Source of the DNA: Okeania sp.
GTDB lineage: Bacteria > Cyanobacteriota > Cyanobacteriia > Cyanobacteriales > Microcoleaceae
DNA: 32,000 bases
Assembly: GCF_035285525.1 (NCBI RefSeq)
Contig: NZ_JAYKGW010000186.1
Coordinates: 1-32,000, forward strand
Reading direction: 5' to 3'
Shown here: one piece after another, positions 1-32,000 of the stretch
Position numbering within the stretch: the stretch's first letter is position 1
Layout: the number at the start of each line of letters is the position of its first letter
The notes under the pieces: generated by a model
Told to the model about the DNA's origin: nothing
Databases searched by the model: none
Seen by the model: the letters and a program-made list of their open reading frames with translations, nothing else
Made by a program: the position numbers and the translations under genes

Positions 1-557
1 GTTTGCTCTGGTGAAATATAAGCTAAAGTTCCTTCTAAAACATTAGGTGTTTGAATCGTTTGAGTTTCTTTTGGTAATAAAGTAGAAATACTAAAATCTA
101 TAATTTTAACTTCCTTAGTTTCTGGATTAATTAATATATTTGCTGGTTTAATATCTTTATGAATAATTCGATTTTGATGTAGTTGATAGAGAACTTCAGT
201 TATTTGAATAGCTATGTCTAAAAACTCGGATATACCTCTTGTACCAGATGAGAAATTTTGATAATATTCAGCTAAAGAAATACCCCCAAAATCTGGCATG
301 ATTAAAGCATAACCATTTTGATAACGTTCGAGAGCTAATGGTTTAACAATACCTTCTATAGACAAATTCCTAACAACATTATATTGGTTCCGAAATTTGA
401 CTAATTCATTAAAAGAAGGAAAATTATTGCGCATCAGTTTAATAACTACTGGTTGACCATTTCCTTTAGTAACCCCACGATAGACGAAAGTTTGCTCACT
501 TTCATATAATAAGTCCCTGATTTTGTAATTAGTTAGGGATATTATGTTTAAGTTCAT
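1..557 (-). CDS. Serine/threonine protein kinase, N-terminal catalytic domain; the gene continues beyond the window edge
   Basis: Absent from the ORF track because there is no stop in the window. My minus-strand translation from the ATG (complement of 555-557) gives MNLNIISLTNYKIRDLLYESEQTFVYRGV..QPVVIKLM..HQNRIIHKDIKPANILINPETKEVKIIDFSIS..GTLAYISPEQ. These are Hanks kinase subdomains I, II (VIK), VIb (HKDIKPxN), VII (IDF variant of DFG) and VIII (AYISPEQ). Confidence 0.85.
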   Translation of the reverse strand, partial: MNLNIISLTNYKIRDLLYESEQTFVYRGVTKGNGQPVVIKLMRNNFPSFNELVKFRNQYNVVRNLSIEGIVKPLALERYQNGYALIMPDFGGISLAEYYQNFSSGTRGISEFLDIAIQITEVLYQLHQNRIIHKDIKPANILINPETKEVKIIDFSISTLLPKETQTIQTPNVLEGTLAYISPEQ

Positions 558-1198
558 AGTTATTTTATGAATTTTATTAAACCATTTATTGATCAAAGCT
601 TATATTATTCTATTCGTCAGTGATCAGTATCATTACTTATGAAAATAGGCAGCCTGGAAATACTCAATTTTCTTTGATCTTGGTCGATTAGATATGAGGG
701 GTTCCTCCCCATCCTACTCTATGAGAAGTGTTTCGCAGCATTTCGTAGGAAAGCTTTGTGGAGGGCAAAAATGACTGCTTTTTATCCTCTTTAAAAACCA
801 TTCTTGATCAACATCATTTCTGAACCAAAAACTTGACAAAATAGAAAAAATATGGTAAAAAAGAAAGCTGGAGAACTAATTTTTAGGTTATTAATTTCCA
901 CTTGCTGATTAAACTTCAAAATCTTTAACTGACTGACGATTTATAGCCATACCCTCAATTATATTTATACAAACTATAAACTTAACTTTTTTTAGCTAAA
1001 ATTGAGATTATATGCTTACTCTTTTGTTAATCAATACAAACAAAAATTGCAAATTTGTTATTGATTTATATCACATTAATACCTTTGTCCCTATCGACGA
1101 TAGGAAGCAATCTCCAGAACCGCCAAGGATTTCAATCCTTGGCTCATAGCTGAAGTCATCTTTCCGATGACTGTAATGTTATTCTTGAATTGAAAAAT

Positions 1199-1471
1199 TT
1201 AGTTAACTGCATAATCTGTAAATTTTCTTTTGAAAGGAGAATAAAAATCAATTACTATATTCTCTTGAGAAACTTCTAATTCAACCAAACGTTCAGCCAC
1301 AGATTCCTCGGTATTATTCTGTTGAATATATATTTTATTATCAATAATATCTAGGTGAAAAATAGAACCATATACCCAGTGATTTTTTGCCGAACCAACT
1401 TGTACTAAAAGGTAATGGTGATGCTGAGTATCGAAAATAGTTTCTACCCGAACATCACCAGACTTTTGCAA
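1199..1471 (-). CDS. xisI: XisI-family protein (fdxN element excision controlling factor-like); the N-terminal ~25 codons lie in another frame, so it is probably frameshifted or truncated
   Basis: The 90-aa ORF ends ..IVIDFYSPFKRKFTDYAVN and contains DVRVETIFDTQHHHYLLVQVG, matching the XisI pattern as I remember it. Upstream, NYRQIIQTLIKK is encoded in a different frame across a T7 run (1481-1487). The ORF as listed starts at TTG. Confidence 0.6.
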   Translation of the reverse strand: MQKSGDVRVETIFDTQHHHYLLVQVGSAKNHWVYGSIFHLDIIDNKIYIQQNNTEESVAERLVELEVSQENIVIDFYSPFKRKFTDYAVN

Positions 1472-1573
1472 AGAAGCTTGTTTTTTTAATCAGAGTTTGG
1501 ATTATTTGACGATAGTTTCGTAATTGAATAAATTGTTCCCTATCGGCGCCCCCTCCCTGCCCATGTTTAATCC

Positions 1574-2116
1574 CTATTTTAATAACTTTTCTACTAATAT
1601 TTCAAGATCGGGAAAAACAACTGTAAAAATAGTTCCTTTGCTGTAGTTTTTTTGAACTTGATAATCACCTTGCGATGGTTGTTGAAATACGATAAGTTGT
1701 TCATTTTTGACATCCACAACCCAATATTCTAAAATGCCAGCACGGGCGTAAACAAGTCGTTTTTTTTCTAAATCTTTTTCTAAAGTTGTATCAGAAACTT
1801 CTATTAATAAATAAATTTCTTCAGGATACGGATGACGAGAATCATACAAAGATTCTGGCATTTTGACAACAGCAATATCTGGTTCGGGTTCTGAGTTAGA
1901 AAGAGTAACTGGATGTGCTTCGTAGGTTTTTGCCATACCTCGAAACTTTTCTCGCAAATATTCCGCAATAGAATCAGTTATTTTCCGATGCCAAGATTTT
2001 TCTGGCGACATTTCAATAATTTCTCCTTCTAATAATTCTACATGGCGATCGCTCAGAATACCGGCAGAAATCATCTGATGATAGTCTTGTATTGACCATT
2101 TAGCTAAAGTAATCAT
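1574..2116 (-). CDS. Uma2-family (DUF820) putative restriction-type endonuclease
   Basis: 180-aa ORF with HVELLEGEIIEMSP, EPEPDIAVV and LLIEVSDTTLEKDLEKKRLVYARAGILEYWVVD, the typical Uma2/DUF820 PD-(D/E)xK layout that is abundant in cyanobacteria. Confidence 0.85.
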   Translation of the reverse strand: MITLAKWSIQDYHQMISAGILSDRHVELLEGEIIEMSPEKSWHRKITDSIAEYLREKFRGMAKTYEAHPVTLSNSEPEPDIAVVKMPESLYDSRHPYPEEIYLLIEVSDTTLEKDLEKKRLVYARAGILEYWVVDVKNEQLIVFQQPSQGDYQVQKNYSKGTIFTVVFPDLEILVEKLLK

Positions 2117-2186
2117 GGTATATTTTAACTATTAATTTTCTTATATTATAGCAATATTCGATGGATTATTGATTAGTGTCTTCAAT

Positions 2187-2470
2187 ATTGGCTGTTTTGG
2201 AATAGGCGATATAGTTACAGCATTTGCTCTGCTTTTCTTCTTGGGCAGCGTTTCATATCAGTTATCAGCTATTATTGATGGTTTGGTTGAAGTAAAAATT
2301 GCTTTAATTAAAGTAGGTTGGGTTGAACGAAGTGTTAGCGGAGCTTCCCGGAGGGAAACCCAACAACAGCTTGACGTTTGGAGTTAATGTTGGGTTTATC
2401 CGAAGGATAAGCTGCGCTTTTCATGTCGCGCAGCGAAACGTTACCTTAACCCAACCTACAAATACTAATT
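2187..2470. repeat. Composite dispersed repeat, copy A (pairs with 3885-4200)
   Basis: ttggctgttttggaataggcgatatag...cagttatcag.tattattgat.gtttggttgaagtaaa.att.ctttaattaaagtaggttgggtt ... acccaacctacaaatacta is shared almost base for base with 3885-4200. It contains the inverted pair gtaggttgggtt / aacccaacctac. Confidence 0.8.
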
Positions 2471-2475
2471 TATTA

Positions 2476-2567
2476 CAGGACTTACGCAAAGGTACTATCT
2501 GTAGATTCAAAAAACTGTTGTACAATAGTTTTAAACTCTATATATAGCGTCTCTGTGTAAGTACTAT
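2476..2567. mobile_element. MITE-like element of the caggacttacgca...gcgtaagtcctg family (degenerate right end)
   Basis: Same ~90-bp element as 19271-19361 (caggaYttacgcaaagStactat...tagttttaaac.ctata...). Half copies occur near 4213-4243, 19888-19915 and 20287-20313. Confidence 0.65.
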
Positions 2568-2789
2568 TAGTAATTTTTTATAGATTTAGTTAACTGCATA
2601 GGCGGAGCATTCGGTCAGGAAATGGCATTTTTGCGCTCCGCATAACTCCGTTAACGCTTTGCGACATGTTTGCGGAGCATTCCGTCAGGAAAACGCTACG
2701 CGACATGAAACGCCCTTACTAGATATAACAGTACAAAGTTTTGAATAAAAAAAACATTCCCTAAAGTTGAGAAGCGATCGCCTCCCAAA

Positions 2790-3344
2790 CTACTCTCCAA
2801 ATAATCTCTCGACAGAAACCTCCACTTCCCTAAACGCCAACGGTACAATTACGCCCTGACTGAAAGTTTCTTGAGACTTATAATCTGTATTCGTAGGAGA
2901 ACGAAATACCACAACTTCCGAATTTTGCAAATTAATCACCCAATATTCTGGAATACCTACCGCAGCATAAATCTTACTTTTTACCTCCAAATCTTTACTC
3001 AAAGTAGAATTAGAATATTCTATCAACCAAAATATATTTTCTGGATAGGGGTGATGTTCGCGATAATTTCTACCTAAGCGTTGTACGATTGCAATATCTG
3101 GTTCGGGTTCAGAATTACTTTGTGGTAATGTAATAGGTTTACCTTGACGGACTTTAGCGCGTTCCCCTAACAGATATATCAAATATTCTGCTGCTTCATC
3201 ACTGGTATAAGCATGAAATTCTCCCTCTGGCGCCATTTCCACAATTTCTCCATTTAATAATTCCACACAGCGTTCCACTAATATTCCTGCTGCAATCATT
3301 TGATGATATTCGGTAACTGTCCACTTGGCAGTAGTCATAGTCAT
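2790..3344 (-). CDS. Uma2-family (DUF820) putative endonuclease, second paralogue
   Basis: 184-aa ORF with CVELLNGEIVEMAPE, SEPEPDIAIV and WLIEYSNSTLSKDLEVKSKIYAAVGIPEYWVINL, colinear with the 1574-2116 product. Confidence 0.85.
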   Translation of the reverse strand: MTMTTAKWTVTEYHQMIAAGILVERCVELLNGEIVEMAPEGEFHAYTSDEAAEYLIYLLGERAKVRQGKPITLPQSNSEPEPDIAIVQRLGRNYREHHPYPENIFWLIEYSNSTLSKDLEVKSKIYAAVGIPEYWVINLQNSEVVVFRSPTNTDYKSQETFSQGVIVPLAFREVEVSVERLFGE

Positions 3345-3627
3345 AGCGATCGCTCCTTTGATTTGATAGTTTTATCTGACAGCAGTTTTCACCCTCAATC
3401 AACCACATATAAAAAATGATAACCCACTAGGGACTTTGTATGCAAGGTCTCTACTGTTTTTTTTCAATTTATTTAGGATTGCTATTTTCAACTCCATAAA
3501 TATTTGTTATAGAGCATTTGCCACTGTTGAGTTCGATTTTTTTTGCCTTTGGATAGCAGTGTCATTTCATTTATCGGTTATCAGTAGGGACGTATCGCTG
3601 CGCGACATGCAGCGCATTTTTGTTATG

Positions 3628-3902
3628 CAACTTCCCTACAGTTATCCTTTACCAGCAATAAAAATAGGGAAGTTAGCTGTAGATAAAACTATGCAGGGTA
3701 GGGGTTTGGGTAAGACGTTATTGATGAAATGCTTGAAAAAAGCTGTTCGCCTTTCTTCAGAGGTGGGGACTTTGCCATCGCGGTTGATGCTTTTAATGAG
3801 GATGCTAAGGCTTTTTATTTAAAATATGGCTTCATTCCTTTGGAAGATAATCCACTTTCGCTTTTGATCCCTATGAAAACAATTTTGGCTGTTTTGGAAT
3901 AG
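3628..3902 (+). pseudogene. GNAT-family acetyltransferase toxin (TacT-like) remnant: C-terminal ~90 codons only, with one frameshift
   Basis: Frame 1 reads LPYSYPLPAIKIGKLAVDKTMQGRGLGKTLLMKCLKKAVRLSSEVG. After a frame slip near 3770, another frame reads DFAIAVDAFNEDAKAFYLKYGFIPLEDNPLSLLIPMKTILAVLE and stops at 3900-3902. The N-terminal half of a ~165-aa GNAT is absent, and repeat DNA lies upstream. Confidence 0.75.
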
Positions 3903-4200
3903 GCGATATAGCTACCGCACTTGCTCTGTCTTTTATGTTGCGAAGGGTTTCAGATCAGTTATCAGTTATTATTGATAGTTTGGTTGAAGTAAAGATTACT
4001 TTAATTAAAGTAGGTTGGGTTTCACTTTTTTCAACCCAACAACACCTTGACGCTTGCGGTTACAGCCCTTTTCAGATCAATGAACCACAAGAAAAAAGCG
4101 ATAACTCTGTAGGGACCTTGCATGCAAGGTCCCTAAAGTATATTCAAATGAAAACTGCTGTCATGTTGGGTTGAGGTAACGAAACCCAACCTACAAATAC
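3885..4200. repeat. Composite dispersed repeat, copy B (pairs with 2187-2470)
   Basis: See copy A. It also contains the palindrome tagggaccttgcatgcaaggtcccta (4110-4135); a related copy lies at 3428-3452. Confidence 0.8.
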
Positions 4201-4408
4201 TATTTAGTATACGCTATATTATAGTGCCTTTGCATAAGTCCTGACTACTACATTTGTACTTCATAAGTTTCGCCTACGGTACTGCACCTGTAACCCAGAA
4301 CTGCACCTTCAATTTTCCCAGTCGTGATCATATCACCTCTACCAACAACAGTAAATACAGTTTCTCCCCTACATCTTTCGTTAGCTACATACTGGTATCA
4401 ACAAACTT

Positions 4409-4678
4409 CTAGAATGCAGTCTCACTACCATTCCTGCCGCACCTACTCGGATACAACAAGCCAGTGGCGCCATTTTTGACGTAATAAGAATCGCTTGATT
4501 TTCCAGTAGCACAAGCACTTTGATCTGAGCGCAACTGCTGAACTTTCAGTTCCCCATCTCGGCTATAAAGTTGGGATTGGGCAATGGCACTGTTATTGAA
4601 GCCTACAGCTAAAATAAATGTTGTTGGCAATAACATTAAATTGGCGATTCGAGAAAGTTGTGAACGTAAGTTTGACAT
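4409..4678 (-). CDS. Small hypothetical secreted protein
   Basis: 89-aa ORF with an N-terminal signal-peptide-like segment (RIANLMLLPTTFILAVGFNNSAIA-Q). No recognisable family. Confidence 0.45.
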   Translation of the reverse strand: MSNLRSQLSRIANLMLLPTTFILAVGFNNSAIAQSQLYSRDGELKVQQLRSDQSACATGKSSDSYYVKNGATGLLYPSRCGRNGSETAF

Positions 4679-4979
4679 AACAAAAGACTTCTTATATTCA
4701 TAACCAAAACTAATTACCGAATCATTAATTCAGATTAAAGAGGTAATGATCCATTAATATATCCTCATCCCAAATTAATTTTGTACACAAATCCCCTTAA
4801 ATTTTCTTAACAAATATTGAGAGTATATACCTGATTTTTTGTCAATAGATGTAACAAAAAATTTCCAACTTCTTATAGAATTGTATCAAATCAATACATT
4901 ACTCTACCTTTTTGGCAAATTTTCTGGTATATATACTCAATTGAGCATCAGCAACTATCCCCAAGGAGTAATACTTAAA

Positions 4980-7900
4980 ATGTTCACATCCGTTAAACCT
5001 ACCATTCGCCACATTGTCCCAGATGACTTGAAGGGGCGATCGCTCTTAAAGGTTGTATATATAGTTCTAGAAGCACAGTATCAAAGTGCCCTTTCCGGAG
5101 CAGTACGTTCTATTAACGAGAAAAATCCTAATTTGGCCATAGAAATAAGTGGCTATTTAATAGAAGAACTCCGCGACCCCCAAAACTACGAAAACTTTAA
5201 AAGAGAAGTTTCTGAAGCTAACATTTTTATCGCCTCCCTAATTTTCATTGAAGACTTGGCCGAAAAAGTAGTAGAAGCTGTAACACCCCACCGCGACAAA
5301 CTCGATGCTGCGGTAGTTTTCCCTTCCATGCCACAAGTGATGCGCCTGAATAAAATGGGTACATTCTCCATGGCGCAACTAGGTCAGAGCAAAAGTGCTA
5401 TAGCTCAGTTTATGCGGAAGCGCAAAGAAAAATCTGGTTCTTCTTTCCAAGATGGAATGTTGAAGTTACTGCAAACTCTGCCGAAAGTATTGAAATATAT
5501 GCCTATTGATAAGGCGCAGGATGCTAGGAACTTTATGCTCAGTTTCCAATATTGGTTAGGGGGTTCCTCCGAAAACTTGGAAAACTTCTTACTGATGTTG
5601 GCAGATAAATATGTTTTCAAAGATGAGAAAAAAAGTTCTTTTAAATATGTCGATCCAGTAGTTTATCCAGACATGGGTGTTTGGCATCCCCTCGCCCCCA
5701 AAATGTTTGAAGACGTCAAAGAATATCTCAACTGGTACAACCAGCGCCAAGATATTTCCGAAGATTTGAAAGACCCCCTCGCTCCTTGTGTTGGTTTAGT
5801 TTTGCAGCGCACCCACTTAGTTACCGGAGACGACGCTCACTACGTTGCCATGTTGCAAGAGTTGGAAGCATTGGGAGCTAGAGTTATTCCCGTATTCGCT
5901 GGAGGATTAGATTTTTCCAAACCAGTCGATGCTTATTTCTGGGAAACCGCTGCCAAAGGAGTTGCACCCACACCATTAGTAGATACAGTTATTTCCTTGA
6001 CTGGTTTTGCATTAGTTGGCGGACCTGCAAGACAAGACCATCCGAAAGCCATCGAATCCTTGAAACGGTTGAACCGTCCATATATGGTAGCTTTACCTCT
6101 AGTTTTCCAAACCACCGAAGAATGGGAAGAAAGCGAACTTGGTCTGCACCCCATACAAGTCGCTTTGCAAATAGCTATTCCCGAACTAGACGGAGCGATC
6201 GAACCTATTATTATGTCTGGGCGAGATGGAGCAACCGGAAAAGCGATCGCTCTCCAAGACCGGATCGAAGCAGTCGCTACACGGGCGCTGAAGTGGGCAA
6301 GTCTGAGACGCAAACCTAAACTGAATAAAAAAGTTGCCATTACTATTTTCAGTTTCCCACCAGATAAAGGAAATGTTGGTACTGCTGCATATTTAGATGT
6401 ATTCGGTTCCATCTATGAAGTTGTCAAAGGACTCAAAAACAACGGTTACGATATTCAAGACTTGCCAGACTCCGCAGCAGAGTTGATGAAGCAAGTTATT
6501 CACGATGCCACTGCTCAATATCAAAGTCCTGAGTTGAATATTGCTCACCGGATGTCAGTTGCAGAATATGAACGTCTGACTCCATACTCCGAAAGGTTGC
6601 ATGAAAACTGGGGTCCGCCTCCAGGAAACCTGAATAGCGACGGCGAAAATTTATTAATTTACGGTAAGAGTTTCGGCAACGTTTTCATCGGAGTCCAACC
6701 AACATTTGGTTATGAAGGCGATCCTATGCGGTTATTGTTCTCTCGTTCCGCTAGTCCTCATCATGGTTTTGCTGCTTACTATACTTATTTAGAACAAATT
6801 TGGCAAGCTGATGCGGTACTACATTTCGGGACTCACGGTTCTCTCGAATTTATGCCTGGTAAACAAATCGGAATGTCTGGAGACTGTTATCCAGATAATC
6901 TGATCGGTAATATTCCCAACATCTATTATTATGCAGCGAATAATCCTAGTGAGGCGACTATTGCTAAACGTCGGAGTTATGCAGAGACTATTTCTTATTT
7001 GACTCCCCCTGCCGAAAATGCTGGTTTATATAAAGGTTTGCAGGAGTTGAACGAGTTGATCGGTTCTTATCAAACTTTGAAAGATAGCGGACGGGGTGTT
7101 CCCATTGTTAACACTATTATGGATAAGTGTCGGATGGTGAACTTAGACCAGGATGTGACGCTGCCAGAAAAAGATGCTCAGGAGTTGACTGCTGAGGAAC
7201 GGGATAAAATTGTCGGTGATGTTTACCGCCGACTGATGGAAATAGAGTCTCGGTTATTGCCTTGTGGTTTGCACATTATTGGTAAACCTCCTAGTGCTGA
7301 GGAAGCGATCGCTACTTTGGTAAATATTGCTAGTCTCGACAGAGAAGAGGAAGGAATAACTGGTTTACCTAGAATTATTGCTAACAGTCTCAACCGGGAT
7401 ATTGAGGAACTTTACCAAAATAATAATCAGGGTATTTTGGCAGATGTGGAGTTAGTTCAGAGTATTACGGAAGCGACTCGTGCTGCTGTTGCTGCGTTGG
7501 TTCACCAACAAACCGATGCTGACGGCCGAGTTTCGATGGTGAGCAAACTCAATTTCTTCAACATGATGAAAAAAGCACCTTGGATAGAAGCTCTGGAAAC
7601 AGCAGGCTTTCCCGATGTTGATGCCGAACTTATTAAACCTCTGTTTGAATATTTGGAATTTTGCTTAGAGCAGGTTTGTGCTGATAACGAGTTAGGTTCC
7701 CTGTTGCGAGCGTTGGAAGGAGAATATATTTTACCGGGACCTGGTGGCGACCCCATTCGCAACCCAGATGTGTTACCGACTGGTAAGAATATGCACGCTC
7801 TCGACCCCCAGTCTATTCCCACTGCTGCTGCGGTTAAGTCGGCAAAAATTGTAGTTGACCGTTTATTGGCGCGACAAATGCAAGAAAATGGTGGGCAGTA

Positions 7901-8969
7901 TCCAGAAACTATCGCTGTTGTGTTGTGGGGAACTGACAATATCAAGACTTATGGTGAATCTCTTGCTCAAGTAATGTGGATGGTAGGTGTGAAACCTGTA
8001 CCTGATGCTTTAGGTAGGGTGAATAAGTTAGAATTAATTCCATTATCAGAATTAGGTCGTCCCCGTGTTGACGTAGTGATTAACTGTTCCGGTGTATTCC
8101 GAGATTTATTTATCAATCAAATGAACCTTTTGGATAAAGCTGTGAAAATGGCAGCAGAAGCAGAGGAACCGGAAGAGATGAACTTTGTTCGGAAGCACGC
8201 TCTCAAGCAAGCCGAAGAGTTAGGAGTAAATTTACGTCAAGCTGCAACGCGGGTATTTTCTAATGCTTCCGGTTCCTATGCTGCGAACGTTAATTTGGCA
8301 GTTGAGAATAGTACCTGGGAAGATGAGTCAGAATTACAGGAAATGTATTTGAAGCGCAAGTCGTTTGCATTTAATTCTGATAACCCAGGAATGATGGAAG
8401 ATAACCGGAAAGTGTTTGAGTCAGCATTGAAAACTGCCGATGCCACATTCCAGAATTTAGATTCGTCGGAAATTAGTTTAACCGATGTGAGTCATTATTT
8501 TGATTCCGATCCGACAAAAATTGTGGCGAGTCTGAGGAAAGATGGTAAAAAACCATCTTCTTATATTGCGGATACGACGACTGCCAATGCTCAGGTGCGT
8601 TCATTATCTGAGACGGTACGTTTAGATGCGCGGACAAAAATGTTGAATCCGAAATGGTATGAGGGAATGTTGTCTCATGGTTATGAAGGAGTGCGGGAGT
8701 TGTCAAAGCGTCTCGTGAATACTATGGGATGGAGTGCGACTGCTGGTGCTGTGGATAACTGGGTTTATGAAGATGTGAATGAGACATTTATAAAGGATGA
8801 GCAGATGCAGCAGCGGTTGTTGAATTTGAATCCGCATTCGTTCCGGAAGATGGTGACGACATTGTTGGAAGTGAACGGACGTGGTTATTGGGAGACAAGT
8901 GAGAGTAATTTGGATCGGTTAAGAGAGTTGTATCAGCAAGTGGAGGATAGGATAGAGGGGATAGAGTAA
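4980..8969 (+). CDS. chlH: Magnesium chelatase subunit H (CobN/ChlH family)
   Basis: Long ORF 4839-8969. I place the start at ATG 4980 ([35 protein letters not shown]), giving 1329 aa, the usual ChlH size. CobN/ChlH signatures are present throughout, e.g. [15 protein letters not shown] and [21 protein letters not shown]. Confidence 0.96.
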
Positions 8970-9006
8970 TTAATGGATAATGGATAATTGATAATGGATA
9001 ATGAGA
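8969..9006. repeat. Heptamer (STRR-like) tandem repeat, TGGATAA units
   Basis: taattaatggataatggataattgataatggataatgag lies immediately after the chlH stop. Confidence 0.7.
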
Positions 9007-9034
9007 AGTATCTCTAATTATTAATTATCTATGG

Positions 9035-9062
9035 TAGGGTGGGTGAATATTTGCCCGCCCTA
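9035..9062 (+). terminator. Stem-loop downstream of chlH (candidate terminator)
   Basis: tagggtgggtgaat/atttgcccgcccta forms an inverted repeat (with G-U pairs) followed by tttcat. A similar hairpin, gtaggggcaaacggcggttcgcccctac, lies at about 22845-22872. Confidence 0.45.
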
Positions 9063-9105
9063 TTTCATATTACTGCAGTTTGTAAAATATCTTTTTTATC
9101 TCAAA

Positions 9106-10848
9106 ATGGAACTACACGCATACACTAAAACAATTTCCGAGCTATTTTCTGTAAAGAAGCAGTATATTGTCCCTAGATTTCAAAGACCATACTCATGGGA
9201 TAAAGATAAGGTATCTGAGTTATGGGATGATATAGTTTCAAATATTTCCATCAATGATGATAATACCTTTAGTTATGAAGAGTATTTTATTGGTTCACTT
9301 GTTCTTGTAGGTGATGATAAGTCTGTAAAGATGCAAATTGTTGATGGACAACAACGCTTAACAACATTGACTATTCTACTTTCTACCCTTTGTCAAAGGT
9401 TTCTAGAGATTGATAAAAAAAATATAGCTGAATCTATCTATGAAAACTATATTGCCGGAAAAGATGACGACGGTAATTATTATTTTAAATTAGAAAATGA
9501 GACCCCAAAACCTTTTTTTCAAACAGTTATTCAAGATATTAATAAAGTTAGTAAAAAACAATGTCTCCCATCTTCTGAGGAAGAACAAACTTTGTTAAAT
9601 TCATATGATGAATTTTATTCTTACACCTCTAAAACATCTCTCAAGCAGAAATTTAAAAAATATCGTCTAGATGAAAGTTTATATGAAAATCTTTTGAAGG
9701 CAATTAGAGATCAAGTCGTTACGTATTTGAAAGTGATTTTTATAACTGTTAAAGAAGAAGATGATGCTTATACAATCTTTGAAACTTTAAATGCTAGAGG
9801 AATGGACTTAACTTTTGTTGATTTAATAAAAAATAAAGTCTTCAAAAGCTCAACAACAACTCACCCCGATGATTTTACCAAAACTAAGTGGACAAACTTG
9901 AGAAATATAATAGATTCACGAGATGATGTAGGCAGTCTAGAAATTTTTGTAAGACACTGGTGGATATCTAAATATGATTATACGAGTAAAGATAATATTT
10001 ACAAACATTTTAAAAAGCGATGGAATAGTGGGGAAATAGGTGAAAATTTTTTAGATGAGTTAGTAAATGATGCTAAATTGTACATGAAAATATCATCTCC
10101 TGTTACAGAAGACTTTAAGCAGCAGGAAGAAAAAGACCTATATAAATCTTTAGTGGCATTAAAAATTTTTAATGTTAGTCAACAAAAACCTTTCATACTA
10201 AGCCTATTCAAAACTTTAGAAAATAAGAAAATAACATTAGCTCAAGTAAAAGACATTCTTACTTTTATTGAAAAATTTCACTTCTCTTTGAATGCAATCT
10301 GTTCTTTGGGTTCTTTAGGTATTGAAAGAAGTTATTCTACAGCGGCAAGAGAACTACTTAAAGCAAATAACAAACGACAATCAAACCAAGTATTAAAGGA
10401 ATTAAAACAACGGTTTGAACCACGAATTCCTGCGAGAAGCACTTTCGTAGAGAACTTCTCTCGATTAAAGTATACCAGTAAAGAGCCTAAACATAAAAAA
10501 CTAATTCAATATATTTTTAGCTATATTGAATCACGCAAACAAACAACTAATGAGTTTAAGCCTAATAGCATGACATTAGAGCATATATTACCCCAATCTT
10601 ATAAGAAAGATAAAGAATTTGTAGCTTCTATTGGTAATTTATTACCTTTGGGACAAAAATTAAATGAAGAAGCTGCGGATAAAGATGTTCATAAAAAAAT
10701 AGAGATATATAAGAAATCAAATTTTGCACTAACACAAGAATTTGCTCAAACTCCTCCTCAAAAATGGGGAAAGGAAGAAATTAGAAAAAGAACAAATGAT
10801 CTGGCTGAATATTGTTACAATTCTATGTGGAATAATAGCAACCCATGA
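9106..10848 (+). CDS. GmrSD-like nuclease: N-terminal DUF262 (ParB-like NTPase, DGQQR motif) plus C-terminal DUF1524 (His-Me finger)
   Basis: The ORF is 9031-10848; the likely start is ATG 9106 (MELHAYTKTISELF). FQRPYSWDKDKVSELWDDI and IVDGQQRLTTLTILL are DUF262 hallmarks. TLEHILPQS..IGNLLPLGQKLNEEAADK is the DUF1524 H...N...N nuclease motif. Confidence 0.85.
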   Translation: MELHAYTKTISELFSVKKQYIVPRFQRPYSWDKDKVSELWDDIVSNISINDDNTFSYEEYFIGSLVLVGDDKSVKMQIVDGQQRLTTLTILLSTLCQRFLEIDKKNIAESIYENYIAGKDDDGNYYFKLENETPKPFFQTVIQDINKVSKKQCLPSSEEEQTLLNSYDEFYSYTSKTSLKQKFKKYRLDESLYENLLKAIRDQVVTYLKVIFITVKEEDDAYTIFETLNARGMDLTFVDLIKNKVFKSSTTTHPDDFTKTKWTNLRNIIDSRDDVGSLEIFVRHWWISKYDYTSKDNIYKHFKKRWNSGEIGENFLDELVNDAKLYMKISSPVTEDFKQQEEKDLYKSLVALKIFNVSQQKPFILSLFKTLENKKITLAQVKDILTFIEKFHFSLNAICSLGSLGIERSYSTAARELLKANNKRQSNQVLKELKQRFEPRIPARSTFVENFSRLKYTSKEPKHKKLIQYIFSYIESRKQTTNEFKPNSMTLEHILPQSYKKDKEFVASIGNLLPLGQKLNEEAADKDVHKKIEIYKKSNFALTQEFAQTPPQKWGKEEIRKRTNDLAEYCYNSMWNNSNP

Positions 10849-11051
10849 TTTACGAAATAATCCTTTACTGGAGTCAAGAAGACCGAGCATTTATAGAAGA
10901 AGTTCCAGAATTACCAGGTTGTATTGCTGATGGAGAAACCTATCAACAAGCACTGCAAAATGTAGAAATAATTATGCAAGAATGGATAGAAACTGCTCAA
11001 GAATTAGGACGAGAAATTCCTACACCAAAAAATCGGTTAATCTTAACATAG
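10845..11051 (+). CDS. hicB: HicB-family antitoxin-like protein (N-terminal HicB fold only, no DNA-binding domain)
   Basis: 68 aa: MIYEIILYWSQEDRAFIEEVPELPGCIADGETYQQALQNVEIIMQEWIETAQELGREIPTP. The vPeLPGC..G.T..eA core is typical of HicB/UPF0150. The ATG overlaps the stop of the upstream nuclease gene (ATGA at 10845-10848). Confidence 0.85.
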   Translation: MIYEIILYWSQEDRAFIEEVPELPGCIADGETYQQALQNVEIIMQEWIETAQELGREIPTPKNRLILT

Positions 11052-11066
11052 ATAAAATAGGCGATT
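10955..11066 (+). repeat. hicB 3'-end unit, copy 1 (functional copy inside hicB)
   Basis: 10955-11041 is identical (87/87 by eye) to 15297-15383. The tail catagataaaataggcgat resembles the tails of copies 3-5. Confidence 0.9.
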
Positions 11067-11186
11067 CTCTAGTTAATTATATATTCAATCAGACATAATA
11101 AAAATTTACATAGCAATTAGATTAAATTTGTAGTAAAGTATTAAGTGAAGTTGTTTTTGAAAAAATTTGAGAAAAGGAAAATCTAG

Positions 11187-11999
11187 ATGACAAATAAAAC
11201 CTGCTTTGATATTTTTGAGCAGTGCGTATTAGCTGTCCAGGGAGGTGAACTCATTGAATCTGTCAGCCGTAAAGACAAAGAGTTTCATTTTCAAAACTGG
11301 TTTAAAAAACGTTTACAAAATATTCCAGTTCATTTTGAAGAATCAGGGAGAAATAAATACCCAGATTTCTGTTTAGTCGAGTCAACTGAAGGTTATGAGG
11401 TTAAAGGTTTGGCTTGGCCTGGCCGCGAACGTGACTACGACTGCAATAGCCAAGTTCCAACAGGTTATCATAACGGCAGGCAAATATTTTATGTTTTTGG
11501 TCGTTATCCTGCCGATCTGTCAGTTTATCCAGACAAAGTGAACGGAAACCGACAGTATCCAGTAATCGATCTAGTAATCTGTCACGGTGATTTTCTGAAT
11601 GCAGAACATAACTACGTTCACAAGAATAAAAGTGTCAAAGGTTTTGGCAGTTATGGAGATATTATGATTCGCGATCGCAAAATGTATGTTGCTCCAACAC
11701 CTTTTGCACTAACCGAAGGAACAACCGGTTTAATGACTCTCATTGTTCCCGAAGGTATGGATGCTGACTCTAGGTTTCAAGAAGTTGGTCGATTAAGTCG
11801 TTTTGAAGCAGACAGTCTAGTAGTCGGTTACTCCTTTGACTTGGAGACTAACGAACTTAAAGCCCAGATGCGTCCTAATCCCAATGCAGGAAACGAACAT
11901 AAATTTATAGCATATAGGCTCACTAACCAAGGCTCAAGGTTTGTCACAATGGCAGGTGTTACTCCAGCTATTGATGAAAGTATGGAAAGTAATGAGTAA
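11187..11999 (+). CDS. Putative PD-(D/E)xK restriction endonuclease
   Basis: 270-aa ORF with E32...KYPD60FCLVESTEGYE71VK73GL, a classic E...PD...ExK arrangement. It lies directly upstream of a DNA methyltransferase on the same strand. Confidence 0.6.
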   Translation: MTNKTCFDIFEQCVLAVQGGELIESVSRKDKEFHFQNWFKKRLQNIPVHFEESGRNKYPDFCLVESTEGYEVKGLAWPGRERDYDCNSQVPTGYHNGRQIFYVFGRYPADLSVYPDKVNGNRQYPVIDLVICHGDFLNAEHNYVHKNKSVKGFGSYGDIMIRDRKMYVAPTPFALTEGTTGLMTLIVPEGMDADSRFQEVGRLSRFEADSLVVGYSFDLETNELKAQMRPNPNAGNEHKFIAYRLTNQGSRFVTMAGVTPAIDESMESNE

Positions 12000-12002
12000 T
12001 AG

Positions 12003-12085
12003 ACATCTCCAAAAATCAAAAATCAAATCAATTATTTCGTCCTGTTCCCTGTTCCCTATTCCCTGTTCCCTATTTTCTGGAGATG
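12003..12085. mobile_element. 83-bp MITE-like element with terminal inverted repeats and an internal heptamer array
   Basis: Left end catctccaaaaat, right end attttctggagatg. The interior is cctgttc cctgttc cctattc cctgttc cctattt. A related inverted copy is at 19641-19747 and a partial copy at 20317-20345. Confidence 0.75.
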
Positions 12086-12089
12086 AGTA

Positions 12090-14219
12090 ATGAATCCAAG
12101 AATTAAACAACATCCATTGATTCCACCCGATGCAACTACTGCAATTGAATGTGATTTCCCGATTCTTGAAATTAGCCAATTAGCAGAGCGAGAGAGTTGG
12201 CGTAAGGAAATTAATCGCCCAATATATCACATTCACAAATGGTGGGCGACACGCTTGGGAACAGTATTTCGTGCCATTACTTTAGCAGCTTTGAGTCGCC
12301 CTGGTACTAATATTTGGAACAATTTCTATGAAAGTCACCAATTCACGAACAAAGTCGTACTCGATCCATTTATGGGTAGTGGTACAACCCTAGGGGAAGC
12401 AGTTAAACTAGGAGCTAAGGCAATAGGTTGCGATATCAACCCCATCAGCACTTTTCTGGTTCGTCAAGCATTTACTAGAGTTCCAGAAACAGAACTTCGG
12501 GCTGCATTTACTCGTCTTGAACAGAAAGTTGCTCCCGATATTCGTCATTATTATCAGACTAGAGACCCACATACTGGCGAATTGATACCAGTGCTTTACT
12601 TTTTCTGGGTTAAGACTGTCGTCACACCCACGTTGGAAACGATTCCACTTTTTTCTAGGTATGTATTTTCACAGAATGCTTACCCTAAGAAAAAGCCGAA
12701 AGCTCAGATTATTTGTCCCAACTGTTGGAGTGTAATTGAAAATAGGTATGACACCACCAACCTGATATGTCCTCATTGTCAGCATTCCTTCAATCCTCAA
12801 AAAGGACCTGCATCGGGTCAATACATAACTGCACAAGATGGTACTCGCTACCGTATTAAAGACCTTTTACCATCTAATGGCAACCCACCAGTAAATCGGC
12901 TATATGCTATTATGGCGTTACGTCGAAATGGTGAGAAAGTTTACCTTCCAGTGAGAGAGGAAGATTTATCATTGTATACTGAGGCTGAAGCCAGACTAAA
13001 ATCTGAGACTTTGCCACTACCAACTTTGAAAATTAGAGATGGATATAATACCAACCAAGCTCGTAGTTATAATTACACCTACTGGCGCGACTTTTTTAAT
13101 TCTAGACAGTTATTATGTCTTGGACTCCTGTTGCGCAGTATCCTTGAAATAGAAGATCAAGCCATTCAGGAGCAAATGTTATGTCTCTTTTCTAGCACTT
13201 TGGAATTCAATAGTTTGTTTTGTAGTTTCAAAGGTGAGGGTACTGGTGCTGTGCGACATACCTTTTCAAATCATATATTAAAGCCAGAGCGTACTCCCTT
13301 AGAAAACTCAGTATGGGGAACGGATAAGAGCAGTGGTACTTTCAGTAGCCTGTTTGAGTCGCGCTTGATGCGAGCAAAACGCTATCTGGATTATCCTTTT
13401 GAAATTAAACGTAACTTCACTGTTAAGCAGAAAGCATCCCAAAAACCTGTAGCAAGTCAAAGTATTAACGTTCAGAAAGTAAAAACATGGGAGCAATTTG
13501 ATAATAGGGAAAATAGCCTGATGGTAATCAATGGTGATAGTTCCTACTTACCCTTACCTGCAAAATCAGTTGATGCAGTTGTTACCGATCCCCCTTATTT
13601 CGATTTCATCCATTACAGCGAGTTAAGTGATTTCTTTTTTGCCTGGCTGTCTCCTGTTCTCAAAGATCGCTATCCAGAGTTTGCCAAACCTAATTCATCA
13701 AACCAGGGAGAAGTTCAAGATAAAAGTCCCCTCATATTTGCCAGACAACTTGCTTCAGTTTTTTCTCAGTGTAGCCGTGTACTTAAGGATGATGGAGTAT
13801 TGGTATTCAGTTTTCATCACTCCAAAGTTGAAGGATGGGCTGCGATTTGCGAAGCTATTACAATTGCTGGAATGCTTGTTGTTGCAACACATCCAGTTTA
13901 TAGTGAGTTCCGCACAGGAACCTCAAAGACAGCAGCTAAAAGCCGGATTTGCCTAGATGCAATCTTAGTTTGTAAGAAATATTCCTCATTTAATATACGT
14001 CTAGACCAGCAGACTTTAATAAGTAAGACTGAAACTTTAGCTAAACAACTCGAAGAGGGCGGAATATCTATTTCTGAAGCAGATCGTTTTGTAATTCTTG
14101 CCTCACAGATGTTAATCCCTTTATCTCAACAAAAAAGAGACTTTAATTTTGTGTGCAATACTTTACAACAAATACATCAAGTTGCTCAAAAATCTTGGAA
14201 TTCTAAAGTGGCTTCCTAA
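12090..14219 (+). CDS. DNA methyltransferase (N6-adenine/N4-cytosine class) with DUF1156-like N-terminus and internal zinc ribbon
   Basis: 709 aa. AdoMet motif I is VVLDPFMGSGTTLGEAVKLGAKAIGCDINP (from about nt 12357). Catalytic motif IV is VVTDPPYFDF (about nt 13579), roughly 380 aa downstream. CPNC...CPHC lies at 12714-12779. The N-terminal ERESWRKEINRPIYHIHKWWATR resembles the DUF1156 signature. Confidence 0.8.
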   Translation: MNPRIKQHPLIPPDATTAIECDFPILEISQLAERESWRKEINRPIYHIHKWWATRLGTVFRAITLAALSRPGTNIWNNFYESHQFTNKVVLDPFMGSGTTLGEAVKLGAKAIGCDINPISTFLVRQAFTRVPETELRAAFTRLEQKVAPDIRHYYQTRDPHTGELIPVLYFFWVKTVVTPTLETIPLFSRYVFSQNAYPKKKPKAQIICPNCWSVIENRYDTTNLICPHCQHSFNPQKGPASGQYITAQDGTRYRIKDLLPSNGNPPVNRLYAIMALRRNGEKVYLPVREEDLSLYTEAEARLKSETLPLPTLKIRDGYNTNQARSYNYTYWRDFFNSRQLLCLGLLLRSILEIEDQAIQEQMLCLFSSTLEFNSLFCSFKGEGTGAVRHTFSNHILKPERTPLENSVWGTDKSSGTFSSLFESRLMRAKRYLDYPFEIKRNFTVKQKASQKPVASQSINVQKVKTWEQFDNRENSLMVINGDSSYLPLPAKSVDAVVTDPPYFDFIHYSELSDFFFAWLSPVLKDRYPEFAKPNSSNQGEVQDKSPLIFARQLASVFSQCSRVLKDDGVLVFSFHHSKVEGWAAICEAITIAGMLVVATHPVYSEFRTGTSKTAAKSRICLDAILVCKKYSSFNIRLDQQTLISKTETLAKQLEEGGISISEADRFVILASQMLIPLSQQKRDFNFVCNTLQQIHQVAQKSWNSKVAS

Positions 14220-14281
14220 TGTAGAAATAATTATGCAAGAATGGATAGAAACTGCTCAATAATTAGGACGAGAAATTCCTA
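14218..14281 (+). repeat. hicB 3'-end unit, copy 2 (5' part only)
   Basis: 64 bp, aatgtagaaataattatgcaagaatggatagaaactgctcaaTaattaggacgagaaattccta, with 1 mismatch to copy 1. It exactly fills the gap between the methyltransferase stop (14217-14219) and the parD stop (14285-14287). Confidence 0.9.
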
Positions 14282-14284
14282 TCA

Positions 14285-14566
14285 TTATTTAATTATTCCT
14301 TGTTTCATTTCAGTTTCAATGTGGTTAATATCTGCCTCTAATTCTGCAAATACTTCTTCTCCATCAATTCCTTCACCACGATCTAGTTCTTCTATTCCCA
14401 TTCTTATTTTTTCTTTTAACTCAACAAAATGTTTAGCACGAATACTCTCTTTTTCTGATAAAAGTCGCAATGCTTCTCCTACTACTTCTGTAGCGGATGA
14501 ATACCTACCACTATTAACTTGTTCCTCAATAAATTTTCGCGCTTCTAGACTTAAAGATATGTTCAT
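14285..14566 (-). CDS. parD: ParD-family (COG3609, ribbon-helix-helix) type II antitoxin with no cognate parE
   Basis: 93 aa: MNISLSLEARKFIEEQVNSGRYSSATEVVGEALRLLSEKE..., the canonical ParD4-type N-terminus. Confidence 0.85.
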   Translation of the reverse strand: MNISLSLEARKFIEEQVNSGRYSSATEVVGEALRLLSEKESIRAKHFVELKEKIRMGIEELDRGEGIDGEEVFAELEADINHIETEMKQGIIK

Positions 14567-14655
14567 AAAAACGACCTAAATAATTGTCAAATTATTAAAA
14601 TTATAACCCTAGTAGGAAAATATAGCAAGTTGCATAATTTCCAGAATTATCCGCA

Positions 14656-14757
14656 CAAAAATACGGTCAATATTGATATAGATAAAGCAGGCGATCGCTC
14701 TTTTTATGAAGAGAGCGATCGCCACCATAACCAAACCAAAAATACCTGCTACTTTTA
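14656..14757 (+). repeat. hicB 3'-end unit, copy 3 (3' part plus HIP1 hairpin)
   Basis: caaaaatacggtcaatattgatatagataaagcaggcgatcgc aligns with ccaaaaaatcggttaatattggctagatagaagaggcgatcgc of copy 4. The trailing ..ataaccaaaccaaaaatacctgctactttt matches copy 5. Confidence 0.75.
14690..14723 (-). terminator. Near-perfect HIP1-based hairpin downstream of the DUF4160/DUF2442 operon
   Basis: ggcgatcgctct-ttttatga-agagagcgatcgcc has a 12-bp stem and lies 32 nt past the 14755 stop on the minus strand. Confidence 0.5.
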
Positions 14758-15030
14758 CACCAAAGAATGTACTTGACTACCAGGAGCAGGTGCGCCTCGT
14801 AATAATCCTTCCGTACTAATATCTTCGTCTATTTCTTCCCAATGAATACCATAACCACCACCACATATTTCCCATGCTTGTAGTTGTTCGGGAGTTGCTT
14901 TTAATAGACGAGGATACCAAACTAAAGGAACAGTAATAGTACGTCCATCCATCAGTTCAACACTGAAAGTATCCTCTTGTATTTGTACATTTTTAACTCG
15001 CTCATCAGCTTGAGGTGTTGAAGTACTCAT
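14755..15030 (-). CDS. DUF2442 domain protein
   Basis: 91 aa with FSVELMDGRTITVPLVWYPRLLKATPEQLQAWEICGGGYGIHWEEIDEDIS, the DUF2442 pattern. It overlaps the upstream DUF4160 gene by 26 nt. Confidence 0.8.
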   Translation of the reverse strand: MSTSTPQADERVKNVQIQEDTFSVELMDGRTITVPLVWYPRLLKATPEQLQAWEICGGGYGIHWEEIDEDISTEGLLRGAPAPGSQVHSLV

Positions 15031-15247
15031 TCCATTTCTCCAAAAAATTTTGTTGATTTAATTCGACAATTGATTGAATTTTTCTTAACTCTTTAGGACT
15101 GAACCCAATATTCTTAGCTAGAGATACAGAAGATAACCAGAATTTGGCAGAAAGATTATCTCTATCAACATGAATATGTGGTGGTTCATTTGGTTCGTGA
15201 CTATAGAAGTAAAAGCGATATGCTTCAAATCTAAGAACAGTTGGCAT
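15005..15247 (-). CDS. DUF4160 domain protein
   Basis: 80 aa: MPTVLRFEAYRFYFYSHEPNEPPHIHVDRDNLSAKFWL, the DUF4160 signature (F.F.F.S.E...PHiHv). It forms the commonly conserved pair with DUF2442. Confidence 0.8.
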   Translation of the reverse strand: MPTVLRFEAYRFYFYSHEPNEPPHIHVDRDNLSAKFWLSSVSLAKNIGFSPKELRKIQSIVELNQQNFLEKWNEYFNTSS

Positions 15248-15296
15248 TTTTTACTACTAAAATTTACTTTATTAATAGCATATATTGTCAAGCTTG

Positions 15297-15437
15297 GCAA
15301 AATGTAGAAATAATTATGCAAGAATGGATAGAAACTGCTCAAGAATTAGGACGAGAAATTCCTACACCAAAAAATCGGTTAATATTGGCTAGATAGAAGA
15401 GGCGATCGCCTTCCTCATAAAGAGAGCGATCACTACC
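15297..15437 (+). repeat. hicB 3'-end unit, copy 4 (full length: last ~29 hicB codons, alternative stop, degenerate HIP1 hairpin and T-run)
   Basis: 15297-15383 is identical to 10955-11041. It continues attggctagatag (would encode ..NRLILAR-stop), then ggcgatcgccttcctcataaagagagcgatcactacc followed by tttttttatt. Confidence 0.9.
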
Positions 15438-15515
15438 TTTTTTTATTACAACTTTTTGTGCTATCCTAAAGTAGATATTGCCTACTAAAAATAATCAAAT
15501 CAAGGAGTGAAAATC

Positions 15516-15845
15516 ATGGAAAACCCAATAGAAAAAATGGCAAAAGCAGCTACTAGAATAGATATTCGTGCTGCTGTGTCTGCGGCCAAGAATTACTTAA
15601 TTTCAGTGAAAGATTTATTAGGAGGAACACAAGATATTAGACTAGAAGAAGTTGAATTATCTGAAAACGAACAATTTTGGTTAATTACACTTGGATATAA
15701 CCGCAGAAAAGACCTTGCTTTACCTGATGAAGTTGATTATAGCGACTTATCTCCCGAATTTATTGGCATAGAACGAGATTATAAAATTTTTACAGTTAAT
15801 GCTCAGACAGGTGTAGTTGAATCTATGAAAATCCGCGAATTATGA
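15516..15845 (+). CDS. Hypothetical 109-aa protein, upstream partner of the PIN-like gene
   Basis: The ORF track starts at GTG 15507. I prefer ATG 15516, which is 8 nt after AGGAG (15503-15507). The stop overlaps the next gene's start (ATGA at 15842-15845). I see no RHH, HTH or AbrB motif. The C-terminus YKIFTVNAQTGVVESMKIREL is PepSY-like in flavour only. Confidence 0.6.
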   Translation: MENPIEKMAKAATRIDIRAAVSAAKNYLISVKDLLGGTQDIRLEEVELSENEQFWLITLGYNRRKDLALPDEVDYSDLSPEFIGIERDYKIFTVNAQTGVVESMKIREL

Positions 15846-16333
15846 TAATTGAAACTCAACTGTTAAAAAAATATCAAAGCAAAGGTATTTTAGTTGATAC
15901 AAATATTTTGCTTTTATGGTTTGTTGGTAGAGTTAATCAAAAGCGCATTTCTCGATTTAATCGCACTAAAAAATTTCTACCAGAACATTATCAATTATTA
16001 GATAGACTATTAAAGTTTGCCAAAGTTGTTACCACCCCTAATATTCTGACAGAAGTTAATAGTTTAATTAATCAAATGGGCGAACCAGACCGCTCAAAAT
16101 GCCTCAGTATTTTAGCTAAAGAAGTTACTAAACTAGATGAATTTTATCTTGAAAGTAGCACTGTCAGTCAAGAGGAAAAATTTACTAAATTTGGTTTAAC
16201 TGACAGTGGAATTATCAGTCTAGTACAAGGAAAATATTTAGTATTAACTGACGATTTTCCACTAGCAAATTATTTACAAAGCATTGGAGTTGATACAGTT
16301 AATTTTAACTATTTGATTGATTATCAATGGTAG
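15842..16333 (+). CDS. PIN-like domain nuclease (putative toxin or defence effector)
   Basis: 163 aa with acidic residues in PIN order: GILVDTNILL (D), TPNILTEVNSL (E), GLTDSGIISL (D), LVLTDDFPL (D). Confidence 0.65.
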   Translation: MIIETQLLKKYQSKGILVDTNILLLWFVGRVNQKRISRFNRTKKFLPEHYQLLDRLLKFAKVVTTPNILTEVNSLINQMGEPDRSKCLSILAKEVTKLDEFYLESSTVSQEEKFTKFGLTDSGIISLVQGKYLVLTDDFPLANYLQSIGVDTVNFNYLIDYQW

Positions 16334-16367
16334 TTGAAAAAAACTAAAATCTTCAGTCCAAAGGCTT

Positions 16368-16489
16368 AAAATACAGTCAATATTGACATAGATAAAACAA
16401 GCGATAGAACTCCGTTCCGCTTCGCGATCGCCTTCCTAAGAAAAAGAGCGATCGCTACTATAATTAAACTAAAAATACCTGCTATTTCA
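16368..16489 (+). repeat. hicB 3'-end unit, copy 5 (3' part plus hairpin, with ~20-bp insertion)
   Basis: aaaatacagtcaatattgacatagataaaacaagcgat...cgcgatcgccttcctaagaaaaagagcgatcgctactataattaaactaaaaatacctgctatttc is colinear with copy 3. It abuts the valS 3' end. Confidence 0.75.
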
Positions 16490-16515
16490 TATCAATAATT
16501 TTCAGATATATCTGC

Positions 16516-19251
16516 CTAATTTGACTTTAACTGATTCAGGCGATCGCGTAATATTTCTGCCTGTTTTTCTGCCTCTGCTAAATTATTTCTAGTTTCTTCT
16601 ACAAATTTAGGATCTGCCTTCTCAACAAAAGCAGGTTTACTTAACCTTTTAGAAGTAGATAAAATTTCTTTTTCTAACTTTCCTAATTTCTTTTCTAACC
16701 GAGCTGATAAAGCTTCAATATCTACTACTCCAGATAAAGAAATTAAAACTTGTACGGTTCCAATCACACCTGCAATAGTTTGACCAATTTTTTCATCAAT
16801 CTTAGCAGTAATATCTAACTTTTCAATCTTGACTAAATTCTGAATATAAACCTCTCCTTTTTGCAAAATTTTTCGTTCTTTTTCATTCTCACTTTGCAAA
16901 ATTGCTGTGATTTTCACCTTGGGTTTAATATCAACTTCTGCCCGTAAATTTCTCAATGTCCGAATTACCCCAATTAATAATTCAAACTCCTCTTCTAGAT
17001 CGGAATTAATTAAAGATTTCTCTAACTTCGGATAAGACTCCAAAGCCAAACATTTTTCTTCTCCAACCTGATTTAAAGTATGCCAAATTTCCTCAGTAAT
17101 ATGAGGCATAAAAGGATGTAATAATCTCAAAAATCCATCCAAAACATAAGCCAAAGTTTGCTGTGCCACTAACTTAGAATTTTCATCCTCACCCTGCAAA
17201 CGAGACTTCACTAATTCCAAATACCAATCACAAAAATCTCCCCAAATAAATTCATAAATACCTTTAGCAGCTTCCCCCAAACCATAATTATCTAAATAAT
17301 TACAAGTTTGCTGTACAGTCTGATAGAAACGAGACCAAATCCAACAATCAACTAACTCTAATTTATCCGCCTCTGGTTCTCCTAATTCTTGAGGAGTTTT
17401 CCCCTCTAATTTCATCATTACAAATCGAGCAGCATTCCAAATTTTATTAGTAAAATTTCGAGACGCTTCTACCGATGCTGACTCATCAGTTTCTCGATTA
17501 TAATCCATCCTTACATCTTGTCCTGCTCCGGCAGTTTCTCGCATCAAAGTATAACGCAAAGCATCAGTTCCATACTTTTCAATTAATAATAATGGGTCTA
17601 TTCCATTACCAACAGATTTAGATTGTTTTTTGCCGTTTTCATCTAACATTAAACCGTGAATATATACAGTTTCAAATGGCATTTCCCCAGTTAAATGTAC
17701 TCCCATCATTGTCATTCTAGCAACCCAGAAAAAGATGATATCAAAACCAGTTGAAAGAGTGCTAGTCGGATAATATTTAGCTAAGTCGGGAGTGTTTTCC
17801 GGCCAACCTAATGTGGAAAACGGCCATAAACCTGATGAAAACCATGTATCAAGCACATCTGGGTCTTGTTGAATTTTTACATCATCTCCAAATTTTGCCT
17901 TTGCTTGCTCTAATGCTTCCGCTTCCGAACGAGCGACAATAAAAGGAGTGCCATCAGTAATTTCGCCATTAGTTTCGCTGATAGCATACCAAGCCGGAAT
18001 TTGATGACCCCACCACAGTTGCCTAGAAATGCACCAGTCTTTAATTTTTACTAACCAGTCGCGATAAACTTTCGTCCAACGTTCCGGAACAAATTTCGGT
18101 TGATTGTGTTCATCTAATAATTCCAGTGTTTTCGTTGCCAATGGTTCAATTTTGACAAACCACTGAGTTGAAAGTAGAGGTTCTACAGGTACTTTCCCGC
18201 GATCGCTATAAGGAACGCTATGACTATATTCTTCTATTTTAACCAAAAACCCTTCTTCTCTTAATCGTTTGATAACATTTTTCCGTGCCTCAAAACGGTC
18301 TTGTCCGGCAAACACTCCGGCATTTTCATTCAAACTGCCATCCTTATTCATAATATTAATAAATGGCAAATTATGACGTTTACCCATTTCAAAATCATTG
18401 GGGTCATGGGCTGGAGTAACTTTAACACAACCAGTACCAAACTCAAGGTCTACCAACTCATCAGCAACAATAGGTATTTCCCGTCCCATTATTGGTAGAG
18501 TCAGAGTTTTGCCAATCAGATTTTTGTAGCGATCGTCATTGGGGTTCACTGCAACACCAGTATCTCCCAACATTGTTTCTGGACGAGTTGTAGCAACTTC
18601 CACATAACCACTACCATCAGTGAGGGGGTAGCGGAAATGCCAGAGGTTGCCATGAACTTCCTTATTTTCCACTTCCAAGTCAGAAACCGCAGACTGACTA
18701 GCAGGACACCAGTTCACCAAATAGTTACCGCGATAAATGAGACCTTGTTCATAGAGACGCATGAATGCTTCAATCACAGCTTTAGATAAACCTTCATCCA
18801 GAGTAAAACGTTCCCGCGTCCAGTCTGTAGAAACTCCGAGACGACGCAGTTGATTAACAATAGTACCACCAGACTCCGCTTTCCATTCCCAAGCACGTTC
18901 CAGGAATTTTTCCCGTCCGATATCGTAGCGAGTTTTGCCTTCAGCTTTCAGTTTACGTTCCAGAATAGTTTGAACTGCGATACTAGCGTGGTCAGTACCA
19001 GGGAGATAGAGGGTATTTTCACCCCGCATTCGATGGTAACGGATCAAAGTGTCAATCAGAGAATTATTAAAAGCATGACCTGCATGGAGACTACCTGTAA
19101 CGTTTGGTGGAGGAATAACGATACAGTAAGGGTCTCCCGGTTGGTCAGGGTTGGCTTGGAATGTATTATTTTCTTCCCAATATTTTTGCCATTTAGCTTC
19201 AGTGGCAAACGGGTCATATTTGCTTGGTAGTTCAGGTATGGTTTTGGTCAT
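16516..19251 (-). CDS. valS: Valine--tRNA ligase
   Basis: 911 aa: [15 protein letters not shown] (HIGH-class motif), KQSKSVGN (KMSKS variant), a class Ia editing-domain layout and a C-terminal coiled coil (..[18 protein letters not shown]). Confidence 0.96.
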
Positions 19252-19270
19252 TTCAGTTATTAATTATTAG

Positions 19271-19361
19271 CAGGATTTACGCAAAGCTACTATATATAGA
19301 GTCAAAAAACGATTGCGCTATAGTTTTAAACACTATATCTATGGTCGCTGCGTAAGTCCTG
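19271..19361. mobile_element. 91-bp MITE-like element with 13-bp terminal inverted repeats, 20 nt upstream of the valS start
   Basis: caggatttacgca ... tgcgtaagtcctg. The reverse complement of the right end is caggacttacgca. Same family as 2476-2567. Confidence 0.75.
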
Positions 19362-19640
19362 ATTAGTTAACTTCCAATAGAGGAGTTTAGTTAACAGTAC
19401 CTTCTAATTAATCAGGAGGCTGGAAATTCAAAGTTTCCTTAATATTCTGTAGTCAAGTTAGTCTGTAGATAGGGTTGTCAAGGGCAAAATTCATGTGCTA
19501 TGTTAGTCTGGAATTTCTTAAAAAGATAGAGTGCGAAAACAGGAAAAACTATTTATCAGGTAAAACACGAATTACTTTCAAATTATCCGATCCAAGAGCT
19601 GCAAAAACCTACAATAAAATTCAGGGCGATTTGTATTAGA

Positions 19641-19747
19641 TATCTCCAGAAAAGAGGGAACAGGTATGGAGGTAACAGGGAACAGAGAAGAATAATGGAT
19701 AATTTCTAGATAAGAATTGATTTTACTTTTTATTTTTGGAGATGTCT
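19641..19747. mobile_element. MITE-like element, inverted relative of 12003-12085
   Basis: atctccagaaaagagggaacagg..ggtaacagggaacag...aattgattttactttttatttttggagatgtct. The right half is repeated at 20317-20345. Confidence 0.7.
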
Positions 19748-20627
19748 ATTTTATACATAGGACTAAAGCCATGAACGCTATTGGTAGGCGGAGCTTTGCG
19801 TTCCGCAAAGCTCCGCTTTATATGTCGGCTCAAGCGCCGAAACACTACGCGACATGTAAAGGGCGCAACGCAAAACGCACCAATACCCCATATCTAGTGC
19901 CTTTGCTTAAGTCCCAGTATATTTCGGGATAATGAGGTACAGGATAAATGCTGAAAATATTGTACTGCTGGCCGGAAAGCCGATATGGGAGTTTATCTCA
20001 CGGGTAAAGGAAAGCGCTGTAGGTGTTTTCTGACTCTTGTTTTAAATAGCAAAAACCTTGAGGCGATCGCTTAAAAAAATTATGGCGATCGCCTAAATTG
20101 GTAGACGCTATATAGAACCCATTTGGGATTTATAAAATTAGGTAGGGAGATAGTGAATATGGGGCTTTTTTCTACCTTTTTCCCTATTCTATTTTTCAAT
20201 ATCTCCTCTTGGGAGGGGTCAGGGGTAGGTTGAGTCCTGTCTACTTTGCCACAAACTCCCAGCGGGTGCAAAGATACCAAATCCCTTCTATAGTGTCTTT
20301 CAGTAAGTCCTGTAATAATTGATTTTACTTTTTATTTTTGGAGATATTTAAGAAATAAAGAGCCAAATGTTAAGACAAATTTATCAACGGTTAAAGTTTG
20401 TTTAAGCCCCTTGCTGTTGTCAAAAAAATCTGCTAGTATCAGCACTGCTTCTAATTTGCTAGTGTCATATCAAAAAAAAGGGTGTTTATATATTAGAGAC
20501 TACGGAACAGTTCCGCGACGCCTCCCAAAATAGCGCTCGCCTTGATATCCTCTTAGTCAATGATGACGGCTTTGATGCCCCAGGTATTAATATTCTCTTC
20601 GGTCAATTAACTGAAGCGGGGCATAAT

Positions 20628-22646
20628 GTGACGATGGTAGGACCAAAAGAACAACAAAGTGGTACTGGTATTGCCATTGATGCCGATCGCATTTTTCAAC
20701 CCATCGAAACAGTCAACATTGCTCCTAATAAATGGTTCGTCGATGCTACCCCTGTCGTAACAACTCAAGCAGGTTTGGATTTTATTCTCGACGGCGAAGA
20801 ACCAGATTTAGTGATATCCGGTATCAATGAACGAGCAAATATCGGTACTAATATTGCTATTTCTTCTGGCACTGTTAGCGCTGCTACCACTGCTATCCGT
20901 CGAGGTATTCCGGCGATTGCAGTCAGTGCTGGAGGAAGTGATGAAGAAGCTACCGATAGAGCATACACTATTGGTTCTCAGTTTGTAGTAGATGCAATCG
21001 ACCAGTTGATTGCCACTCAAACCCCAGGAGAAGAACTACTACCAGAAGGTGTAGGGTTGAACATCAACATTCCAGGGGAGTTTCCGGAAGGAATAGAGGG
21101 CGTGCGAGATGTAGCATTTACCAGGTTAGACGAAACTACAACTTTTAATATCTTTTTTGGCGAACTTCCCTCCAGTTTTGGAGAGGGGGCAGGGGTATTG
21201 GTGAGCGGTGTCGAGCCTATAGAACCTAGTGCTATCAATGACCCGACTTCCGAAGGAGAACAATTTCTCTCCGGTGCAATAACTGTTACTCCCATTGATG
21301 GCAACTGGAGTTCATCAGAAACTGTATTACAAAACTTGAGCGATCGCTTTGCTGCTGCACCCGCTAATCCTACTGTCACTCCCCTCAATATTCTCATTAC
21401 CAATGACGATGGTTTTGACGCTCCTGGTATAGCAGTCTGGCGCGATGCCTTAATTGCTGATGGTCACAATGTTACTTTAGTTGCTCCCAAAGAGCAGCAA
21501 AGTGGTCAGGGAACTCGTCTGGATGTAAACGCCATTTTACAACCTGTAGAAATAAGTAACTTTTCCGAAAACGAATGGTTTGTTGATAGTAGTCCCCGCA
21601 CCGTTACCTGGGCAGCTTTGGATTTCATTCTCGCCGACCAACCACCAGATTTAGTAATTTCCGGTATCAATGAAGGACAAAATATCGGTCCTGGGGGTGC
21701 GGTTTCTTCAGGAACTGTGAGTGCTGCTGTTACGGCTCTTTTGCGGGGAGTACCATCAATTGCATATCTAGGGGAAGACGACAGTCGCCCTAGTACAGAA
21801 ATTGCTTATCAAATCGGCGCAGACTTTGTGGCAAACACAATCGCTCAATTACAAGCAACTCAGGGAAGCGATTCTGGGATTTTGCCTCCAGGAACTGCCC
21901 TCAGTGTTAATATTCCAGTAGATTTCCCAGAGGGAGTCGAGGAAATACAGGGTGCTGTATTGACTTTACCCGATGCTATTACTCCCCTTGAGATTACTTT
22001 CGGTCCTCTTCCCGAAAATTTTGGTGGTGGCGTGGGATTAGGCATTGCTACTACATCACCAGATGATATTACTAACATTCCGCCACTCTCGGAAGGGGGG
22101 CAGTTTTTGTCTGGGTTTATTACTGTATCTCCCTTAGATGGAGATTGGACAGCTCCCGACGATCTACGTTTAGCGACGAGCGATCGTCTCGCTGCTCTTA
22201 ATGTTCCCCAACTGCCTGATACCGCTTTCGATCCAGTGACTGGCATTTCCGTGGAGGAACTCTATAACGATGAGTTTTATCTGAGTAACAACCCTAGCGT
22301 TGCTTCTGCGGTAAATGAAGGAACTATATCTGATGGTTTGACTCATTTTCTTCAGTTCGGTCAAGCTGAGGGTCGCGATCCGAGCATTTTCTTCAATACG
22401 GATTTTTATTTAGCTAATAATATAGATGTAGCGACAGCAATAGCAGCAGGAGAAACGACTGCGGTTAATCATTTCGTCAATTTTGGCGAATCGGAAGGTC
22501 GCTCCCCTAGTGCTAGTTTCGACGAAGGTTTCTATTTAGAGAACAATCCCGATGTTAGCGCTGCTGTTGCGGGTCGGGAATTTGGCAATGGTCTCCAACA
22601 CTTTGTTTTATTTGGAGAAAACGAGAACCGTTTGGCAGTAGGATAA
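20628..22646 (+). CDS. Tandem-duplicated SurE-like 5'/3'-nucleotidase/phosphatase with three C-terminal ~38-aa repeats; true start unresolved
   Basis: The second SurE unit reads PLNILITNDDGFDAPGIAVWRDALIADGHNVTLVAPKEQQSGQG. The first unit's equivalent (LDILLVNDDGFDAPGINILFGQLTEAGHNVTMVGPKEQQSGTG) starts about 30 codons upstream of the GTG at 20628. That frame is open back only to the stop at 20460-20462, with no ATG, GTG or TTG in between. The C-terminus carries three copies of FYL.NN.(D/S)VA.A...G......HF..FG..EGR.PS. Confidence 0.75.
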   Translation: MTMVGPKEQQSGTGIAIDADRIFQPIETVNIAPNKWFVDATPVVTTQAGLDFILDGEEPDLVISGINERANIGTNIAISSGTVSAATTAIRRGIPAIAVSAGGSDEEATDRAYTIGSQFVVDAIDQLIATQTPGEELLPEGVGLNINIPGEFPEGIEGVRDVAFTRLDETTTFNIFFGELPSSFGEGAGVLVSGVEPIEPSAINDPTSEGEQFLSGAITVTPIDGNWSSSETVLQNLSDRFAAAPANPTVTPLNILITNDDGFDAPGIAVWRDALIADGHNVTLVAPKEQQSGQGTRLDVNAILQPVEISNFSENEWFVDSSPRTVTWAALDFILADQPPDLVISGINEGQNIGPGGAVSSGTVSAAVTALLRGVPSIAYLGEDDSRPSTEIAYQIGADFVANTIAQLQATQGSDSGILPPGTALSVNIPVDFPEGVEEIQGAVLTLPDAITPLEITFGPLPENFGGGVGLGIATTSPDDITNIPPLSEGGQFLSGFITVSPLDGDWTAPDDLRLATSDRLAALNVPQLPDTAFDPVTGISVEELYNDEFYLSNNPSVASAVNEGTISDGLTHFLQFGQAEGRDPSIFFNTDFYLANNIDVATAIAAGETTAVNHFVNFGESEGRSPSASFDEGFYLENNPDVSAAVAGREFGNGLQHFVLFGENENRLAVG

Positions 22647-22955
22647 TTTGAGGGAAGGGAAGACAGAAAAATCAAGGAAAAATTATTTCTCCTACTTTAT
22701 CTGTCTTCCTTTCCTGGAAGCAGAGTCTATATTATTCTGACTAAAGAAAATTGACAAATTATTATGCTAAATATCAGGAGTATTAGCGATCGCTTATCTG
22801 CTACAAAATTGTCAATCTGTCAAACTGCTAATAAAGTCAAAATGTAGGGGCAAACGGCGGTTCGCCCCTACTGTTTGCTGCACTGAATTATTAGACTGGA
22901 TCAAGGCAAATCAAATAGCAGACAAACGCTTGACTTCAATATCACCAATGGTCAT

Positions 22956-23198
22956 TTATGCTTGCCAGAGATCGTACTGGGTTTGCTGTTTAAGCCAACT
23001 TTCAGCGGATGTACCAAAAGCTTTAGAAAGTCGTATGGCTATCTCAGGGGTTATGTTTGCCTTACCATTCAAGATGGCAGACAATGTTTCTTGGCTTACG
23101 CCCAAAGCTTCTGCAACCTCAGTAACGGTTAGATTCAAAGGTTCAATGCAGAGTTCTTTCAGCACTTCCCCTGGGTGGGGTGGGTTGTACATTTTCAT
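22956..23198 (-). CDS. higA: HigA-family antitoxin (XRE-type HTH)
   Basis: [77 protein letters not shown] is the canonical HigA/VapI pattern. The ORF track begins at TTG 23201; ATG at 23196-23198 is more likely. Confidence 0.88.
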
Positions 23199-23472
23199 CA
23201 ATGGTAGTCCTCAAGATTAACATCAAAGGCATCAACTTCATTAAATTTGAAGGTGATACGCCAATTTCCAGATACTTTGACTGACCAAGTTCCTTTACGT
23301 TAGCCAGATAATTCGTGAAGTGCCAATCCAGGCAAATTCATATCTTGTGGGCAAGTTGCTACATTCAGACGTGCTAAAATCAGTCTGATGCGATTAACAT
23401 ATTTAGCTTGAATACCACGAGTTCCGATTCAAAAAATCGCTCTAAACCACGATGCTTGAAGTTAATTATCAT
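23198..23472 (-). pseudogene. higB: HigB (RelE/ParE superfamily, killer protein) toxin pseudogene: one frameshift plus one in-frame stop
   Basis: The minus strand reads MIINFKHRGLERFFES, then the frame slips near 23420-23425. It resumes as TRGIQAKYVNRIRLILARLNVATCPQDMNLPGLALHELSG-TAA(23300-23302)[37 protein letters not shown]. Length is 275 nt, not a multiple of 3. Confidence 0.8.
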
Positions 23473-23535
23473 TATTATCTTACATGAAAAATAGGAGCTA
23501 ATTATAACTCTTATTTAAACTGAGAACTTCAACCT

Positions 23536-23946
23536 TTAGAAGACAGGAATATAAACCTTAGCACCAGAAAACTGGAAGTAAAACTCATCTCCAACTCGTC
23601 TCCACGAACCGTCAATTCTATCCACATAACGTCCTTGATAAACTTCTATAATCGCATCACCGCTTTTACCTGCATAAATAGTTGCTCCTTCATCTGTATG
23701 TGGAACACCAACTTTGTAAATAGCTCCATTCTGATTGCGCTCTCTACCGATCAAACAGTATCGAGTCCTATGACCGTTTCTAGCTATTAGATCAACTTCT
23801 AAATAATTAAATCTTTTGCAATTTACAGGACGAGAAAAACTTGGCTTTGCCATTCTTAACAAGGATACAAAGATAAGTATTGGAACAATCTTTATCCCAC
23901 CTCCTTGCATAATTTTATGAATTAAATGCACCATAATAGCCTCCAA
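23536..23946 (-). CDS. Hypothetical protein with N-terminal hydrophobic or signal segment; start uncertain
   Basis: 136-aa ORF containing IKIVPILIFVSLLRMAKP followed by a soluble domain. No family recognised. Confidence 0.4.
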   Translation of the reverse strand: MEAIMVHLIHKIMQGGGIKIVPILIFVSLLRMAKPSFSRPVNCKRFNYLEVDLIARNGHRTRYCLIGRERNQNGAIYKVGVPHTDEGATIYAGKSGDAIIEVYQGRYVDRIDGSWRRVGDEFYFQFSGAKVYIPVF

Positions 23947-24148
23947 AATAAGTAAATTGTACCTATATAATTAATCAGGTTACTGTACGATTAATTATGC
24001 AGAAAAATCGGAATAGACTATAAACTATTATTTCTAATACCTAGAGAACTGAGGGAAAAAATAAAATTGTGCTCAATGTTTAGGGATGAATGGGCAGCTA
24101 TAATCTATATATAGAGCCTTGGTGCGTTACGAACTGGGCTAACAAACC

Positions 24149-24321
24149 CTAGTGGCGCGTCAAGACTAAAATTCTGGTTTAGAAGCAAGCAACAAGCGAA
24201 GACCTCTCCCCCAACCCCTCTCCTGCGAGGAGAGGGGGGTTCTCTCCCCCTTCCCTTGCAGGGAAGGGGGTTGGGGGGTTAGGTTTTTTAACCTACATTT
24301 TCAAGCTTGATGCGCCACTAG
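24149..24321. mobile_element. ~173-bp MITE-like element with 16-bp terminal inverted repeats and a G/C-rich palindromic core
   Basis: Left end ctagtggcgcgtcaag (24149-24164); right end cttgatgcgccactag (24306-24321), with 1 mismatch between them. The core is cccccaacccctctcctgcgaggagagggg...cccttcccttgcagggaagggggttgggggg. Confidence 0.75.
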
Positions 24322-24458
24322 CAATAGTAAGTCTTGTTTGTGTGACGAAATTTTCAGCAAAGAATAGTACCACAAGAATAAAGTAATTCTAGTTGTCAAC
24401 TAAAGGTAATAAAACTGATAGCTAATAGCTCACTGCTAAATAGCTAAATGTTTACCTA

Positions 24459-24780
24459 TTAATAAACAGCAAAATCAGTAATCTTACGTCCCTCAGGTGT
24501 TTTGAAAGCAAGTACAATTTGGTGATGAGGTACACCTAAATTAACAAGTTCATTATCAACACCATCTTGTTGTATCTAAAATTTTTTGGTTGATCATCTC
24601 AAGATGAATTAAAGTTCTATAAAATCGTCTACTTTTTTGCCAACCTATTTATATTAGTAAGTAATGATTTCGAGTTTCATCTATAACTAATTGACATTGC
24701 ATTTCTGGGTCATTTCCAATATATTCAATATAGTCTTCTAAGACTTTAATAATTACTTCCTTAAGTTCAATATTTAACAT
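24459..24780 (-). pseudogene. xisI: xisI-family pseudogene (premature stop(s) and a frameshift)
   Basis: The minus strand reads MLNIELKEVIIKVLEDYIEYIGNDPEMQCQLVIDETRNHYLLI-TAA-IGWQKSRRFYRTLIHLEMINQK. After a frame change and a TAG where W is expected, it reads IQQDGVDNELVNLGVPHHQIVLAFKTPEGRKITDFAVY-stop. Length is 322 nt, not divisible by 3. Confidence 0.75.
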
Positions 24781-24850
24781 ATCCATCTAACGGGATTAAA
24801 GCTAAAAAGATGTAATATTTGATTGAGGTACTGATAACTGATAACTGAAT

Positions 24851-25693
24851 TTAACGTATCCATTTAACAATTACCTCTTCAGTAGGATTAAAACTAAAAA
24901 GACGTAATATTCGATCTTCTATTAACATTATTCCAGCTTCTTCTTCAAAAACTGATTGACGTACTTTTTCAGAAACAGCTAAATATAATTTTCCCTCAGA
25001 TTATTCAGCAATTAATAATTAGGGTTTGCTGATTAAATATGACAACATTAACAGATAAAGGTAAGTGCCTTTTTTAGTCCGGAAAAAGTACCAGCTTTTA
25101 GGTCTTGAAAGCTAAAAAGTCTAGTATTTTTGGCTAATTGTGACAGAAAATCCAGGGATAAGTCTTCCTCCTACCTCTTCTGTAATTCCCATTCCTCCTG
25201 GATTGCTGGATTGCTGGATTCTGACTCCTCCCCCTACCACTCATACTTTTTCAGCAAACCTTAATTAATAATTATATTACCCCTTCTTCAAAGAAGAGGA
25301 TTGACTAATCAGGAAAATTTTTATCCCCTTAAAAGGGGAGGCTTCCAGGCGTGAATTGTTGAATGAATAATTATTGACTATCAACTTTGAATTATTAATT
25401 ATTAACTATTAATTATTAATTATTCGGTAACGATTTAAAATATGTTCATACAACACAAAATGACCAATAGCTTGTTCTAAATCCTTCATTTCCGAAGCAC
25501 TCCGAAAACTTTTGACTTCAATAGCAATTTTTTCTAGTCCTTTTGCTGCTCCAATGAGACGTTCTGCACCTAAATCGACAAATAAATTTTTGCCCCTTGT
25601 AAGTTTAGGACGATATGGATCGTGAGTAATTGTCTATCCATCTTTTAAAAGAGCAGATTTAACAGTATTATGATAATAATCGCGGGCTGGCAT
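24851..25693 (-). pseudogene. xisH: xisH-family pseudogene: nonsense codon plus ~400-bp repeat insertion
   Basis: MPARDYYHNTVKSALLKDG-TAG(25634-25636, W expected)-TITHDPYRPKL..LGAERLIGAAKGLEKIAIEVKSF..GHFVLYEHILNRY. This is interrupted between about 25010 and 25425. It then resumes as EGKLYLAVSEKVRQSVFEEEAGIMLIEDRILRLFSFNPTEEVIVKWIR-stop (24851-24853). Confidence 0.75.
25019..25266. mobile_element. 248-bp MITE-like insertion inside xisH
   Basis: Terminal inverted repeats are ttagggtttgctga (25019-25032) and tcagcaaaccttaa (25253-25266). The flanking ttaataa on both sides is a possible target-site duplication. Confidence 0.7.
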
Positions 25694-25761
25694 TATGGCT
25701 ATTTTCCTTAACAGTAATTAGCTATGATTAATTATAGCTTTTTGTTACTGCTTTGATATAA

Positions 25762-27525
25762 ATGCAATCTAAAATTCAAACCTTACCAAAAGAAGTTGTC
25801 AATTTAATTGCTGCTGGAGAAGTGATAGATTCTTTAGCAGCGGTAGTCCGAGAATTAGTAGAAAATTCTCTGGATGCTGGTGCAACTCGGATCATAATTT
25901 CTATCTTTTCTGAACAGTGGCGAATCCAAATTTCTGATAATGGAATGGGTATGAATTTAGTTAATTTAAAACAAGCAGCAAATCCTCACAGTACGAGCAA
26001 AATTACTAATCTTAAAGACCTGACAAAAATTACCAGTTTAGGATTTCGGGGAGAAGCACTTCATAGTTTAGCAAATCTCTCCAATTTAGAAATATTAAGT
26101 CGTCCTAAATTACCTATTTCGGAAAAGGAAAATGAAGGTTGGCGAGTTCTTTATAATCAACAAGGAAAAGCTATTAAAACTGAAAGAGTTGCTATTGCCC
26201 CTGGTACTATTGTCAAAGTTTCTAATCTCTTTGGGAAATGGCCTGTACGTCGTCATGCAATGCCTTCTCCAGGACAACAAATGCGCGGCATACAATTAAT
26301 TATTCAGCAAATATCTCTTTGTTATCCTGATGTGACTTGGCAAGTTTGGCAGGGTAGTAAATTATGGATACAAATTAGTCCTGGCGCTACGGCAAAACAA
26401 ATTTTACCTCAATTTTTATCGACAGTAAGATTGAATGATTTACAATATATTCAACAAGAAATTGATGAGGAAGAACCAAAAGAATTAAATGCCGAAATAT
26501 CAAATTTTTCCGAATATAAAGATTCTCAAATTTTGGATAGACAATCATTAGAATTAGTCTTAGGTTTACCTGATAGATGTCATCGCCGAAGACCAGATTG
26601 GGTAAAAGTTGCTATTAATAATAGGGTAGTAAAAGTTCCAGAATTAGAACAAACAATTATTAGTTCTTTAGCGCGGACTTGTCCTCGCGATCGCTATCCT
26701 GTCTGTTTTATTCATTTACAAATTTTTCCCTATCAAATTAACTGGAACCGTCATCCGGCAAAAACAGAAATTTATCTAGATAATTTGAAATTTTGGCAAC
26801 AACAAATCAATCTAACAATTGGGAAAGCATTACAATTTAGTTCACAGATTATGCCAGAATTTCCTTTATCAGAAAGAGTGGAAAAAATCTTAAAAGTCTC
26901 AGAAAATACAGGCAATTATCAAAGTCGTCGAGTTCTAGAAAATTCACCAGATAATTCTGAACAAGAAAATCAAGAATTAGGATTAATAGAATTAAAAGCG
27001 ATCGCTCAATTACACAAAACTTATATATTAGCTGAACATCCCAATGGAATTTGGTTGATAGAACAACATATTGCCCATGAAAGAATTTTATATGAAAAAT
27101 TATGCGATGCTTGGCAAATAATTTATTTAGAAACTCCGATTATTTTACATCATTTATCTTCTGTTCAAATAGAACAACTTCAACGGTTAAATATAGAAGT
27201 AGAAATCTTTGGAGATTTTCTTTGGGCTGCTCGTACTGCTCCGGCAATGTTAGCTAAAAGAAATGACTGTGCCGATGCTTTAATTGAACTTAGTAAAGGT
27301 GGCGATTTAGAATCAGCTAAAGTAGCTACAGCTTGTCGTAGTGCTATTAGAAATGGAACTGCTTTAAGCCTACCACAAATGCAAAGTTTATTAAATAAAT
27401 GGCAACTTACTCGAAACCCTCGTACTTGTCCTCATGGTAGACCAATTTATTTATCTTTAGAAGAATCAGCTTTAGCTCGTTTCTTTAGAAGAAATTGGGT
27501 AATTGGAAAAAGTCATGGCATTTAA
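25762..27525 (+). CDS. mutL: DNA mismatch repair protein MutL
   Basis: 587 aa with the N-terminal GHKL ATPase motifs IAAGEVIDSLAAVVRELVENSLDAGA and DNGMGM, and the C-terminal ..ACRSAIRNG..CPHGRPIY motif. Confidence 0.95.
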   Translation: MQSKIQTLPKEVVNLIAAGEVIDSLAAVVRELVENSLDAGATRIIISIFSEQWRIQISDNGMGMNLVNLKQAANPHSTSKITNLKDLTKITSLGFRGEALHSLANLSNLEILSRPKLPISEKENEGWRVLYNQQGKAIKTERVAIAPGTIVKVSNLFGKWPVRRHAMPSPGQQMRGIQLIIQQISLCYPDVTWQVWQGSKLWIQISPGATAKQILPQFLSTVRLNDLQYIQQEIDEEEPKELNAEISNFSEYKDSQILDRQSLELVLGLPDRCHRRRPDWVKVAINNRVVKVPELEQTIISSLARTCPRDRYPVCFIHLQIFPYQINWNRHPAKTEIYLDNLKFWQQQINLTIGKALQFSSQIMPEFPLSERVEKILKVSENTGNYQSRRVLENSPDNSEQENQELGLIELKAIAQLHKTYILAEHPNGIWLIEQHIAHERILYEKLCDAWQIIYLETPIILHHLSSVQIEQLQRLNIEVEIFGDFLWAARTAPAMLAKRNDCADALIELSKGGDLESAKVATACRSAIRNGTALSLPQMQSLLNKWQLTRNPRTCPHGRPIYLSLEESALARFFRRNWVIGKSHGI

Positions 27526-27552
27526 ACAGTTATCAGTTATCAGTAATTTTAA

Positions 27553-27706
27553 GGTTACTCTCAGATTTATATAAACCTGCCCTCATGCACATTTTTAACT
27601 GTGTCAGTAATAGTGCAATAGTAGGGGCAGGTTTTTGCTAGAACTTTAATGGTTAATCTCAGATTTATATAAACCCGCCCTCATGCACATTTTTAACTGT
27701 GTCAGT
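27553..27706. repeat. Two 56-bp direct repeats (27553-27608 and 27651-27706), 98-bp period
   Basis: ggtta[c/a]tctcagatttatataaacc[t/c]gccctcatgcacatttttaactgtgtcagt occurs twice with 2 mismatches. Between the copies, ggggcaggttt can pair with aaacctgccc of copy 1. Confidence 0.85.
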
Positions 27707-27842
27707 CTAGTAGAATAAATTAAAAAACTTTCAAATTTTTTTATATATTTTTGATTTCCAAATCCACAGAAATAATGGAGAATAAGTCAGAAATTTGTCA
27801 GATTTTTTCTTAGGGCTTTCCTTACCAAACTCAAAGTAAGAA

Positions 27843-28012
27843 GGTAAGCATTCAGCTATTAGCGGTCAGCAATAATATTCTGTCTTAAAGCTATCGATTA
27901 TAAAGTTCTATGTCAATAGAGATGTTTATTAAAGTATAGTTTTAAAACAGGGGTTGAAATCTCAAACAAAAATAATGGTTGATAGCTAATAGCTGACGGC
28001 TGAATGCTGACA
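27843..28012. repeat. Inverted-repeat-bounded element of the agctgacggctgaatgct family
   Basis: taagcattcagctattagcggtcagc (about 27845-27870) faces tagctgacggctgaatgctgac (about 27988-28010). A solo copy, agctgacggctgaatgcttac, lies at about 29210-29230. Confidence 0.6.
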
Positions 28013-28199
28013 ATAAGGTTTAATAGTATTAGCGATCGCTTCATGGTACAATTATAATTCTGACGATTTCATAATTAGGTAGTTTGATAAATGATGTAAT
28101 TATAAAATTATAGTAAGACAATTAGCTGACTGTAAATTTACGCTAAAGCTTGATTATAACCTAGTCAAAAATAATTTTAATTATAATTGGGTACTAAAT

Positions 28200-29024
28200 A
28201 TGAATGATTCTCCATATCGACAGTTATTTTATTCAGAAATTAATCAATCTGATGAACAAATAGATTTAGCTAAAGCTGCTCTTTATTTAGCATTAGAAGA
28301 TGATAGAGAATTTGACCCCGATGAATATCTAAACGCTCTTGATACAATGGCAAATGAAGTGCAAGAAACATTGCCAGAATCTCTCTATCCTTTACGAATT
28401 ATTAAAAGTATAAATAAGTATCTTTATAATGATTTAGGCTTGACTGGAAATACAACTAATTATTACGACCCTAAAAATAGTTTCCTCAATCAAGTAATAG
28501 AAAGACGTACTGGCATCCCAATTACTTTATCCCTAGTTTATCTGGAAATTGCTAAAAGAATTAATTTTCCTATGGTTGGTATTGGAATGCCAGGACATTT
28601 CTTAATTCAACCTGATTTTGAAGAAGCTGGTATATTTGTAGATGCTTTTAACCAAGGAGAAATTCTTTTTCCTCAAGATTGTCAAGAAAGATTGGCCCAA
28701 ATTTATGGTCAACCAGTGGAACTGCAACCTCAGTTTTTCGCAACTATAAGTAATAAGCAGTTTCTAGCACGAATTTTGACAAATCTTAAGGTAATATATT
28801 TAAACAGAAATGAAGGGTTAAAAGCTATTGCAGCCATTGACCGAATTTTACTATTATTTCCAAATGCAGTTGTCGAAAAGCGAGACCGAGGCGTATTATA
28901 TTGTCAGCTAAATTTTTGGGCAGAAGCTCGTCAAGATTTAGAAAGTTATGTAGTTAATATTCCTCAAGCTGAGGATGCAGAGATAATTAGGCAATTATTG
29001 GCTAAAATGATAACTGATAGCTGA
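28200..29024 (+). CDS. SirB1-family (transglutaminase-like N-terminus plus TPR-like C-terminus) protein
   Basis: 274 aa with IDLAKAALYLALEDD, GNTTNYYDPKNSFLNQVIERRTGIPITLSLVYLEIAKRINFPMVGIGMPGHFLI and VDAFNQGE, the SirB1/UPF0162 pattern. Confidence 0.8.
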   Translation: MNDSPYRQLFYSEINQSDEQIDLAKAALYLALEDDREFDPDEYLNALDTMANEVQETLPESLYPLRIIKSINKYLYNDLGLTGNTTNYYDPKNSFLNQVIERRTGIPITLSLVYLEIAKRINFPMVGIGMPGHFLIQPDFEEAGIFVDAFNQGEILFPQDCQERLAQIYGQPVELQPQFFATISNKQFLARILTNLKVIYLNRNEGLKAIAAIDRILLLFPNAVVEKRDRGVLYCQLNFWAEARQDLESYVVNIPQAEDAEIIRQLLAKMITDS

Positions 29025-29284
29025 TTTTAACCTCTTTTATTATCAGCATTTTCTGCGGAATACTTTCCTACGGGATGCTACGCTTTCCGCAAACATAACT
29101 TTTAATTTTCGAAGGTTAGCTGACAGAAATGTTTCATTATTATTCACACCTTGACTACTAATTCCTTCTACCAGGATAATGAGTTAATAACTTATAGCTG
29201 ATAGTTAATAGCTGACGGCTGAATGCTTACCAAAAAAAACTATTGAACAGTAATGTAATCATTAAAATTGTGAGGAATAACACC

Positions 29285-29932
29285 ATGAAAAGTCTTTTAA
29301 ATTTAGGAGCATCTATCAAAAAATTATTTCAATTTGCTGGTTTCAGTAAACAATCATCCAAATTGTTATACATTTCTTTAGCAGGATTTTTAACAATTAT
29401 TTCTAGTATTTTAATTTTTACTTCTCAACCAGCAAATGCGATAGATGAAATTAAAATTACCTATGGCTCTATTAATATACCTTTAGCTATTGCTGATTTA
29501 GAGAAATTTGCCGATACAGGAGAACAGTCCGAGCAATTAAAATCACTATTTTTAACAGCGGATGCTACCCAGGAAAATATTAAAACAGTCCGGCAAATTT
29601 TAACTTATAAGTTAAAGGTTGAACCTGATTTTATAACGAATTTATTAGAATCACGTTATGGAGGACTTGCTGTTGTAGAATTTAGTCGCTATTTTGCTCC
29701 AGATAGTGATGTCTCTCAAATAACCGATGATATTTTGGCTACAATTGACGAAATTATTGATGATGGAGAAGTATCGTTTTTAGAACTGGTACAAAAGTTT
29801 AAGTGGACTGATAAAGTGGTCATTAATGCTAAAGGTATTGAAACATTCTTTGTAGAAGCTATAGAATTGGCCAAAAGAGGAGTAGAATTTTTGAAAGAAC
29901 AACCACAAGTACAAGAAGTTATCTGTGAATAA
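29285..29932 (+). CDS. DUF1400 domain protein with signal or anchor segment
   Basis: The ORF track starts at 29243. I prefer ATG 29285, downstream of GAGGAA. A hydrophobic LLYISLAGFLTIISSILIF segment is followed by IKITYGSINIPLAIADLEKFADTGEQSEQLKSLF, typical of cyanobacterial DUF1400. Confidence 0.7.
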   Translation: MKSLLNLGASIKKLFQFAGFSKQSSKLLYISLAGFLTIISSILIFTSQPANAIDEIKITYGSINIPLAIADLEKFADTGEQSEQLKSLFLTADATQENIKTVRQILTYKLKVEPDFITNLLESRYGGLAVVEFSRYFAPDSDVSQITDDILATIDEIIDDGEVSFLELVQKFKWTDKVVINAKGIETFFVEAIELAKRGVEFLKEQPQVQEVICE

Positions 29933-30064
29933 CTTATTTTAAGTAGTGTGGGAAGTATAATGACTGTGGGAAGTGCTGGTAGAAACTATTTTATCTTGAC
30001 TATCTAGGAATTTTGTATATAACTTTCCTACCCACTCCCTACTCCCTCACTCCTCGACTACTCC

Positions 30065-30520
30065 CTAATTATAAAAATACTGCTCTTCTGCTACTCTCTT
30101 CAAACGTCGTAGTTGAGCTTCCATATCTGCTTTAGTCCATGAAGCAGCAAACTGATTAAAACCAAATCTGATTATAGAATTAGGTATCTCAAATTCAAAA
30201 CGATTGAATAAACGAGTACCTTCAAGTTCAGGTTGACATTCCCAGCGATCACGACCTTGGAAAAAACCCTGAAATTCCCAAACAATTAAACCAGGTTCTC
30301 GTTCCACCACGATACTATATAAAGATGGTTCCAAAAAAGGAATATTAATAATAAATCTACTACGACTCCCGACAAAAGTATTCCAACTACCTATAGCTTC
30401 ACAACGTAGCATGGGATTTAACCACTTGTGCATGAGAATGTTATCTGTAATACAACGCTCTACAGTCGTGGCACTAGCATGGATAAAAATATTTTGCTCG
30501 AAAACTTGACTAAATGGCAT
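30065..30520 (-). CDS. SRPBCC-superfamily (polyketide cyclase/dehydrase-like) protein
   Basis: 151-aa ORF of the size and pattern of cyanobacterial SRPBCC proteins (FIHASATTVERCITD..WLNP...RFEFEIPNSIIRFGFNQFAA). This is assigned from memory of the family and is less certain. Confidence 0.55.
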   Translation of the reverse strand: MPFSQVFEQNIFIHASATTVERCITDNILMHKWLNPMLRCEAIGSWNTFVGSRSRFIINIPFLEPSLYSIVVEREPGLIVWEFQGFFQGRDRWECQPELEGTRLFNRFEFEIPNSIIRFGFNQFAASWTKADMEAQLRRLKRVAEEQYFYN

Positions 30521-30609
30521 AGTTACCGAAAAATTGGGTGTAAAGTCTCGCCTTTCTAGGTGGACTTTAAATAATTGCTAATTAAAACTTACATTAACTC
30601 AAAAAAACC

Positions 30610-32000
30610 ATGAATGGCACTTGGCAAATTATTGCAAAATCAATCAATATTATGGAGCCAATCCAAGCTAATTCGATCTTAGTTTCAGATTTTTTGGCAC
30701 AAACTAATCTAAATCCACTAGAACTGTCCCAAAGTATTAATCAAGCTAGAATTTGGGACACAGTTGCAGCTATTGTAATTTTAGTTATAGGTTGGATAGT
30801 TGCTGGGATTATTGCCAGCATAATTGGTGGACTATTCAAGAAGACCAATATTGACAATAAAATTGCTGGTTGGGTTTCAGGTAATCAGGAACAAGCTCAA
30901 AGTCTAGCTGTAGAGAAATGGATATCCTCTTTGGTGTTCTGGATCGTAATGATCTTTGTTCTGATTGCTTTCTTTGACAAACTGAACCTGACAGCAGTTT
31001 CTGAACCTCTAAATGCTTTCCTTACAGAAATTACTAGCTTCTTACCTAGTATAGCTGCTGCCCTAATTTGGCTAGGTATTGCCTGGTTAATAGCAACTAT
31101 AGCTAAATTAGCAGTAAACAAAGGACTTAAAACATTTGGTCTAAATGACCGTTTGAGTCAACAAGTTAGTGATGGACAATTAGACAGTCAAGTAGATATT
31201 AGCAATACCATTGCTAATGCTATTTACTGGCTGATTTTCTTGCTATTTTTACCAGCAATCTTAGAAGCTTTACAACTACAAGTTGCTCTGCAACCTGTGC
31301 AAAACATTGTAGACCAAATCTTACAAGCTCTACCTAAGATTCTCAAGGCTGTTATCCTAGTTACAGTTGGTTGGTTAATTGCTACTGTAGTCAAGAAAGT
31401 TGTTACTAATTTACTTGCTGCTACTGGTTTAGACCAAATGGGTAATAAGTTCGGTATGAGTCAAGAGAGTGGTAGTCAAAATCTTTCTGGGATTATTGGT
31501 ACTTTTGTTTATGTATTGATATTAATTCCTATAGCGATCGCTGCTCTGAGTGCTTTGGATATTGAGGCTATTACTACTCCAGCAGTGGCAATGCTTAACA
31601 ATATTCTGACATTTGTTCCTAAAATCTTTGCGGCTGCTGTAGTTCTGGTTATTGCTTATTTTGTTGGTCAATTTCTGCAAGATTTAATTACCAATCTTCT
31701 TACCAGTGTTGGTTTTAATAATCTTTTCAATTGGCTTGGTTTAAATTCAACCCCATCTAGCGATCCAAGTGCAACTGTACTTCAGAAAGAAGGTACTACT
31801 CAACGGACTCCCTCAGAAATTGCTGGTCTAGTAGCTTTTGTAGGTATTATTCTTTTTGCTACAGTTTCAGCTACTCAAATTATGCAGCTTGAAGCTTTGA
31901 CTTTAATAGTCAATGTAGTAATTGGAATTGGTGGTCGGGTTTTCTATGGTTTGGTAGTTTTGGCTATAGGTCTATATTTGGCTAACCTTGCTTATAATTT
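30610..32000 (+). CDS. Mechanosensitive-channel-family membrane protein with repeated 'conserved TM helix' segments; 3' end beyond the window
   Basis: Absent from the ORF track because there is no stop in the window. I translated from ATG 30610 to the window end with no stop. Hydrophobic units recur (AAIVILVIGWIVAGIIASIIGGLFKK; AALIWLGIAWLIATIAKLAVNKGL; AVILVTVGWLIATVVKKVVTNLLAATGLD; AAVVLVIAYFVGQFLQDLITNLL), typical of MscS-like N-termini in cyanobacteria. Confidence 0.7.
   Translation, partial: MNGTWQIIAKSINIMEPIQANSILVSDFLAQTNLNPLELSQSINQARIWDTVAAIVILVIGWIVAGIIASIIGGLFKKTNIDNKIAGWVSGNQEQAQSLAVEKWISSLVFWIVMIFVLIAFFDKLNLTAVSEPLNAFLTEITSFLPSIAAALIWLGIAWLIATIAKLAVNKGLKTFGLNDRLSQQVSDGQLDSQVDISNTIANAIYWLIFLLFLPAILEALQLQVALQPVQNIVDQILQALPKILKAVILVTVGWLIATVVKKVVTNLLAATGLDQMGNKFGMSQESGSQNLSGIIGTFVYVLILIPIAIAALSALDIEAITTPAVAMLNNILTFVPKIFAAAVVLVIAYFVGQFLQDLITNLLTSVGFNNLFNWLGLNSTPSSDPSATVLQKEGTTQRTPSEIAGLVAFVGIILFATVSATQIMQLEALTLIVNVVIGIGGRVFYGLVVLAIGLYLANLAYN

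Follow-up and report, generated by a model that had tools for sequence, protein, structure and literature searches.

A hypervariable toxin-antitoxin and defence array 3' of chlH in Okeania and its relatives, with modules separated by fragments of a hicAB operon

Genes and repeat units between chlH and valS

The window analysed here is a stretch of 32,000 nucleotides from Okeania sp. (Microcoleaceae), a marine cyanobacterium whose relatives had mistakenly been sought among the Nostocales in an earlier interpretation of the letters alone (the sequence-only reading). Small gene modules lie between chlH and valS and are separated by five copies of a repeat unit, all in one orientation, as had been described in that reading. 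In the following list, h denotes the hicB 3' end, t the tail and x the segment caccataacc...cctgctactt.

4839..8969, + strand: chlH (Mg-chelatase H subunit), conserved anchor on the left side of the array, with a true start that probably lies about 140 nt 3' of the ORF start at 4839
9031..10848, + strand: GmrSD-type (DUF262/DUF1524) type IV restriction enzyme, 605 aa, the first module
10845..11051, + strand: hicB-like antitoxin gene, intact, 68 aa, with a HicB_lk_antitox match
10947..11065, + strand: unit copy 1, h and t with the GTTAATCTTAAC palindrome
11187..11999, + strand: 270-aa protein without a family match, first gene of the restriction-modification (RM)-like module
12090..14219, + strand: 709-aa DNA methyltransferase (N6_N4_Mtase, DUF1156-type, PglX-like), from domain matches
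14218..14281, + strand: unit copy 2, internal hicB fragment (h13-76), from comparison with Okeania SIO3B5
14285..14566, - strand: parD antitoxin, an orphan here by deletion of parE
14652..14757, + strand: unit copy 3, the last few nt of h, t, HIP1 hairpin (14690-14723) and x
14755..15247, - strand: DUF4160/DUF2442 gene pair, a putative toxin-antitoxin-like module, from domain matches
15289..15437, + strand: unit copy 4, h (from 'caagc'), t and HIP1 hairpin followed by a T-run
15507..16333, + strand: two-gene module of a 109/112-aa protein and a 163-aa PIN-like protein (NCBI name)
16368..16489, + strand: unit copy 5, composed of t, an insert of 18 nt (16406-16423) in a HIP1 site, HIP1 hairpin and x
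16516..19251, - strand: valS, the right flank in the window genome only

ChlH of the window shares 92-99% amino acid identity with the ChlH proteins that flank arrays in nine related loci (L001, L003, L004, L005, L008, L010, L012, L016 and L021), while the right flank in other genomes is formed by recQ, asparaginase or other genes and not by valS. The island starts at 9031 with the GmrSD gene and not at hicB, on which the sequence-only reading had been centred. The 605-aa product contains GmrSD_N (1.6e-39) and GmrSD_C (1.4e-20) domains and matches PADLOC HEC-06 (6e-97), and the stop codon of its gene overlaps the hicB start codon (ATGA). HicB of the window was matched by HicB_lk_antitox (9.1e-09) and UPF0150 (4.8e-07), both above the Pfam cutoffs, and also by PHROG 497. 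At about codon 3 the gene is fused to the GmrSD module, and homology with other hicB copies begins at 'tacgaaataatcc'; hicA is absent upstream and GmrSD directly precedes. The 270-aa protein had been taken for a nuclease, a designation that domain and family searches did not bear out, as they detected no family. Its gene is always accompanied by the methyltransferase gene (L001 and L032). The same searches returned no match for the 109-aa protein, and the 163-aa protein is 'PIN domain-containing' by NCBI naming, with no Pfam match.

Copies 1 and 4 are 100% identical over 87 bp (10955-11041 and 15297-15383), and similarity with mismatches reaches 10947-11065 and 15289-15406, respectively. The 87-bp identity had been recognised from the letters alone; its description as the last 87 bp of hicB was inaccurate, as the identical stretch stops short of the hicB stop codon (11049-11051) by 10 nt. 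Copy 2 (14218-14281) has one mismatch in 64 bp to 10959-11022 and does fill the space between the stop codons of the methyltransferase (14217-14219) and parD (14285-14287), to within 3 nt. Copies of the tail with the HIP1 hairpin were found at 14656-14757 and 16368-16489, and an extra hairpin lies 3' of copy 4 (15390-15437). A 40-mer of the unit occurs three times in the window, compared to 0 expected from 100 shuffles; the repeats are real and far beyond chance.

The ends of the individual copies were compared with related loci. Copy 1 stops after GGCGAT, inside a HIP1 half-site, and the RM-like module starts there; this junction is also present in Okeania SIO3B5 (L001, near 6239) and in L032. 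The x part of copy 3 abuts the DUF2442 stop codon, and the hairpin of this copy folds with z = -5.2. Copy 4 meets the upstream region of DUF4160 at a left junction that at least eight genomes share, identical by descent. Copy 5 is closest to the unit that follows GmrSD-hicB in SIO3B5 (88%), and its fold has z = -3.5.

The window is a short-read assembly in which the pairing of flanks across the perfect 87-bp repeat rests on the deposited contig. Exact-protein look-ups for conspecific strains yielded only short Logan contigs from the sequencing run of the window (SRR19514071), which end in the repeats, and comparisons are thus between species. These Logan contigs break inside units, as would be expected if the module order had been mis-joined across near-identical repeats in short-read MAG contigs. 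Such an artefact is highly improbable: the 87-bp repeat is shorter than usual read lengths, every single window junction recurs in other species that were assembled independently, the cultured strains KiyG1 and Dapis BLCC among them, and the phenomenon is independent of this one contig.

Origin and distribution of the unit

A canonical hicA-hicB operon is the source of the unit, which comprises its 3' part and the HIP1 hairpin of its terminator region. A conserved 'leader' of about 95 bp found 5' of many hicB copies encodes the HicA C-terminus and is near-complete in L016; hicA or its last approximately 25 codons precede hicB in L016, L018, L019, L015, L004 and L012. The unit copies form a nested series of 5' truncations with a common 3' end.

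Two of the five copies in the window had been interpreted differently before. Copies 2 and 3 were considered halves of one unit split by a 374-bp insertion carrying parD, and the alignment of four parD(E) loci ruled out parD as a discrete insertion. In KiyG1, Dapis M172, SIO3I5 and L026 the parE toxin gene (101 aa) follows parD and it is deleted in the window, where parD is the remnant of a parD-parE module. The parD-side junction is inherited and common to the window and Dapis M172, and the parE-side junction is a window-specific deletion. Nor is copy 2 an inserted unit. In SIO3B5 a full second hicB lies 3' of the methyltransferase, and copy 2 is what deletions specific to the window, one on each side, have left of it.

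A scan of 185,579 species-representative genomes with a degenerate 26-mer from the tail gave 16 stretches and 1-5 matches per genome; apart from a single chance hit, all belonged to Okeania, Dapis or Microcoleaceae. A further nine stretches were detected in metagenomes. Most copies are within the island directly 3' of chlH, and the sequence-only reading had been right to expect something other than a generic high-copy MITE. A dispersed repeat of the MITE or REP type is excluded by the low copy number, the location at chlH, the direct orientation and the different REP palindrome of the clade. Carriage by phages or plasmids was also considered; the unit has 0 occurrences in viral contigs and is absent from plasmid and phage collections. 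The PIN and DUF modules have homologues on cyanobacterial plasmids, but distant ones only.

Variability of the array and exchange through the repeats

About 15 related loci from Okeania, Dapis, Trichodesmium and MAGs were compared. Each genome or species has its own order and set of modules, with units between them, and the chlH-valS interval is one case of a lineage-wide hypervariable toxin-antitoxin and defence array in the Trichodesmium-Okeania-Dapis clade. Among the modules are GmrSD, RM-like, helicase, STAND NTPase, amine oxidase, ParDE, DUF4160/2442, 109aa-PIN, HicA pair, TIR-GUN4, MafB19 deaminase/Imm1, DUF433/DUF5615 and RAYT. Fragments of IS605 orfB and DDE transposases are present in or near some arrays. 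Each module type has a junction of its own with the unit, which is conserved across species and differs in position from that of other module types. The DUF4160/DUF2442 module is found with both junctions as in the window in L001 (twice), L004, L005, L008, L012, L018, L019 and L031, and the 109aa-PIN module likewise with the junctions of the window in L003, L004 and L021.

Two block differences in presence or absence coincide exactly with unit boundaries. SIO3B5 has a DUF4160/2442 block of about 735 bp between hicB and the 270-aa gene, with direct repeats of about 119 bp on either side, and the window displays the single-repeat state at this position. Conversely, the 4.3-kb block between the 87-bp repeats of the window is lacking from SIO3I5, Dapis M229 and Trichodesmium, where hicB or its remnant is directly followed by 109aa-PIN with the same junction. 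The arrangement that the sequence-only reading had predicted for a deletion between the perfect repeats was therefore found in three other genomes, and its expectations of units delimiting modules gained and lost as blocks and of cassette-level polymorphism across related genomes were confirmed.

Variation inside the unit was analysed as well. The flank type (hicB or DUF4160 side), an indel (aatg or attcagg) and the variants ataga, attga and tatta, all within less than 45 nt, occur in all pairwise combinations, which indicates exchange breakpoints inside the unit. The mean identity of the unit core is 0.905 within and 0.905 between genomes (permutation p = 0.51), which speaks against genome-wide concerted evolution, and homogenisation as proof of ongoing gene conversion was rejected. 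The 100% identity of the 87-bp copies is therefore not used as evidence of recent exchange; the identical copies represent the commonest allele, and two other species have it with 100% identity as well.

The units could in principle be passive debris, i.e. pseudogene fragments at a hotspot of illegitimate insertions and deletions around tandem hicAB paralogues, with no role in module movement and with vertical decay as the only process. Some junctions do look like one-off events, such as those of the approximately 190-bp deletion after the methyltransferase and of the parE deletion in the window, and the lack of homogenisation within genomes and the transposase fragments mentioned above would also fit. 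This explanation is nevertheless judged improbable. A given module recurs with the same junctions in differing orders and neighbourhoods across species, the two block differences match direct repeats exactly, and linked variants appear in all combinations within the unit; together, these observations are difficult to account for unless the repeats mediate exchange.

General homologous recombination of the RecA type, acting on portable homology derived from hicAB, is considered the probable explanation for the arrays, with some reserve and on a picture that is comparative throughout. Each module type carries its own 5'-truncated piece of the hicAB operon. As the same homology of 40-300 bp lies on either side of every module, recombination of this type could insert, delete, duplicate and swap them. 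For an insertion, a circle or fragment composed of a module and a partial hicAB would undergo a single Campbell-type crossover with a resident hicAB copy, and the product would be a full copy, the module and then a 5'-truncated copy. Modules would be deleted by loop-out between direct repeats, duplicated by unequal exchange, and swapped between strains by a double crossover whose two sites lie in separate units, or one in chlH and the other in a unit. The units would later be trimmed by illegitimate deletions; in the window, the 5' part of hicB after the methyltransferase and parE were lost in this way. We infer both the RecA dependence and the involvement of circular intermediates or transformation. 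Some repeats are short, and t alone (about 42 bp) is a poor substrate for RecA.

Comparison with site-specific systems and significance

Tyrosine or serine recombinases were found neither among the ORFs of the 32-kb window nor in the roughly 15 arrays screened for recombinase domains including Phage_integrase (L001, L003-L005, L008-L010, L012, L015-L019, L021 and L026), and the absence of a nearby recombinase noted in the sequence-only reading was thus upheld. That reading had favoured an att-like site or an integron-like hairpin unit. Its 'cassette array' is supported by the block polymorphism at unit boundaries, and neither mechanism found support. Left boundaries of the repeat lie at h1, h13, h16, h21, h73, t5, at hicB codon 3 and within hicA, and these module-specific positions argue against a single crossover point. 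For the h and t part, folding did not exceed that of shuffles (z = -0.40 and +0.10), and only the internal HIP1 stem folds; an RYYYAAC/GTTRRRY pair was not seen on reading the unit, and R''/R' motifs are absent. No Rfam family and no tRNA were detected. An attC-like or structured site, a known RNA family and a tRNA target were rejected on these results, and on the explanation favoured above the unit does not serve as a dedicated site of recombination.

Even so, a recombinase of the tyrosine or serine type encoded elsewhere in the genome could be envisaged to use the hicB 3' end, tail and hairpin as its attachment site. The locus would then resemble an integrase-less integron (CALIN), or else satellite or degenerate elements as in islands that target tRNAs. 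The single conserved anchor chlH, the units between nearly all modules and the conserved 12-bp palindrome of the tail (GTYAATATTGRY) are in line with this proposal. Several independent junctions cluster near h73-t5 ('cctacacc|aaaat'), three or four of them within about 10 nt, and at GCGAT| within HIP1, which could hint at a sequence-directed cut. Unit copies also nearly always retain their 3' end, a feature not predicted by random deletion alone. Precedents exist: Prochlorococcus has degenerate islands that carry partial repeats of the target gene and lack an integrase, and attC clusters without an integrase are also known. We consider this proposal unlikely given the lack of a recombinase in the window and about 15 arrays, the boundaries that vary from within hicA to the tail only, the lack of an attC-like fold or motifs and the mosaic variants, which signify exchange at several positions in the unit.

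A different enzyme is offered by the RAYT-like gene located right after chlH in Trichodesmium (L021), bin.35 (L016) and Dapis M172 (L010), which encodes a 188-194-aa transposase with an HUH motif ('NHLHG') and 'YIINNP'. An HUH Y1 transposase of this kind might move hairpin-bounded modules as single-stranded DNA; three of four Trichodesmium units are composites of REP, h13-77 and t, and REP copies adjoin units in L010, L030 and L032. Against this role, which appears very unlikely, the cognate REP palindrome (CCGTAGGGACGTTGCATGCAACGTCCCTACGG) flanks the transposase gene and is unrelated to the h/t unit, the gene is absent from the window and most arrays, the REP-unit junctions are identical by descent and not independent insertions, and the NCBIfam score is 66 bits with a cutoff of 80. 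In a broader version, which we regard as quite unlikely, a trans-acting enzyme would recognise the unit tail or hairpin and integrate and excise toxin-antitoxin and defence modules 3' of chlH; candidates would be a recombinase encoded at another place in the genome or the RAYT-like transposase of the three genomes. If true, such a cassette-capture platform would be an integron analogue with a gene-derived site in cyanobacteria of the Trichodesmium clade.

The array shares individual traits with several known systems. Like tRNA and tmRNA islands (Prochlorococcus, tycheposons), it is a cyanobacterial island at a fixed chromosomal position with direct partial 3'-end copies of one gene between modules and an intact copy at the head; those islands likewise have newer arrivals that push older ones inward, degenerate remnants without integrases and defence cargo. 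Direct 3'-end repeats flanking inserts and an intact copy at one end would also fit a gene-3'-end integrative element, of which the encoded integrase and the fixed att core are missing. The repeated gene here is the protein-coding hicAB and not a tRNA, none of the roughly 15 arrays contains an integrase, the boundaries vary and do not form a fixed att site of about 40 nt, and the modules consist of one to three genes (0.4-3 kb) and not of multi-gene elements with replication and integration modules. Sedentary chromosomal integrons and CALINs resemble the array in their one-sided anchor, cassettes of one or two genes with many toxin-antitoxin pairs, repeats of about 100-170 bp between cassettes that are highly similar within an array, and the existence of integrase-less examples. 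Neither intI nor attC sites were detected here; the unit is gene-derived and has no R''/L''-L'/R' symmetry, GTTRRRY or bulged hairpin, and cassettes occur in both orientations with their own upstream regions.

Minimal mobile elements of Neisseria are differing gene sets at one site between conserved flanks, and their exchange, with no dedicated recombinase, is attributed to homologous recombination in these flanks. The conserved chlH flank, the differing content and the lack of a recombinase are as at such a replacement site. In contrast to Neisseria, homology here resides in an internal, reiterated and portable repeat between every module, which allows module-by-module reshuffling, tandem accretion and loop-out in addition to whole-site replacement, and natural transformation is not established for these cyanobacteria. 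As in type II hicAB loci, the unit is a hicB (HicB_lk_antitox/UPF0150) with hicA or its 3' end upstream in related loci. The window differs in that an adjacent upstream hicA is lacking, hicB is translationally coupled to GmrSD and non-coding fragments make up most of the copies.

On a global scale, Trichodesmium and related cyanobacteria are important fixers of nitrogen, with genomes known for many repeats and an abundance of toxin-antitoxin and defence genes. No prior description of these arrays was found in the literature searched. The unit repeats break short-read graphs, which serves as a warning for assemblies, and chlH together with the unit sequence provides a marker to retrieve and compare arrays in metagenomes. 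The locus offers a testable picture of how a defence island may gain, lose and reorder single modules without a linked integrase, with a piece of one resident operon that would travel with each module as portable homology.

Repeat copies and gene modules between chlH and valS

Five copies of a repeated hicAB-derived unit, composed of the 3' part of hicB (h), a tail (t), a HIP1 hairpin and a stretch x, separate the gene modules between chlH and valS (copies 1 to 5 at 10947-11065, 14218-14281, 14652-14757, 15289-15437 and 16368-16489).

Genes of the chlH-valS region and accessory genes upstream of chlH
1199-1471, 1574-2116, 2790-3344, all -: XisI and two Uma2-family genes
to 8969, +: chlH
9031-10848, +: GmrSD-type restriction enzyme, 605 aa; stop overlaps hicB start
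10845-11051, +: HicB-like gene, 68 aa
11187-11999, +: 270-aa protein of a family without assignment
12090-14219, +: DUF1156/PglX-like methyltransferase, 709 aa
14285-14566, -: parD
14755-15030, -: DUF2442
15005-15247, -: DUF4160
15507-15845, +: 109/112-aa protein
15842-16333, +: PIN-like protein
16516-19251, -: valS

Repeat search and BLAST bore out the copies described in the sequence-only reading: 10955-11041 is identical to 15297-15383 at 87 of 87 positions, a 64-bp copy with one mismatch lies at 14218-14281, 14656-14757 and 16368-16489 hold the extreme 3' end with the HIP1 hairpin in diverged form, and all copies are direct, in a single orientation. Weaker similarity around the first 87-bp copy spans 10947 to 11065, an extra hairpin lies 3' of the fourth copy (15390-15437), and a unit 40-mer occurs three times in the window against zero expected. 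The allele of the two identical copies is the commonest one and recurs with 100% identity in SIO2B3 and SIO1I7, so that the perfect 87-bp identity is no evidence of a recent event. An 18-nt insert, AGAACTCCGTTCCGCTTC, at 16406-16423 (within 16401-16431) lies inside a HIP1 site right after GCGAT, and variants of it are present in units of L001, L003, L004, L010, L012, L019 and L021. The junction of the RM-like module at 11065/11066, where GGCGAT is followed by TCTCTAG, falls at the same HIP1 position. GCGAT^CGC is the cleavage position of AsiSI/SgfI, and HIP1 cutting is possibly linked to illegitimate joining.

For the 270-aa and 109/112-aa proteins no match was found in Pfam, NCBIfam, PADLOC or PHROGs, nor was a significant one for the former among PDB sequences. 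The pairing of the 270-aa protein with the methyltransferase and that of the 109/112-aa with the PIN-like protein are each conserved across the clade, and the latter pair is found on Nostoc plasmids too. Accessory genes lie on both sides of chlH, the two upstream Uma2-family genes being paralogous putative endonucleases. A 112-aa ORF (14241-14579, +) antisense to parD starts within copy 2; it is probably spurious and may be the additional gene that NCBI annotates between parD and DUF2442.

Distribution and anatomy of the unit

About 30 related loci were gathered by exact-protein look-ups and by scanning three collections (species-representative genomes, metagenomes and viral contigs) once each with a degenerate 26-mer of the tail, AAAAWWMRGTYAATATTGRYRTAGAT. 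The 26-mer was found in 16 stretches in 185,579 species-representative genomes (1-5 matches per genome; exact matches are demanded, so diverged units are under-counted), all from Okeania, Dapis and Microcoleaceae save one chance match. It was also present in nine short metagenome contigs, matched no contig of the viral collection, and the unit was not found in plasmid and phage collections. Because of this sparse, clade-restricted distribution, with few copies per genome, the generic high-copy MITE that the sequence-only reading had named as its counter-case does not describe the unit. That reading had also looked to related Nostocales; the host, Okeania sp., belongs to the Microcoleaceae, close to Trichodesmium.

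When the window proteins and the parts of the unit were mapped onto these loci, the majority of copies fell in an array beginning directly 3' of chlH. Such arrays were present in Okeania SIO3B5, SIO3I5, SIO2B3 and KiyG1, Dapis M229 and M172, two MAGs and a Trichodesmium TARA scaffold, with units between modules and a module set and order different in each genome. A few lone hicB copies lie outside the array, beside a glycosyltransferase gene (L009, L015).

Modules of the chlH-anchored arrays
Ending in hicB: GmrSD-hicB; 270aa-methyltransferase-hicB; helicase-hicB; STAND-NTPase-hicB; amine oxidase-hicB
Other: parDE; DUF4160/DUF2442; 109aa-PIN; second HicB-like/HicA pair; DUF433/DUF5615
Further: TIR-GUN4 plus DUF7689; MafB19 deaminase/Imm1; RAYT-like transposase

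The genomes compared are without exception drafts, and many are MAGs. Independent Logan contigs from the source run, SRR19514071 (L002, L033, L034), are 100% identical to the window and terminate inside units, and the pairing of flanks over the 87-bp repeat of this contig therefore rests on the deposited assembly; each single window junction recurs in other species. Repeats of this kind break the short-read assembly graph and call for caution on module order in short-read MAGs. In the Trichodesmium locus L021, the PIN-like ORF (10001-10645) is lengthened to 214 aa and runs into the convergent DUF2442 gene (10624-10899), and the unit that separates both modules in Okeania and Dapis is absent between them.

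The sequence 5' of full hicB copies was aligned and then translated. A conserved "leader" of ~95 bp was identified as the 3' end of the hicA toxin gene (ending in RGSHHIFTKEGVEEILNIQPKGSQAKAYQVKQIRAVIIKYHLEN and stop), which is nearly complete in L016 (bin.35). The unit thus represents the 3' portion of a canonical hicA-hicB operon. This operon part is followed by the tail, which carries a 12-bp palindrome, GTCAATATTGAC, over the stop codon, then by the HIP1 hairpin and the ~32-nt stretch x. The copies are nested 5' truncations with one common 3' end.

5' extent of unit copies and their contexts
hicA + hicB: L016
last ~25 codons of hicA + hicB: several loci
hicB from codon 3: GmrSD context, window included
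h from 10947: DUF4160 side
h13 / h16 (nucleotide positions in h): REP in Trichodesmium; L009; window copy 2
h21: after other HicA
h73 or t only: after parD, after PIN

The junction position varies by module type and each type's junction is conserved across species, which indicates that each arose once. In the window, the GmrSD stop and the hicB start overlap as ATGA (10845-10848) and likeness to other hicB copies sets in at codon 3 and not before, so that the restriction enzyme has taken the place of hicA in translational coupling to hicB; SIO3B5 and L032 show this arrangement as well.

Proposed recombination at the unit

As single-stranded DNA, h+t folded no better than shuffles (z = -0.40 and +0.10), and the HIP1 stem was the only significant fold (z = -5.2 and -3.5). 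Neither attC-like symmetry or core in the unit nor an Rfam family or tRNA at it was found; integron arrays and CALINs resemble the array in look, but not in attC or IntI. The sequence-only reading saw no recombinase, and indeed none lies in the 32-kb window, whose other ORFs include XisI, two Uma2, GNAT, SurE, MutL and others, nor in any array examined, where only IS605 orfB, DDE fragments and a RAYT-like gene were retrieved by the recombinase search. A site-specific enzyme acting on the unit, as in the att-like or integron-like accretion proposed by that reading, is considered unlikely. It would fit the clustering of junctions near h73-t5 and directly after GCGAT inside HIP1, the 3' end kept in almost all copies and the conserved tail palindrome, and the search covered the window and arrays rather than whole genomes, so that a trans-acting enzyme could sit elsewhere.

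The RAYT-like gene is the first gene 3' of chlH in three loci and encodes a Y1 (HUH) transposase of 188-194 aa.

RAYT-like genes
L021 (Trichodesmium): 7582-8166
L016 (bin.35): 4635-5219
L010 (Dapis M172): 5721-6287, -

The protein has HUH and YxxNP motifs, scores barely over the cutoff of Pfam Y1_Tnp and reaches 66 bits against a cutoff of 80 for the NCBIfam 'REP-associated tyrosine transposase'. The gene is bracketed by its own 32-nt perfect palindrome, CCGTAGGGACGTTGCATGCAACGTCCCTACGG, which is unrelated to the unit. Palindrome copies adjoin units within several arrays, and REP+h13-77+t composites with one common junction make up three of the Trichodesmium units. That this transposase drives the array is nevertheless thought highly improbable, and we read its gene as another island resident rather than the engine. 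The window contains one related palindrome upstream of chlH (4112-4133) and no RAYT-like gene.

Flank type (hicB or DUF4160 side), indel variant (aaaatg or aattcagg) and downstream variant (ataga, attga or tatta) are found in every pairwise combination over a span shorter than 45 nt. Past exchanges therefore had their breakpoints at several positions within the unit, a pattern that homologous recombination or gene conversion would give. Concerted evolution was not found, the identity of a 59-nt core being 0.905 within and 0.905 between genomes (permutation p = 0.51).

SIO3B5 is collinear with the window in two stretches, one across GmrSD-hicB and one leading from the 3' end of hicB into the 270-aa gene. 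Between these it contains an extra block of ~735 bp (hairpin, x, DUF2442 and DUF4160) bracketed by ~119-bp direct repeats of h+t, and the window shows the single-repeat state at this site. The 4.3-kb block between the 87-bp repeats of the window is absent from SIO3I5, Dapis M229 and Trichodesmium, in which hicB (or a remnant) is followed directly by 109aa-PIN with the junction sequence found 3' of window copy 4; the deletion product predicted by the sequence-only reading exists there as an arrangement. SIO3B5 has a complete 69-aa hicB after the methyltransferase, and window copy 2 is the residue of this gene. In KiyG1, Dapis M172, SIO3I5 and L026, a 101-aa gene, presumably parE, comes after parD, and units bracket the module. 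The window is without this gene; here copy 2, with the end ...gaaattccta, directly adjoins the stop codon of parD. The parD-upstream/tail junction, ccagaatta joined to tccgcacaaaaat (equivalent to cctacaccaaaaat), is common to the window and Dapis M172, and the other side differs there. The apparent splitting of one unit by a 374-bp parD insert is therefore explained by an inherited junction and a window-specific deletion that took out the toxin, not by a discrete insertion. Purely passive decay is a doubtful account of the array, since it leaves the reordering of identical modules and the repeat-bounded indels unexplained.

The searched literature yielded no account of inter-module repeats derived from hicAB, nor of an array anchored at chlH. 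Tycheposons, cyanobacterial islands with serial integration at tRNA 3' ends, share the repeat logic, but the array here has neither an integrase nor a fixed att and its target is protein-coding. Neisseria minimal mobile elements, which are homologous-recombination replacement sites, likewise lack an enzyme, whereas the homology here is reiterated between modules. From the sequence comparisons, we consider it fairly likely that general homologous recombination on the portable homology derived from hicAB maintains and reshuffles the array. A module with a partial hicAB piece, as circle or fragment, would recombine with a resident copy and leave the order full copy, module, 5'-truncated copy, which matches the pattern seen. 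Modules would be lost by recombination between direct repeats and swapped from strain to strain by double crossovers, placed either in two units or in one unit and chlH, and units and toxins would later be eroded by illegitimate deletions.

Follow-up and report, generated by a model that had tools for sequence, protein, structure and literature searches.

The window analysed here is a 32,000-nt stretch of an Okeania sp. contig (NZ_JAYKGW010000186.1). On its forward strand, two genes are joined by a four-nucleotide overlap, in which the TGA stop codon of a 109-aa protein, hereafter the partner, and the ATG start codon of a 163-aa PIN-domain protein share the sequence ATGA (junction sequence gaattATGAtaatt; Table 1). 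The original prediction for this locus had described two such ORFs and this overlap, and both are present in the ORF listing and in the sequence; the stop/start overlap implies that translation of the two genes is coupled. The longest ORF for the partner extends from 15507 to 15845 on the forward strand and begins with GTG (112 aa), whereas initiation at the ATG at 15516 yields 109 aa. The latter start is supported by the appropriately placed AAGGAG Shine–Dalgarno sequence, and the N-terminal MEN... extension of the partner is also kept in close relatives, as judged by alignment.

Table 1 Positions of the two genes and of the surrounding features in the window.
Feature	Position	Strand	Description
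Partner gene	15516..15845	+	109 aa; candidate PIN-neutralizing (antitoxin-like) protein
PIN-domain gene	15842..16333	+	163 aa; putative Mg2+-dependent endoribonuclease effector (toxin)
ATGA stop/start overlap	15842..15845	+	Read from sequence
AAGGAG ribosome-binding site (Shine–Dalgarno)	15503..15508	+	7 nt before the 15516 ATG; read from sequence
Left cassette boundary, "hicB unit 4"	15289..15437	+	Repeat families D1 and D11; five-unit alignment
Right cassette boundary, "hicB unit 5"	16368..16487	+	Repeat families D5 and D7; alignment
Intact HicB-like gene	10845-11051		68 aa; Pfam PF15919, E 9e-9
valS	16516-19251		Convergent; after "hicB unit 5"
DUF1156-type methylase	12090-14219		1.3 kb upstream of the pair

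No ORF of 40 aa or longer is present on the opposite strand within either gene. A promoter scan found no promoter-like match in the leader (15438-15515), and matches elsewhere did not exceed the expectation from shuffled sequence; the accompanying terminator scan found no canonical terminator, and an Rfam scan of positions 9000-17000 returned no RNA family.

The pair occupies its own cassette between two repeat units, as had been proposed. The left boundary, "hicB unit 4", contains the hicB 3′ half in truncated form, followed in our description by an imperfect hairpin that carries the HIP1 octamer (GCGATCGC). The right boundary, "hicB unit 5", consists of a copy of the end of hicB and a HIP1 hairpin (stem–loop 16424-16455; folding z-score -4.3), and may act as a terminator or as a recombination boundary. 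The neighboring genes in the window encode toxin–antitoxin or defense proteins (GmrSD, HicB-like, the DUF1156-type methylase, ParD and DUF4160/DUF2442), other cassettes lie between the methylase and the pair, and the order of the repeat-bounded cassettes differs in related genomes. In this genome the module is one discrete cassette within a shuffled toxin–antitoxin/defense island. The intact HicB-like protein comprises the HicB-like N-terminal domain only. We considered hicB as the source of the DNA-binding regulator that the pair lacks, and rejected it, because HicB-like genes or fragments occur near the pair in only six loci of the Trichodesmium/Okeania group.

The acidic motifs expected of a PIN nuclease are all present in the 163-aa protein and in the predicted order: ILVDTN (D19), ILTEVN (E71), GLTDSG (D121) and VLTDDF (D137/D138). 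Across 45 PIN homologs, the tetrad D19, E71, D121 and D138 is invariant, and D137 is conserved in at least 90%. The AlphaFold (AF2) model (pLDDT 85.3, pTM 0.82) adopts a PIN fold, an alpha/beta/alpha sandwich of three layers around a central parallel sheet. When this model was compared with the PDB using Foldseek, the top 15 matches were all PIN domains or PIN-containing proteins (probability about 1.0, target-normalized TM 0.51-0.71), and nearly all of the best 50 listed matches were PIN proteins as well, rank 16 being an archaeal helicase. Structural matches include 3ix7, VapC (5x3t and 5wz4), SMG6 (2hww) and PAE0151 (2fe1); VapC20, the VapC of 5x3t, Shigella VapC and FitB are among the best. 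The protein is indeed longer than classical VapC, the aligned VapC chains measuring 130-145 aa.

At the level of sequence, the family is divergent. The window protein has no match in Pfam at the gathering threshold (the sole match is DUF188, E 0.24) and no significant one in NCBIfam or PHROGs, and the PIN family profile finds only chance-level matches among PDB sequences. Sub-threshold matches to the Pfam PIN model PF01850 were obtained for 21 of the 45 homologs (best E 0.0041). A homolog search recovered relatives that fall into 1003 or more clusters at 90% identity and are named "PIN domain-containing protein" or "FCF1" in the databases. From its fold and its conserved metal-binding acidic residues, we predict that the 163-aa protein is a divergent VapC-like PIN endoribonuclease.

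In its model (pLDDT 85.6), the partner has one or two helices at the N terminus and an antiparallel sheet of four strands, with a variable beta2–beta3 loop at about residues 65-84. A homolog search gave 66 matches, and the family amounts to 3246 representative clusters at 50% identity; alignment of the homologs identifies E44, E45, V46, W55, T58, R87 and V101 as invariant, and the conserved face of the protein is taken to comprise E44/E45/E47, R87/K90 and K105/R107. The original prediction held that the partner is not a known VapB-type antitoxin, and the profile and structure searches agree with it: there is no significant match to Pfam, NCBIfam, PADLOC, PHROGs or PDB sequences, and neither the model nor its Foldseek matches contain an RHH, AbrB, HTH or Phd DNA-binding fold. 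In contrast to the usual type II antitoxin, which is partly disordered and labile to proteases, the partner is predicted from its model to be a compact folded domain.

The suggested likeness to PepSY domains is a weak one. The sequence patterns on which it was based are present (EEVELSENEQFWLITLGY and DYKIFTVNAQTGVVESMKIREL), and the partner model, in which a helix lies against an antiparallel sheet of four strands, is compatible with PepSY in its topology. Sub-threshold matches to PF03413 were found for 13 of 62 family members (best E 0.0045), and the window protein itself has none. Foldseek against the PDB and viral structures returned no match with E <0.01, and we therefore assign the partner to no fold family. 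The best match is ARC6 (E 0.016), which is not a PepSY protein; the PepSY-containing structures 3nqz and 5boi match weakly (E 0.13), and NTF2-, SnoaL- and ARC6-like folds score equally well or better. As a further candidate we considered DUF3780, a small alpha+beta protein that belongs to Type-2 BR systems. It was rejected: a passage of PMC12839542 describes it as five helices and a four-stranded sheet, and in the cyanobacterial loci a separate 142-aa DUF7680 protein fills its position.

The two genes are strictly paired. Of 79 genome loci found with the PIN protein, 77 have the partner gene immediately upstream; of the two exceptions, one is at a contig edge and one is a PIN pseudogene. Starting from the partner instead, a search seeded with the less diverse of two partner alignments found a PIN gene directly downstream in 46 of the 67 metagenome loci with room for one, including contigs of 60-70% GC. 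Co-occurrence of the pair, which had been put forward as a check, is therefore evident from both sides. The pair is also the sole conserved unit of the neighborhood, the next commonest family being found in 18 of 79 loci. It is mobile: five cyanobacterial plasmids carry it, each with both genes. Internal disruptions affect PIN genes in 10 loci (two of them through MITE-like insertions) and partner genes in three. The partner diverges faster than the PIN protein, with a median pairwise identity of 0.50 versus 0.61, and is the less conserved of the two in 90% of comparisons.

In reach, the family goes beyond what the original prediction described: it is widespread, not rare; it frequently forms part of Hma/BREX-related methylase systems; and it includes a clade that consists of the partner only. 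Most members are cyanobacterial, with one Acidobacteriota MAG and high-GC contigs in addition. The partner-only clade comprises 87-aa homologs on contigs of about 60-65% GC that are conserved without an adjacent PIN gene. Where flanks are visible, these genes lie upstream of an alanine racemase gene, mostly with a nucleoside hydrolase gene on the other side. The partner family can thus persist on its own. In two further loci (L126 and L148), a restriction–modification pair, not a PIN gene, follows the partner. Searches of IMG/VR viral contigs and of GenBank phages yielded no relatives of the PIN protein, and a phage origin was rejected on that ground. Our literature search found no paper that joins PIN, PepSY and antitoxin, and none that cites the plasmid-borne accessions of the pair.

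None of the three grounds on which the original prediction might have failed (no PIN or other nuclease fold, no joint conservation, a known VapB-type partner) was found to apply, and its interpretation is supported. The near-constant association of the two proteins suggests a toxin–antitoxin-type module, and the locus looks like a two-gene, translationally coupled module of this type with a new kind of partner. Several properties fit a type II system: the partner is encoded first, the genes overlap by 4 nt (ATGA) in 116 of 129 homologous loci, the partner is acidic (pI 4.7) and the PIN protein is basic (pI 8.6). On balance, we favor the reading that a VapC-like PIN toxin is neutralized through direct binding of a folded partner devoid of a DNA-binding domain. 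The partner would bind the PIN protein stoichiometrically and mask its active-site groove. For a protein that lacks a DNA-binding domain, autoregulation of the operon in the manner of VapB is improbable; expression of the pair would then be set by a flanking promoter or by the host operon. Loss, degradation or titration of the partner, possibly triggered by loss of the cassette or plasmid or by infection, would free the nuclease, and the freed nuclease would be expected to arrest translation. The co-occurrence of the genes, the complementary charges of the proteins and the more frequent decay of the PIN gene favor this reading indirectly. Counting against it are the compact fold of the partner and its lack of a DNA-binding domain, the partner-only clade, the two loci in which a restriction–modification pair takes the place of the PIN gene, the synteny of the pair within clades such as Nostoc, and the absence of a meaningful PADLOC match for either protein.

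An alternative of some, though clearly lesser, probability is that the pair is a back-up (abortive-infection) effector of DNA-modification defense, in which the partner is a sensor or adaptor and not a simple labile antitoxin. Once a phage had disabled or bypassed the neighboring Hma/BREX-related system, the partner would release or activate the PIN RNase. This alternative overlaps with direct neutralization; the main differences would lie in what triggers the module and in its biological role. The genomic context of related loci speaks for it. In 16 of the about 102 loci with room, a DUF1156 N6-methylase gene (PADLOC HmaB, E 2e-75) begins within a few nucleotides of the PIN stop codon, and DUF499 ATPase (HmaC) and DUF7680 genes lie upstream of the pair, so that the operon reads DUF499, DUF7680, pair, DUF1156 methylase, helicase; the same arrangement occurs on two plasmids, and the operon of Allocoleopsis pMIC7113.06 is an example of it. 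More broadly, the Hma/BREX-related trio (DUF499 AAA+ ATPase, DUF1156 N6-methylase and helicase), or parts of it, flanks the pair in about 16-27 related loci. Passages of PMC12839542 list PIN endoRNases among the rarer back-up effectors of BREX/BR systems and describe no small partner protein for them. In the window, the methylase and a GmrSD enzyme belong to the same island as the pair, and the variable beta2–beta3 loop of the partner could serve as a recognition surface. About 80% of loci, however, have no BR/Hma gene within 3 kb. The Hma core trio is also incomplete in the window, where the DUF1156-type methylase is separated from the pair by other cassettes and both the DUF499 ATPase and the helicase are absent. 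Moreover, neither protein has a meaningful match to a PADLOC model, no homolog in phage or viral collections hints at an arms race, and toxin–antitoxin modules often settle in defense islands without functional coupling.

A broader and more speculative proposal, which taken as a whole we regard as rather unlikely, is the following. The partner family (85-110 aa) might represent an unrecognized class of PIN-nuclease regulator, a compact PepSY/cystatin-like protein, devoid of a DNA-binding domain, that holds the RNase inactive while its hypervariable beta2–beta3 loop senses a phage or defense-failure cue. On this view, Hma/BREX-related methylase systems would have recruited the pair repeatedly as a portable abortive-infection back-up, and the PIN-less clade would be a free-standing decoy or anti-toxin derivative.

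It is improbable, in our estimation, that the PIN protein is a nontoxic RNA-processing enzyme and the partner its obligate subunit, chaperone or substrate-specificity adaptor, not its inhibitor. Such a role would accord with the name "rRNA-processing protein FCF1" attached to many homologs, but this label is JGI automatic naming only, and the Pfam Fcf1 model is matched neither by the window protein nor by the 45 homologs. The partner looks, in its model, like a stable folded domain, and the partner-only clade sits in a conserved housekeeping neighborhood. Within Nostoc and like clades, the pair is syntenic and apparently vertically inherited, so that a domesticated function fits as well as a selfish one. 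Against an RNA-processing role stand the patchy distribution (228 confirmed matches, with the patterns used, among 185,579 species genomes), the presence of multiple copies in some genomes (L009 and L060 in Nostoc KVJ20; L005 and L038 in MO_207.B10), the occurrence on plasmids, the repeated pseudogenization and MITE-like insertions of PIN genes, and a variable, defense-rich neighborhood. Highly improbable is a contact-dependent or polymorphic toxin–immunity pair, with a secreted nuclease and its cognate immunity protein: an acidic inhibitor that folds compactly and carries no DNA-binding domain is closer to nuclease immunity proteins than to classical antitoxins, but the 163-aa PIN protein consists of the bare domain, with nothing at its N terminus that could serve for delivery or secretion and no repeat region there, the putative immunity gene lies upstream instead of downstream, and secretion-system genes are not conserved nearby.

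PIN/VapC modules are the most abundant class of toxin–antitoxin system, and textbooks define them as having an antitoxin that binds DNA and is in part disordered. The family described here is very large, and in it the PIN nuclease is paired with a folded protein that lacks a DNA-binding domain and lies outside any curated family. Should the partner prove to inhibit the PIN protein directly, it would constitute a new structural solution to the control of PIN toxins, and annotation pipelines could recognize thousands of proteins now called hypothetical. The repeated position of the pair just ahead of the DUF1156 methylase gene in Hma/BREX-related operons makes a back-up RNase on modification-based defense a testable proposition. 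The hosts include ecologically important filamentous cyanobacteria (Trichodesmium, Nostoc and Microcoleus), in which phage defense has been little studied.

Among the closest known systems are the VapBC type II modules (for example those of Shigella/F-plasmid and M. tuberculosis, and FitAB). In both, the toxin or putative toxin combines a PIN fold with a D/E/D/D acidic site, both are found on plasmids and genomic islands, and both place a small acidic gene before a basic PIN gene with a 4-nt ATGA overlap, an order and overlap described for VapBC in PMC5499597. Unlike VapB, the partner lacks both a DNA-binding domain (RHH, AbrB, Phd or HTH) and an extended C-terminal tail that wraps the toxin. 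Relative to VapC, the PIN protein has about 30 additional residues, its model shows further helices between strand 1 and the catalytic Glu, and it falls below the Pfam PIN threshold. A precedent for a PIN protein with a nonclassical upstream partner is provided by the PIN-COG2442 (DUF433) pairs, such as Synechocystis VapBC10 and M. tuberculosis VapBC45, which are abundant in cyanobacteria (PMC5499597, PIN_10 entry; also a passage of PMC3834315). The partner described here differs from theirs in having no DUF433/COG2442 match and in its predicted fold, an alpha helix on a four-stranded sheet.

With the PIN effectors of BREX and BREX-related systems, the pair shares a place inside the DUF499-to-helicase operon in the loci and plasmids described above, whereas most family members, the window pair included, do not adjoin a BR/Hma gene. 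The partner has its helix and four-stranded antiparallel sheet in common with PepSY (PF03413) and with cystatin- and NTF2-like alpha+beta inhibitor folds, and its weak Foldseek matches with PepSY are to the vibriolysin propeptide (3nqz) and YpeB (5boi). PepSY propeptides inhibit their cognate enzymes, which offers a functional analogy for the partner; unlike them, the partner is cytoplasmic and stands alone, being neither a secreted propeptide nor a membrane-associated repeat. Finally, Matelska et al. (2017, PMC5499597) describe PIN.7 and PIN_24, two small clusters that are mostly or only cyanobacterial and are listed as "function unknown"; PIN.7 has four acidic residues, is related to PF01850 and was noted for its non-TA-like genomic context. 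Our comparison with these clusters is one of descriptions only, set beside the weak PF01850 matches obtained here, and by that measure the present PIN family, with its 1003 or more clusters, is far larger than either.

The upstream gene of the pair, encoding a 109-aa protein (the partner), and the downstream gene, encoding a 163-aa PIN-like protein (the PIN), share the sequence ATGA at 15842–15845, so that the partner stop overlaps the PIN start. An ORF listing returned no rival ORF of ≥40 aa on the opposite strand across the two genes, and an Rfam scan of the pair region matched no family. The partner is acidic (pI 4.7), whereas the PIN is basic (pI 8.6). What the original prediction had reported from sequence is confirmed in full: the ATGA overlap, the motifs VDTN, LTEV, LTDSG and LTDD in the PIN, the pattern EEVEL...WLITLGY...YKIF.V.A.TG.V.SMKI in the partner, and the location of the two genes in a cassette of their own with hicB-derived repeats on both sides.

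Coordinates of the pair, its island and homologous loci (L numbers denote homologous loci; other positions refer to the window).
Feature	Location	Strand	Details
chlH	4839–8969
GmrSD-type (type IV) restriction enzyme and HicB-like gene	9031–11051		Pfam GmrSD_N/GmrSD_C; PADLOC HEC-06
Intact HicB-like gene, 68 aa	10845–11051		PF15919, E 9e-9
270-aa protein, then 709-aa DUF1156/PglX-like N6-methylase	11187–14219
Orphan ParD-like antitoxin gene	14285–14566		no room for ParE toxin
Hairpin	14690–14723		dG −27.7, z −7.5
DUF4160/DUF2442 gene pair	14755–15247
Ribosome-binding site AAGGAG	7 nt 5′ of ATG at 15516	+	sequence
Partner ORF	15507/15516–15845	+	112 aa from GTG, 109 aa from ATG
PIN ORF	15842–16333	+	163 aa
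Repeat copies flanking the pair	15289–15437; 16368–16487		from 3′ end of HicB-like gene
Other hicB-derived repeat copies	10947–11065; 14206–14281; 14658–14754
valS	16516–19251
Second partner gene	L003 6165–6434		~73% nucleotide identity
Short MITE-like insertions in PIN gene	L004 ~3420–3662; L020 ~667–855		terminal inverted repeats
127-aa protein gene 5′ of partner	L006 2133–2516
Hma/BR-type locus of pNsp_c	L162 2460–9483
Partner then restriction-modification pair, no PIN	L126 2483–4969; L148 2291–4777
87-aa partner homologues, no PIN	L117, L120, L122, L127, L128, L133, L137, L140–L144, L146, L151, L154, L155

The PIN falls below the threshold of every curated PIN model; it has no significant Pfam, NCBIfam or PADLOC match, and a profile of 45 homologues (58–91% identity) matched no PDB sequence. 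A word-indexed search recovered at least 1003 homologues, named “PIN domain-containing protein” or “rRNA-processing protein FCF1” in databases and, where an organism is named, cyanobacterial with one exception. In the alignment of the 45, D19, N21, E71, D121 and D138 are invariant and D137 nearly so, and sub-threshold matches to Pfam PIN (PF01850) occur in 21. The AlphaFold2 model, a confident one (pLDDT 85.3, pTM 0.82), alternates between strands and helices. Foldseek against the PDB placed PIN domains or PIN-containing proteins at all of the top 15 positions (probabilities ~1.0, target-normalized TM-score 0.51–0.71) and at nearly all of the best 50 matches listed, among them the TTHA0540 PIN (3ix7), Mycobacterium tuberculosis VapC (5x3t, 5wz4), SMG6 (2hww), PAE0151 (2fe1), Shigella VapC and FitB. 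Together, the homologues, the structural matches of the model and the invariant residues, which include the four acidic positions originally proposed (D19, E71, D121 and D138), indicate that the 163-aa protein is a divergent PIN domain with a predicted intact catalytic tetrad. It exceeds classical VapC by ~30 residues, as had been noted, because helices are added between strand 1 and the helix bearing the catalytic Glu. One homologue of 230 aa is 98% identical to it across its full length and may be a related longer form.

The partner matched no Pfam, NCBIfam, PADLOC or PHROG model, and its profile matched no PDB sequence. Every naming source calls its homologues “hypothetical protein,” save for one JGI GNAT-acetyltransferase label, and our literature search turned up no account of the family, whether from experiment or from computation. 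The family is neither rare nor exotic but large and unannotated: exhaustive HMMER searching with a 64-sequence profile found 3246 representative clusters (50% identity) at E ≤0.001 and 1493 at E ≤1e-10, nearly all members being single-domain proteins of 85 to 115 aa. Conserved positions are E44, E45, V46, W55, T58, R87 and V101; R42, L43, E47, Y89, K90, M104, K105, I106 and R107 are near-invariant. In the AlphaFold2 model (pLDDT 85.6), one or two helices at the N terminus lead into four antiparallel strands; the β2–β3 loop is variable and of lower confidence. Profile scans and the model revealed no RHH, AbrB, Phd or HTH domain, in agreement with the claim that VapB-type DNA-binding motifs are missing. 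The suggested resemblance to PepSY is plausible but unproven: 13 of 62 diverse family members match Pfam PepSY below threshold (best E 0.0045), but Foldseek against the PDB and BFVD returned nothing at E <0.01, its weak matches being generic α+β “helix on sheet” folds, including the ARC6 intermembrane-space domain, SnoaL/NTF2-like cyclases, VirB8, the vibriolysin propeptide and YpeB.

The two genes travel together. With each GTDB species represented by a single genome, a scan confirmed 228 PIN loci, of which 79 were fetched; a partner-family ORF lies directly upstream on the same strand in 77. In one of the other two the PIN sits at the edge of a contig, and in the other it is a pseudogene. 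Starting instead from the partner, we retrieved 80 metagenome loci; in 46 of the 67 with room downstream, contigs of 60 to 70% GC included, the PIN follows directly. An Acidobacteriota MAG supplies one partner homologue. The 4-nt overlap recurs at 116 of 129 junctions. All five PLSDB plasmids with one gene carry both, and no relatives were found in the viral contigs and phage genomes searched. In 110 intact pairs, sequence divergence is faster in the partner than in the PIN (median pairwise identity 0.50 versus 0.61), and the two sets of distances are correlated (r = 0.81), mostly as a result of shared history. Internal disruptions affect the PIN in ten loci, two of them MITE-like insertions, and the partner in three; the L004 insertion has the terminal repeats GAGACTGTTTGTAAA ... 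TTTACAAACAGTCTC.

These genes probably, though far from certainly, form a type II-like toxin–antitoxin module in which a PIN endoribonuclease is silenced by a bound, folded partner. The small, acidic partner would bind the PIN directly and keep it inactive, acting without the DNA-binding domain of VapB-type antitoxins; we further infer that the PIN is toxic, that it has an RNA target and that a trigger releases it. The analysis itself documents the predicted fold, the catalytic residues, how the operon is built, the co-occurrence of the two genes, their mobility and their genomic context. As far as computation reaches, the original interpretation is supported. Regarding the partner as nothing more than an antitoxin calls for caution, since its family can persist without a PIN. 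In a clade of 87-aa homologues on contigs of ~60 to 65% GC, no PIN adjoins; visible flanks show alanine racemase downstream and mostly a nucleoside hydrolase at the opposite flank, and these homologues may be an orphan or domesticated form. At two other loci, adjoining sufB, the partner precedes a 291-aa protein (weak DpnII-like match) and an N6/N4 DNA methylase.

Within the window, chlH and valS delimit the island that holds the pair. Its stretch 10845–16487 is an array of cassettes, each bordered by copies of the hicB 3′ half or of the hicB end plus a hairpin with the HIP1 octamer GCGATCGC, such as the hairpin at 14690–14723. The ParD-like and DUF4160/DUF2442 cassettes, whose genes are on the − strand, lie directly upstream of the pair. 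Trichodesmium, Okeania and Dapis contigs (L002, L003, L004, L039, L081) carry the same cassettes, reordered, behind the same chlH; accordingly, the pair acts as a separate cassette that can be exchanged. The arrangement looks like repeat-mediated or site-specific shuffling, and no recombinase was seen in the examined part of the island. The end of the GmrSD gene overlaps the HicB-like gene by ATGA, with no hicA nearby; it is unusual for a HicB-like protein to be coupled with a restriction enzyme in this way. The 270-aa protein matches nothing in Pfam, PADLOC or PHROGs; with the methylase it may be a remnant or minimal BREX-related variant without DUF499 ATPase and helicase. In L003, the first pair is followed 3.2 kb downstream, still within the island, by a second, diverged partner gene, which suggests that the array holds two paralogous pairs; this diverged type is the sole copy in L037 and L039.

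In other cyanobacteria, a DUF1156 methylase matching PADLOC HmaB (E 2e-75) begins within a few nucleotides of the PIN stop in 16 of ~102 loci with room, preceded upstream by a DUF499 ATPase (HmaC), a 142-aa DUF7680 protein and sometimes a 127-aa protein. On the annotated plasmids pMIC7113.06 (Allocoleopsis) and pNsp_c (Nostoc ATCC 53789), the genes run in the full order HTH, DUF499, DUF7680, partner, PIN, DUF1156, with a helicase-related gene following in pNsp_c. This context is the Hma system, renamed “BREX-related” (BR) in PMC12839542, passages of which count PIN endoRNases as back-up effectors of a less common kind and mention no partner protein for them. Placement in Hma/BR operons suggests the main rival reading, which overlaps our own: the pair would serve as a back-up effector of abortive infection, for which the partner acts as sensor. 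We regard this as possible but rather unlikely. Neighbor-ORF clustering of the 79 genome loci found nothing conserved besides the pair, the next family occurring in 18. A housekeeping RNase with an accessory subunit fits the data poorly and is improbable, and a secreted toxin–immunity pair, also a poor fit, is scarcely credible. In pNsp_c, more genes of defence type are inserted between DUF7680 and the pair, which still directly precedes the methylase: one set encodes a ThiF-family adenylyltransferase and a multiubiquitin-domain protein, the other an HTH protein and an ImmA/IrrE peptidase. The 127-aa protein, without Pfam or PHROG match, lies directly 5′ of the partner in L006 and 12 other loci and may be a third component in the Microcoleus-type lineage.

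As a toxin–antitoxin module, the pair would work like VapBC, differing in one defining feature: the VapBC antitoxin binds DNA, whereas the partner has no domain for doing so. The PIN family may correspond to PIN.7 or PIN_24, small cyanobacterial clusters of “function unknown” in the 2017 PIN catalogue (PMC5499597). Although their partner is unrelated to the one described here, the PIN–COG2442/DUF433 pairs, common in cyanobacteria according to PMC3834315 and PMC5499597, are the closest precedents for a PIN with a non-classical partner.
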